Below, in pieces: positions 1 through 64,000 of a DNA stretch of 64,000 bases (position 1 is the first letter of the stretch; every line of letters begins with the position of its first letter). Under the pieces are notes generated by a model. It was given only the letters and a program-made list of their open reading frames with translations, searched no databases and was not told the DNA's origin. Position numbers and translations under genes: made by a program. The stretch is from Patellaria atrata CBS 101060 (lineage: Eukaryota), in assembly GCA_010093705.1 (NCBI GenBank), contig MU006091.1:248001-312000 (forward strand), given 5' to 3'.

Positions 1-24
1 TGGGTTCGATTCCTAGCCTTGCTA
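1..24 (+). ncRNA. 3' end of a tRNA-like sequence (T-arm/B box), cut by the window edge; tRNA, pseudo-tRNA or SINE head
   Basis: tGGG-TTCGATT-CCTA forms a T-arm with a B-box match (GGTTCGATTCC), followed by 7 nt that could be an acceptor strand plus discriminator A. The 5' part is outside the window, so the identity cannot be determined. Confidence 0.35.
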
Positions 25-1611
25 AAGGTCAGAATTGGGGGAGGGGTCTCAGGATAGTGCCCTGAGGGAAAATATGGAGGGGCGGGCCATATTAGAGGAT
101 ACTTTTTTTCTCTTTTTTTTCCCCCTTTTTTCCTATATTGTCTAAAGGGGTAGTCAGTTCGGTGTTGTGGGGTGTGTGTAGTGAGTGTCTCAATAGAAGT
201 GGGCAAACGCCTTATATTCGGTTGTTTTAGTTATGTTAACGGGTTCCCTTTTAGGAGGAATGAAATAGATCCGCCCGAGATTGTGGTAGAACGGATTTCA
301 TTTGTCAGGCAGACCAGAAGCAAATGATGGGTTTTTGGTCCTCATTAAAGAATATCCCGGGCCATAGAGGTAGGTAGCATCGAATCTAGAGTGAGTGATG
401 AATATATCAAGTCAACGTATATCACTACATCCGATGTCTAGACTGTCTGTGACGGTAATCTCGGAACTCTAGTAAGAAAACAAATATATAATGTTCGTGG
501 CCGTGGGAAGAAAAAGCTACGTGAGAATTAAGATGAGGTCATACAGAGCACGAAAGGAATTAGCACAATACTTTATCGAACAGAAGTCTTCAAGGAGGGA
601 TCCCAGCTGAGGTATTTTTCGCTGTTTCTGTTACCATTTCCTTGTTCCTTGTTCCTTTAGAGAACAAGTTCCTCTGGCATCATACCTAAGACATATTCGC
701 TCGATTCAGTTCCCTCATCCCATATACCCCATCAAATAGCGCAACCCACCTCTGAACCCTCTCCGTTTTCGCGTCGTCTAGTGTAGGGAGGTTCGTCGTG
801 TTTCTCTCCAATGGGAAGTTTAATCATTGATGCAAGACTCTATCTGCCTAGCTTGGAAGGAAGGTTTAGGACTCTGTGCTCAAATAAAGGGGCCGCGGAA
901 CCATAACTAGGATAGCCACCACGTCCTCGAAATGGTGTATCGTGCGGATTGAATTACCAAGACACTGGAGCGAAGGGCGGTTTCACTGTCAACATTAGTA
1001 CCGGGGTGTCTTCCGTAATCTTTATGCTCCTATTAGGTTACGTTCAGTTAAGCCTAGATCACAACACTCTCTGGCCCTATAGAGTCTGTAAGAAAGATAT
1101 ATTCGGCGTCCATCAGCCACGACAACGGTAGTCATCATTCCCTGTTTCCACTAGATGGCGGCTACAAGCGGATTCATATGGAAGATAAGTGACGAATGAG
1201 TTTGCTGCCAACACCGCTGGCCAATGATGGAAGATGATTGAGCGGGGAGAAATTGAGTAGTATGACAGGGATGGGAAAGTGAAGGCTAGTTTTAGTAATA
1301 AAATGGGTAAAGTATAAGAGTCACAAAGCAGTCAAAATCAGCAACCCAGGTCAGGAGCATGTAGAAGTTAAGAAGATGTATTTTACTTCACTAATGCAAG
1401 AGTGAAGAACTCTTTGATCAAATGAGAGAGCTGAATCCTTGAAGTCAGTGAAAGAAGACCCAGGGTTCAATGAGAAAGATGACTTCTGTTCTCCACAGCC
1501 ACTCCATGAAGAAAGCACTTTTCGTTGCAAAGATCACACCATCCAGCAACCTTTCCATCAAGAAAATCAACCTATCATAGGAGCCGTTGTAATTCGGAAA
1601 TCCACACGGCA

Positions 1612-2262
1612 TCAGAGCATGTTGCAAGCCCACTGACCAGCCCAAGGAAATCCACCATTGGGTTTGCCAGCATTGTCCGGGTTGGCACAGTAAGCGCATC
1701 CGATACGGCTGAGGCCCGGATTCTGCAAGGTGTCAGCATGGCCAGTAATACCACGAAGATCAATGTGGTAAATGTCTTGAACAACTGTGGTGCACCAGTT
1801 GACATTTTGACGTTCCTCATCACGAGTCAGCTGAATAGCCTCCCTCTCACACAGCCAGATGACGTAGGTAGCTTCGAAGGGGCTACCACCGTAGAGCCAG
1901 ACGGGCGAAAAGTCGGAGCCGGGGGTGATAACTTCATTGACATTGTTAATACCGGCCATGTGGTGAGATTGACCTTTGGCGCCACAGCGGTTGTAATCGA
2001 CAGTCGATCGGGCCGTGCTAACAAGCCAGTCGTCCCATCTCATGTCGGGCTTGCCGAAACGCCTACGCCAGCGGTTGATGACATCGATAATGCAGATACC
2101 TGAGGTGTTAGGGCAGGCGGCTTGGACCGAGCGAATGGCAGGTTCGGTGACGTTGACAGGATCGGGTGGGCTGTAGAAGCTGGGAGCCAAAGTTTGCGCT
2201 TGGGGAAGACCGTTGATCGCAGGGAGGATCAGCATGAAGGCAAGTTGAGTGATGAGAAGCAT
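1612..2262 (-). CDS. Secreted cysteine-rich CAP (SCP/PR-1)-like protein
   Basis: 216-aa ORF with a signal peptide (MLLITQLAFMLILPAING). CAP-like motifs: INRWRRRFGKPDMRWDDWL, WLCE, TGHADTL, RIGCAYC and a terminal W-A-C. Confidence 0.7.
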   Translation of the reverse strand: MLLITQLAFMLILPAINGLPQAQTLAPSFYSPPDPVNVTEPAIRSVQAACPNTSGICIIDVINRWRRRFGKPDMRWDDWLVSTARSTVDYNRCGAKGQSHHMAGINNVNEVITPGSDFSPVWLYGGSPFEATYVIWLCEREAIQLTRDEERQNVNWCTTVVQDIYHIDLRGITGHADTLQNPGLSRIGCAYCANPDNAGKPNGGFPWAGQWACNML

Positions 2263-2899
2263 TTTGATCTGATTGACTTAGTGGAGTATACAGTTATGGG
2301 TGGAAAGATTTACTAACTGATGGGCAGATTCTGTGATAGTTATTGAGAGAAGTTGAATGAGATGATTTAAACTTTTCAACTGGTCGAAAGAATGTTGGTG
2401 AAGGAAGGATAGAGAGACAGAGAAAGTAGAGATATATATACACCTCTTACCTCGATGAGTCTTTCACATCAAACAACATCATGGGCCGATTTTCTCAATC
2501 GTTTGTGGTAATCACTGGGAACACAACCGGCTCAGATATTAAAGGGGCTTGTCGAAAGATAAATTGAGTAGAAATATTACAAAGTGGTATCTGTATAGAT
2601 ACAGAAAGAATTCAAAGTAAAGTGACTGATGATCCTCTTACAATGGCAATACCAACCGTTCCGTTTGGAATGCTCTGCATCCTCACCATAATACTACTAG
2701 CTATTGAATACATGTTGCAGAGAGTGTTAGAGCGGACTCCTGAATGGCTTTTGTAGTGGCTTCTCGAGTGTGTTCTATTGATCCATAAGATCTTAAGCGA
2801 CTGGGCAGTAAGCGATCCTATGTACTTGTTCACTACATGTAACAAAGGAGCAACCATACAGTACTGAGGAACATTAACCGTGAAGGAAAGAGATAAGGT

Positions 2900-4273
2900 T
2901 CAAATTTCCATAGACTCTTCAAGAGCAAGTGCTATCATTCTTTCAATTTGGCCTGAACAGTATGCTCGGAACGTTTCCAAGCGCTCCGAAGGGTCCAGTA
3001 TACCCCAAGAGAATTGAATCCAACCGCCAACTGGACCAGTAATCATTTGGGCGACGAGGGATTTTGCATACACAATTTGGTCGACAAGATCGCTTGAAAG
3101 TTCCTCGTCCGTACCTCGACAGACATTTTCCGCTTCTTCCAAAGATAGGAACGCATCTGCAGGTTGACCTCTCTGGTGAATGCTAACAAGTCCGTCGAAG
3201 TACCACATCTTCGCTAGATTCTTGCGAGTGAGGATATCACGTACGGTGGCGCTGAAAGCGCTACCAGCGACATTCATCAGTCCGTCGCTGTTAATCCGAA
3301 GGTGATGCCTGACTTTATAGAGGATGATGTTGTACCGGGCAGCTATCCGAATGGGGAAGGCGGCGTTACCGATCTGGGTCCCGGGAGGATTGTGCAGGTC
3401 GTCCCAGTGGCCGTTTGACCAGGTGTTGATCTCCACCGAAGTTATGCATACGTATAATAAACATGCCCTCGTATCTTGACCTTTGCTATCGAGTTCGTTG
3501 CCAAGGGCGAGCAGAGTCCGGAGAAGCGAGACGTAGTCCCAGTCCTCGTCTGGGTCGGTAACCTCCCGAACCGATGGTAAGGATAAGGATCCTGCAACAT
3601 CCTCCACGTTTACGGCACCTCTCATGCTGGCCGAGAGTTCTTTTACGAGTGACAAATCGAATGCACCACGAAACATAAATGTTTGGTGTGGATTGCATAT
3701 TTCAGTAAATGGATTGAACACCCCTCGCTGCTTTGCAATCTTTGGCACACCGTGTATAGTTCTTCTAATGAGAAAGTCGAAACTGAAGCCACTGGGTCTT
3801 CGACAGTATCTTCTATCTAAGTAACGGAGCCAGAGTATAAATTGCGGCATATCTTTCGCAAAAAAGACAAACTGGGACTTTGGTAGAAGTCTTGGATCCT
3901 CCAAATATTCCGGAGTGCGTATCTGGATCTCAAACTGATGGTATTCAATGCTCGTTGGCGCATGAACTTCCCAGCATGGAATGTCGAAGGCCCTAAACCG
4001 TCCATCGAGGGACTTACCGCAGACAGTAACGAATACGGGAGTCAAAGTCCCATACAAATAGGATGTCGAGATTCTGTGCCATCGTTGACTTACTCGGAGG
4101 ATAGCGGGATACATCCGTTGCCTTTGGTGGTATTCATTCCCCGAATAGAGCAACTCAGCCGGCAGTAGATATGTAACAATCTCTCGCCGGAGCTCAATTG
4201 GAAGAGTATCGATAAGCGAGGTGGATTCGTCCGGGTCGGTGGGTCTAGTTGACGGAGGTTGAGGAGAGGCCAT
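2900..4273 (-). CDS. Hypothetical protein with N-terminal F-box-like motif
   Basis: Long intronless ORF, likely ATG at 4273 (MASPQ). LIDTLPIELRREIVTYLL...ILRVSQRWH resembles a fungal F-box; the C-terminus looks helical, possibly TPR-like. Confidence 0.6.
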   Translation of the reverse strand: MASPQPPSTRPTDPDESTSLIDTLPIELRREIVTYLLPAELLYSGNEYHQRQRMYPAILRVSQRWHRISTSYLYGTLTPVFVTVCGKSLDGRFRAFDIPCWEVHAPTSIEYHQFEIQIRTPEYLEDPRLLPKSQFVFFAKDMPQFILWLRYLDRRYCRRPSGFSFDFLIRRTIHGVPKIAKQRGVFNPFTEICNPHQTFMFRGAFDLSLVKELSASMRGAVNVEDVAGSLSLPSVREVTDPDEDWDYVSLLRTLLALGNELDSKGQDTRACLLYVCITSVEINTWSNGHWDDLHNPPGTQIGNAAFPIRIAARYNIILYKVRHHLRINSDGLMNVAGSAFSATVRDILTRKNLAKMWYFDGLVSIHQRGQPADAFLSLEEAENVCRGTDEELSSDLVDQIVYAKSLVAQMITGPVGGWIQFSWGILDPSERLETFRAYCSGQIERMIALALEESMEI

Positions 4274-5940
4274 CTCGAAACGGAGCTCTGAGCGTAGAAT
4301 TGAAAGAATATATTCTATCCATCGGATCACAGCTGTCTAAACTTGAAGAAACAATTGGATAAAAATCCTGAATGATTTTGAGAAGTGAAATTCTGACTAG
4401 TTGTGAATTGTTCATCGCGCTTAACAGACCGCAAGAGAGACACATTATAGCTAGTTAAACGTTGAAAAAATTGGACAGCCTCCATATACACAGCACGATA
4501 TAGAAAACATCAATATGAACCAGACTTACGGTTAGAGTTGTTCGGAGATTACTATCCTCATTTGTTAGCTGGTTTACTTCTCCTCCACGCTAGCGGAGGT
4601 GGCCGCCAACGCGAAATAATCAGAGCCCAAAGTCAACGTAGTACAAAATGACCTCTCAGCCCTACCAAAGAATATTCAACGTAGAACAACATCTGTATTG
4701 TCTTACCGGGATTTGGAATTGGCTCCCGTTACAGTAAGAAGCCTAAGTACCTTACTCAGCTAGAGGACGGACCAATTTATGCGGGCTGTCATACACCCCT
4801 TTCTGTCGCCACTATTTGACATGAAGGATGAGACTATATGTATATCGGATGCATCTCTGAAGTTAGATAATGACTGATGCAATGTGAATACGCGTATCTT
4901 ATAACAAAGTCTCGGCAATTGTGTACTCCTTTTTCAAGAACTACTGCCAAGAGCGTCATCATTGGTAATGAACGGCGATATGGCGTAAATAGGGAACGAC
5001 TTACCATAGACCATGTATACAGTTGTGATACTCAAGTAGGAATAGAGCGAACGCCTCGCATGCGGGAGTGACAGTCCGGCCTACCACACTATCGAATAGA
5101 AGACTACCAACAAGGTGCTCTCGGTCCCGATCCGATCCCTAAATCTCCTCTTCGCCTCTTCCGGGATTTCCTAATACGGCCCCCAATTCGCATTTATATA
5201 CGCCTCCTCTCTCCATGGACAAGCCAGGAAGACGACATAAGTTGGTTACGCGTGCCACTTAAATCCTTGCTAAGTGTGGTTTAAACCCCTTTTGCCCCTT
5301 TCTGATGCTGGCGAAGATGTGGAATAGTAGGATAAGAGTCACTGATATCCTCCAGGCTCGGAAGTCATTCCGTGTTCTCTGCATACTCGTCGGCGTTGCC
5401 ACGCCCCAAAGGAAACTCTAATCCTACATTCGAGTGGGGGCCTGCGTGGAAGCTACTTCTATGACATCGTGCCTGGAAAATTTTCTTTCCTTTTGGCCGG
5501 TGGTTGTCCTTGATAGGGGAAGGGCGGCCGGTTGCTTACCCCTTTGTCGCCTGCGTGGCATTCCTGAGTTGCACTTATTAGATTTGGTATCAAAAAGTCG
5601 AAACAGTTGGAATCACGAAGATTCAACAGGGTTAATCAATTTGATACTATTGGTAATATACGTCATCCCTTGTCGCCGATGGCGCTCCTAGGCTTCGTAT
5701 GTATTCTCGACATCTACTGTACTGGTGGGATTTTTAGTTTCAAGTATTACGACATCTTGAAAGTATATGAACAACCTAGATTGATTGCACATATACGAGT
5801 TCGCAGTATCCTTTCGTGTTTCCCCTGCAGTAGAATCGGGGATAGCTTGAAGAGGGAGCGTACAGTAGGCCAGGAATTTAAGGTTATGGGAAGGGATAAT
5901 TGCAGAGCAGACTTTTCACGGTAGCCCGCATAGAAAGAAA

Positions 5941-6762
5941 TTATAGAATTCCGGGGAACAAAACGCTTTTCGTCTCCTGCTTGTATTTGATCCAGTCGGC
6001 TCCATACCGTTGGGTGCAGTACTCATCCATAACCGGAATGGCCCTCTTAGCGAAATCAAACGTCAACCATGTACAAGCAAGAAGTCCAAGTGCCCAGTTC
6101 CCTGCTGCTAGTGCGTATCCGGCCCTCCACAAGGCATAACTTCCATAATTGATGTGTCTCGCCAGACTGAATAGGCCACCGGTATATACATTTCCCTTGT
6201 TCTTCGGATCTGCCTTGAAGTTCCGGCGCTGGACTTCCGATATCGTCTCAGTCAGGATTCCGGTAGCATATAGTGTTGTTCCAATAATGAGAGGTGCTTG
6301 GGGGAAGATAGAATTGCTCGAAAGCGATCCCGATGTAGCAGTACATGTAAACAACAGGTCACAGAGACTGTTGAACACTGTGTTATAAACTGCCACTGGT
6401 ATAGCCGCTGAAGGCTTGAATTCTTCCTGTGAGACAAAGATCAGCCAATAACATTGTTTGACAGCGCTTCCGATAGCCATGCCGAGAAGAATCGCTCGAT
6501 ATGGAGAGAGCCCTAACGAATCAAGAAATGTGCCAGTATTCGTGGGAAGACCAGGAGGAAGTGTTTTGAGGCCGAGCCTAAGAATAAGAGAGGAGCCAAT
6601 CCCCCGTGCTAGAATTCCGTATTGAAGAAACGGGTCGAGAGAGCGTAGACCAACAAAGGCCAAAGTTCCAAGAGGAGAGGGCTTCTTGATACCTCGCGAG
6701 ATGAGGTCGTACGATTCCATAGACCGTTTCGTTTGAGGGATCTGCGAGTCTGGAGACGCCAT
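5941..6762 (-). CDS. DUF1295 / steroid 5-alpha-reductase-like membrane protein
   Basis: 273 aa with hydrophobic segments and the family motifs ETISEVQRRNFKADPKNKG, GLFSLARHINYG and YKQET. Confidence 0.8.
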   Translation of the reverse strand: MASPDSQIPQTKRSMESYDLISRGIKKPSPLGTLAFVGLRSLDPFLQYGILARGIGSSLILRLGLKTLPPGLPTNTGTFLDSLGLSPYRAILLGMAIGSAVKQCYWLIFVSQEEFKPSAAIPVAVYNTVFNSLCDLLFTCTATSGSLSSNSIFPQAPLIIGTTLYATGILTETISEVQRRNFKADPKNKGNVYTGGLFSLARHINYGSYALWRAGYALAAGNWALGLLACTWLTFDFAKRAIPVMDEYCTQRYGADWIKYKQETKSVLFPGIL

Positions 6763-8050
6763 TGTGATAGAACTTGTACAACAAAGTGTGAGCTCTGTAT
6801 GAGTTGTTCGATTACTCGTATGGTTCGAAGTTCTGTTAACTGTCGGTGAGGGTTGAGGATCTCGTCAAGTCGATGATGTCGTCCATGATCTTGGATTGAT
6901 CGGCAACGGCACAATTGAGAGTCCGTGGTGCCGACTCTCGGCGAATAACTTTCCCAGAACCTCAACAGTAGAATTGGATTATTGCAGTTGCAGTTCGACC
7001 AATCCACCAGGTCAGCTGAACAAAAGGTTACAAAACCATCTCAGTGACAGTAACCGTTGACGTTCGAGGAAGATGCTCTCCTGCTCTGCGAAGTATTGCA
7101 GGGTGGCGGTGGACTGGTGGATTCACTTAGGCGCCTCAGAAGGCTGCTGGTAAGAGGACAGCCTACCCAATAAAGATGAAAAGTTTTCACCAGTTGCTTT
7201 ATAACATGTCTCTGAAGGATTATTCTTTTGCTAATGTGCCTTCTATGGGACCATCCACTGGTACGGACTACCGTCCCCAATATGACCGTAACCTAGCGAT
7301 GCTCTCGTCCTCTACGAGGTAATGGTGCTCTATGGAGATCGAGGAAGGTATATCTAGGATCAAGAGTGGAATACCTTTTAGGTTTCAAAATATCAGAAGT
7401 TTCATCTACTATGATAAGTCAGGAAACTGAATGAATCAAGAATAAAACTTACCTTACGCGTCAGACGCAATTGGACTTAGAACAAGTGCTAGCTCCACGC
7501 CACATCTGTGAAGCCATCCTGATTCCTGGAACTTGTTCCCACATCGAAACTGTACAGTTGTATATCCTTGCGCCACTGATGTTTCCTGTTCCATTTCCAG
7601 GGAAAAGTTGTCTCTAGAAATTTCGGTCATACTCGCAAAATAGCAATGTTAGTTGAGTCGCTTCACACATTTCTTCTACTACAAGTAGGCATCCGTTGCC
7701 TTAACAAAATGCTATGGATATCATGGCCTTCACAAATGCATTTCCAACCCTTGTCCAATCGTATTGTACGTTTTCCAGACAAGCAGCTACCTTAGAGGTA
7801 CGGTTCCCTTCGAAAGTCCTATCCGATCCCCTATCATACTTCGAAGCTCTTCATAGCTTGAACTTCATTGTATATGCAAGGCCGTACAGTAGTATCGTAT
7901 TTTAAGTTATCGAAAGATCTCCGTTCTCTGTACTATTTGACCACCAATACACCGTTTGAACCGCTTGTTAGTCCCAAACTGGAAGCAGATACGTTCCTTG
8001 AGTTCAACAGTGTAGTGTACTACGGTTCAGGGTGATCTTCCGGGGAAGCG

Positions 8051-10215
8051 ATGACGTTGCTCGGATGCGTACGGCCCGAACGTAGCCTTCCTTTACAAGA
8101 TCACGTCGCTGTTGATGATGACGATATTGCCTATTCAAGTGATGATCTTGAATCAGCCAAAGGCGGTAGGGAAGAGCTCAACTCTATAAATGGACATTCA
8201 AAACTTCCGAAAATGCAACACGTTAAACGATTGGGTCATCAAACTAAGGCTAAGGCAAAGAAGGCTCTCCGGCTTCGTGAGACTCAGGCGAACATCGAAG
8301 AGGATGACGCCAGCATCAGTAAGGCTCTCGAACAGAACCCTGCATTTGCACCGGAGAAGGCTTTAGCAGGACATCAACAGAATCTCTCTGGTAAAGTCAA
8401 GAGCACGCTAGGAAAAGTACAGGACGTTGGGTTCGCAATCATCAACCCAAAAGAAACCGTGAAACATAAAGCTACCATAAAATTAGCTACAGGAGAACAA
8501 CCATTTCTTCCCCAACGAGCTGATGAGAGTCTTCTCGATGCTCATGCGGCGCTGTATGATGCTCAATCTAGACCATCAACAATAGAAGAGGACTCCGAAG
8601 ACGGAGAAGACATAATCAAATGGCAGGAGAGGATTAATGATCTTGAGGAACACCGTTCGAGTATGAAAGTGGCATGGACAACGAGCCGGTTTGTGCATAG
8701 AGTTCGTGTGCATCGGCAGGTTCCAATTGAGTATCCAACTCGTGAGGAGCTGGAGGAGTACGATGAGCACGGTAACTACGTACGGTTTCAGTGGGAAAAG
8801 TGGTTTGCGAGACTGCTTCTCCGTCTTGCGGGAGACCCTGCAACTCGAGCCATTGACAACTCTGACTTCGGAACATTTGACCGGGATCTTTTCGCACAGC
8901 ATATCGAACGTATCATCACAGCATCCGGACCGTTGCAGGAATGGTTCATTAACCTTCGAAAGATCTATCGATGGGAAGATCCTAAGCTCTCGGCTACATG
9001 GTTCATAGTGTTCCTCTTACTTTGGTATTTGGACTGTGTTATCACTTTTGGGGTACGTATTTGAATCAAAATCTAACATCGTACGCTCCATACGCTGACC
9101 TTTCCTGAAGCACGTCTGGGTCGTATTCGTAACGGTTAAGAACCGATATCGAAAAGGTTCACTTGAAGCGCTGCGCGAATCCTATGAACGTACCGTGGAC
9201 CGCGGAACTAAGGCGTACAAGTTTAGTGAATTGATCAGTAAACATGGGCAAGGTGATTGGCTTGATCCATTGGTCGAACAAATCGGGCCATCTATTGAAC
9301 TTCAGGTATGATCTAACTTCCCTCTCCAACCCTCATTAATCACCAATGCTAATAATATGTGTAGGCTAGGGATGTTGCCGATTTTATGGAAATCTTAAAA
9401 AAGTAACCATCTCCTGTCTACACTATCCCTCTTTATCATGCTAACCTCGTTACAGCTTTTATGACTGGAAGGATGTCAACAAGAGTGCTTGTTCTATATT
9501 CTACATTTGTTCGTCTATACTGCTCGGTCTACTGACTACTACACAATATTGCATGAGGATATTCACATTTGGCTGCATCATATGGTTCTTCCTAGGACGC
9601 CCTGTCGCCAGTCATCACCCTAAGTATCGACACCTAGTCAGTCCGATTAATTATGTATTTTGGGACATTCCTTCGAACGCTGAGTGGTCCTTCCGATATC
9701 TTTGTGACCGAGCGCAGAGAATGCGTCAAACTATGATTAAGCAGAAATTCGAGCAGAAGTTGGCTCGAAACGTTAGCAGCACCACTCATCCGCCGGTAAA
9801 CGCGAAAACGATTGAAAATACCGTGTTCCCAAACCGAGACGCTTTCGGAGATATTGACCTTTTCTCCTTCCGATCCCACTATCACGGACATGTGGGACAT
9901 TTCATTATCTCGACCTTAGGCTTCTGCTTCGTCCACAGCATAGCCCATAAACAACTTTGGCACCGTAAGTTTGTAGAACTAGACGAGATAAGGAAGATCA
10001 AGACGTCCAGTTCCAGGCATCTAGGTATCGACAAAGACCACTTTCTAGAATTTAGTTTTACGGACGGGAGTACGAAAACAATCGAAGTACCAAAGAAAAG
10101 GGATGAAGTGTTTAATACGGTCATAGGGTTTTCGGGGCTGCAGTGGAAGCAGCTGCAACCAAAGCCTGGAAGGTATAGGCATGATGAAGGGGGGTTTGAG
10201 GTGGGTAGTGAATAG
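8051..10215 (+). CDS. Membrane protein with C-terminal GRAM/PH-like domain (4 exons)
   Basis: Two ORFs are joined through GT-AG introns at about 9053-9110, 9306-9364 and 9403-9455. Motifs: RKIYRWEDPKLS plus TM segments, FWDIPSNAEWSF, and C-terminal RDEVFNTVIGFSGLQW. Confidence 0.7.
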
Positions 10216-11129
10216 TAAAAAAAAAATTACCTAAAGAAGTACCTTAAATTATCTTTGTTGTGACAGATTCATCGAATTCGTGACAATATACGAGCGCACA
10301 GCTCCTTCACACATTCGGCTCGCTAGCTTATACCCTGAAGGGTGCCTGCCCCTTTTGCAGATCATAACGCTCGCTCCTCTGTCTGTACTGCGCCTCCTTG
10401 CCGTACTTGTTTCTCCCTATCGTACGGACCTTCTCTACTGTACAGTCCCCCTTCACATAAATTAACCCCTTACCACGTTATCCCTGCTGGACTACTATCC
10501 TTATTTACTATACTGTACATTCTTATAGTACTCACATGTTTGCCTTGATATTTGCCCCTGAAGGGAGTTTCAACCACAAATCAGCCAGGCTCTACAAATG
10601 GACCGGACTGTACAAGTCGACAATCTGTTCGGATTAACGAGATTGCAAAACCAATGGACTGTACTAAACCAGCGGACAGGGGCAAATGAGGGGTTTATAA
10701 GAAAGGAATCGTCCGTATGTTAGGATTGGAGGTATGGAGTGCTCTGACATCTCATATGACGAAAGGAGTAGCAGCAAGGGGAATGATATAATCAAAGGAG
10801 AAAAGACGAAGGTATATGATTTGAAATAGAATACTATCTTGATAAGAATAGGTTGAAAGACATTCAGTTGGCGTCTTATAAATTCTATTTAGAAAACTTT
10901 TTAGAACCGGGTATCTGATATCCACATGATGAATCGGCTTGAAGTTCTCTCGAACCCCCTGTCCTCCCCTCGATAGGCAAAAATAACCTTGATGGCTCCG
11001 AATATGACCTCATATGCTGCAATCACTTACACATGATCAACGTAGATTCCGCGTATGCGACCTAAGGACCAAAGAGAGATTCAGATCTTCTTAGATGGTG
11101 AGATAGATGAATATGACCATTTGAATCCC

Positions 11130-12247
11130 CTAAGCTTTACGCTTTTTCGAGGGAGGACCGTCTCGTTCGCTTCTTCCCTTCTTCAGCTCTTCGCCCAGCT
11201 TCTGGAGGTTAACTCTCGCATCTTCCTCGTCTTCGCTCTCCTCATCGATCTCTTCTATTTCCATATCTGAGTCATCGAACTCCAGATGCTCTGCTTCTTG
11301 TGCTGAAGCTACGAGAAAAAGGTTAGTCATAAGACTTGTTCGTGATCTAGGAAATGTTCAATCAACGTACTGAAATATCTAATGGCACTTGGCCATAGGT
11401 CCTCTGCAATGACAGTAGCCAATTCTTCACCACTCGGGTGGACCTCCAATCCTTGATCGTAATTTTCAATTTTATCTGCAGGATCCTCTGCCTTTTCACC
11501 TTTTGCCCTCTTCGCTCTCCGCTCTGCTTCCGCAGCGTTTGCCTCCGCAGACTCTTCCGCGGTGATGTACTTCCTTGAAGAAACGAAGCTGAACAACGTA
11601 AAGAAGCTCACAGATTCTGCGTTGCATTCTTCCAACAGATCAGAAAGTTTCTCCGCTTCTTTACTATCCTTCGCCGCATCGCCCTTTTGCTTCCGCACTT
11701 CCCAATACGCGACAGCGGCATCTGTGATCCCGTTTGTCAGGTCTCCGCCGTCCTTCCAGTTTATCTTTACTGGTTCGCTAATCAGACCAGTCCAATTCTC
11801 TTCCGCGCGCCTGAACCAAAACTTCTTCTCCAGTACCCTGTCTTCAAAATGCTCGTTTGGCTCGAACTCGAACGTCATGGCGAAGCTGCGGGGTGAGCCA
11901 TTGGGGTCATCTATCTCGAAGCGATCTATGGAGATGCTTTTGAGAGCGTTTGCGAAGAGATTGGAGTCGGAAGGCTGAATGAACTGGTCGATTTCTTGGG
12001 GCGCCATCTCGAGGACGGAGCTCCAGAAATGGGGTATTTGGGACACCAGAGCTTGTCGCTTTTCATAAAGAGGTTTCGAGAGCTTGTATTGCTGTTTGAC
12101 TGTTCGTATAGAAAGTTAGATATCATACTAAATTGAATGCGCCTGTAATTGCGCCTTACGAAGTTGAACGTCAACATCGTCGAAATCTTTCTCGAGCTCC
12201 GCAAGCTCTTCGTACGTGACCTTGCTTTCGTTCTCTGTGCCCGTCAT
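11130..12247 (-). CDS. NAP/SET-family histone chaperone (Vps75/NAP-like), 3 exons
   Basis: ATG at 12247 and two GT-AG introns. Motifs IPHFWSSVL, FEFEPNEHFED, INWK, SFFTLF and IAEDLWPSAIRYF, then an acidic tail ending in the NLS-like PPSKKRKA. Confidence 0.85.
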
Positions 12248-12648
12248 GCTGAAACCCCAGTAACTGAATTGGTTAGAAGGTCAGAGCAATAGAATTGATC
12301 TGGAAAGTTATGGGACGAGATAATATCACGGCGTTGCTTCTGAACGAGAAATATTTCATTCGAATAAGTTTGTACCTCAAGTTTCCGTGGGGAGCTAAGG
12401 CAGTACGGTGATCTATTCATACATATAAAACTACTATCCCCGCCTTATTGCCGTGTTTGCTCTTCGTCAAGGCTCAGGAAGCTCCGACGTTCATCTGTAA
12501 ACCAAACAAAAATAAAAATTATCTAAACTATCCCCAGCATGCATACAACATAGCGCATATCGATGGAGGAATGCTAGTCCTGACAAATAAAGCGACATAA
12601 CTAACCCACCTCAGTATCCTAAGTGCAGAATCCTGATCATCACTCAAT

Positions 12649-13941
12649 ATGGGCGGTAAAGCCTTCATAACCCCTAGCCGGTCAGATGGAGCACTTGATG
12701 TCCCTCGTATGCCGCCAAACGTCTACCTCGAAGTACGAGACAAGTTTATAGCTATATGTGAAGATTACTTCGCCAGGGTACTGACACCCCCTGAAGCTCC
12801 AGGTAAGGACGATTATGGCGATATCGATATTCTTGTAGCGGAGCCCAAAGACCAGTTCAATCCAAGTAGTTTTGCACAGCACGTTGGCGCCGAAAGGTTC
12901 GTTGAGAATGGCCCTACCTCCAGCTATGCCATCCCCTACCCAGGAGAGCAAAACAAGTACATCCAGCTAGATATCCGTATGTGCGATCCAGCGGATCTAG
13001 AGTGGGAGACCTTTATGGGATCATATGGAGATCTAATGCAAATTCTGGGACAACTGCAAAGGGACTTAGGGCTCACGGCTACAAACAATGGACTGTATCT
13101 CAGGGCTGCGAATCCTCCTGATATTCCGAAGAAAGAGGGAATGATATTCCTTACTGCCGAGCCGAAGCGGTACATGAGGTTTTTGGAATTAGATCCAGAC
13201 AAGTACGACCAAGGGTTCGCTACGGACGAAGAGATTTTTAGCTGGTGTACTAACTCTCGATTCTTCTCTAGCGGGAACCGTGGGCAATTGAGGGACAATA
13301 CAAATGATAGGAGGCGGAAGAAGACGCGGAAGATGTTTGCAAAATTCCACGAGTACTGTTTCCTGAACGATCCCAATCTTAATTCTGTATCGAAGCCATG
13401 GTGTAGGCAAGAAGTCGCGGAGGAGGCTGTAAGATTCTTCGGTGTGGAGAAACAGTACCTTGAGATTCTATCTATAGTGAATGAAGTGCGCAAGGAGAGA
13501 CACCTATTTGAGAAGATCGCTATAAGTCTCCCGATCGAGCCGATAGATCAGCATTCGCGCCCTAAGAGTAGCGAAAAGGTGTTGTCAACAGAGGAACAAG
13601 TAGAAGTAGATGATTACATCAGGAAGAAGGAACAAGAAAGGAAATCCTCCGTCATTAGGTCACTCCGACGTTGGATAGTGTGGAGAGACAGTAGACCCGC
13701 GCTTAGAGACGAACCCATCAATGCTTCACATCAATCTTCATGGTCAAGGGAACTGGAAGTCTCGAAGTTCGACGAAGGAGAATTCATAGCGTGGATATGT
13801 GAGAACTGGCAAAAGGCCATATCCCTAGACCACGAGCATGTAAAGAAGAAGAAAACGGACGCAATGGAGAAGAAGCGTAGGTTAGAAGAAGAAGGAGCAT
13901 CGCATGGACAAGACATCCCAGGAAACGTAGATGAGTATTAG
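12649..13941 (+). CDS. Uncharacterised Pol-beta/PolX-superfamily nucleotidyltransferase-like protein
   Basis: Intronless, 430 aa. GKDDYGDIDILV gives a G-D-x-D motif, and a third Asp lies in YIQLDI. Confidence 0.7.
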   Translation: MGGKAFITPSRSDGALDVPRMPPNVYLEVRDKFIAICEDYFARVLTPPEAPGKDDYGDIDILVAEPKDQFNPSSFAQHVGAERFVENGPTSSYAIPYPGEQNKYIQLDIRMCDPADLEWETFMGSYGDLMQILGQLQRDLGLTATNNGLYLRAANPPDIPKKEGMIFLTAEPKRYMRFLELDPDKYDQGFATDEEIFSWCTNSRFFSSGNRGQLRDNTNDRRRKKTRKMFAKFHEYCFLNDPNLNSVSKPWCRQEVAEEAVRFFGVEKQYLEILSIVNEVRKERHLFEKIAISLPIEPIDQHSRPKSSEKVLSTEEQVEVDDYIRKKEQERKSSVIRSLRRWIVWRDSRPALRDEPINASHQSSWSRELEVSKFDEGEFIAWICENWQKAISLDHEHVKKKKTDAMEKKRRLEEEGASHGQDIPGNVDEY

Positions 13942-14914
13942 CACCAATGCCGTATCACGTCAGAGAACCACTATTAGGTAGTGCTACCCTAAGGCATGAA
14001 CTGGATATCTGGCGATTTGACGATATTATTCCCTTATATTCCTCTTGCGAGTCTCAAGCTTCTTTGGGGGTGTAGGCGTGTGTCAGCAATCACGTAAGAG
14101 GACGGAAGCCTAACGACAAACACTAAGGTACACTCTGTATAGATCTTCGGGCTCTTGGTAATATAACACCAATCATCATGTCCTCATGTGGAGGTCTATA
14201 GCGTACAGCCTTACCGATACCCGACCCTTTCTACGTAGCAGTGACTCTCATCTCGTACGCCGATTCCTTCGTGATATGCGCTCAAGAATACTATTGAAGG
14301 GAATTTCCTAAACTAAGCTACTCCAAATCTGTAGTGTCTTACTAGCGACTGAACATCTACTTGCATAGCGACCCTTTACCTTTCGTCCCTTTAACCCTAG
14401 GCAAAGTCACCCCAAACAGACCTAACATTCGGCAAATAGTAAGGGTGGATTAGGATAAATTGGCAATTCTCTGATATTTGTACGTGATACTGATTGTGGA
14501 TATGTTCTATGGGCCCTCAGTGTACAGAGAACACAGAGATTTCTTCCTTTCCTCCCCAATGGCTGTGGACTGATCCGTTACTGTACACTTATTGTTGATC
14601 CGATGGCGTACTCTTCATGCTAGCTCCGGTAGCATTCCCCATGGTTGTACAGCTCAAATCGGAGTCCTTTTCGTTACACAAGTATAGGTAGACTTGGAAT
14701 GCTGTATCGGGAAAGGGGTACATTTTAAAGATTGGAATTTTATCTTGCTCGATCCATCACACTAAGCGTATTGTTAGTGTTCATATTATACAGAAGACCA
14801 AAATACGTTTTGGATATGCAGATAATGGTACCCTTAAGAACCAAGTGCCGCCCAGCAATTATTCCTCATAACTCCGCGCTCAATGCAAGCCGAAATTCCA
14901 GAGCACACCCTACA

Positions 14915-16369
14915 CTAGTCCCCGAACTTCTCATCCAGAATAAACCTAATTAGACCCGTCTTGCCCAATTCCACCAATCTTCCTCCTATTGTCTCTCCCA
15001 CCTTATCCACGATCCTCTCCCGCAAATCATCACCTTCGTCAATATCCATCACGTCCCTATTGGCGATATACACCCCCAGCGTCTGCAGCGCTTTCACTAT
15101 AGCGCCAGCAACAATATCAACTTCGAGCCTCTCACCACGTTCCACCGCTTCCGTGAGTACGCTATCGAATAGCTTGAGGTTCGGCAGGACCAGCTGCCGA
15201 ACGCCATCTGGACCTGAGAGCGCGGTGAGTCCGATGATCGCACCATAGTACACACCGAGCGGTTTGAGTGGATCGAGGAATAGTTTGAGATACGTGCGCG
15301 CGAGCCGCGGACGAAGGTTTACGGAGGTGCCAGAATACTTCTTCAGAATGTGAGTGAGGAGGGAGGCCGCATGGTTGCGGAGCTCGAAGTGAGCTGGTAT
15401 GACGGCATGCGCGCCATTCCCGTTGCCATTTATTTCGGCCTGGCTTGGTTGGTTGGGTGGGCCTAGGCGCTTCCCGACGAGGCAGGTCAGGATGGCGGGG
15501 ATGAGGTTCGCAATGTAGGGGTCCATGAAGAGGGCGGGGTTCTCAAGGAGAGCGGAGGCCAGATGAAGCGCTTGGTTGAGGGTAAAGAGGTCTTTGAGGC
15601 CGTGAGTTACTTTTTCGTTTACGAAGTGGACAAAGTAGGGGATCAGTTGATGGAGTCCTGGATCCGTTCGGAGAGATGCGAGTGCCGCCAAACGGTATTC
15701 GTCATTATGTTCATCGGCCATTGCGGCTACGATGCGGTCGAAATAGAGTTGTAGTTCCTTGGAAAGGACGTGTTTAACTAGGGGTTTGGCGGTAGTGGAT
15801 GATGCGGCGAGGTTGGTGGGAGTTGCTTTGGCGGTATTCGACGGAGCGGAAGAGAGGGTAGGATTCTGTGGGATAGAAGGTTGGGTACCTTCAACAGCTA
15901 GCCAGTGAGCTGAAATAGATAGTGTCAGTATTTTGTGTTTTCACTGTCGACCCACTGGCCGAACAAGCCGAATGTTCACAATTGTCTTGAGAAACGTACC
16001 AGTGAACGTAATTTCCCTAGGAACCTTGGGAAGCGGCGCATTGATAAGTTTCTCAAAGTCCACTTCCTCATCCTCAACATAAAAGAGAGGCTGTCCTGGA
16101 CCTATTGAAGCTTCCCCAAACCTCAAGGGTCTAGTGCTTTCATACCCGTAAAGCGGCTCCACACTCAATACCCTCAGCGCATGTGTGATATCGCTTGTGT
16201 TCAACGTCGTGCGCTTGGAGTGTCGCATGAATTTCAACGCTTCCTCAAGTACTTGCTGTATCCGGAATTCGACATCTCGAGCAAGGTTCTCAGTTACATC
16301 TTTGGAAAGAGAGGCAATTCCCACGGATTCCGCTACATCACGGATGTTATCAGGATTCCACACTGACAT
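14915..16369 (-). CDS. TAF6: TFIID/SAGA subunit 6
   Basis: H4-like histone fold ([35 protein letters not shown]). Intron 15910-15999, then [23 protein letters not shown] and [14 protein letters not shown]. Confidence 0.95.
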
Positions 16370-16707
16370 CGTTATTTATTCAGCGGTTCCAGCCGTAGAG
16401 AAGAGGGTTTCAAATTTTCAGGAGGAGATCGCAAGTAAGGTGGAAGGGAAACTATTGAGGATAACGCATTCCTGGATTAAAAGCATCAAAGTCAATATTA
16501 AGATCTGATCTTGAACCGCCTGGTCGCCGGTTAAAAGTAAATATTAGCTTTGACAGACTCTATTGACGCAAACAATAGAAAAGACCATTAGGCATGTGAT
16601 CGTGAATCGAGCGCCAAATCTTTTGAGGTGAAGCTAATGAGAGAGCTCGGCTTGGAAACCTGAAGCTATCGCGTCAGGGTGCCAGTGCGTCCTCTGGCTC
16701 ACATCCG

Positions 16708-16726
16708 CCCCGCCCCGCCCCGCCCC
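16708..16726 (-). repeat. (GGGGC)n repeat, potential G-quadruplex in the TAF6/NDK1 divergent promoter
   Basis: The plus strand reads CCCCGCCCCGCCCCGCCCC, giving four G4 tracts with 1-nt loops on the minus strand. Confidence 0.6.
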
Positions 16727-16953
16727 GCCACACCACCGTTCCCATCCCGAATACATAGACCGCCAAAATCCCAAATTGGAACAACCCCACTTCCGTTAAA
16801 CCCCACCATCTGCACGGCCAACACTAAACAATTTTTCGAATGTCCTCAGAACAACTACTAGACTCCGAACCTGCTATTCTCAAATTCGTTGGGCCTAAAG
16901 ATCGCGCTAGAATAAAACATAATATCGAACTTCACAAGCAGAAACAGAACGAA

Positions 16954-17749
16954 ATGACTACTGAACAGACGTAAGTTGAATTGTATCATAGCGGGACCAT
17001 AATGTTTGCTGACAGGTGAATTAGCTTCATTGCTGTCAAGCCTGATGGCGTTCAGGTAATGCTACAGCGAAATTGACGTTACTATGAGAGAAATGACAAC
17101 TAATGTTGACCCCAGCGTGGATTGATTGGCCCCATCATTTCTCGTTTCGAGAACCGTGGGTATGTTTGCTCTCCCGTTCAATATGTTCTGTATCAGGTAG
17201 ACTGTGAGACTGACACTTCTCCAGCTTCAAGCTCGTGGCCATCAAGCTTATGACTGCATCCAAGGAGCACCTTGAGAAGCACTATGAGGATCTCTCCTCC
17301 AAGCCCTTCTTCCCTGGTCTCGTAACCTGTACGTACTGCATCCCTCGTACTTCTCTAAGACACCTTAGAGAGTCAAGAATAGCCTGGAATTACGATTTTT
17401 TGACAGCACTAACAAATAATTAGATATGGCATCCGGCCCAGTCTGCGCCATGGTGTGGGAAGGTCGTGATGTCGTGAAGACTGGCCGTGCCATCCTCGGT
17501 GCCACAAACCCTCTTCAATCCGCCCCCGGGACCATCCGGGGCGACTTTGCCATTGTACGTTCTTCGTTATTCCCCTTATATGTATACATGTAGATACTGA
17601 TATGGCATGAACAGGACGTTGGCCGCAATGTCTGCCACGGCTCTGATGCTGTAGACAGTGCCAAGAAGGAAATTGCTCTCTGGTTCAAGGAGGAGGAGCT
17701 TCAGAAGTGGAAGCCCGCCCAGTTTGACTGGGTCTACGAGAAGGCATAA
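16954..17749 (+). CDS. NDK1: Nucleoside diphosphate kinase (6 exons)
   Basis: Manual splicing gives [35 protein letters not shown]...|...[31 protein letters not shown]...WVYEKA*. Catalytic HGSD motif present. Confidence 0.95.
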
Positions 17750-17921
17750 TGCTGGAAAAAAGACGATTTATATCAGAAAATAAAACATCTTAAGATGTTG
17801 GAATGAATAAACTTAGAATAGGTGAATATCCAGATCGTCAGACAACGACTGTCATGCAAAGCCCACCTGAAATGCTCCGTCCTAAGATGCTCTATAATTT
17901 AGTTGATCCATATAACTTTTT

Positions 17922-20900
17922 TCACACACCTTGAATACCATTTGTCTCATTATCAGCCTGCACCGACTCCTTATCACCCTCAGCATCGGCCTCATCCTCC
18001 TGTAATCCCAACCCAGCCCACCAATTCCTCAACTTGGATACTGTATCTCTCTCCTCATCACCAAACTCTACCGGGGGACCTTTGATCTCTTCGCGCCCAC
18101 CATCAAACTCGCGGGCGAACATCGGATTCCCACCTCCATGGCCCAAATTACTAAACCTCCACACCACCCATGCACTACTCTCACCGCTAACTAAGATAGT
18201 ATTGCCGCCCTTTGTTGTTCGGACCTTGAAAGCGCGAAGCAAGACCACATCGCCTCTTTCTGCGAAAGGAAGCGCAGCCTTCCACGGCCGGAAAACCCGA
18301 ATGCTCACACGCTTGGGAAAGAAACCCGGGCTGGAGATGCTAAGCGTCGTACTCCAATCCCTCGGTCCCTTTTCCGCGCGCTTTGGTTCTTTTGATGCGC
18401 GAATCACGAGCGCCAGGACATCAACGGGATGCTGGGAAGCGTTGAGATAGATTGGGAGAGTCAATAGAGAGTGGTAGAAGGAGTGTTCGGTCCGAATACC
18501 TTTGAGTAAGTTGATATCTTGAGTGTTGAGGGACTCAGTAGAGGTTGAAGGGGTAATCTGTGGTGTTTCTTCTTTAGGGGATTCCAAGTCTGAATCTACG
18601 GATGACGGGCTCGCATGTTCGCTCTCCTCTTCTGAGCTAGCTGCTAGAACAGGGGCACTGGAGCGACGTGGCTGGAACCAGGTGCTTAAGACGTCTGGAA
18701 TAGCGCTGGAACGAGAATTGGGCTGTTTGCGCTTGAAATAGGAATGCTCTTTTTCGAAATCGAGAACGACGGGCCTCCTAAGATTCGATGTCGCCTCCAC
18801 TTCTCTCGTCTCCGTCTTAATCGAATTGGCTGTGGTCTCAACGAGAGATTCTTCTTGCGTCAAGCCTGTAGATTCCCGCTGCGTTAGCTGAGGTGTAGGA
18901 GGCATGGCATCTTGCTGATGTAGTGTAGGTGAAAGGGAATCATCCGCTTGTTGTTGGCTGGGATCCGGAGTTATCGGCAGGTTATTTGTTAGAAGTGATA
19001 GTTGATAGCTGGGTTCCACTTGGCGAATTAACGGTTGCGAGATGAATTCCGGGGGCGAAGAACGGGGTTCAGAACCCTTCGCAAGATTGGGATATTCGAC
19101 CTTTACTGAAATCACAGCAGAGGTCGGACCAATAAGTTGTTCTTCAGTGTGTGATTCGGGAGCAGATGAGGTAACTGAAAAGACTGATAAAGATGGCTCT
19201 TTCCCATTCAGGTGCATATCATCCGGGCTCTGTGACTCAATGACCGCCGTTTGTTTCGGTGATGTTTGCTCCGAGACTGGAATATGCTCTGGGCCATGCT
19301 GCCCCTCTGGAATCTCGGAACTGGAATGAATTGTGATATCGGAATGGGATGGAGCGGGTAAAGATTCATGACGCGCCAAAGGTACAAACGGTCTTGATCC
19401 AGCGGGCTTTTGACTGGCCAGTTGGCTCGCGCGCTGTCTCCTGTATTCTTCCTCGAATTTGAGACCATCGCTTGACATGTTGTCATCATCCCTTAACTCT
19501 TTTCGTGGTGGTTCTGAAGAGATGACAGTAGATATCGACGCTTGAGAATCTATACTTCCCTCCTCAGAATCTTTAACAAAACCTGGACCGTGTTTTGAGC
19601 TGATCTGACGGGTTATATATGAATGGGGTTGACTAGTCAGGGCTTCGACCTTTATGCCCTGTATTTCAGAAGGGGGTTCTACAGGGACTAGAGGAGGACT
19701 AGATAATAGGGAAGAGACTGAAGCTTGACCAGAACCTCCTGAAGGAATATCAAATTGTTTATGAAGTCTCTCAATAGCCTCCTGATCTTCAACTATACCT
19801 TCTGATGAAGGGAGGTTAGGGACGAAGTCATCATCATCCAGAGAAAGATTCGGTGCCTCATATTCATGGTCTGGCACAATAACGGCGTGATCCTGATCGT
19901 GACCTTCGAAGAAGGGTGATCCTTGATATTCTTCTAGAACCAGCTGTTCCTCATTCAATTGAGGCTGGGATAACCCGTGCTCATCTATAGGGCTGGAGTC
20001 GGAACCAAGGTCAATAACTTGACTAGTTCTTGGAGGGGAGTTATTGAGCTCTCGAGGTACACCAAGAGCTGGGTAAGAAATCGAGACAGTTGATTGAAGC
20101 AATTTTGACGGGTTTTCCGCAACGTCCCGAGCAAAGGGCTGTGTCTTATCAGAGTCATATCCAGTCTCTTCCATTTTTATAGGAGAACCACCGTCAACAT
20201 CCATCCCATCGAAAAACCGAGGTGATTCTCCGTCGTTACCTTCTGAGGGCGAATTTACTAGCGACCCTTTGTCTAGCCTGTTCTCTGCAAGGCTTAGACT
20301 CTCACCATCCATATCATGGTCATAAGTGTCAGAAATTAGTCTCTCAGGCTGCTGTACTGAATGATCAAGCTCCCTCTTCACGATCGAAATATCTTCTCTA
20401 GCGTCAGTCTTAGTCTCTTCAGCTTCCTCGCCTTCTGAGTCGTTTCCTAGAGGGTCGACAATGATTGAAAATTTTAAGTTATGATTATCTGCTGGTCGAC
20501 TTTCAGAGGGCACATGGTCCGCTTCACCAGCAACTACTTGCTGAGGGCTAGATCGCTGATGGGGTAATTCGGATTGTGGTGCGGTACCCGACCTTTCAAA
20601 AGCGTTGTCTCTCTTTGAAGATACGGTACCGTCAAGTCCGGAGGCAAAATCTTGGATTTGAGTAGAAGGGTCTTTCAAATTATGTGCGGGATAACCAATA
20701 GAATGAATATCTCTAGCTATCGATGATGTACTAGGCCCAATGGCAAAATAAGAACCCGAAGCACTAATTCCGGAAAACCCAGTGATGGGGGAGGGTAAGG
20801 GGAGGGAAGGAGATGGAATTGGCTTCAGTTTGGGTGTAGACGGACTATGTTGGGGGAAGGAAGCTGTTTTAGTGTCGTCTGGACGAACGAACGATGTCTG

Positions 20901-22358
20901 TAAAGCAGGTAACGATGGTGGTGGCATTGCCATGTGAAGCTGCTCACTAGGAGTCTCTTGTATCGTGTCCAGTTGTGAAATCTCGTGTTCTTTGGGAACG
21001 GACATCGACGCGTAGTCTTCCTCTTCCGTATCACTAAGATGTTCATAATGAGCACCTTGCTCTCCGTGTTGTCTTAACGACACAGTATCATCTCGAAAGT
21101 CAATATCGCCGCATTCGTCTAAACTGTCTTCTCTGTAAAGTCCCACCACACTCGTCCCCTGTGGAACATGTTCTTCATCAGAATTCGCGCCAGGTGATTG
21201 GTCATTTCTTCTAACAACTCGAATCGATGAGCTAGGTGTTCCAACAGAAGTGTTGACTTTCATTATCCCTTCAGTTCCGGAAAGCCCATCACTATTAATT
21301 ATCTCCTTGGTAAAATTTTCATAATCGATGCGCTGACCGTCATCAAATATAGGGGAGCCCTCTGATAATGCTTCTTGTTCGCCAAATTGTGATGTTTCTC
21401 CATCTGCTAATGCGGGACTTATGGCATGATCGATATCACTAGATTCCACAGTGATTAGTGGACTGGATAGTTGATAAGGTGAAGCGGGCTGATCCTCCGA
21501 GATAGTTTCATTTTGTATATCCAGTTGCGTTGAGGGAAGGAAATATGCGTCACCAACGATTGATATATATGGAGAGACAGGGGTTTGTAACTGTACAACT
21601 CGAGCAACGTTATCTTGCTCCTTGGAAGGACTTGAGAGGTCGCTGATGGGATCTCCATTTGGATCATATTCCTTTTCCGGAGATGGTGTGCGAGCAGAGA
21701 AATGCCAATTTCCAGTCTCGCCCCACGATTGTCTCAGTCTTTTCCTCCCCTTCCCTTCAACAAATCCGTCCGGTTCAGCGAAAGGATCGTATGGGTTGTG
21801 AAAAAACGGGCCTGAGGATAGACGCGTGCCCTTTAAGAATGCGGGGGAGGACCAGGTATCAGACGTTCTCAGGGCGCGTATTCTGCCAATTGCTGGAGTA
21901 CAAGGTTGATGCTCTGGAGTATGGCCCATGATAGGTAGGAAGAGATCGTCCGATGGCGACGTAGGGTCATTGATATCGATGTCTACTACCTGTTCGTTCT
22001 CTCGTTTAATTTTAATCGCAATTCTACGCCCATAACGGAGTTCCCAGTCCACAGATTTTCCCGGTGTCTTAGCTCCCTGCTCTTCATCTCTATCTACAAA
22101 CTGTGCGCCCGAGAGAGAGACCTCAACTTCATCACCAATTCCAATCCCACTCTTTGCCACAGCTTGTCCGCTTGCTCCAGTTAGTTGGACGCGAACTTGG
22201 CCTTTGTGACGGCGTAACCGGAAATCTTGATCGGCCAAAAGTAAACTGCATGTCCGGGTCGAGGAGGAATAAGGCCATATGAGCGTGATTACAGCCTTAA
22301 TCGATGCGGATTCGGGCGTGACCTTGGGGTCAAGAGAAGAGATTGACACCAGGGGCAT
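17922..22358 (-). CDS. Large protein with N- and C-terminal OB folds (POT1/Cdc13-like ssDNA-binding) and a long disordered linker
   Basis: 1478-aa ORF. C-terminal VDVLALV..KGPRDWSTTLSI..IRVFRPWKAALP..GDVVLLRAFKV matches the POT1-type OB pattern. The N-terminal beta-rich segment (IKAVITLIWPYS..QVRVQLTG..IGDEVEV) also looks like an OB fold. Confidence 0.75.
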   Translation of the reverse strand: MPLVSISSLDPKVTPESASIKAVITLIWPYSSSTRTCSLLLADQDFRLRRHKGQVRVQLTGASGQAVAKSGIGIGDEVEVSLSGAQFVDRDEEQGAKTPGKSVDWELRYGRRIAIKIKRENEQVVDIDINDPTSPSDDLFLPIMGHTPEHQPCTPAIGRIRALRTSDTWSSPAFLKGTRLSSGPFFHNPYDPFAEPDGFVEGKGRKRLRQSWGETGNWHFSARTPSPEKEYDPNGDPISDLSSPSKEQDNVARVVQLQTPVSPYISIVGDAYFLPSTQLDIQNETISEDQPASPYQLSSPLITVESSDIDHAISPALADGETSQFGEQEALSEGSPIFDDGQRIDYENFTKEIINSDGLSGTEGIMKVNTSVGTPSSSIRVVRRNDQSPGANSDEEHVPQGTSVVGLYREDSLDECGDIDFRDDTVSLRQHGEQGAHYEHLSDTEEEDYASMSVPKEHEISQLDTIQETPSEQLHMAMPPPSLPALQTSFVRPDDTKTASFPQHSPSTPKLKPIPSPSLPLPSPITGFSGISASGSYFAIGPSTSSIARDIHSIGYPAHNLKDPSTQIQDFASGLDGTVSSKRDNAFERSGTAPQSELPHQRSSPQQVVAGEADHVPSESRPADNHNLKFSIIVDPLGNDSEGEEAEETKTDAREDISIVKRELDHSVQQPERLISDTYDHDMDGESLSLAENRLDKGSLVNSPSEGNDGESPRFFDGMDVDGGSPIKMEETGYDSDKTQPFARDVAENPSKLLQSTVSISYPALGVPRELNNSPPRTSQVIDLGSDSSPIDEHGLSQPQLNEEQLVLEEYQGSPFFEGHDQDHAVIVPDHEYEAPNLSLDDDDFVPNLPSSEGIVEDQEAIERLHKQFDIPSGGSGQASVSSLLSSPPLVPVEPPSEIQGIKVEALTSQPHSYITRQISSKHGPGFVKDSEEGSIDSQASISTVISSEPPRKELRDDDNMSSDGLKFEEEYRRQRASQLASQKPAGSRPFVPLARHESLPAPSHSDITIHSSSEIPEGQHGPEHIPVSEQTSPKQTAVIESQSPDDMHLNGKEPSLSVFSVTSSAPESHTEEQLIGPTSAVISVKVEYPNLAKGSEPRSSPPEFISQPLIRQVEPSYQLSLLTNNLPITPDPSQQQADDSLSPTLHQQDAMPPTPQLTQRESTGLTQEESLVETTANSIKTETREVEATSNLRRPVVLDFEKEHSYFKRKQPNSRSSAIPDVLSTWFQPRRSSAPVLAASSEEESEHASPSSVDSDLESPKEETPQITPSTSTESLNTQDINLLKGIRTEHSFYHSLLTLPIYLNASQHPVDVLALVIRASKEPKRAEKGPRDWSTTLSISSPGFFPKRVSIRVFRPWKAALPFAERGDVVLLRAFKVRTTKGGNTILVSGESSAWVVWRFSNLGHGGGNPMFAREFDGGREEIKGPPVEFGDEERDTVSKLRNWWAGLGLQEDEADAEGDKESVQADNETNGIQGV

Positions 22359-22553
22359 GGTTGATATGAGCCCTGAGAGAGCTTATCGCCAATCAATTAT
22401 GATCCATTTGCTTCTGCAGACTATGCGGAAAGAGGAGGCTCGCGGTGATTGAAGCATTCCCTTCTCCTGCTGTGAAACTTTGGATTTGTGGCACGCTGGA
22501 AATCCTAACGCATAGCGGCAGATCTACGCTAGCGGGACTTGGCGCCAGTTGTC

Positions 22554-22599
22554 CGCGTTTAAGGCAGCGCGTCGCGTCCCGTTAAGGTTACCCGACGCG
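22554..22599. promoter_or_regulatory. Cluster of four MCB-like ACGCG elements upstream of the OB-fold gene
   Basis: CGCGT at 22554, 22568 and 22573 and ACGCG at 22595, about 200 bp upstream of the ATG at 22358. Confidence 0.45.
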
Positions 22600-24961
22600 G
22601 CATCAACAAAGGAGAAGTCAAGTAAAGCCCCTCAAAATGTTTCATGGACAAAATCCGAGAAGAAGGATATATAACACCCGGGGTGTTGTACTCCATATAT
22701 ATATTAGTGGTTACATTATACAGTTGATGAGTTGGCAAATATGAAGAGTGACGGAGCTATCAAGCACATTTACCATGAGTTGGAACATTGTACCAGCAGT
22801 CTTACGTATTGAGTCGAAACCTACAAAGCTTGGTCACGCTGTATGCTTCTATATTCAGGACAAGTGAGTCGAAGTCTCTTCAAAGAGTGGCCGCGCTGTA
22901 CGGCAGGTGGTCAATACGGAGTCAGAGTCTGCTTGGATTGACCCCGCCGAGTTGTACGGTGCAGAAAAGTGTACAATCAAGTCCACAAAATCATAGCTAA
23001 CCTCATGGTGACCCCGGAGTGCGATGACAACGGAGGAGTGCGTAGCTCTGTACTAAGTATTACTTCAGAATGTGACTACGGTGAGAGAAGACACTTCGGT
23101 GTCGCCTTGGTACGAGGAAATCCCACCATACTTCTCTTACTGCACGGTTCGGTTTTTACCAGAATTTTCAATAGAACCATATCAAGTAAAATAAATCCAC
23201 ACTATGTTTCTCGTAGATTTCTTCCTCGTCGTATTGAAGTTTTTCGTGAACTAGTAACTTGCTGGTCTCATCCTTCTTATATATCTCACACCCAATCGTT
23301 ATCTCGATGATCTATGACAAAGAAGACGCTGTAAGAATTCCATTGCTTTAAGATGAGTACTTCATGTAGAGTAGAAGGTGGAAGTAATAGAGCAATACGG
23401 CTCGAGAGATTACAGCCTCAACGTCGGATTCATAATTAACCAACGAGTACAGTAACTTCATCTGTTAAATATCAGGCGCATAACATTTGGAGTATAACTC
23501 TTTACACTGCCAGGTTCATTCTTCCACCGAAAGCGCTGTGGCATGAAAAACACGGCTAGGGAACCTTTTTCTTTTCTCGGAGAGTAGGGTGCATAAGCAA
23601 CCGTGAATGATTCTCGTCAATGATGGTATTTTAACAATGAAAATTACATGTTTCTTAGTATTGTGCTTAGTATGATGTCGAAGTGACAGGTTTCATAACG
23701 GGATTAGGGGATTACCGTCTCGTATGGATGTTAAGACGATGAGATGGTTAAATCTAGTTAAGGATGTGATTCTGAAACAACAACTTGCTTGACTGTTAGA
23801 CATACTCGTATGTAGGAGTTCAATGAGATTATGAAAAGATGAATCTTTAACAGTGAGTAGAAAGCTGATCGAGAGTCGGACGGGAGTGTGCTGATGTGAT
23901 CTCTTATCGCCTGAAATGCCCCGCCAAAGATTGGCTGAAAGAGGGTTGGGCTTAGGTGGCAGATGGTGTGTCGTGTCGTAGGCTCGTAGCTCGAATGTCC
24001 GAAACTCTCCAGCTAGAATAGTTCTACGGTAACAAGAGAGCTCCAAGGCACCATCCTGTTCTCTTCACACCGTCATATGATGCATTCTATCCGAAGCAGG
24101 CGAAGACTCTTTCTTCAATAAATCTACAGCTTTACTCATACAAGTATCATCGCAAACCGTGACAACTCTCCTCCGGCCTAACTTTGTATTGGCCGTTTCG
24201 TGCAGCTTTGGTGCATTCTGACGCTTCTGACTACTGCTCTATAAACGCTTCCGGCTCTACCTTAACGTCCACTCACCACCTCCCACCTTGCCATCCTCCA
24301 CTCCGACCCTCATTAAGTCTGCTGCTCAGTTCTCAGACTCGATATAACCATCACGACTCATCAGCAAGCCAGTTCCTTCAGATTAGCTTGCCTGCCGTAA
24401 GTCCGAGCTTAACTCGACATATCCCAAACTTCCATAACCGCCCAGGAACCTTCCAACCGCTTCACCAAATACCTTACGACCCTAGATTTCCCACTATAAT
24501 CTCGAAAACGATTCATTACAGCTTTCGAGAGCTAAGAAGTTCGCGAAGCCTTGCGGATGTGACTGCTTTGAGCCGGGAAAAGCTTCCGTAGCGAGTCCCG
24601 TCTTCAATAAGCAATCAGTTTCCGCATCTGCTTTCGAACCCATCTAGGAGCTGCCGACCTGGCAGACGAAATACCCCCAGACCATATCACCCCTTCCACC
24701 TCCGACCACCCAGCAATCCCGACTCCCGGCCCATCTACCTTCCCAATCATCTCAGCCCAAACCTCTGTACCAACATCTGTAGTAACATCTATATCCACTG
24801 CGCCTACAAACGAAGAACAAACCGTAACACAGTCGCGTAGGAAGCGCAGACGTCGTTCATCGGGATCTTCGACCCATCCACTCAATAGAGATATCACACA
24901 TTCCAGAGGCGGGTCCTCAGGCGGTAGATCCAAGCGTAGACGAGACGAGACCGATTCTACC

Positions 24962-27072
24962 ATGCGCCTTCAAACAGAAGCATCAAGAAATTCATCTTCT
25001 CCAGGCAGGTCACTCTCAGACATTTCTAACGGTCATTCTCCCGCGAAAAGACAAGGAAAAATAGCAAATGGGAGTACTAAGAGCGAGAGTATTGGGTCAT
25101 ATATGAATGGACACTCTCATCAAGTCCGTCCTATACAGACGAGCTTCTACGGCCATGATAGGGAGGAAGTGACAAGAATAATAATTCAGGGGTTGACTGA
25201 CCTAGGGTACAATGAGGCCTCTAAAATATTGTCCCGGGAGAGTGGTTTCGAGCTGGAAGGTCCGACAGTAGCGGCATTCAGGAGTGCGGTACTAAATGGG
25301 CAATGGGAAGAGGCGGAACATCTACTCTTCGGCTCGGAAAGTAGTCCTGAGAGCGATGGTGTATCGATCAGCAATGGTTCGAAAAAGAATTGGTCTCCCT
25401 CGAGACATGGCGGGGGCCTCACACTTGCAGAAGGAGCAAATCATAGTGAAATGCTTTTTTGGATGCGACAACAAAAATATCTCGAGTTACTCGAGGGCAG
25501 AGACCTTGCCGGTGCCCTAGCAGTGTTAAGACAGGAGCTAACACCACTGCATCAAGATGGCGCAAGACTACGAGCTCTTTCGAGGTACATTAATTTCCAC
25601 CCATACAATGTTATTTTTTGTGACCTAACGTGTCACAGTCTTATAATGTGCCAGACAGCCGAACAATTAAAATATGAAGCCAACTGGGACGGGGCCGCTG
25701 GCGAGTCGCGAAATCATTTACTTTCAGAGCTTTCTAGTAATTGCCTAAAGACTCACTTTTCTCTCTGTACAGCTTTTCTAACTCCTCATAGGGTCCATAT
25801 CACCAAGTGTCATGATCCCTGAACATCGACTTGCTGTCTTGCTTAGTCAGGCGAAGGACAACTGGATAAGGAACTGTTTGTATCACAACACCGGGTCATC
25901 ACCGTCGCTCTACGTCGACCATACATGTGACCGAGTTGATTTCCCGCTAAGGACCATCTTGGAACTAAGGCATCATACGGATGAAGTTTGGTTCCTCAAA
26001 TTCTCCAATGACGGTACTAAACTTGCTACAACCGGTAAAGATAGCACAATTATTGTCTACGAAACGACTCACTACAAGGTGCTTTTCACCCTCACCGGCC
26101 ATGAGGCTGGTGGTGTTTGTTATATTGCGTGGAGTCCGGATGATACAAAACTAATTAGCTGTGGCCAAATTCGAGATAACTCGGCCAGATTATGGGACGT
26201 GAGGGAAAGTATTAACTTTACTCTTTTTAGAAAACGTCTACTAACTTCTTACTAGCCCGGGAAAGGTACTCTGATTACGAATGTCGGGGAATTCACCTAC
26301 GCCGTGACCTCAGCGGCCTGGGCTCCAAACGGTCAAACATTCCTGATCGGCTCACAAGACGCTTCACGCGCTCTATGTGTGTGGAATCTTAATGGTGATG
26401 CAGTTTACCAATTTCAAGAGGAAGGACTTCGGGTCTACGATCTTGCTATCTCACCAGATGGTCAGAGATTGGTAGTACTCGAGGAAACACGTATATTGGT
26501 CTTTGATTTCGTTACAAAGGAGAAGCTCGTCGAGTGGCGGATCGATGATGTAAAATTAACCAGTGTCACTATAAGTGCAGACAGTCGACGGATGCTAGTC
26601 TCAATGAATGAGAGCAAAATCAGGTTAATGGATATTGATACCGGGCAGATCCTGCAAGGTTTCGATGGTAATAGACAGAGTAATTTCATCATCAGGAGTT
26701 CCTTCGGGGGCGCTGGAGAGGGTTTCGTTGTTAGTGGTAGCGAAGGTACGTCTCTATTGCTAAGTCTCTATAAATTATCATGCTCATGCGCGAATTCAGA
26801 TGCACGGATTTACATCTGGCGGACGAACGGCCACCTCGTCGAAGCACTAGAAGCACATAAGCCCGGCTGCGTAAACTCAGTAACCTGGCATCCCAACGAC
26901 CCAACCACGTTTGCCTCTGCAGGCGACGACCACAAAGTTCGAATGTGTGTATTCCTCCACATTTCCCCCTGAATTACATCAAGCTCTTCAATCTAACTCC
27001 AACCACAGCTGGTCCAAAGCCCCACCACCCGATCTCTCCTCCACATACCGCTACACCTCCATCAACCAGTGA
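24962..27072 (+). CDS. GID7: LisH/CTLH + WD40 protein, GID/CTLH E3 ligase subunit (Gid7/WDR26), 6 exons; possible upstream CUG start at 24659
   Basis: LisH REEVTRIIIQGLTDLGY, CTLH FRSAVLNGQW and QQKYLELLE, MIPEHRLAVLL, then WD40 repeats (HTDEVWFLKFS, FASAGDDHKVRIW). Five GT-AG introns were traced. Confidence 0.88.
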
Positions 27073-28208
27073 CTCACCCTTTACCACCCGCTTTCCCGCA
27101 ACTCTCATTACAGAAGACGCCCTTTCCATCATCTCATTGCATCCGTTCTCTATACCCGCTCCCTGCACGATTTTAAGTTAGAATGTCAACTCTTCGCTTG
27201 GTACTGCATCCTGGGCCTTCTGGAGCTCTTTCTTGGCGTCCGAGAGGCGTGGTTCAGCTAGACTTTTGTCTCCGACTGCTTGAGGAGGGGCACTCATACA
27301 GCTCTTTTATCCTACTATTTTTTTTTTTTCGTTGGCTCAAGTTGTACGAATGATGGGGTTTCTAGGGCGTAGAGGTGGCATGGAGAATTTGCATATGGGG
27401 ATTGAGAGGCCTGGATGAGGGTTGGTAGGGAGAGCAAGGGAGGCGGATCTTTGACATAACTTCTTTTTCTCCTTCTGTCTCGGCGAATGAGGGGAGGCTG
27501 AGACAGAGAACCTATCTTTTGTGTATAGATATGAATGATATAGGGATGTGGAGACGGCCCCATGCTTTTTGTACTCAATAGTCGATTTTCAAGGTGGATA
27601 CGGTAATGGTGTTGGAATATTTGATGACAATCAGTGCACTGGATTGTCTTCGTCGTTCTAGGTTGGTGTTCGCTTCCAATATCCCTTTGTGCATACCGGA
27701 CTAGACGGGACGACGTGCGCATGATCCCCGACAGTACCTCTAGACGCTTGATCATATTGGACACGCAATAGACGTCAATGGATCCTATTACATTCGTAAT
27801 CTTCATCGGTCGTATTCCTCGCATACTGTACGCTCCCACCCTGAGGGAGTCCTGACATATTGGTATAGAAGACTAGAGAACGTACTATGCAGCACGGCTG
27901 TACTAACTACCGAGGACCTAGTTTACAGACGATGGAAGTTAATAGATGATACGGGATGGAGATGTCCTGGTAGTTAGTTTATTTGATTTTAGCGAGCGTA
28001 CAGAGGACTGGGAAATGCGGACGTGGCACGGGGAGGCATAAGTCATTTGTTTTCTTCTTTCATTTGGCGATTTGTGGGTGCTGTACGTACAGTACAGCAC
28101 ACGTACGCTTAACAAGTCCAGCTCACCATCCTAATCAACCCCCCTTAACCACAATTATAATCCCCTTCCATCACTCCTTTCCCATTCCCTTTCCCTTCCC
28201 TTCTTCCA

Positions 28209-30463
28209 TCATCTCCCAATCCCCTCTCCAACACCCAGGAAACTCCACAGAGCCCCTTTATCCACAAAATCGTGGCCGATGACATTGACAAGCCAAATAT
28301 CCTCTCTGCACTGTCTGAGCAGTTTCGCCGTCGCGCTACGAGGAGGGTATATGCGGGCCCACTCGGTCCACATGCCAAAGGCCTCCTCGAGCCAGGCGCG
28401 GAAGGAGACGGATTCGATTATTGTCGGAGTGATGATTCTAGAGGGGGTGTTAGCTTCTTTGAGTAAACGTACAAAAATAAGAGGATAGAGTTGGGGAAAA
28501 GGGGACGCGAATACGGAAGCGGAAAGGAAAGGAGCCATATCGAATGTGGGAGGGACAGAGTTGGTGTTAGTTAGAGAGGATGGGGGACTCACTCTTTTCC
28601 TGCAAAGCTCCCCCACGTGACCGGATTCACCGATTCTTCATCAGAAGCCGCAAAAGCGCCACTGTTATTACCGGCGAAGTAAGTTAGAGTGGCGTCGTCA
28701 TCGAGGCGGGGCTGGAGGGCGGCCCAGTCGGAAGCGGGGATGAAAAATTCGACAAAGGGCTACGGTAGTTTAGTTTTCAAATCATTAAAAAGGGGGGACC
28801 AGGATGTTGAACCTTTTGAAAGACAAATCCATTCTTTGGACCCCATCCAAAAAGCGGGTCGTCGCTCTTGATACCATTAACAGCTGGCTGACTAGCAACA
28901 GTCCACCAACCCTTTTTATTCAAATTCAACAACTCATCTTTAATGAAATTCGTTTCTGCTCTCAACCCCTCATCACTCCAGGGTATAGCGTCCAATTCAC
29001 CAGTTACATGACGGCAAAATATGTCGGATATATCCTCTTGTGTAGTTGGATAGCCCCACAATTTGATGGCATGGGGTATCGAGACGTGGAGCGAGACACC
29101 GTAGCCGTCAATTTCTCCGTAAGCTGGAGATCTCGCGTCACCCCAGCGGCCGTTAGGGAAGTCGTCCCAGGTTGCGTCGCGGCCTAGGGAACCTTCCCCT
29201 TCCGATATGGCGAGGGTTGTGGCGCGGGAGTTGATTTTTTCTCGAGGCACACCGACTTCGCTTTCAGGGGCTTCGAAATCGTTGTTGCTTGAGTCTGAGT
29301 TCTTCTCGACGATGACCCGGTTGCGAGGTGCGGAGTTGAGAGATGATAGTCGACGACGCTCCTTGCCGTTGGGTGGAATTAAGGATGCTACTTTACCATC
29401 CACCACCTCAATAGCTTCTTCATCTTCCCTCTCATTAGGTGGAGTAGGTGGCGGTATCAATTCACTTCTTTCCACAATGTGCGCAACGGCCTTTTCGAGG
29501 TTTAAAGTATAGAAATGGAACCCTCTCCGTGAGGTGGATTTGGTCTTTCGAATTTCATTGACCATTTCACTCAGAATATCTACACCTACCGCCTTAACAG
29601 CTTCGTCGTCCCCCATGACCGCATCCAGGCGAGAAAGTATATCCGGAGGAATCTTTGCGTGGCTCAATTTGGTTGTCCGTCGAAGTATCTGATAGCTCTG
29701 TATGGGCATCAGGCCAGGGATTATGGGAATATCTTTGAACACCCCCGATTCATGGGCGCGTAACAACTCTTCAAATCTTTCAAAAGCCTGGATATCGTAG
29801 AATAACTGAGTCATTATGAAGTCTGCTCCGGCTTTCGTCTTCTCGATTAAGTATGGGAGGTCATATTTTGGATCCTGATTCTGGGGATGTGATTGATCCG
29901 AATGCCCTTCCGGGTAGGCCGCAACACCCACACAGAAATAATCACCATAAACCTTTCTGATATATTTAATCAGATCAATCGCCCACGTGAAGTCCTCATT
30001 CGAGTCCAATTTCATCTCTTCACTTTCGTCCTGATATTCCTCTGTTCTTGGTGGGTCTCCTCGCAAGGCCAGAATATTCCGGATCCCTAATGCTTTTGCC
30101 TGCTCCAATGCCTCATCGACCAGCTTCCTGCTCATATTGGTGCACGTGAGGTGTAGGCATGTTGTAAGTCCCAATTGTCTTTGGCATATCTCGGCCAGCT
30201 CCAGTGATTTAGTCGCGGTACTACCTCCGGCGCCCCAGGTTACGGTTACAAACAGAGGTTTTAGTGCCCTTGCCATACGTTCGAGCCGTGCTTGGAGGTT
30301 TGAGAAGCCCTATACACTAAGTTAGTGGCTTATGTATGTATTGAGAAAGATCTGATAATGAAACGATCATCCACACCATCTGAGTCTTCGGAGGGAAGAA
30401 CTCCAAAGAGAAGTAGTTAGCATTTTCAGGTAAAGCTGCTATCTTATCCGTAATCTTTTCCAT
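28209..30463 (-). CDS. MET12: Methylenetetrahydrofolate reductase (Met12-like paralogue), 3 exons
   Basis: MEKITDKI..FSLEFFPPKT, VTWGAGGST, CLHLTCTN, NILALRGDPP, ADFIMTQLFYD, HFYTLNLE, and the regulatory-domain motif WDDFPNGRWGDARSPAYG. MET12 versus MET13 is my judgement. Confidence 0.9.
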
Positions 30464-31283
30464 AACGATGTTTAGGTGTAAGTTCGAATCTCAAGTTCAA
30501 TTGCTGAAATTGTTGTCCCATGATGTGAAGGAGTCAAACTCGATGGTGGGGTAGCCAATTGCGACAGAGGGCAAGATTGGGAAGAACTCAGGAACCGGTC
30601 GGCTTCCGAAAATAGTTCAGATTCGGCAATTGAGACTCGGACATCGTTAGGGACTATTAGGATGATCTAGATAAGTGGCATTTCATGAAACTTTCTTTGT
30701 CGTTGCGGGGTTATGACGAGTATCAATTCGAATGTCTTGATTGGCTCAGGGGTTCTCCATGGTATGGATTTGAAGTATCAATAATGCACGCGACAGAACT
30801 AAAGAATCACTGTTTTACTCTCATCTTCCGATATTTAGATAGCGTAGTCCAAAAGAGAAGACCGGCTCGGTTTATGGGGAAACTAATGTCAGGAGGAATC
30901 CTGTAGTGGAGAGTAGGGCATAATATCATTCTATCGGCCTCCAGGTGCTAAAAGTAAAGCCATAGGACCTCCGTTAATGTGGAGTGCTTATGATTATCCT
31001 ACTCTCATATGACTTCTTCTTCTCATATAGCCTCAATTCTCTAACACTTTAGGCAGTGATTTTCAGCCACGTGCTCATCTCAAATGCAGTGATGCTCCAA
31101 AACGCAGACAGATGCTGCTCCTTGGACTTCCGCTCAAAAATACAAAGATTCCCTCCTGCCTATGTTATGTAGATAGTAAGCTAGCATAACCCCAATATAT
31201 GCCATCTACACCTGCAATGCAAGCCGGAATCAACATCGGTTTGATCATATCGATCCCCAAAGTCTGTTATGGGGGGAAAGTCA

Positions 31284-32863
31284 TTACTGTACATCAGGTA
31301 ACCTTACTGCAATATCTCCTGATTGTGTAATATATCTGACCCAAGGTAATGAAGGGTACTGCAGCTATACGATAGTTAGGCAATTGTAAAATGTATGAGT
31401 ATTTGGAGTTCGTGCAAGCATACCTTTGGCTCAATGATCTTCAAATACCGTACTTGTATTCCACTCGTGGTGAAGTATGGAATTTCGAATTTGACGTTAA
31501 TGGGCCTTTTGGCTTTCCCACCTCCAACACCACCCATACTACCGCCGAAACCCCCCATCATGCCACCACCTTTTTCATCATCTCCTCGCACGGACGGTAA
31601 GCCAAGCTCCGCTCGCATGAGGAACTCCTTGCCACCACCGAATTGTTTAATCTTCCATACTATGGAGGAAGTCTCCGGAGCGTAATGGACGGTACCAATG
31701 TTAGTTCGGAAACGAGGGGTATCGGCATCTTCTGGAACAGGAATGGAGATCTGGACGTTATTTGCTGTGCTTCTACGTTTGAACTGAGCTTTTGCCTGTT
31801 CAATGATATTAATAACGATTTCCATTTAGCAGAAAGTTCTCATACCTTAAGCATATATTCTATCCTACTGCCAGAGTGACTCTCGACAATGCATTCTACC
31901 CATATGAGCGGTTTTACTTGAGTATTCAATCGGTAACTCATCAATTCGAATTCTCCGTCAGGGGGTATAAAACTGATTGTCCGGTCGTTCTCAAATCTCG
32001 ATAATCGCACGCATTGGTGAAACTTAACATCTTCCATTTCCACGGCCTTACCTCTTGTAGCACGTCCGGTAGTCTCAAACATGACCTTGTCGTTGAGGCC
32101 TAACCGTAGCTCGGGCATACCAGAAAGGTAGCATTTCATTTTGACTGCGCCCAGAATTTCTGAACGGAGGACGTTCCCTGATGCCGACACAAGGAGGTTG
32201 AGGGACTCCACTACGTCGAGGAACACTTCGTTTTTCCTGTACCGTATACCTTCGCTACGCCAACTTACAGCATTTGTAACTGCTATAGGAGGACGGGCCT
32301 GGACTTCAAGTTTGTGCGATTCTTGAGTGATATACTCCTGCAATATCTTGCTCTCTGTCGTCTGTGGGTATCCAAAGTCCATCATCTCATCCAACAGTTC
32401 GTATATAATGACAAAGTTGTCTCTTATACTCTCCTCTTCCAACTCCTTGAAATACTCTGTGAAAACTTCCACGACTTTGTGGAGGAAAAGTAGGATTTCG
32501 GCGGCATTGGTATTACGTTTCGTTAAAGCCAGGAGATAAAGGTTGTTGTGTCGAATATACAAATACTATTTCAGCTAAATAAGCACACATATAGGACTCA
32601 GTTATGACAGTTGGGTCATCCTGTCGCTTCAAGGCGCTCACATTGATGCCTTCACTGGAAAAGCATGGTGGGACAGCAGAGCTCTCTTCTTCTGCTTCGC
32701 TCAGGAGGACGGGGAATTTCTCGACAGCTGACATAGGGATATCACCCCTATAGTTCCGTGCTAGAAGGGTCTATTAGCCCCAAGAGTTAGTCTTGTTCAA
32801 TTTCAGGATTATACTAAGCAATACCTTTCCCTTCAGGTCAAGGAAAAAAACGGCGGAAGCCAT
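31284..32863 (-). CDS. APM1: AP-1 adaptor complex mu subunit (5 exons)
   Basis: MASAVFFLDLKGK|TLLARNYRGDI, EESIRDNFVIIYELLDEMMDFGYPQ, VSWRSEGIRYRKNEVFLD, FHQCVRL, FTTSGIQVRYLKI and LPWVRYITQ; ends VRLPDVQ*. Confidence 0.95.
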
Positions 32864-33792
32864 TGTTGCGGCGCTGTGCAGGTACAATTTCGCGAAGAAG
32901 TATTAGAAGATTACCGGAGGCTCATATTTGATTTATTTTGAAGATAGATGTGGTTGGACGCTTGAAGGTCAAAATCATAATGACTTTCCCCGTCCCACAT
33001 GAGGTTCTTGACTACAATCAGCGCTGACTAAGAACCGCGCCCGCTTCTCTGCCACGTGACCAGATCCGGGAGGCTATAAATTTTCTTACCCGCATCCTCA
33101 ACCATTTTTCTCTCCAAACAACGCTTCCTACAAGACAGTGCAGTACAACAGCCACTGCCCGTTAACGTTTTGTTGGCGAGCGCCGGTATTTCTATTGTTG
33201 TTTTTGCGATTATGAGATGCGCAGACAAAATCACAATCACTTTTAGAGCTGACCATGCGTTTTCAGTTGCTTGGCCAGTGTCAATGGGATTGTACATACC
33301 ATATCATGAAATAGTATATGATTTCCCGCACAATATCACCTTTGTTTCCTTGCTGAATAAGTACCGAAGCAATGTATAGCTATTTTGGCATACGTTAATG
33401 ATAGTATATATATGCATAGTTCGAAGCTGTACAATCATCGCCTCTTCCTGGGTTAGCAAACCTTGATCACTCTACGGTGCAAAAAATAGAATTGCTTAGT
33501 TTCAAATATAGTTCCTATTCCCCTAACATCCTACGGACCTATACAGCGCAATTCAAAGTCATCCCGTTGTAAAGAAAGTATCTCACGATGCTCTAGGGAC
33601 GCACCATGGTACTCTTACTTGCTGTTCCTAAATTAGGACTTGATCAGACAGTCATCTTTATACACTTTGGGACGATTTTCATATTCGCTTCTCCCGTTTC
33701 ATAATACTTCATTGTCATTTCAAAACATACATAATAGTACTTTTAACAATAAGTTGATACATCAGCCAAGTGGACAATCATAACCAACTCCT

Positions 33793-35553
33793 TCAATGTG
33801 TCTCTCCAACAGTCCGATGTCTGTTATGTAATCTAGCTAACCCTGTCTTGCTCGTAAAGACTCTGATCTTCTTTCCCCATAGCATGAACGGTATCAAAGC
33901 TAGATTGTTCGCAAGCAGAACCCCACAAAAAATACCAGCAATGACCTTGGCATAACCTATTTCGAGAATCCAGTCCAGAAGATAGAGGCCCATACCGAAG
34001 GAGATGGCCTGTTTCCCCAGGTTCATTGCGATCAGCATCTCAGACATGTTCGCTGTATACGAGTCCACGGCATATGCCAGCGTGAAGGTGAAATAGAAAT
34101 AGGCACCCCAGTTACACATCGCTACACCAGCAAAGTAACCAAACCAGTGGAGATTCCGTTCAGCGGTCAACCCATAAACGATGAGACCAGCGGGAGCGAT
34201 CAGCATTGCGGGAAGAAGTACGATTAGGCGCATTTCTGCCTCTCGAATCATGTTATTTTTCTTAGTGTAGTGAGCTGCGACTCGATCCGAGCTAGACGTG
34301 AAAGGAACAGCCAAAAGATACCCAGCGGCATTGGCGACAGCGATGAGACCGGAGTTTGTTTGGCTCCAGTTATAGGGGGGAGCGACAATCTTAATTGGAA
34401 AGGTAAAATTGAATGCCAAAGCACCAAGGCCGATATAGATACCGTAAGTAACAATGACCCAAAACACGGATGGAACGAAAAAGTAGGTGAAAGATCGCAG
34501 CATCGTGCCAAAGAACGATGCCTCTTTTACAATGGGGCTCCACGGTTTCAATGTCGAAACGAAGCTCTTGCGGACTGGTACCTCGATCTCATGGTAAACG
34601 GCGGTATTTCCTTCTTTCTCGATGCTGGACGCGTCTCCCCTTACAGGCGAGTCTGATACCCCGAGCCGGGCTTTCATTGCCTGGCGGTCATAGGAGGTTT
34701 CTTCCACGAAAAAGAAGGCAAGGATGGTTAACGCACAAGCAAAAGCGAAGACAACATAGAAGTATAGACGCCAAGAATAGCCACCAGCAAGCATGTAACC
34801 GGCATAAAGGGGTCCCGTAGCTCCAAGACACAGGCATACTGAACGCAACTGTTAGCCTTTGCTATTTCTAAGGCCTCATTTTTCTCCAATGTCTGAGAAT
34901 AAGGAAATCCGTGCTGGTGCCTACCAGTGTAATAGCCAAGGCGCTTGCCACGTTCGTGAATGAAAAAGATATCATTTACTAATTGTACAGGAAGCGCTTC
35001 GCACACGCCAGAGCCAAAGCAGTGGAATACACGAGCAACCATGAGGGTCTCATAAGTCGTGCAACGTGAAGCGCCGATGAGACCAGCGCAGAACTAAGAT
35101 TTTGGTCAAATTCATATGCCAATTTACAAAAGCTGTGTGACCTACAATAATCATTGACATGAGCATGACTGGACGGCGGCCGATCTTCAAATACAGAGGA
35201 ACCAACAGGAGTGCTCCAAAGCCGAATGCAAGGTTAGGGTAGGATATTAAGTTTGACGCAGTTGTCGGGGTTATGTGAAATTCTTCTGCATAGATGAGGA
35301 TATATGGTGACGGTCCCACCAATGCTGCGTTTCCTAGGAAAGAATATACAGCGCAAATGATGAGAATCATGGTTTTCTTGTAATTCGGCCATTGCAGGGG
35401 ATCGTTGGGGTCGCGACACGGTACTGGAAAGAGTGCTTGTCCATAACCTGTGTCGTCTCCTTCCACTGCCTTCAGATTGACGGTACCGGGAATGTCTTCT
35501 TCGTGAGCATGACTCTGGACGAGATGGGCCATTGTTGCGGGAGCTTTCGACAT
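33793..35553 (-). CDS. MFS transporter (3 exons)
   Basis: PCRDPNDPLQW, KIGRRPV, DIFFIHERGKRLG, FFVEETSY and EAEMRL motifs, with about 12 hydrophobic segments and two GT-AG introns. Confidence 0.9.
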
Positions 35554-36012
35554 GATGGCTACAGACCCGTGGCTGAACGGCAAGGAGGCGGACGCCAACC
35601 TTAAAGGAAGAGAAGTCGAAAGCTAAGCTTGCTGACGAATTTATGGAGACAGGGAAGCAGAGCTCGAGAACATGTGAGGGATGACCGGCTAATAAGTATG
35701 CGCCAACGCCCAATATATTGTTTCCTGATATATGTTATAGGGACGGGGCACAATGAGATCGCTTTTCAACGGGCGCTAACGGTTCCAATGCAACCTTCAA
35801 AACAAAAGATATCATACGCAAGAATGGATCATAGAAATGCTTTTCCCGGTTTACAGGTCCAGACAATATCGGCAGGTCTGGGGTTGAAGACAGGAACATG
35901 TACAGAGCTGCACTCGACCCAGGGATAGGAGGTAATACTTGTAGTTCTGGCTGGGCACACTGGGGTTGGCGCTAGGGGGAAAGGTCTGAGTTGGGTTCGC
36001 TTACAGTTTGCG

Positions 36013-36100
36013 CTTGTCTGCTTGTCTGCTTGTCTGCTTGTCTGCTTGTCTGCTTGTCTGCTTGTCTGCTTGTCTGCTTGTCTGCTTGTCTGCTTGTCTG
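36013..36100. repeat. Octanucleotide tandem repeat (CTTGTCTG)x11
   Basis: 11 perfect copies counted, plus a degenerate tail, in the MFS/monooxygenase intergenic region. Confidence 0.95.
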
Positions 36101-36538
36101 CTTCGTCTGCTTGTCACTTTTGCTTGCCGGGTTGTCATGGAGAATTTGTGGCGGAAAGCGGATCTACCCCAGCCGTTTCCCCCGCATGGGAAATGGAGAT
36201 CAAGGGATCAATAATACAAGGGGGAAGTTGATATTGGACCCCTCTCGCCTATCACGACGGTCCAAAACTACTCAAATCGCTCAAACCAGACCAAAGTCCT
36301 AGCTTGCTTCATATCTGCCGAATTCCACTAATGTGGATGAGCCGGTGCAAGACATCATCGTAGCGGTACATCGCCCGCAGCCTAAAGATTATGGTGCTGC
36401 ACTCGCGGCCTTGGGCTTCTTCATGTGAAGTATACCATCGTCGCCGCACATAAGCGGGGAAAGATATCAAGAAGATGGTATAGCTCTTCGACTTTTGCTA
36501 TCTTTGTCTTGTGTTCTTTACACAAGATTCTTGGGATA

Positions 36539-37956
36539 ATGCATGTGAGTTGGATCTACCTCGCCGTCCTCGGCACAGGATTGCTTGAAACGAGTGGGAG
36601 CTTACATTACCAAGGTCATCGTTGTCGGTGCAGGTCCATCAGGCCTCCTGCTCAGCATCTTGCTCGCGAGAGCAGATATCAAGGTCACCCTGCTAGACTG
36701 CTCCGATACCATCGACTCCCGTCCCAGAGCGGCCCATTATGCGCCCAGTGCGGTCCGAGAACTGGCTCGGGCCGGTGTTCTGGAGGACGTCCGAGCACAA
36801 GGTTTCATCCCGGGAAACATGTGCTGGCGGCGTGTCGATGGCTCGAAGATAGTGGAGTGGAATGATTCCTCCCAAGTGAACAATCCGGAAGCATTAACCG
36901 TTCTTCATATCGCACACCTCCTGGCCGTGCTCCTGGACCACGCGCAGAAAAATCCGAATGTAGACCTGAGATGGAAGCATACAGTTACCGATGTCAAGCA
37001 GGACGAGACATCTGCCACTGCCGTTGTTCGAAAAGAGGATGGTAGCGAGATACAGATGTCAGGGGACTACGTAGTCGGTTGTGATGGCGGTGCCAGCAGA
37101 GTCCGTAAGACTCTCTTTGGCAACAAGTTCGAAGGCCACACTTGGGACGCCCAACTCATAGCAACCAATGTTCGTATCCATAACCCCCTAACCCATATCT
37201 CCCCCTTTCCACTCACACTTCTCAGGTGTACTATCCCGGTTTCGAAAAACACGGTTACAACGACATCAACTTCATAATCGACCCAGAACACTACTACATG
37301 GCCGCCAGAATCACCCGCGACGGCCTCTGGCGCGTCTCCTTCGGCGTGGACCGGCTGTTAGACCTCGACGAAGTAAAGGAAATCCAACCCAAAAAATACG
37401 AAGTCATGCTCCCCGGCAACCCCAAACCCAACGACTACAAACTCGTCTCTCTCTACCCCTACCGCATCCACCAACGGTGCGCCGAAAAATTTCGCGTCGG
37501 GCGCGTCCTGCTCGCTGCCGACGCCGCGCACGTCTGCAATCCCTTTGGCGGAATGGGGCTCACGGGCGGTATCGTGGACGTGGGCGGGCTGGCGGACTGT
37601 TTGGTGGGTGTGGCCAAGGGACTCGCGGATGAGGGTATCCTCGATGTGTATGATGAGCAGAGACGAAGGCTGTGGCATGAGGTTATCAATCCCGTGTCGA
37701 CTAATAACTACCTCCGGGTGAGCTCGAAGGATGTGGAGAAGACGGGTAGGGAGGACGAGGCGTTGAATATGTTTAGGAGGGCGAATGAGGATTCGGAGTA
37801 TAAGAAGGAGGTTGATGAGGTGAGTGCTTCCCTGGGGTGGTGTGTTTTGTTTGAGTGGGTACTGACGGCTTTTGAAAGGGCGCTTATGCTATCTGTTATG
37901 ATTTTACGAAACATTATTTGCAACGTGCCGATTCTGCACTAGAGACTACGGCCTAG
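36539..37956 (+). CDS. FAD-dependent monooxygenase (aromatic hydroxylase, FAD_binding_3 type), 4 exons
   Basis: Micro first exon ATGCAT, then VIVVGAGPSG (Rossmann), VVGCDGGASRVR (DG motif) and RVLLAADAAHVCNPFGGMG (GD motif). The last exon ends ..ETTA* at 37956. Confidence 0.9.
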
Positions 37957-38755
37957 AGCCGCCATACCGCATGTGTGTACACAGGATAGACCATGGCTCA
38001 AAATATAGCAACCTAGGTTCCTGTCCTCTCGACGTCCCATGGTTTATGACCAACGTACATAATCGGTGATAGCATATAAGGACTCAATGTATGTACAGTA
38101 CAGCGTATTAAACCTAAGCTCACAGCATTCGATTGGGTTCCAAGTACTGGAAGATATAAGACAAAAATACAAAATAGTTATCTGAACCCCGACTCTTACA
38201 CGCTCTCAAGTCTCTACACCTTAATCCCTTTCCGCGCCTACCTACGCGTCCTACCGTATCTAATGGACTCCCCAAAACAGTCTTCCATTGTAACTTATAG
38301 GACTGTCCTTGCATTCAACAACTGACAAGTTCCAAAACTCTAACCTGGCACCTCAGTACGACCACCGCAAATGGCCCAAACGCGATCAAAGAAGCTTTTC
38401 TTTTCGTCGGATAGGGAAATTATCCCTGATCTGAGATATTGCCTTGTACAAGTCGCACCCCAAGCCTTACAGAAGGGCAAAGCAAAGTAAAGGATGGACT
38501 AATAAAAAAAAGCCAATTGCTAAGTCTGGCAGAAAATCGCTTCTACGCTACGTTGCGAACGCGGAAGGGGGATCTAACTATGCTCATTCATACCTCATAC
38601 CCATCCATATATCCACCATAATAACGCCCCAAGCCCCTCATTACACGGGGTATAATATACAATCATCATCATTAGCGCTCCTCATAAGTCTATTCCCCTC
38701 CCAAACGCCAGATCTTTTCTTCTATCCCTCGAGCCTTAAGCCGCAGACACATCCC

Positions 38756-40147
38756 CTACGGCCACCTCCCCTCCCCATCCCCCATCCCATCAACAAGACA
38801 AACCCCCTTCTCCCCAACAACCTCCCTCAAATACTCCACAGTAGCATTATCCCTCGAGAAAAAATCCCTCGACCTGGCACCACAATAAATATTCATGGTC
38901 CCCTGCACATCCTCCGGCCCCTTCCCGCCAGCCAAGCGCCCACTATCATCCACGCCCTCATTAACGTTCTTAATCATGCTCGGCGCAGTGATATGATGAA
39001 ACAGCTCCGGGGACGCGGAGAAGCACTTCCACCCCTTATCCCTGCAGGCCTCGAGCGTGCGCACGTCGAACGCGACACACCCCCTCTCGCCCTTCGGCCC
39101 CCCCTCGGTCCCGTGCTCGGCCAGCAGTCTGGCTGCGGAGGCTTGCGTGACCGCGTACCCGAACGTGCAGAGCGGCCAGCGGGACTTGTGCACGATGCGC
39201 TCCTGCTGCCTGAGCCCCATATTCGCGAGGAACTCGGCGGTCTTGTGGTGGAGTTTCCCCCACGGCAGGACGGTGGCGTCCTCGTAGATGGTGTGGGGGA
39301 GCGTCGGGAGGCGTTTGGCGGGGAAGAAGTCGCCGCAGTGGCCGATGTGGAGGAGCTCCCATTGGGTCAGGTCGCCCCAGTAGGTCGGGGAGGAGGTGGG
39401 GAGGGAGGGGGGTTGGGGGGCGTTGGGGGAGTTTTCGGACGGCTCCGGGATCGAGGTTATGGAGTCTGGGGAGGTGAGGGAGCGGAGGGCGCGTGCGGCG
39501 AGGGGGATTTGGGAGAGGCGGAGATGGATGGACCAGTCGACGTCGTCTTCGAGGATTAGGGCTGTTGAGAGGTTTGTGGATTGGAACCTGGGGAGGGATT
39601 GTCAGTGTTTGACGTCTTAGATCGGGGTTTTATGGTCTCGTATGAAAGAGATCTCACCATCTCAAAGCGTTCAAATGCGCCATCCACGCCAACGCACTCC
39701 CGCGATCGATCTTCGAGCCCTGCGGAGAGCGAAAAGCTTCAACGTCGTCTTCGGTCCATGCCGGCTGATTCGGGATATCGATGTCGATGCCGGTGATGTT
39801 GGCAGCGAACAGGAGACCCTCCCTCCGTGCCGAACCCGCCTTGGAAACGGCTATAACGGCGCCAAACTATTCAAGACAAAGCCAATCAGCGAATCATCCT
39901 CATTCATAAGGTAATTTCTCGCATTTCGTCCATATTTTATGTAAACCTGACTCGCGCAAGCGCGATGCTTGTGGGGAACTGGGGGCGGGAAACTCGAGGA
40001 ACTTACACCCAACGTTGAATTGGCGGGCTCGAGACGATCGAGGTGGAAGAGCCGGGCTCCCTGATCGCGCAGGCTGGTGTTGAAGTAGAAGAAGAATGAG
40101 AGAGTGGTGAGTATGAGAACGGTGAGCAGTTTATGGAGCATTTCCAT
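38756..40147 (-). CDS. Glycosyltransferase family 25-like type II membrane protein (3 exons)
   Basis: N-terminal TM anchor, ANSTLG|FGAVIAVS..R, GSALAWMAHLNAL, ALILEDDVDW, ELLHIGHCGD, PLCTFGYAVT and PELFHH. Confidence 0.8.
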
Positions 40148-40896
40148 ACGGTCGCCCGCTTTGGGCTGGCCGGCCGTTTCTTGCTGTGAGGAGGTTGTGA
40201 GCCAAGAGGTGTGAATCGGAACGGCGTGATGCGCGATGGTCAGGGCGATTGGATGCCTTTACCTGGGCGCGAAGCCACCAGAGAACCGGCGCTGAGACGG
40301 GCAGCTTTTGGTGGTTTTATGATGAGTGATGAGTGATGAGTGAGAGGTTGTATGTAACAACTGACGAAGTTACGGGGTGGTGAGTGATTAAGCAGAGGTT
40401 ATGCGATGTATCAGCCCTAGGAACAAAGCAGCCACCTTTGCATTTTCGTTTCATCTATTTCCTGAGGGGATTTTGTTGTTGTTGACAATCATATCTATGA
40501 AAGGGAGACAGGGGCATATAAACATATTGAAACATATAGCCATTATCACTTTTTTCCGTCCAGCTTCACCATCTAACTGGATCTTAACAGTTAAGAGTAT
40601 CTTTATAATAAGCATCTATAATACGAATGGTTACATCTTTTCTCGCATGTTTTACGAACATTACGAACATGACGAAGATGAGCAAAACTTCTCCTAAGAG
40701 GGCTCGCCTGAATCCTTTCCTTTTAGCTTTCTCTTTGGAATGATTATTGGTCACTGGCCTCAAGGCTGAGATTATCCAATTCAAGCAGTTCAGCTCGTGA
40801 CATATCCTATTTTTCTACTCTTCACATCCCCTTATGCTAAAATAATGTTGTATTGACTTTCTAGTACTTTTGTACGTTTGAAGCTCTGTCCCCTTT

Positions 40897-43800
40897 GTGA
40901 CGTTGATCCCCCTTGCGGCTCAGTCCCACCATTTACAAAGTGAGAACACCAGCGAGCAACGAGAACGCGCCTTGCATTCCACGCGTCAAATGCATCGCAC
41001 AACATCATGCTCACCAGAGATCGAGTCTTCCTCCGCACCAGCACCACCGCCCTCAGAGCACAAGTTCTCGCGCTACCGCTCCGTGCGGAAGAAACACCAT
41101 GAGCCCCCATCCATCCCCACCCCTCCCCCTCCCGTACCGGCAATGCCACCACTCCCAGTACAAGAGAGCCATAGTTCTCAATTGAAACCGAGCATATCGC
41201 GCTATCACCGCCGTCCTACTACCTCTGCAGGCCCCAAGGAGAGTATGATGTCGCCGTCATCGAAACAATCTCCTCCCCCGGCTGTTAAAGCACCTGCTAC
41301 CCCGGTCCAGCGCACGCGAGCAAACACTTCCTCCCAAGCCCGGTATCAATTGCGGGTAAACGGGTCGCCCAGTGTCTCTACTGATCAATTACCTAAGACC
41401 ATGCCAGCGAGGGTGCAGACGGATCCTCAACGCCCAAGGACATCACATAGACAACCTGCGCGGGACGCTAGAGACCCCCCCGAAGATGCTCGGAATGAGG
41501 CGCGACAATTGATGGCATTGGAGGCAAAGCGCATGGAGAAGCTCAAGGAGAAGATGAGGCAGGAGAAGCAGGCAAGAGAAGAAGCTGATGCTGCGGAACG
41601 TGAGAACCAACGGCGGAAGACAGAGGAAGCAGAGAAGCAAAGGGTTGAGAAAGAGGCAGAGGAAGCAAACAAAGTGTTGGCGAAGAAGGAGGCGAAATCG
41701 AGGGAACATATGCTGGTGGAGAAGGAAAAGGAGAGAATACGGGAGGAAAGAGAACGGTTGAAGAAGGAAAAAGAGGAGTGGGAAGCGCAGAAGAAGGCTG
41801 AGCTGAAGAAATTAGAAGCTGAGGCAAAAGCAAGGGATTATCAACAGGAAGCCAGACGTACCGAATCGTCACCCTCGAGATCAGGACTCAAGGCATTGTT
41901 GAGGAAACGTGTAGATACTAATCCAAGTAAACCAACTCCTGCAATTGGACCACTTACTGCTGGTAATGGACCACCCAAATCAGCTCCCAACTTTGACGAA
42001 CCAGCAGTCATTCGCCCTGGAGGTGGAGGGGTGGTGCCAGGAACGGATGCTCCGATATCAGCAGTCAATGCTGGTGATCGCCGGGTCATGGTCGAATGCA
42101 ACAAGTCTGCCATGCTTCTTCCCATAACCCCAACAACTACACCATTAGACCTCATCCGTTCAGCGGCTACGGTCATGTCAGAGTCTATCAATCCGAAAGC
42201 ATCGGTATTGTTAGAGAATTTCTCGAGAGGTGGAGTGCAAAGGCCATTGAGACATTATGAACATGTCAGAGACGTCATGAATTCCTGGGATGATGACAGA
42301 CAAAACACTCTCCACTTGGTAGAATCTCCAACCGATGGACATGATGAAGATCTTATGGCAAGTTCTGTCCCCTCAGAAAGACCCGAAGAATTCACATTCG
42401 TCCTGTACCATTCTCAAAAACCAGGACATTGGTCGAAAAGATTCGTCACACTCCGCACAGACGGGCAAATGGTGATAGCAAAGAACGACCGCGGAAAAGA
42501 ATCAGCAAACATCTGCCATCTCTCCGATTTTGACATCTACACGCCCACCAGGGAAAAGCTCACAAAGACGGTCAAACCTCCCAAGAAACAGTGCTTTGCA
42601 ATCAAAAGCCAGCAGAAGCCAAATATGTTCATAAATACTTCAAACTTCGTACAGTATTTCTGTACCAACGACCGTGACCTCGCCGCCCGCTTTTACAAAG
42701 CGGTTCAGGGGTGGCGTAGTTGGTATCTCGTCAACGTGATGGGCGAAGGGCAATCAAAGTCCAAGCCTAAACCCGAAACCGTTTCGAACGGATTCAAACC
42801 TCTTGATCTCGGCTTTGGCAATAGCGGCAATAGTCTACCCGGTGCTCACACCAGAGATCAGTCCATCGATTCACACTACCAACTCGGCTCCTTCCAACCT
42901 CTCATGGACCTCTCCATGTTCGAAAAACGAGTCAGCGTCGTCGAAAATCCGAATCTCAACCCCTTATTCACCTCCACACCTCTATATCGCTCCGATAGCA
43001 CGCGCGCCCGCCACAGCCGCAAACTCTCCATGCGCAACAAAGCGCACCACGGCCACTCCACGCACCCCTCCTCCGACTCCAACGGCCCAACCCGTCTCCC
43101 ATCCCTCACCCCTTCTTCCGCCGAGTCCAACAACAACTCCTCCCTCTCCGACCAGCTCACCTTTTCCCCCACGGGCCTACTAGGACGCTCATACTCCCAA
43201 CGCCGCGCCCACGCCGAAGCCCAAGCGGCGAAACTCGCCTCCCCCTTCACATCAGGCCCCTCCCTCCTCAACGACCTCGACCCGTCCAACAACCCCAACA
43301 ATACTAACTTCCCAACCCGCATGTCCAGCACCCGCTCAACCCGCCACAAAGGCCCCACAGACCTCCCCCACCCAAAACCCCTCATCGACCTCGCGCCCAC
43401 GTACAAAGAACCTATCCACCACGCCCTCAAAGGCAAAGCACACATCCCCCCGCCCTCCAAATCGGGAACCACCCTCATCGCCTCCGCCACCTCGCCCGCC
43501 GCAGACCCAGAGTCGAACCCCGCCCTCACCATTTCCATCCCGCCCGCGCGCACAGCCCCCGTGATAGCCCGCAACGCCGCACCGGGCGCGAACCCGCACA
43601 ACGCCCACACGGCGGGCCCGCGCATCGCGGGTATTTCGAACAACCACTCCGCGCTCGTGCCGGACGAGAGGGAGGCGTTCACGGGCGGTTTACTAGCAGG
43701 TGTTGGGGTGGTGGATGCGGAGAGGGATCATGGGCTCACGACGGGGGTTTATGGGAATGGGAAACAGGGTCCCTTGGTCGAAATTAGGGACGAGAGTTGC

Positions 43801-43920
43801 TTCGTTAAGGGGAGTTTGCTTGAGGGGTTGGAGGGGGAGGGGGAGAGGGAGAGGGCGCCCGTTGTGGATAGGGAGAGGAGGTGGGAGGTTGTGGTTGGGG
43901 TTGGTGAGGGGGTTGATTAG
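40897..43920 (+). CDS. Large signalling-type protein: Pro-rich region, coiled coil, ubiquitin/RA-like domain and PH domain
   Basis: About 1000-aa ORF; the real ATG start is probably near 40990. QRPLRHYEHVRDVMNSW is RA-like, and WSKRFVTLRTDG...CFAIKSQQK...FYKAVQGWRSWY is PH-like. Confidence 0.75.
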   Translation: MTLIPLAAQSHHLQSENTSEQRERALHSTRQMHRTTSCSPEIESSSAPAPPPSEHKFSRYRSVRKKHHEPPSIPTPPPPVPAMPPLPVQESHSSQLKPSISRYHRRPTTSAGPKESMMSPSSKQSPPPAVKAPATPVQRTRANTSSQARYQLRVNGSPSVSTDQLPKTMPARVQTDPQRPRTSHRQPARDARDPPEDARNEARQLMALEAKRMEKLKEKMRQEKQAREEADAAERENQRRKTEEAEKQRVEKEAEEANKVLAKKEAKSREHMLVEKEKERIREERERLKKEKEEWEAQKKAELKKLEAEAKARDYQQEARRTESSPSRSGLKALLRKRVDTNPSKPTPAIGPLTAGNGPPKSAPNFDEPAVIRPGGGGVVPGTDAPISAVNAGDRRVMVECNKSAMLLPITPTTTPLDLIRSAATVMSESINPKASVLLENFSRGGVQRPLRHYEHVRDVMNSWDDDRQNTLHLVESPTDGHDEDLMASSVPSERPEEFTFVLYHSQKPGHWSKRFVTLRTDGQMVIAKNDRGKESANICHLSDFDIYTPTREKLTKTVKPPKKQCFAIKSQQKPNMFINTSNFVQYFCTNDRDLAARFYKAVQGWRSWYLVNVMGEGQSKSKPKPETVSNGFKPLDLGFGNSGNSLPGAHTRDQSIDSHYQLGSFQPLMDLSMFEKRVSVVENPNLNPLFTSTPLYRSDSTRARHSRKLSMRNKAHHGHSTHPSSDSNGPTRLPSLTPSSAESNNNSSLSDQLTFSPTGLLGRSYSQRRAHAEAQAAKLASPFTSGPSLLNDLDPSNNPNNTNFPTRMSSTRSTRHKGPTDLPHPKPLIDLAPTYKEPIHHALKGKAHIPPPSKSGTTLIASATSPAADPESNPALTISIPPARTAPVIARNAAPGANPHNAHTAGPRIAGISNNHSALVPDEREAFTGGLLAGVGVVDAERDHGLTTGVYGNGKQGPLVEIRDESCFVKGSLLEGLEGEGERERAPVVDRERRWEVVVGVGEGVD

Positions 43921-43921
43921 G

Positions 43922-44021
43922 NNNNNNNNNNNNNNNNNNNNNNNNNNNNNNNNNNNNNNNNNNNNNNNNNNNNNNNNNNNNNNNNNNNNNNNNNNNNNNN
44001 NNNNNNNNNNNNNNNNNNNNN
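43922..44021. other. Assembly gap (100 N)
   Basis: Run of N. Confidence 1.
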
Positions 44022-44309
44022 TTTTTCCCTTTTTGGGAGGGCGGTAGGGTTACTGTTGGGGGTTAAGGGGAAGGGATTGAAGGGAAAGGGAGGGACGAGG
44101 GGTTCGGTATAATGTCCCCATGTGTATCCGTTGTGATGTTCAATTTACTCATATTTCCGTTGCGCTGGCTAACGGAGCTTGTATAACATAAAAAGATGTG
44201 TTTCTGTAGAAGGGATGGAAATACCACACCTGCTACAGACCGGTATATCCGAAGTTTATGCATCTGCGTATCTCCATCCCTGTTTGCGTTTGATGCCTCT
44301 GCTGGGTTG

Positions 44310-44570
44310 CTCATTTAGTACTGTATACGCCTATTGGTACTATGTACTCTACCTGTTCAGTACGATCGACTCCCTTCAGTATCATCTACTTATTCACTAC
44401 CGTTTACTCATTGAATACCGCCCATTTATTCACTACCGTCTACCTGTTCATTGCTATCTACCTCAATACTATCTACTCATTTAGTACTGTATGCTCATTC
44501 AGTACCGTCTACCTGTTCAGTACCGTCTACCTCTACCTGGTCAGTACCGTCTTCCCATTCGATATCATAT
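44310..44570. repeat. Degenerate ~18-bp minisatellite (consensus near TTCAGTACCGTCTACCTG)
   Basis: Recurring units such as ttcagtaccgtctacctg, ttcactaccgtttactca and tttagtactgtatgctca. Confidence 0.7.
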
Positions 44571-44750
44571 ACTAATTAACATACAATATATTCATTCGCC
44601 GAACATCTGCTCGATCCGTACGGTTTGCATCTTCTTCATCATATACCCGTTGTTCATAATACCGTATAACCGTTCTTTATAGCCTACCTGTTGGGTCCAA
44701 ACCGCTTCTATACACTCGACATCCGCTCATACAACCCACACCTTCTATTC

Positions 44751-44810
44751 ACTCCACACCCTCTGTCCACTCTACACCGTCTGTCCACTCTACACCCTTT
44801 GTCCACTCCG
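44751..44810. repeat. 18-bp tandem repeat x3 (ACTCTACACCCTCTGTCC)
   Basis: actccacaccctctgtcc / actctacaccgtctgtcc / actctacaccctttgtcc. Confidence 0.8.
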
Positions 44811-45077
44811 CTCATATCGTCCAATCTATCCTCTACTCGTCCCCTCTGTCAATTCAGTCCAACGCAGTCCTCTCACATGGTCCGCTAATTCCCTCTAGTC
44901 GAACTCAACAACTCAGTAGGGAAAGGTCAAAAACAAATTCCGTTCACGACGTTTACCTCAATGCATGCATGAAGAATGTTATATATCCATTTATAAAACT
45001 AGTGACTACAGACAGCTACCCATTCGTCCCCTTATACAATTTCGCAACAGCAACTACTTTTGTCAAATTTCTCACTC

Positions 45078-45123
45078 ACCACCAACACCACCACCACCAC
45101 CACCACCACCACCATCATCATCA
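45078..45123. repeat. (CAC)n/(CAT)n microsatellite
   Basis: Direct reading of the sequence. Confidence 0.85.
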
Positions 45124-45897
45124 CCCTTGATAAAGAATAATACTGTCTGTTAAAGAGCGTCTGGAAAAATTATGTAAACCACATGAATCGAAAGAAAAAG
45201 GAAATATGATATATAGGAATAAAGTGCTGAAGAAAAAAAAATAAAAAATAAAATGACATCCACCATCCCCGACCACGAAGCGCCCTCCATGTGCTATATT
45301 TTGTCCATCTGGCTAGCGTTTACAAAATTCACCTGACCTCACCCTTGCCGAAAAAAATTCTCTTCACTTTGACAAGAAATATATAGGCCGTAACGACACG
45401 GAGTATTGTTGTTTCCGACCAAACCTCCCGACGCCCCTTCTTCCAGATTCCTAGCCCACCAAAGCCGCCGCTGACGCTATGCTTGATCACATCCTGAGAT
45501 GGTAAGAAACTCGCAAATCGACGAAATTAGATAGTCCAAGAAACAGAACGCGGAACGGCAAAAACTGAAATGATGACAAAAAACAGAAAGATCGCCGAAA
45601 TTGAAAACAGAGAACAATTGAAATGAAATGTGTGATGTACCGAAAACAGACATCACCACTTTTAGAGTGCGAACCTAAACCATGCCTTTTAAATGGTAGG
45701 TCGCGTCAAGATCCCTTCTATAAGTGCCCATCCACCGTCGTCCTCATCGACCTGACGGTACGATCCATTCTTTGAGAAAACTCCCCCAATGAATCCTGTG
45801 ATCGAACGATCCCGCCGACGCCGTGCTAATAGATCAGATATATTTTTCGAGGTAGATCCATCTCTTTCATTATAAACGTGCGAGACCAGCAAGGGAC

Positions 45898-47953
45898 TTA
45901 TGCCGGTGACTTCCCCGAGTTGTTGGGAGCATTACGACGAGAGTCATCCATAGACAAACCACTTAGTCCGCTAGAAAGGAAAGAAAATGGGTCATTCTGA
46001 CCCTCAGAGAACCCGCCATTGGAGAAGCCTGCACCTCCGGAAGGAGGCATTTGACCGGCGGAAGAGAAGGCGGCCTCGGCACGGCTGTCAAATCCGGTGG
46101 AATGCATACCACCATTATGGGGGGCAAACTGGGGGTTCATTGGTGGATAGGGACTGGCACCTCCAAGACCAGATGGAAGAGCATAGGTGCTTGGCGGTCC
46201 TCCGAAAGGTTGCCCTGGGAAGCCAGCACCAGACCCAAACGCACCGGGACCGGGGAAGGGACCAGGCCCAGGTGTACCGGCCATGGAAGGTGGACCCATG
46301 CCGAAGCTGGACGGTGTGTCCATCGGTGATGGGAAAGCAGAGTCAGCAACGACAGCAGCACCAGCACGACTAGCACCGCAGCGGAGACAGCTGACATTTT
46401 TGGCAAAATTGTGGTAGCCACATCCATCCGAACCACACTTCCAATCTCCAGCTCTGAAGGGAACAATACCACCACTGTTTCCTCCACGCATGTGTCCCAT
46501 GCCGTGGCCGTGTCCCATATGGTGCTGAGGAGCCATCATGGGATGACCGTACGGATATCCATAGCCCATTTGGTCGGGTCCTGGACCGGCATTCATAGCT
46601 GGGAAGGAGCAACGGAAACATGCTGTTCGGCGTTGGAAGTTGGAGAAACCGCAAGATGGGCAGGTCCAGTCACCAGGTCGTGGTCTATTCTTGCTCGGTG
46701 GGAATGGTGTTAGAATTTCGGCGGCACGGTCAAGCACACGACTGGATGAGGGTGAGACTTCAATGGCTTTCTCGTTCAATGCACGACCATTCATGCAAAG
46801 ACTTTCGGCGGCCTAATTATATTGTGAGCGTGTATGAGTTAGCGAATCTGTAATGTCCATACCTCTTCGTGGGAGGAAAACACAGCAAAACCAGAGCCGG
46901 TGGGTTTATGTTGATCGGGAGTTCGAAGTGTCCAAAAAGCAATTGGGCGACCACCAAATTGAGTGAACCAGCTCTCAAGTTCGGACTGGGTAGTATCATG
47001 AGGTAGACCACTCATGTGCAAGACCTTGCTACGCTCGTTAAGGAAAGCTCTAACATCAGCTCTGGCGTCCATGGGGCGAGTTAGTACGTCGGGATGCTCG
47101 TGTTGTGGTTGGGACTTGCGAATCAATCCTCTTAAAACTCGGGCAAGTGTAACGGCCTCTTCCATAGCCCGCCTAGGCGAGGCAGGAGCAAGGGCTTGAA
47201 GGTGGAATGGAAGATTGTGTTTGATGGGAGCGGAGGACTGTACAGGTTCAACTTCAAGAGCAGCACATATGTTTGCTAGAGCACTTGAACCAAAGGGTAA
47301 AGACTCTGGATGATGTGCTTGCCAACGTTGATACTCGGTGCGAAGGTCAAAGGTACGTGAATGTTGTAGATATGGCGGTAAGACAACACTTTTGTCTCTA
47401 GCTTCTCGAGGTAGCTGCACCCTAAGATCCCAAGAGTCCAATGTGACAAAGGCAAACTCCAAGCTATTGGGGACTATATGTTCTTGTGCAAACGAATCGA
47501 ATCGATTGATGGCGTCCCTGAAGGAGCCGGAGTTACGAACGTGCTCCCAGGTGAGGGTGGTCAAGCTTGCTGTTGTGAAAGAGATTTGTGTCAGTACAGA
47601 AGCTGAGTAAGCGGGGAGGTTGAAAAGTAAACAATGAGAAGACTTACTGCAGAGAGGAGTGATCGGGGTATTTACCGGCTTCACTAAAACGCTTTCGCGG
47701 TGCAACTTCCCTGATGTCAGTGGATGTTGTGAAAACGGGAAGGAGCGGGTGATGATAAACTAGGAAAGAGTGAAAAATTTACCTCTTCACAAGACTTTGC
47801 ATCAAGCAGAATCCAGCCGATCTCAATGACTTCGGCCGAGTCTTTTGTAACGTATACTCCATGTTCGTCACACGTCGTTGCTACGTGGATGACCACGTAG
47901 CGGTCAAGATTGTTTGAGGTCTGTTGTTGCTGTTGTTGCTGATTTGCTGCCAT
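45898..47953 (-). CDS. NRP1: RNA-binding protein, Nrp1/Dri1-like (exonuclease-like domain + RRM + two RanBP2 zinc fingers), 4 exons
   Basis: RRM (VLHMSGLPHDTT, TGSGFAVF) and zinc fingers PGDWTCPSCGFSNFQRRTACFRC and GDWKCGSDGCGYHNFAKNVSCLRC. Three GT-AG introns were traced. Confidence 0.85.
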
Positions 47954-48840
47954 ATTCACGGGACAAGTGGAAGACTAATGAGGCAAGGCGTCGAATATAT
48001 ATATGGATATGGTAAAAAAAAAAATTAAAAATAAAAAGTAAAAAATAAAAAAAAAAAGTAGGGTAAAAAACGATGGAGGATGGGTTGAAGGTCCAAGTAG
48101 GGAGTGTATAGGGTGAGTGGACCGAATTCGAGGTCGAAGCTCAGGGAAGGAGGGAGAGAGTAAAAGTCAATAACAGAAAAAAAGAGTCAAGGTCTCCCGC
48201 AAATGTCAGCAAAGTTCACCGGCCAATGGAGTGAATAAGGTGAGGTTTGTATAAGAAGACGTTGAAAACCAATCCCCAAACACCTGACCGAAGCAAGATG
48301 AACTTTTGGGCAGTGAAATCAAGGGTTGGTGAGAGTTTGTAAAGAGAGAGAGGATGAGAACGGATGAGAAAAGAGGAATTGAATTTGATTTGCGAAACCC
48401 GGCCGTGACGGATATACCCAGTCTAGTCACAGCTTTTGAGGGAACTAAACTTGATTCAGATTGACACCGTTTAGGGCGTTAAACTTAATCTTGAATGCCT
48501 ACAGTATGTACGGTATGTGTATTCATTGCTTAGGCACGTTAGGGGTATTATTAGTAGCTTTTTCCCTGTGCTGTACGCGTATGGCGTTTATAAATTATTC
48601 TATGGATACAGCCAGTATGAATGTTGACAATACCGCCAATGTTTTTTTTTTTTTTGAAGTTGAATACTCGTAGATGGTACAAAGTCAGTTTAAGGTATCA
48701 GGCTAACATCAGGCCATGCCTTTGAAGTCGTGCTTTCTACATTTGGACTCAAACGTCAAAGGCCTTCACTCGTACCATGGCACTCTTCGGTACCGACTTT
48801 TCACCTCCGGAACCCCATAGCAACCTCGTGGTAGGACAAA

Positions 48841-48897
48841 GGGAGAGAGAGAGAGAGGGAGAGAGAGAGAAAGAGAGAGAAAGATAGAGAGAGAGAA

Positions 48898-48945
<48 letters not shown>
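48841..48945. repeat. (GA)n microsatellite, imperfect
   Basis: Direct reading of the sequence. Confidence 0.95.
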
Positions 48946-48946
<1 letters not shown>

Positions 48947-50559
48947 TCTAGATGATGAGGGAATGGTCTATTGACATCTGTAAGGTACCGATAGCAACCA
49001 AAACCTAATACGCCCCTTGTATGAAATCTACCATCCTTTTATTCCCGTCCCCGTCGCAGTGATATACAAACAAATATCTTACCTTACCTTACCAACGCAA
49101 TACCTTTTGTTATATTTCGAATCCCAAGATAGTCAACCTTACCCATATGTCGGGATTTTGAGGTGGTTGGGTAATCGGAAAGACTCGAAAAAGAGGACTC
49201 TTCAAGGGTAAAAGGATACTTGCTTTGTTGCTTGCTTCATCAGCTTGCACTTGTCGTTTTGTGCTTCAGCTCAACCTATCAACCTGAAACATTTGCTCTT
49301 TTGATTCGCACGAGGGCTCGCGTGGGCAGCAGTAGTCTTGTTCTACTTACATTTATCGAGCTCACGTTACCTCTGTGTTCTGTGTTGCTTGACACCTCTT
49401 TGTGCCAGCTCAAGACAATGTTGCAGAGTACAGTACAGCAGTTCTCTGGGTACGGGACTCGCAACAACTGACAAATATCAACTGGCTCGACTTTATTTCA
49501 GCTCTGATTTTGCTCTCGAATATACCTGTCACACATCTCACTGATTCCATAGAGCTGGGTATACTGTGCTGCAAGTTACCGCCCAATATAATACTACCCT
49601 ATGATATACCTTCATATCCCACCTCCCTCGCGTTTATCGACCCTGGTATCGAAGCGAATAGTTCCATCCACCTTCTGGAAGGCCCGGATTGACGCAGCCC
49701 TGGGAAGCGGAAAGAGACAGAGATCTCTTAACGTAAACTTGATGACTTTTGAGGATATCAGTTCATGGACAGTGTACCTTACTTTTAGAACTACTCGTAC
49801 TGTACCATTACGGGTATATGCTTGTGCGCATGAATAGTTTGCTGGAATGACTCTGGTATCGGAATGTCCAGAGCTTGTCCTACTCTCGTGAAAAGCGATG
49901 CTGTGAATAAATCACTTGTTGGAACTCGTTGGACTTCCACCATGATACTATCCAGATGCGACAAACTGCTCTTTGTCCGTTCGACGTACGCCAGTTGCAA
50001 ATCATCATCTCATCGGAAAAGGCGATGTATTATGGATCATGACGCTGGATCTCGGAATACAAAGATGTCGAACGCGACGTGTGTTCGCGTGTTCAGTCGT
50101 CGTGTTTTGTCTCTCTCCTCGTGTCCTGTCCATCAAACTTTCCCGCCCATCTTCAACCGTTTCCGGATCAGGTCATGATGTTGAGCTTTGTCTGTCCACC
50201 TAACTCCGGTCCTACAGTGCACTCGGTGTTGGTGAAAGACAAACAAATCCAACACTCTTCATTTGGGACCCATCCATCCCATCCTCTAATTTGAACATGA
50301 GCACCATGAAATTGTGGTAGATGCGCTGCAAATAGACAATCGGTGCCAGCAGTCAGCCTCAGGGGTAACGGCGGAATATCCCAACGGTGCCAACGACCAA
50401 GGGGACCTGTGAGAACGTGGAGGATTCTGACGATCCATTTGTAAGTTTAACGCGTCCAGAGCTCCTTTTCCTTGATCGCAATATACTTTTCCATATTCAA
50501 CACACTCTCACGCGCGCCAGCTTTGACCAGTTTCACATTATTCTTCTATTATCCATAGC

Positions 50560-50634
50560 AGCAACAGGGTAACAGGGCAACAGGGCAACAAGACAACACG
50601 GCAACAGGGCAACAAGGCAACACGGCAACAGGGC
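50560..50634. repeat. Imperfect 8-bp tandem repeat (GCAACAGG), about 9 copies
   Basis: gcaacagg/gtaacagg/gcaacaag/gcaacacg units upstream of the F-box gene. Confidence 0.85.
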
Positions 50635-50869
50635 TTCTGCTTATAGTTCTATAGTTCTATCCCATGTCTCGGCGAAATCGGTTGTCACCACCCCGCAGCT
50701 CCCTGCCGCGGGAAGGTCGGTCAGGGGGACGAAAGAAGTAAGTCGTTCACATACATATGAAGATACAGCATCTGTCCCACACCCTGTGTCGCTGCTTCAT
50801 ATTCTCCGCAAATTAATAGAACTGCTCTTAACGATCCATTGACCTTCCCCCAGTCCTCTCTCCGCCGTC

Positions 50870-51750
50870 ATGGGTTTCATGAAGCACTTCCGTTCCAGAT
50901 CGCGCTTGAGAAGCAAAGAGAGCAACGGCAACGTCCAATATCACGCTCCAGTGTACGGCGCAGACTTCACGGCGCGACTACCACCCAATGTGCTCCAGAA
51001 TATCTTTTCCTTCGTGTGTCCCCACGTCCTCGACGAGTCGTACGATGTGAGTGAGAACTCCCCACTCGGGGATGGATGTATGCTATGCGATTTGCGCGAT
51101 CTTTCGAGATGCGCGCTGGTCAGGAAGTCGTGGTATGGAGTGGCTCAGGGTATGCTGTAAGTACAAGGAATCTGGGTGTGCGGCCTTCATCCTTGCTGAT
51201 CTCAATTAGTTATAAGAGCATTCGGATCGATGCCGTACATTATTGCGAACGGGAGGAGTTCTTAGCAGACCAACGCCGCCGAAAATCCCGACATGGAGAC
51301 CCACCAGATGTACCCGCCATACGATTACAATTGCTGTCGAGGACGGTACGCGAAAGACAGCGGATAGCGGAAGCAGTACAGATACTTAAGTTACCATATA
51401 TGACTCGAGAGACCTGCAAGGCGGACCTAGCGCGCACAGTATCTGTGCTACCGAATCTACAATACGTCGACTTGCCCGACGGCTTTTTCACAGGCGATCC
51501 GACATGCCACACACTACGGCAAGAATTACAAGCCAGATGTCCCGACATACGCCGGATGAAGTATGACAGCGGCTCCGAAACATCCTTCGAGATCCTTCAA
51601 CAATACCACTGGCAAATGCTCGAAGTCCTCGAACTCTCCCGTCTACGCGTCGAACCCATCCTTTTCCGCCGCGTACTCGCCTGCCTCCCGACCCTCCACG
51701 AACTCATCCTAACCGACATCCCCTGGCTCTCCGACACCGTCTTCCAACCC
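50870..51750 (+). CDS. F-box protein with LRR-like C-terminal region, 3' end lost in the assembly gap
   Basis: ARLPPNVLQNIFSF...LCDLRDLSRCALVRKSW, then an intron at about 51157-51209, then LRR-like segments LPNLQYVDL, LEVLELSRL and LPTLHELIL. Confidence 0.8.
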
Positions 51751-52701
51751 NNNNNNNNNNNNNNNNNNNNNNNNNNNNNNNNNNNNNNNNNNNNNNNNNN
51801 NNNNNNNNNNNNNNNNNNNNNNNNNNNNNNNNNNNNNNNNNNNNNNNNNNNNNNNNNNNNNNNNNNNNNNNNNNNNNNNNNNNNNNNNNNNNNNNNNNNN
51901 NNNNNNNNNNNNNNNNNNNNNNNNNNNNNNNNNNNNNNNNNNNNNNNNNNNNNNNNNNNNNNNNNNNNNNNNNNNNNNNNNNNNNNNNNNNNNNNNNNNN
52001 NNNNNNNNNNNNNNNNNNNNNNNNNNNNNNNNNNNNNNNNNNNNNNNNNNNNNNNNNNNNNNNNNNNNNNNNNNNNNNNNNNNNNNNNNNNNNNNNNNNN
52101 NNNNNNNNNNNNNNNNNNNNNNNNNNNNNNNNNNNNNNNNNNNNNNNNNNNNNNNNNNNNNNNNNNNNNNNNNNNNNNNNNNNNNNNNNNNNNNNNNNNN
52201 NNNNNNNNNNNNNNNNNNNNNNNNNNNNNNNNNNNNNNNNNNNNNNNNNNNNNNNNNNNNNNNNNNNNNNNNNNNNNNNNNNNNNNNNNNNNNNNNNNNN
52301 NNNNNNNNNNNNNNNNNNNNNNNNNNNNNNNNNNNNNNNNNNNNNNNNNNNNNNNNNNNNNNNNNNNNNNNNNNNNNNNNNNNNNNNNNNNNNNNNNNNN
52401 NNNNNNNNNNNNNNNNNNNNNNNNNNNNNNNNNNNNNNNNNNNNNNNNNNNNNNNNNNNNNNNNNNNNNNNNNNNNNNNNNNNNNNNNNNNNNNNNNNNN
52501 NNNNNNNNNNNNNNNNNNNNNNNNNNNNNNNNNNNNNNNNNNNNNNNNNNNNNNNNNNNNNNNNNNNNNNNNNNNNNNNNNNNNNNNNNNNNNNNNNNNN
52601 NNNNNNNNNNNNNNNNNNNNNNNNNNNNNNNNNNNNNNNNNNNNNNNNNNNNNNNNNNNNNNNNNNNNNNNNNNNNNNNNNNNNNNNNNNNNNNNNNNNN
52701 N
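51751..52701. other. Assembly gap (about 951 N)
   Basis: Run of N. Confidence 1.
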
Positions 52702-53358
52702 TTTCCGTTTTACGTTGTTTGAGGAAGAGTGGGTTATGAGTCTGACCCGATGGCGATATGTGTGGATGCGGATCCGGGACGGGATGATACGGCCGGGGTC
52801 TAAAGGGGTACTTTCTATCATGATATAACCGAACTTTGTATGTAAAGGTATGTATGCCTCTCTGTCTAGGCGGGAACGACACCCTCAACCCGGATGGAGC
52901 CAAATTAGAAGGAACGATGGTACGTGGAGGTACGGAAACAATCCTTCGAGATCATGCAAGTGATTGAGGTGTGTCATGATAAACCTCCAAGCTCAATTAA
53001 TAGACAGATATCATAAGCGGCAAGTGACGGAACGAGTAGGTATAACAAATACAGCTGAATATCATAAGCAGTAAGCGACGGGACAAGCAGCCATCAGAGG
53101 AGTTACAGTTAAGGGGAAAAAAAAAAAAGAAAAAACTTTTCCCTCCTGTACTTCGCAGGGCATGGGATAGTATGGCCACCATGGCATACCGTAGCCGTAC
53201 AAAACCGCTCCGGGTTATATCCTCCTATCCCTCCCGTCCCATGCATATGCCAGCCATACCCACCCACCAAAACCCAAACCCAAACCCAAACCCTCCTTAA
53301 CCCCAAACACCACCTACGCCAACGTAATCTCATCGCCAGTCCTCTCGCCAAACACCCC

Positions 53359-56300
53359 TTAAGCCAACGTAGTCTCATCCCCAGTCCCCTCACTCTCGAC
53401 CTCACTTCTCTCAAACTCACTCATCTCCCGCCTGAGCTGGGCGACCGTCTCATCCTCCTCCTCCTCCTCCTCCTCCACTTCCATGTCCATCTCCTCCATC
53501 TCCCCTTCTTCCCTCTTAACGCGTATCGGGACCTGGACCGTCGTTTCCTCCTCTTCATCCTCTTGCTTCTCCACACGCGTATCCTCCACACGACCACCCA
53601 TCCCCTCAGGCGCACTATCCCCCTCAGTGCCCTCATCCGGCGTCCCCGCATCCGGTGTAGCAGTAACATCCGTAACATCCGCATCCGCATCCCCCGTCTC
53701 CCTCGCAGCCTTAACAACCCTCCCAACAGCAGTAGCAAGTCTCGCAAGCGCATTCCGCGCCGTGGCGTCCGTAGCAACATTCGCCTCCGCAGCCTCGATG
53801 ACGAGAGCGTGGACGTTTTGCGCCAAGGACGGGGTGCAGAGGCGGGTATGCTGGGGTGGGGGGACGTGGAGTTTGGATAGCATGGAGGTGAATTGTTTTT
53901 TGGTTGTTTCTGTTTGGATATGTTAGTTTGGGTTCATGGTAGCTGATTGACTTTTTGGGTTGGGAAAAGGGAACCGTACTATTAACCTGCGGACTCACAA
54001 TCCTCTCCAACAGCTCCTCGGCCAGTATAAGATGAGAATCCGCGTCTCCCTCCTTACCGTTGTCTGAAGTTTCCCCACCGTCGCCGAATCCAACTACCCT
54101 CCGCGGATCCGTCCACTCGACCAACATACCCCCGACAACGCCCAACCCGACCATCCCCTCCATCTCGTCTTCTTCCAAGTCGTCCCTGACGCCGGCGACG
54201 CTGATGACGACTTGCACGGCGACTCTGGCCATGGCTTCCGCGTTCTGCCGCCTCGAGTGGCAGTACACGGGCAGGAAGTAGCTGAGAGCCTGTCTGACGC
54301 CTGGGTTCTCCGCCGTCTCGGGGCTGAAGAAGGCGATGGTGATGTGTTTGAGGATCGAAGCCAGGACATCCGGGTCACGGAGGATATTGAGGAGCATTAG
54401 TTTCGCGAGGGCGGTTGTAGCTGTTAGAGAGACGGAAGGAGACGAGGAGCGGAGGGCACGAAGGAGGGATTTGGTTATTGGTTTGAGGAAGGGGGAGGGT
54501 TGCTCTGATGCCGTTTCTGTTGTGTCTTGTGCGGTTGTGGTGGTGAGATTTGAAGAGGGGATGGGAGAGAGGAGGGAGGGGTGTTGGGATAGGATGTCTG
54601 AGATTATTTGTAGGGCGATCATTTGGAGTGCGTCGTGGCCTTTGGTGAAGCAGTGGAGGAAGAGGGAGAGATTTTCTTCAGCTAGGTTCTTGCTGAGTAG
54701 ACAGCACAGTCCGAGACAAAGGAGGCCGCGCTCGCGGATTGGGGCTTCTTGACTCCGTACAGCTGGGACCACGAGGTTGTTGAGCATGGTTACTAGATGG
54801 GAGTTTGCTTCGAGGTCGCAGGAGACATTCTGGAGCATGCATTGTGCGATGTGGAGGCATTTCATGTTGACCATGATTTCTCTGATCGCCTTCTCCTCAT
54901 CTATGGCTTCGTATTCGCTTTCGTCGACATCTGATTTTGACTTTTTGCTCCTCTTCTCCTTGGTTAGAGTGAGGTCCTCGCTCAGTTCCGATTGCGCGGA
55001 GTGAAAACTGTCGTCTCCCTCTTCTTCCAATTGGGAGGGCTCCTCGCCAATAATGGTATCATGCACTTCTGCTACGGCTTCAAGTACGATGCCGCAGAAC
55101 TCGCGTTCCCCGGCGGCATTGCTCCCGCAGACGGTTCGTAAAACCTCAACCGCAAGCTTGGTGCATTCTTCTGGGAGCTCGGCAATAGCGAGTGCTTCGC
55201 GCATGACGGAGAACATCATTCTTCTGCCCACTTCATCCGAGTAGTCGAGGGTGAGGGCAATATGGAGGAGTTGCTCGACGCAAAATTCCTGCTGTACGGT
55301 GTCTTCCTCTACTTCGACGTCCTCTTGGAGTGCTACTTTGCGAACGTCTTCGATGAGGACGTTGAGATGTTTCTGGAGTAGATATGCGAACTTCGTGACT
55401 TCGGGCATCTTATCTTCTACCATACCTTGGAGCTTGGTATTCTCACCCTGGCGGCAGTAATCGTTGAATGTTCGTGCGATAAAGATGCCTTCCGGTGTCA
55501 ACTCGTCCCAGAAGGAGTCGGGGAAGGAGACGTAGTCGCAGTAATCGGGTCTTCCGTCCCAGAACTGCTTCATGGCCTCAAACGCCACACCACCTTCTAC
55601 ACCAGAGTTCACCACATCAATACGTTCGAGCAGCTCGAGCAAGGCGTCTAAGCTTGGTTTTGAGACCTGGGGTCCCGGATTTGCGCATTCTTCGGCTGCT
55701 TCTTTCAGCCCAGCGCAGTCCTCGATCCATCTTTCTCGAAAGAGGCGTGCGGTAGCCTTACGGACATTCTCATCGCGATCTCGAAGACCCCATCTAAGGA
55801 GTTTCTCCCTATGTGTAAGGGATAAATGTCTAAAGTCTCCCAGAGCCGGAAGAAGACGAGCATAGAGTGCCCTACGGGTGGCGGGATCAAAGTCTCGCGC
55901 TCGCTCTAACAGGAACGGAAGCGTTGAAGGTGTAAAAGGTAAGTTCAAGAGTAAAGATCGGCGCACATCAGCGCTAGGATCATTCTGTAATACGTCTAAC
56001 AGTTTCTCAAGAACTCCACCTGAATCTTCATCATCACTGTCTTCGTCTTCATTCTCTTCACCTTCACCCGCGAGGCGGCCGAGACCTAGGATGGCTTGAA
56101 CTCGTACACTACTCTCCTTGTCTCTGAGTCGTCTTAATAACCCCAATCTTACAAGGCCGAACAATTCATCGTCGATAGAGTCTAGTGTGTTTACAATATG
56201 GGCGATTATCTGCGTCGCTCGGAACCGTACTGTCTTATCTTTAGCCAGTAAGAGTGGTAGAATCATCGTGATGATATGAGATGTCAATCGTGTAGCAGGT

Positions 56301-56800
56301 GTTTCGGGGAATGCATCGGTGGTATCCGCATCATCTGTCTGTATGAGAGCACTATCTTTATCACTTGCGTGCTTCAAAAACAGCCCCAGAAACCGCACAA
56401 CCTTATCCCCAACCGGTTCACTTTTCTTGACTGGAAGAACTCTGAGCATACATCTTCCAATCTCTTCATTGAACTCAGCTTCTCCGAAGTCCTCCTCTTG
56501 GTGCTTCTTTTTAGGCTTAACAGGTTCATAGCAGCATGCTTCATGAATTTTTCTTAGATTGATGACAAGCTTTCGCTGAATTGCAGTCGATCGTTGCGTA
56601 TCTGTAAATATAGAAGATATCTGGTTTCGTAGTGATGTATCAGGACCTTCATCAGGTATATCGACCGCATGCGCGGAGGTGCGGGTTGAGGATGCGCGTG
56701 TCTTCAGACCTTCCTTGGAAGATTTTCGCGAGACCGCAGAAGCATCGGAGCGTCTTGCAGCTTCACGGCGCGCCGCTCGTATAGAGACTCGTCCTGGCAT
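53359..56800 (-). CDS. YCG1: Condensin HEAT subunit CAP-G (Ycg1/Cnd3), 2 exons
   Basis: AKDKTVRFRATQ, RLRDKESSVRVQA, LQNDPSADVRR, LLRWGLRDRDENV, LDYSDEVGRR and RQALSYFLPVY. Intron 53910-53979 joins an acidic terminal exon. Confidence 0.92.
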
Positions 56801-56992
56801 TTTCCTGGTATGGTATTGGATAATGGTGGGTGTTGCTGCTGCATGTTTATGTTATAGAAGCGGGATGTAAACAATACCAAGAAAAGATTCTGCCGTCTGA
56901 CACCGCTTTTCAATGCCGCGGACATCGCGATATTGCGCCATCTCAAAAAATCAGTGGACGAAAACTTTCAAGACCTTAAAAACATTTTCAAA

Positions 56993-58194
56993 ATGTTCAA
57001 ATCTGTAACTAGAGGCGCTACTCAGATTGCGTCTCGAGTATCAATGTCTTCTTTATCCGAGCAGTCGGCTCGATTTCTACATATAAAAGAGGTCTCAAAA
57101 GCTCAAGGCATAGGACAAGATGGCTTCATCAGCGGTAATAGTTGATTGAACCGGTTACTACATGGATGCAACGACTGACGTATTGAATCCGAATAGCCAT
57201 TGGAAAGACTCCTTTGATCAAGCTGAAAAAGCTATCTGAAGAAACTGGCTGCGAAGTACTAGGCAAAGCAGAATTTCAAAACCCCGGTGGATCCGTCAAG
57301 GACCGCGCAGCCCTCTTCGTGGTTGAAGATGCTGAGAGACGTGGTCAATTGAGACCTGGTGGTACAGTTATTGAGGGTACTGCTGGTAATACTGGAATTG
57401 GCCTTGCACATGTATGCCGATCGAAAGGATACAAGCTTGTCATCTATATGCCAAACACCCAGTCACAGGGAAAAATAGATTTATTGCGGCTTCTAGGTGC
57501 TGAGGTCTTCCCTGTTCCCGCCGTAGCATTCGACAACCCGCAAAACTATAATCATCAGGCGAAGAGGCATGCTGAAAATCTTGATAACGCTGTTTGGACG
57601 AATCAATTCGATAATGTTGCAAACAGACAAGCGCATATAGAAACAACCGGCCCTGAGATCTGGTATCAGACGGAAGGAAAGGTCGATGCCTTTACCTGCT
57701 CAACAGGGACCGCTGGGACATTAGCAGGCGTGACACGGTACCTTAAGGAGATATCAGATGGACGAGTGAAGTCGTTCCTTGCAGATCCTCCCGGTTCCGT
57801 ACTACATTCCTACATCCAAAGTGGCGGCAAGCTCATCGAAAGATCTGGCTCATCAATTACTGAAGGTATCGGTCAAGGGCGTATAACCGACAATCTAAAA
57901 CCGGATCTCGATCTATTGGACGGCTCATTACACATAAGCGATGAAAAGTCTATCGCCATGGTCTATCGATGCTTAGATGAAGATGGTTTGTATCTTGGTG
58001 CCAGCTCTTGCTTGAATGTTGTGGCTGCAAAGGAGGTAGCAGAAAAACTTGGACCTGGACATACGGTTGTAACAATGCTATGCGACGGTGCATATAGATA
58101 TGCGGATAGACTCTTTTCAAAGAAGTGGTTACAGGAGAAGAATTTGTTAGATGCTATTCCTGAGCATCTCAAGAGATATATCGTCCTACCTTAG
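56993..58194 (+). CDS. cysB: Cysteine synthase (O-acetylserine sulfhydrylase family) with mitochondrial-type presequence, 2 exons
   Basis: [16 protein letters not shown] presequence and intron 57135-57196, then [21 protein letters not shown] (PLP lysine), [20 protein letters not shown] and EGIGQG. Confidence 0.92.
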
Positions 58195-58744
58195 CTGGAG
58201 AAGGTACTTTAACATCTGTCGATTGTATGTCTGGAGGTGAATGCTCACTGTCTTCTCCCTTTTCATTATTTCCAATTCCTCGGTTTGGTATACGCTCAAC
58301 GACCTGACCTCTAGTCTAAAGTACCGATGTATTTCAATACAGGTACAGTTTAGGTATTTGTACAGCTTACAGTTCCTTGTATAATTTTACTTCTTTACGT
58401 ATGGCGAGGTCAGAGTCCAATTTTAAAGCGCCATACAGCACGTTAGGAGTACCAGATCAAGCAAAGGGAGTAAGCTGTTCCATCTTTGTATATAAGTCTT
58501 GAGCAAACAAGAACATATTCATACCCAAATTACTCATAGCGACTGCTGTAAAAGATGGAAAAGTTAGGAAGCAGCGTCTTAGGCAAATTTAGGTCTCAGC
58601 AATAAATCCCTTCGATTGTCTTTTTCAGTTCTTTCGTCTCTCAAACATTCTCTAACACTAGTTACATATTTACGTCTATCGTTATTTTCCCCAGGTAAAA
58701 ATATTCAGAAGTCTATCGTTGTATCTGTCTACATTGGTATCAAA

Positions 58745-59785
58745 ATGCCCTTTCTATGTCTGAGCTTCCAATTCAGCTTTAATCATCCAAGCACTGACTG
58801 CTTTATAGTCCAATCAATTCGGTCTTTACAGCACCAACGGTCTCATGACACGAGCTCTACTACTATCCATCACCCCAGGTCCCGAAGGGGTGCTCGTGTC
58901 TATACGGCAGAACGGTTACATGAAATTCAGGAAGCACCCTACAGAACTCGAACGATCCAGGCTGAGATTACTATCTATCATGCCCGCCTTCGTAACGAAA
59001 ATGACAGAGTTTTATATCCTCTAATTATTAAATTCCTTGCCAATCGCCTAGAACTCTTACGCATTGAATCGAGAAGAATGGACGTAACCCACTATTTCGG
59101 TTTCAATGAAGCTTGCAATCTTCTCCTCTTCGAAACAGCTGCTACCTTTCCGATGTTTCTAAACCCTTTGTGGTTTGAAGCTTTTCGGCCAACGGGCGTT
59201 GTATCCTCGATTAGTCTTCTCGCACACTATGTCTCTCGTATATGCTGGCACCCGATTTCTTACCAACAATGGAACCGATGCTCAAGAGCGATACAACGGA
59301 TACTAGAAATTGTTGATGAGGGCTCGCCAATTACTTTGCGGGCAACGTCTCCCCAACCGCGTATTAATCACCTGTACCGACTCCTACCAGAAGATCCTTC
59401 CTCTCCCTTAGAAAGCGATGAGGTATCAGACAATGGTACCATTTCCAACCTGTACCGTAATGATACAGAACATCATTGTTTATTGATATCTGTCGACGAA
59501 TGGCTTTCTGATCAAGTTATTGAACGTGTTGAAGAGTACGAATCCGAGATCCACATGCTATCTGGCCGATTCCCTATTAACTTTGCTGGTTTTCTCAATT
59601 ATGATGAACCGGTGGAAGTAGTATTGGAGCTGGGACGGCGGTTGTTGACTTATCCGTGGTTATCTGCTCAGCAGAGAAGACAGATAAACTTCTACGTAGA
59701 CCAAGCGTACACCAGAAGGGGCAATCGGCACGGGGACGTTGTAGAAGATTGGGAGAGGAGGGATATGATCAGGAGAAATTGGTAA
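58745..59785 (+). CDS. Hypothetical (orphan-like) protein
   Basis: Open frame over 1 kb from the ATG at 58745, possibly with a 51-nt in-frame intron at 58758-58808. No recognisable motif. Confidence 0.5.
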   Translation: MPFLCLSFQFSFNHPSTDCFIVQSIRSLQHQRSHDTSSTTIHHPRSRRGARVYTAERLHEIQEAPYRTRTIQAEITIYHARLRNENDRVLYPLIIKFLANRLELLRIESRRMDVTHYFGFNEACNLLLFETAATFPMFLNPLWFEAFRPTGVVSSISLLAHYVSRICWHPISYQQWNRCSRAIQRILEIVDEGSPITLRATSPQPRINHLYRLLPEDPSSPLESDEVSDNGTISNLYRNDTEHHCLLISVDEWLSDQVIERVEEYESEIHMLSGRFPINFAGFLNYDEPVEVVLELGRRLLTYPWLSAQQRRQINFYVDQAYTRRGNRHGDVVEDWERRDMIRRNW

Positions 59786-60190
59786 TCGGGTAGTTGTATA
59801 TGCCGTACACATGTTTCGAAGCTAGTGGGCTTGTCCATTCATTTGTTACTAAAGGAAATTCCGTAGTCGATGTGCTTGACATTAATGCAAGCTCTTGTTA
59901 CTCGTAGGCTTCTTGGAACAGATAGGTTTTTCAAATATTGTAACTGTGATCACCACTTACAAGAGAAGAGTGTAAACTCGGTCAAATCCAGAGCAGTGAA
60001 GTATGATGATGCGTAGGTGATGCATGGGTGCTTCAATTCTGCGCTTATGGGCCGTTCCGGCAACCGTATCAGCCCTGAGGAAGTTCTCCATGTCGCGGAT
60101 CATATGGTCTGATGTCTCTACATCTTTCGACAAATTCGCAACCAGCCTCAATTGAATGAAATCTGTTCATCAACTTTTGAAAGAACAATT

Positions 60191-60800
60191 ATGAATACAG
60201 TAAGGGATTTCACTTCTATTGATAAAATCGAACTTCTGCTAACCGTTTGACAACAGCTTAGATCAGTCGGGTTAGGACTTCCGCATTTTCTAACAAGATC
60301 TCCACAACAGTAACGTGAAGTGCTCGACTGATTCCTTCATTGCAGGTACGGTTGGGGCGTCCTAATTCTCGGTACATCTCCTATTATCTCCTGATATCTT
60401 TCTTCCCTATCCACGACCCTTCTTCAACTTCTCTCCTTCAATCCACAGTGCCACCACACACAAACACTAACACCCGTCTCCCACAGCCGGTGGTGGCGCC
60501 TACTACTTCGCAAAAAAGAGCATCAATGCGGATCGCGCCGAACGAGCTGCCGCAGAGCGCGAGCGTAGAGCTCGATGGGAAGACGTCGAATACAACAACC
60601 CTTCACCCGCACGGATGAATCAGCCTGCGACACAGTATTCTCCGAGCTCGGTGTCGCAGGGGGGGAAGAACAAACCACCCAGCGGGGATGTGACGGGTGA
60701 TCCGGCGAAAGAGGCGAGTCAAGATCCGGCACCCAGCGGGGAGAAAGGGTATCAGGCGACAGAGCCGTGGAGGAGTAAGAAGGGGGATAGGTTTTCGTAG
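60191..60800 (+). CDS. Small 120-aa protein with a single TM segment (DUF4748-like), 4 exons including microexons
   Basis: Exons 60191-60199, 60257-60270, 60346-60371 and 60487-60800 total 363 nt and give MNTLRSVGYGWGVLILAGGGAYYFAKKSINADRAER...EPWRSKKGDRFS*. All three introns are GT-AG with branch sites. The family name is from memory. Confidence 0.8.
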
Positions 60801-61224
60801 GATGTTGGAAAGAACAAAAAGAATGATAAGAGACTATGAGACTAAGAGGAAAAGTCATGACATGTTTCTCTTTGATGAGATGATCGAGCTGTATGATAGG
60901 AGGATTTAGAATCAAATCAAAAGTCTGTATATATGTTGAATGCATGATTTGCGTTCAGGGGAAAGAATATCTCAACTCAGGAAGACAATTTCCATTATTG
61001 AAGTAAGTTTGACCATAATACGAAGACTACTAATTGTCCAAGCATCGTCACCCCGCCACCCAAAAGCAAACCATACGCCAACCTAATGCCCATTTCAAGC
61101 GGCCGATTTGGTCTGGCCCTCCTCAAAACGCCAAAAGCGAGGCTATGTCACTCATAGTCATGCAAAATATGCAACAATATCGTTTCCCACGCTCAAAACC
61201 CACATGTTACTCCAAACATTCGCT

Positions 61225-61529
61225 TTATCTTAAACCAGGGACTTGAAATGGCCCAGGTACGAATTTGATAGGAGGCCTACAACCAGAATATGGATCAGTT
61301 CATCTTGCTTTCATAGTACACTAGCACGCGGCGCTCTACCACGCATCTCTCCCTTTAATGGAACCACTTACCGTGTCTTCCAACTCCCGTCCTTCTTCGC
61401 GCTTCGACTCTGCGCAATAGGATATATGAATGGTACTGTCAAGGCACTGACGAGGTATAGTGTACTCGCTGCCTTGAGCATGAAGGAGGGAGGGGTTGGT
61501 CTTGCGGAATAATGCCGCATATTGATCAT
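61225..61529 (-). CDS. Putative small 69-aa hydrophobic protein, 2 exons
   Basis: ATG at 61529 (ACCATG). Exon 61529-61372, intron 61371-61277 (GTAAGT..CTGAT..TAG), exon 61276-61225: MINMRHYSARPTPPSFMLKAASTLYLVSALTVPFIYPIAQSRSAKKDGSWKTRPPIKFVPGPFQVPGLR*. Confidence 0.45.
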
Positions 61530-62923
61530 GGTGTTGGTATGCTCTCCTACTTTCGAGAGAAAAGATATATTAAGTCGGTAGTCAGGAGAAGGAACACAAC
61601 AAACGCCGCGAGGATTCGGAGGAAGCTTAAGACGACTTTTCTGGGGACAAGGCGTTTGGACTAGTGAACGGTTGTGGAACTACGTCTGCTTTTAAGGTCG
61701 AGTTCGGCGTGGTGTGCCTGGTAGGGGTAGATCTCAGGTAAGAAAGTCGAGGAATGATGTAAGAGAAGCTAGTGGCATGTGAATTAGGACCGTTACTCGG
61801 CTCGTAATGCGACTTAAGCAAGTAACTGTAAGCTTATTTTCGATCGAGTGATTGCGCAGTGGGATAGTCGTGTCTATCGCGCTTAGTGCGTGATTAGTGC
61901 GTGTTGATCCCTCCGATCTGAGGAGATATTAACCGAACAAATTCTGGGACGGGGAGGTAGAAAATCGAAGTGGAAGTTGGCAGTTGGGGTTTTATCTTTT
62001 TATTTGTTTAATTGTTCACTTGCGAAGAGTTTATACCGCCCAGTCCCCCTTTGTGGGGACTGTTGAGGTTTGTGGTGTGATATATGTCCCACATTTGTGC
62101 AATCAGGGTCAGCCATACAAGGCAAGGCGGGCAGAGACGGGTCAATGACCACATTACGCCGTGTTTGTTTGTTATGCAAAATTTCTCTATACAGTCAGCA
62201 CGGGAGAGAAAGCTGTTGGAGATCTTCTAGCTTTGCAAATCTCCCGTCTTTCTAACTTACTATCACTGCAAAACTACGTCAAATCATCTATTTACACTTC
62301 AACGATGAAGTAACGACTATCTTTCAATCCGAAGATACAACCCGAAACCGAGAAATGACGAACTGTCCTCAACTAGGCAGAAGTTCTGGAATGATCAGGA
62401 GAGAAACTGATAAATGCAGTGAGGTCGGAGCCTGGTGCAGGAAGTTTGTAATATGATGTCGATGATTGGTCCAACAAATTCCTGAACAATGACCTTCGAT
62501 TTGCAGGATTTGATTTATCATTTCAAGCTCAGACTCTACCTCGTACAGTGCGTTTACGATTATTCTCAGAGCACATGAACTTACAGGCCTGATCGTCCAT
62601 CAAACGTTGAGTGGAACTGCACCTCACCAGTCTCCTCGGATGAGAAGGGCTCAGGATCGCAGTTGGTCACTGAAAAGCTTTGGCCAGATCAAAAGCCATT
62701 TCAGTATCACACAAGTAACGCAATAGGTACTCGATACAGATATGCTGTTAAGTTCTTGTACTGTACAGTCATTGGTGAAACCTTGAATTAGAAGTACTTT
62801 TTACTTTTGAAGATATATCTAATATACAATGAGCAGAACAAAAAAGCAACGTCTTTAACAAAAGGGTATATAACAGGACAGGAAGTATGAATATAAGAGA
62901 AAAGGTGTGACTTCTAGTCGCCA

Positions 62924-64000
62924 TTATGGCCCTAGCTCTGTCCCTATATGTACAGGACTCCAACCTACCCGTGACTTCGGAGGCAACGCTTCCAGAAATG
63001 AGTCGCATATATACTGAACCTGTTCCGACTTTAGGTAGGGATTCATTGGAAGGCTTAATATTCGTTCAGCTAACCAGTCGCTGTTCGCAAGTATTTGACC
63101 TTCCACGGTGTATTTCTCAAAAGCCAGATGCCGGTGTAAAGGCTTTGGATAGTATATTCCAGTCGAGATGCCTTTCAGTTCGAGTTCTTTGCGAATCTTC
63201 TCCCTCATATTCTCATTCTCGACAGTTACTGTGAACAGACCCCGGGCGTGTACATCTGTTTGGGAAATCTTCTGCACTGGGACTATTTTTTCCAGTTGGT
63301 CTTCATACATCTTTGCAACCCTCCTTCTCTCATGCAATTCTTCGTCCAGTATGGCTAACTTCGAAAGAAGTATTGCACATTGCATTGAGTCGAGACGCCC
63401 GTTAAGCCCAACCCGGATACTCATGGATCTAGCATCGTCCGTTCCGTGCCACCGTATAGATTTCCACCTTTTAAATCTTTCAAGGTCATCCGTGAATAGC
63501 GCTCCTCCATCACCGAATCCACCCAAAGATTTGGATGGGTAGAAACTAGTCGCCGTCATGTCTGCTAGAGTACCCACCCTTTGACCATTTTGCGATCCAC
63601 CAAATGACTGAGCAGCATCAGCCAAAACAATCATCTGAAACTTTCGAGCAATTCGATTGATCTCTGCGTAGTTTGCGGGCAGTCCATACAGGTCGACTGC
63701 GATTATAACTCTGGGTCTCAGTTTACCTTCGGTGACGACTCTCTGGATGGCGAGTTCGAGCGATCTGATGCAGATATTGCATGTATCTCGTTCTACGTCG
63801 ACGAAAATGGGTACCGCACCTGCTGTCAACACTGCGTTACACGTTGCGTTGTAGGTAAACGCTGGAATGAAAACAGCTTCATTTGGACCTAAATCTTCGC
63901 CCATCAGCGCTATCGTCAATGCAGTGGTCCCACTCGATACGGTCAGGGCATACTTTGCACCAGTGTATGAGGCCAACGATGCTTCCAACTCAGTCACCTC
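62924..64000 (-). CDS. DegT/DnrJ/EryC1/StrS-family PLP-dependent sugar aminotransferase (WbpE-like), 5' end beyond the window
   Basis: EVTELEASLASYTG, SSGTTAL, PAFTYNAT, PIFVDV, VDLYGLPA, ADAAQSFG, TSFYPSKSLGGFGDGG (PLP lysine), GLNGRLD, YYPKPLH and LSLPM. No intron in the visible 1.08 kb. Confidence 0.92.
   Translation of the reverse strand, partial: EVTELEASLASYTGAKYALTVSSGTTALTIALMGEDLGPNEAVFIPAFTYNATCNAVLTAGAVPIFVDVERDTCNICIRSLELAIQRVVTEGKLRPRVIIAVDLYGLPANYAEINRIARKFQMIVLADAAQSFGGSQNGQRVGTLADMTATSFYPSKSLGGFGDGGALFTDDLERFKRWKSIRWHGTDDARSMSIRVGLNGRLDSMQCAILLSKLAILDEELHERRRVAKMYEDQLEKIVPVQKISQTDVHARGLFTVTVENENMREKIRKELELKGISTGIYYPKPLHRHLAFEKYTVEGQILANSDWLAERILSLPMNPYLKSEQVQYICDSFLEALPPKSRVGWSPVHIGTELGP

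Follow-up and report, generated by a model that had tools for sequence, protein, structure and literature searches.

A fused Gfo/Idh/MocA-DegT gene of alphaproteobacterial affinity in the fungus Patellaria atrata

Why does a sugar aminotransferase of bacterial type lie on a fungal contig, and with which partner might it work? The window analyzed here is a stretch of 64,000 nucleotides from Patellaria atrata CBS 101060 (contig MU006091.1, positions 248,001 to 312,000). At its very end, on the minus strand at 62924..64000, it carries a DegT/DnrJ/EryC1 aminotransferase frame of 358 codons, whose 5' end is open. An earlier note, made from the letters and their translations, described this frame as an intact and intronless gene with all DegT-family motifs, possibly acquired by horizontal transfer, and possibly the last member of, or fused to, an amino-sugar system lying beyond the window. 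The frame itself is confirmed by its match to PF01041 (DegT_DnrJ_EryC1), with an E-value of 1.9e-87 and 294.3 bits, over profile positions 26-359 of 360.

The structure of the gene was clarified by a 708-aa database protein, P0121, which matches query residues 1-345 of the window ORF at 100% identity (P0121 residues 360-704). The window part of the main exon (62969..64000, minus strand) codes for P0121 residues 360-703, which make up almost the entire DegT/PLP aminotransferase domain. The database gene model then predicts an intron at 62819..62968 (minus strand, 150 nt, GTAGGT...TATTAG, GC 0.39), followed by a last micro-exon of 5 codons and a stop at 62801..62818 (minus strand). When 64000..62969 is joined to 62818..62801 and translated, the product matches P0121 residues 360-708 exactly. 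If the intron is retained, a read-through tail of 13 codons and a stop (62924..62968, minus strand, stop at 62926-62924) replaces the micro-exon. The 5' part of the gene, past base 64000, corresponds to P0121 residues 1-359, in which an oxidoreductase domain is followed by a linker of 18 residues and by the first part of the DegT domain. The window edge carries just the C-terminal half of a fused fungal gene. The DegT domain is indeed intronless, as had been described, whereas the P0121 model removes 62968..62819; and because the window reaches only residues 360 onward of the 708-aa protein, the word intact goes beyond what the window can tell.

Both domains of P0121 are well above threshold. 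PF01408 (Gfo/Idh/MocA), in the region of the database protein that lies beyond the window, is matched at residues 6-122 (1.6e-26, 93.8 bits for a cut-off of 24), and PF01041 at residues 339-694 (8e-92, 308.7 bits; like the window ORF, above the gathering cut-off of 19.8 bits). The keto-sugar dehydrogenase that the earlier note had predicted as a partner therefore has a counterpart, a Gfo/Idh/MocA oxidoreductase fused N-terminally just outside the window. The fusion half of its proposal was borne out, but not the wider gene cluster: a Pfam scan of 58200-62923 (50 ORF pieces, none shorter than 45 aa) returned DUF4748 as sole match, and no candidate consumer of UDP-GlcNAc3N, the product proposed below, in that 4.7 kb on the 3' side. 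In an alignment of 12 fusion proteins, E94, K95 and P96 (EKP), H166, D167, D487, A488, A489, Q490, S491 and K516 are invariant (12/12), and the GxGxxG glycines G12, G14 and G17 show a conservation of 90% or more. We take GxGxxG, EKP, H166 and D167 to serve in NAD binding and catalysis, and the lysine of the S-F-x-P-S/T-K motif and the D-A-A-Q-S stretch to bind PLP, as is usual in these families. K516 lines up with the corresponding lysine of WbpE, 4qgr and 8e75. The Atlas model of P0121 has a mean pLDDT of 0.84, and its residues 322-698 superpose on Atlas models of bacterial stand-alone DegT proteins with a TM by row of 0.99.

Both halves have their closest relatives in Alphaproteobacteria of the Micropepsaceae type, where the two genes are adjacent but not fused. 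Residues 6-307 of P0121 align with residues 32-333 of the 343-aa oxidoreductase of one such locus, L081 (50% identity), and residues 326-698 with the L081 aminotransferase from residue 5 to its last residue, 373 (59% identity). The two L081 genes overlap by ATGA. Both genes were adjacent and on the same strand in 83 of the 160 bacterial or metagenomic loci fetched; in 34 of these 83 pairs the aminotransferase frame is open directly past the oxidoreductase stop codon, and none of the 83 is fused. Four named alphaproteobacterial loci were examined, and in all four the pair stands alone among housekeeping genes, with no acetyltransferase or epimerase adjoining. In a metagenome scan, the 31 full-coverage loci examined were all bacterial-type two-gene loci (GC 0.56-0.70), a set that does not include the contigs of the fused proteins P0273 and P0274 (JGI). 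The window ORF taken alone has alphaproteobacterial proteins as its best stand-alone matches (54-61% identity), and no bacterial protein exceeds 61%.

Among fungi named in the source records, sequence searches found the fusion only in the window protein and in Beauveria, in a database holding many Dothideomycete proteomes. The Beauveria fusions sit on Mb-scale contigs. An Atlas cluster of 72 members, mostly Ascomycota, has the Gfo+DegT fusion architecture and is matched by P0121 at 0.97, so that fungi may carry the architecture more often than these searches suggest; the same cluster is matched at 0.96 by P0157, from a more distant fusion family, and it may belong to either family. Names of the fusion protein in public databases are generic or misleading, such as 'eryC1' or 'pleiotropic regulatory protein'. 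The C-terminal tails also differ among copies. The PTS1 consensus is a C-terminal tripeptide [SAC][KRH][LM], and a canonical PTS1-like tripeptide ends 5 of 6 further fused relatives, the sixth ending in PKL. The window protein has no such ending, be it in the database model (...YLQK) or by read-through (...ELGP). A scan of 61800-63000 for an alternative last exon with a PTS1-like end gave an unconvincing 'GRV' only. Because the window protein lacks the tail of most of its relatives, the role in the cell may differ from copy to copy.

What might the fused enzyme make? The N-terminal half points to UDP-GlcNAc. In a PDB comparison that listed 60 of the 71 chains matching P0121 at E ≤ 1e-10, 7bvj was the only full-length match of this half among the matches listed (7.8e-29, residues 6-304), and the other Gfo-family chains listed spanned residues 4-176 or less. 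The accessible part of a preprint describes 7bvj as GnnA, a UDP-GlcNAc 3-dehydrogenase. The sister bacterial oxidoreductase also has 7bvj as best match (3.8e-35; next 1.4e-15). The NCBIfam model NF040723, 'UDP-N-acetylglucosamine 3-dehydrogenase', is matched almost end to end (1.8e-42, profile positions 1-301 of 302), but its 145.9 bits fall far short of the equivalog cut-off of 450 in this profile built for archaeal enzymes. No aminotransferase equivalog cut-off was reached, the top one being PseC (216 where 423.5 would be required). For the C-terminal half, the nearest PDB match among those listed is 4qgr (1.4e-86), a stand-alone protein of 382 aa annotated as 'DegT/DnrJ/EryC1/StrS aminotransferase', followed by 8e75/8e77 and then WbpE (~1e-73); with the window ORF alone, values are 6.4e-81 for 4qgr and 9.3e-66 to 6.4e-65 for WbpE. 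The segment that the earlier note had singled out as proteobacterial-looking (VVTEGKLRP...) falls within a 7-residue stretch that P0121 shares with 4qgr and with the alphaproteobacterial L081 protein, and where WbpE and 8e75/8e77 have a gap in the alignment. By nearest neighbour, assignment to a GnnA/GnnB-type family appears to be the best reading. Labelling the frame as WbpE-type was right as to a sugar aminotransferase, but the closer functional analogue would be GnnB, acting with GnnA.

GnnA and GnnB are described in the accessible text of two papers, which cite Sweet et al. 2004. In Gram-negative bacteria, according to these papers, they are a UDP-GlcNAc 3-dehydrogenase and a UDP-3-keto-GlcNAc aminotransferase, which together form UDP-GlcNAc3N for the 2,3-diamino-glucose type of lipid A (PMC5644692, PMC8036547). 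In several Alphaproteobacteria, gnnA and gnnB lie close together and apart from the lpx cluster, as stated in the available part of PMC5644692. The resemblance to our gene is in the two families and their order, in the GnnA structure 7bvj, and in the nearest bacterial relatives, which at the four loci examined are likewise adjacent pairs set among housekeeping genes apart from lpx genes; the nearest bacterial pair is ~50% (oxidoreductase) and ~59% (aminotransferase) identical to the fungal fusion. Unlike GnnA and GnnB, the fungal enzymes form one polypeptide, in a host without a lipid A pathway, and their activity is predicted. To our knowledge fungi make no lipid A, and the bacterial consumer of UDP-GlcNAc3N would therefore be absent.

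We thus propose, by analogy and as a moderately probable reading, that the gene codes for a bifunctional GnnA-GnnB-type fusion protein, derived from an alphaproteobacterial gene pair by one transfer and one fusion, and producing UDP-GlcNAc3N. An adjacent, translationally coupled pair from an alphaproteobacterium near Micropepsaceae-type lineages would have entered a fungal ancestor as a unit; it would then have fused once, and the fusion would have persisted in a few scattered fungi. The Gfo/Idh/MocA domain would oxidize the 3-OH of UDP-GlcNAc to a 3-keto sugar in an NAD-dependent reaction, and the PLP-dependent DegT domain, using an amino-acid donor, would convert the latter into UDP-GlcNAc3N. 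In the fusion, the keto intermediate would be handed straight to the second active site. Substrate, product, expression and downstream use of the product are what we infer from these comparisons.

A first alternative keeps the same gene and the same origin, with a different substrate: the enzyme would oxidize and aminate UDP-GlcNAcA toward a 2,3-diacetamido uronic sugar, like WbpB/WbpE (WlbA/WlbC). This O-antigen pathway to UDP-ManNAc3NAcA has the same succession of a Gfo/Idh/MocA 3-dehydrogenase and a DegT 3-aminotransferase on a UDP-2-acetamido sugar, and acts on the uronic acid UDP-GlcNAcA, according to the accessible portion of PMC10622841. The accessible text of PMC4059230 reports a UDP-GlcNAc 6-dehydrogenase in some fungi, which would fit such a route; as a precedent for the fungal fusion this paper was set aside, since it concerns a different gene pair. 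The C-terminal half does match WbpE structures strongly, and several relatives carry the source name 'UDP-2-acetamido-2-deoxy-3-oxo-D-glucuronate aminotransferase'; however, these names are automatic annotations. Moreover, 4qgr and 8e75/8e77 outscore WbpE, which also lacks the 7-residue segment common to the fungal protein and 4qgr. WbpB and WlbA structures exist in the PDB, and no chain so named was found among the 60 chains listed of the 71 matching P0121, GnnA being the sole full-length match of the N-half. No WbpA, WbpD or WbpI partner was seen, and at the four bacterial sister loci examined neither an acetyltransferase nor an epimerase lies next to the solitary pair. We consider a uronic acid substrate unlikely.

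Slightly less likely still is a substrate outside the nucleotide sugars. The enzyme would then convert myo-inositol into scyllo-inosamine, or glucose-6-phosphate into kanosamine-6-phosphate as NtdC/NtdA do, and feed a fungal secondary metabolite. These pairs belong to the same two superfamilies and follow the same logic of NAD oxidation and PLP transamination. Loss of the lipid A context lifts the constraint on the substrate, and the PTS1-like tails of the relatives would suit a peroxisomal small-molecule pathway. Matches to such enzymes were obtained, with 'glutamine--scyllo-inositol transaminase' 7b0d (9.7e-62), with NtdA (3.5e-39) and with inositol dehydrogenase models (iolG, 6.7e-20). But the two aminotransferases score far below 4qgr and WbpE, and the inositol dehydrogenase matches cover the Rossmann part only (residues 6-126), while the alignments with GnnA and NF040723 extend over the full length.

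The gene might also be a relic, decaying or silent in P. atrata, with a frame still open yet functionless. The C-terminus of the window protein, unlike that of all its relatives and without a PTS1-like end, is what one might see in such a case. Codon usage points the same way, the RSCU correlation with pooled host ORFs (r = 0.06) being the last but one among 17 values, those of host ORFs ranging from -0.08 to 0.57; this is a weak test here, as codon bias in the genome is low, and codon usage of the fused gene is only weakly host-like. All 358 window codons are open, though, and P0121 keeps every listed invariant column of the 12-protein alignment, motif residues included. Its terminal branch in the concatenated tree measures 0.40, within the span of its relatives (0.14-0.69). 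A relic appears improbable.

We then asked what phylogeny tells about the origin of the gene. In the DegT tree, an 11-row fusion clade (SH-aLRT 99) lies within a 28-row clade (100) that includes the Micropepsaceae-type pairs. In the Gfo tree, a 10-row fusion clade (99) has as sister the same group of loci, L081-L088 (98). Support for the same three nodes in the concatenated tree is 100/99, 100/98 and 100/99, and the fungal fusions, namely the window protein, those of seven Beauveria species and six further proteins, form one clade (100/99). A topology holding all 31 bacterial pairs as one clade was rejected by the AU test (delta lnL 82.4, p 1.08e-05), but one holding the 14 Micropepsaceae-type pairs together, a group defined after the tree was seen, was not (delta lnL 10.06, p 0.156). 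The fungal clade may thus be sister to the Micropepsaceae-type group instead of nested inside it. The horizontal transfer suspected earlier is supported, since the fungal clade falls within the diversity of alphaproteobacterial pairs and all-bacteria monophyly is rejected. The placement among these pairs and the patchy occurrence among source-named fungi are as the earlier note had anticipated, but not a nesting in one subgroup (p 0.16). The bacterial affinity of the fungal fusion clade, and its single origin, are shown by these trees. Most likely, the two genes were captured together from an alphaproteobacterium, in which they serve to form the 3-amino sugar found in lipid A.

Members of the fungal clade share only 48-61% identity, a level that would fit one ancient transfer followed by many losses, or equally well a spread from fungus to fungus; our view of how often, and in which direction, the gene moved between fungi is tentative. 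Such age, together with the 72-member, mostly ascomycete Atlas cluster of the same architecture, might also suggest vertical descent of a gene long present in eukaryotes or fungi, whose similarity to bacteria would reflect deep common ancestry. This is very improbable: the AU test rejects parting the fungal clade from the alphaproteobacterial pairs, each half independently attaches to the same bacterial subgroup, and source-named full-length relatives come from Beauveria only, despite the many Dothideomycete proteomes in the database. Other Gfo-DegT fusions have arisen independently, as the DegT and Gfo trees contain at least two more lineages, P0280 on the one hand, and the group of P0157, P0183 and P0158 with the nemertean P0215 on the other.

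The remaining question is whether the gene belongs to the fungal chromosome. Runs of N in the window are restricted to 43922-44021 and 51751-52701, and 52702-64000 is gap-free. Within this segment lie a condensin Cnd3 ORF (53711-56851, minus strand; PF12719, 1.6e-81), whose best match is P. atrata CBS 101060 itself (98%), with other Dothideomycetes next (~70%), and a PALP/cysteine-synthase-like ORF (57187-58194, plus strand), confirmed as a neighbour. Two Logan contigs cover the join without differences or joints: X2 record 11 (11,104 nt) spans 56067-64000 and extends 3,170 nt beyond, and X1 record 2 spans 56960-64000 plus 421 nt. Their depths match those of flanking contigs (322 for 282, and 460 for 365). 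Both runs derive from a single sample, and the assembly may have been built from these very data. The absence of a gap after 52701 and the joining of the DegT ORF to fungal genes, both claimed earlier, were verified in this way, and evidence for the continuity that had been called for is provided by contigs from a separate assembly of the two runs, which bridge the condensin gene and the DegT ORF at even depth. With the PF01041 match and a condensin neighbour from the same strain, the bacterial-type sugar aminotransferase does reside in a fungal chromosome. GC3 of the fused gene is 0.47-0.48; 16 further long ORFs in the window give 0.41-0.60, and the closest bacterial pair 0.86. An assembly chimera or a bacterial contaminant on a fungal scaffold, which the alphaproteobacterial best matches (54-61%) and the N gaps elsewhere on the scaffold might evoke, is close to refuted, as single contigs connect the condensin gene with the DegT ORF and extend past it, GC3 is far from that of the bacterial pair, no bacterial protein is closer than 61%, and the fused form, found in 0 of 83 bacterial or metagenomic pairs, is present on Mb-scale Beauveria contigs. 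We regard the segment 62801-64000 (minus strand) as the 3' half of a true nuclear gene belonging to a Dothideomycete.

A similar event has been described in another eukaryotic kingdom. The dinoflagellate Karenia brevis has an MviM-WecE (GFO/IDH/MocA-DegT) fusion of 361 aa, a 10-aa spacer and 368 aa, and one horizontal transfer of an adjacent proteobacterial operon pair was proposed as its origin, with host-like GC, according to the accessible text of Nosenko & Bhattacharya 2007 (PMC2064935), which makes no mention of fungi. The fungal fusion has the same architecture (about 307 + 18 + about 373 aa), and likewise a proteobacterial pair origin and host-like GC; the likeness is drawn from the published description. 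HGT-derived Gfo-DegT fusions in eukaryotes have thus been in print since 2007, and the fungal case is a new instance. Among the papers listed from the accessible literature, some of them judged by title and abstract, no report was found of a fungal Gfo-DegT fusion (in Beauveria, in Patellaria atrata or as a transfer into Ascomycota) or of UDP-GlcNAc3N in fungi; subscription journals and supplements of HGT surveys, which lie outside this scope, may list the family.

The locus provides a clean and well-supported case of a bacterial operon pair turned into one eukaryotic gene, with both states visible: overlapping or abutting ORFs in bacteria, and in fungi a linker, often PTS1-like tails, a predicted intron and host-like GC3. 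Going further, and more tentatively, a few ascomycetes may have domesticated the first two enzymes of the diamino-lipid-A branch as one fused protein, with a peroxisomal tail in most carriers; this protein would provide the 3-amino-3-deoxy sugar, UDP-GlcNAc3N or one of its derivatives, for a fungal glycoconjugate or natural product not yet described. We hold this extended scenario to be doubtful. A naturally fused GnnA-GnnB, if confirmed, would be a convenient single-gene tool for UDP-GlcNAc3N. If the peroxisomal reading is true, a sugar not known from fungal metabolism would arise in an organelle with no known part in nucleotide-sugar metabolism. And if a 3-amino sugar is indeed made, it would be a building block new to fungal glycobiology, in carriers that include the insect-pathogen and biocontrol genus Beauveria, and its consumer would be worth finding.

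The open frame at 62924-64000 (-), 358 codons long with its 5' end off the window edge, was recognised in a profile search by Pfam DegT_DnrJ_EryC1 (1.9e-87, profile positions 26-359 of 360), and it is indeed the DegT-family ORF described in the earlier note. In a search of 1.84 billion representatives, residues 1-345 of the ORF query were 100% identical to positions 360-704 of P0121, a 708-aa database protein in which residues 6-122 form a Gfo/Idh/MocA NAD-binding domain (1.6e-26) and residues 339-694 a DegT domain. From this match and domain map, the window carries just the 3' half of a bifunctional gene, whose first domain is the dehydrogenase partner, fused at the N-terminus, that had been anticipated. 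P0121 and the ORF differ in their C-terminal residues, and the translation of 64000..62969 joined to 62818..62801 gives exactly P0121 residues 360-708; the database model thus splices out a predicted 150-nt intron (GTAGGT...TAG). The description of the gene as intronless stands for the DegT domain and fails for the gene model, given this predicted intron near the 3' end. Overall the earlier interpretation, predicted fusion partner included, was largely right.

N runs are found in the window only at 43922-44021 (100 bases) and 51751-52701 (951 bases), both presumably scaffold gaps; stop-free "ORFs" over 51.0-52.9 kb are artefacts of the longer one. Since no N run follows 52701, the DegT ORF is joined gap-free, as had been proposed, to a condensin Cnd3 ORF (53711-56851, -; PF12719, 1.6e-81) and a PALP/cysteine-synthase-like ORF (57187-58194, +). 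The best database match of the condensin is from Patellaria atrata CBS 101060 (98%), followed by other Dothideomycetes at about 70%, which places the DegT ORF in a fungal chromosome. Of 50 ORF pieces lying in the interval from the cysteine-synthase-like gene to the DegT gene, only a short one at 60471-60797 (+) had a Pfam match (DUF4748, 2.4e-13); a 400-codon open frame lying between the PALP gene and this piece (58583-59785, +) had none.

A contaminant or a chimera is very unlikely. The region is bridged by Logan contigs of two public runs from one sample, which may be the assembly's own reads: one contig of 11,104 nt spans 56067-64000 and continues 3,170 nt past the window, and a second spans 56960-64000 plus 421 nt beyond. 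Both match the window with zero differences, indels or joints, at a depth near that of flanking contigs, which answers the call for a continuity check without revealing any chimeric join. GC3 of the DegT ORF is 0.47-0.48, within the 0.41-0.60 of 16 other long ORFs of the window, and that of the closest bacterial pair is 0.86. Codon-preference correlation with pooled host ORFs, a weakly discriminating test, gave r 0.06 (host ORFs -0.08 to 0.57). Within the condensin gene lies a small variant bubble: at 56006-56096 the contigs of one run (X2) break up into pieces of 31 and 60 nt, which come in a majority version (about 490-500x) and a minority version (5-10x) one letter apart.

Among the best 120 of 5,024 significant matches (8,000 scored), stand-alone aminotransferases of 351-393 aa reached at most 61% identity, and those with a named source were alphaproteobacterial MAGs; one of these 120, P0015 (617 aa), is in fact a truncated fusion. 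Fused relatives of full length were scarce (85 significant among 8,000 scored). Identity is 53-60% for the fused proteins P0271-P0275 and P0015, 48-49% for five fused Beauveria clusters and 37% for the fused P0280. By cluster look-up, seven named species carry the Beauveria fusion; its contigs reach 7.9 Mb, and its labels are as varied as 'eryC1', 'pleiotropic regulatory protein' and 'UDP-2-acetamido-2-deoxy-3-oxo-D-glucuronate aminotransferase'. The ESM Atlas contains a 72-member Gfo+DegT fusion cluster (843-aa representative, 90% eukaryotic, mostly Ascomycota). Its score is 0.97 against P0121 and 0.96 against P0157, a distant fusion, so it may belong to either family.

Scanning contigs of metagenomes and GTDB genomes recovered 160 loci; in 83, the gene immediately upstream of the aminotransferase is a same-strand oxidoreductase. 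These 83 include no fused pair, and 34 of them have the aminotransferase frame open immediately past the stop codon of the oxidoreductase. Two ORFs were present in every one of the 31 full-coverage metagenome loci examined (GC 0.56-0.70). In the closest named genome, 'Alphaproteobacteria bacterium SO-S41' (L081), oxidoreductase stop and aminotransferase start overlap as ATGA at 8936-8939, a sequence arrangement that is the usual sign of translational coupling. P0121 6-307 aligns with 32-333 of the 343-aa L081 oxidoreductase (50% identity), and 326-698 aligns with the L081 aminotransferase from residue 5 to its last residue, 373 (59%), which indicates an end-to-end fusion with an 18-residue linker and makes the residues past 698 a fungal addition. 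Housekeeping genes surround the pair in four named alphaproteobacterial loci (a Zn-ADH-like oxidoreductase in 4/4, NAD synthase in 3/4, Glu- and Cys-tRNA ligases in 2/4), with no polysaccharide or antibiotic cluster around it.

In a quick-search tree of the DegT domain (122 rows, 373 columns), the 11 fusion proteins grouped together as one clade (SH-aLRT 99) within a larger clade of 28 rows (100) otherwise made of Micropepsaceae-type alphaproteobacterial pairs. The oxidoreductase tree (56 rows, excluding 15 near-redundant Hyphomonadaceae loci and P0015, which lacks most of the domain) recovered the fusion clade (99), with the L081-L088 group of these pairs as sister (98). A careful concatenated tree (43 rows, 693 columns; P0015, P0277 and P0278 excluded) comprised 31 bacterial pairs selected among those having both genes, 9 proteins of the fusion clade, P0280 and two distant fusions. 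Support was 100/99 for the fusion clade, 100/98 for the node that joins it to L081-L088, and 100/99 for the wider Micropepsaceae-type clade. Forcing the 31 bacterial pairs together was rejected by the AU test (delta lnL 82.4, p 1.08e-05), in line with the horizontal transfer put forward earlier. Forcing together 14 Micropepsaceae-type pairs, a group picked after the tree was seen, was not rejected (delta lnL 10.06, p 0.156). On these trees and tests, the fungal clade originated within the alphaproteobacterial pairs; the Micropepsaceae-type group is nearest to it, and the clade may be nested in that group or sister to it.

P0280, a 726-aa Gfo-DegT fusion from a 12-member cluster of several sources, clusters with Rhodobiaceae pairs and outside the fungal clade; this fusion arose independently and is probably bacterial. 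P0157, P0183, P0158 and a nemertean protein take other positions, and this scatter indicates that Gfo and DegT fused independently several times. In every tree, the pairs of three MAGs titled 'uncultured Flavobacteriaceae bacterium' (L086, L091, L094) nested closely within Micropepsaceae/alphaproteobacterial ones; the bin labels look wrong.

The peroxisomal PTS1 consensus is a C-terminal [SAC][KRH][LM] tripeptide. P0271-P0275 and P0015 end in AKL or ARL (5/6) or PKL (the sixth), on a 10-15-residue tail absent from the bacterial proteins. The canonical ending occurs in 2 of the best 120 stand-alone matches, one being the fused P0015, and in 1 of 148 more distant representatives. This tail looks like acquired peroxisomal targeting, and most fused copies appear, from their C-termini, to be sent to peroxisomes. 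Beauveria fusions end in RPM or RRM, and the window's protein in YLQK (spliced model) or ELGP (unspliced), so neither bears this signal; a scan of 61800-63000 for an alternative last exon encoding a PTS1 found no convincing one.

Among the matches listed, the sole full-length PDB match of the P0121 N-half was 7bvj (7.8e-29), described in a preprint as GnnA, a UDP-GlcNAc 3-dehydrogenase. It is also the best match of the sister bacterial oxidoreductase (3.8e-35; next 1.4e-15). The NCBIfam model 'UDP-N-acetylglucosamine 3-dehydrogenase' aligned end to end with the N-half at 145.9, below its cut-off of 450. The C-half ranked 4qgr first, then 8e75/8e77, then WbpE, and a 7-residue segment flagged by the earlier note is common to the C-half and 4qgr and absent in WbpE and 8e75/8e77. 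GnnA is reported to oxidise the 3-OH of UDP-GlcNAc, and GnnB to transaminate the product to UDP-GlcNAc3N for lipid A (PMC5644692, PMC8036547); several Alphaproteobacteria carry gnnA and gnnB together, away from lpx genes (PMC5644692). WbpB/WbpE carry out the same chemistry on UDP-GlcNAcA (PMC10622841). Motif residues are invariant in all 12 aligned fusions, and P0121 is modelled confidently in the Atlas (mean pLDDT 0.84). On the structural matches, the published chemistry and the invariant motifs, P0121 is read as a GnnA-GnnB-type fusion that would make a UDP-3-amino sugar, the nucleotide-sugar substrate being suggested by nearest neighbours only. To our knowledge, fungi have no lipid A.

A GFO/IDH/MocA-DegT fusion ('MviM-WecE') with host-like GC was reported from Karenia brevis, a dinoflagellate, and ascribed to one HGT of two neighbouring genes of a proteobacterial operon (Nosenko & Bhattacharya 2007, PMC2064935); the parts of that paper drawn on here mention separate homologues in excavates, and not fungi. 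A DegT aminotransferase of patchy occurrence, in Andalucia and a few protists, has been published as well. Our literature search found no description of a fungal Gfo-DegT fusion, and the window's gene is a fungal instance of an already published type of event. An animal, the nemertean Tubulanus polymorphus, has more distant Gfo-DegT and hexapeptide-transferase-DegT fusions and a 'UDP-N-acetylglucosamine 3-dehydrogenase-like' protein, on contigs of 11.5 and 27.8 Mb (P0215, P0352, P0353, P0182, P0514 and P0515 together); here, too, a eukaryote may have received a bacterial amino-sugar pathway by transfer. What a 3-amino sugar enzyme does in a fungus, and why most copies would be routed to peroxisomes, is a potentially valuable question.
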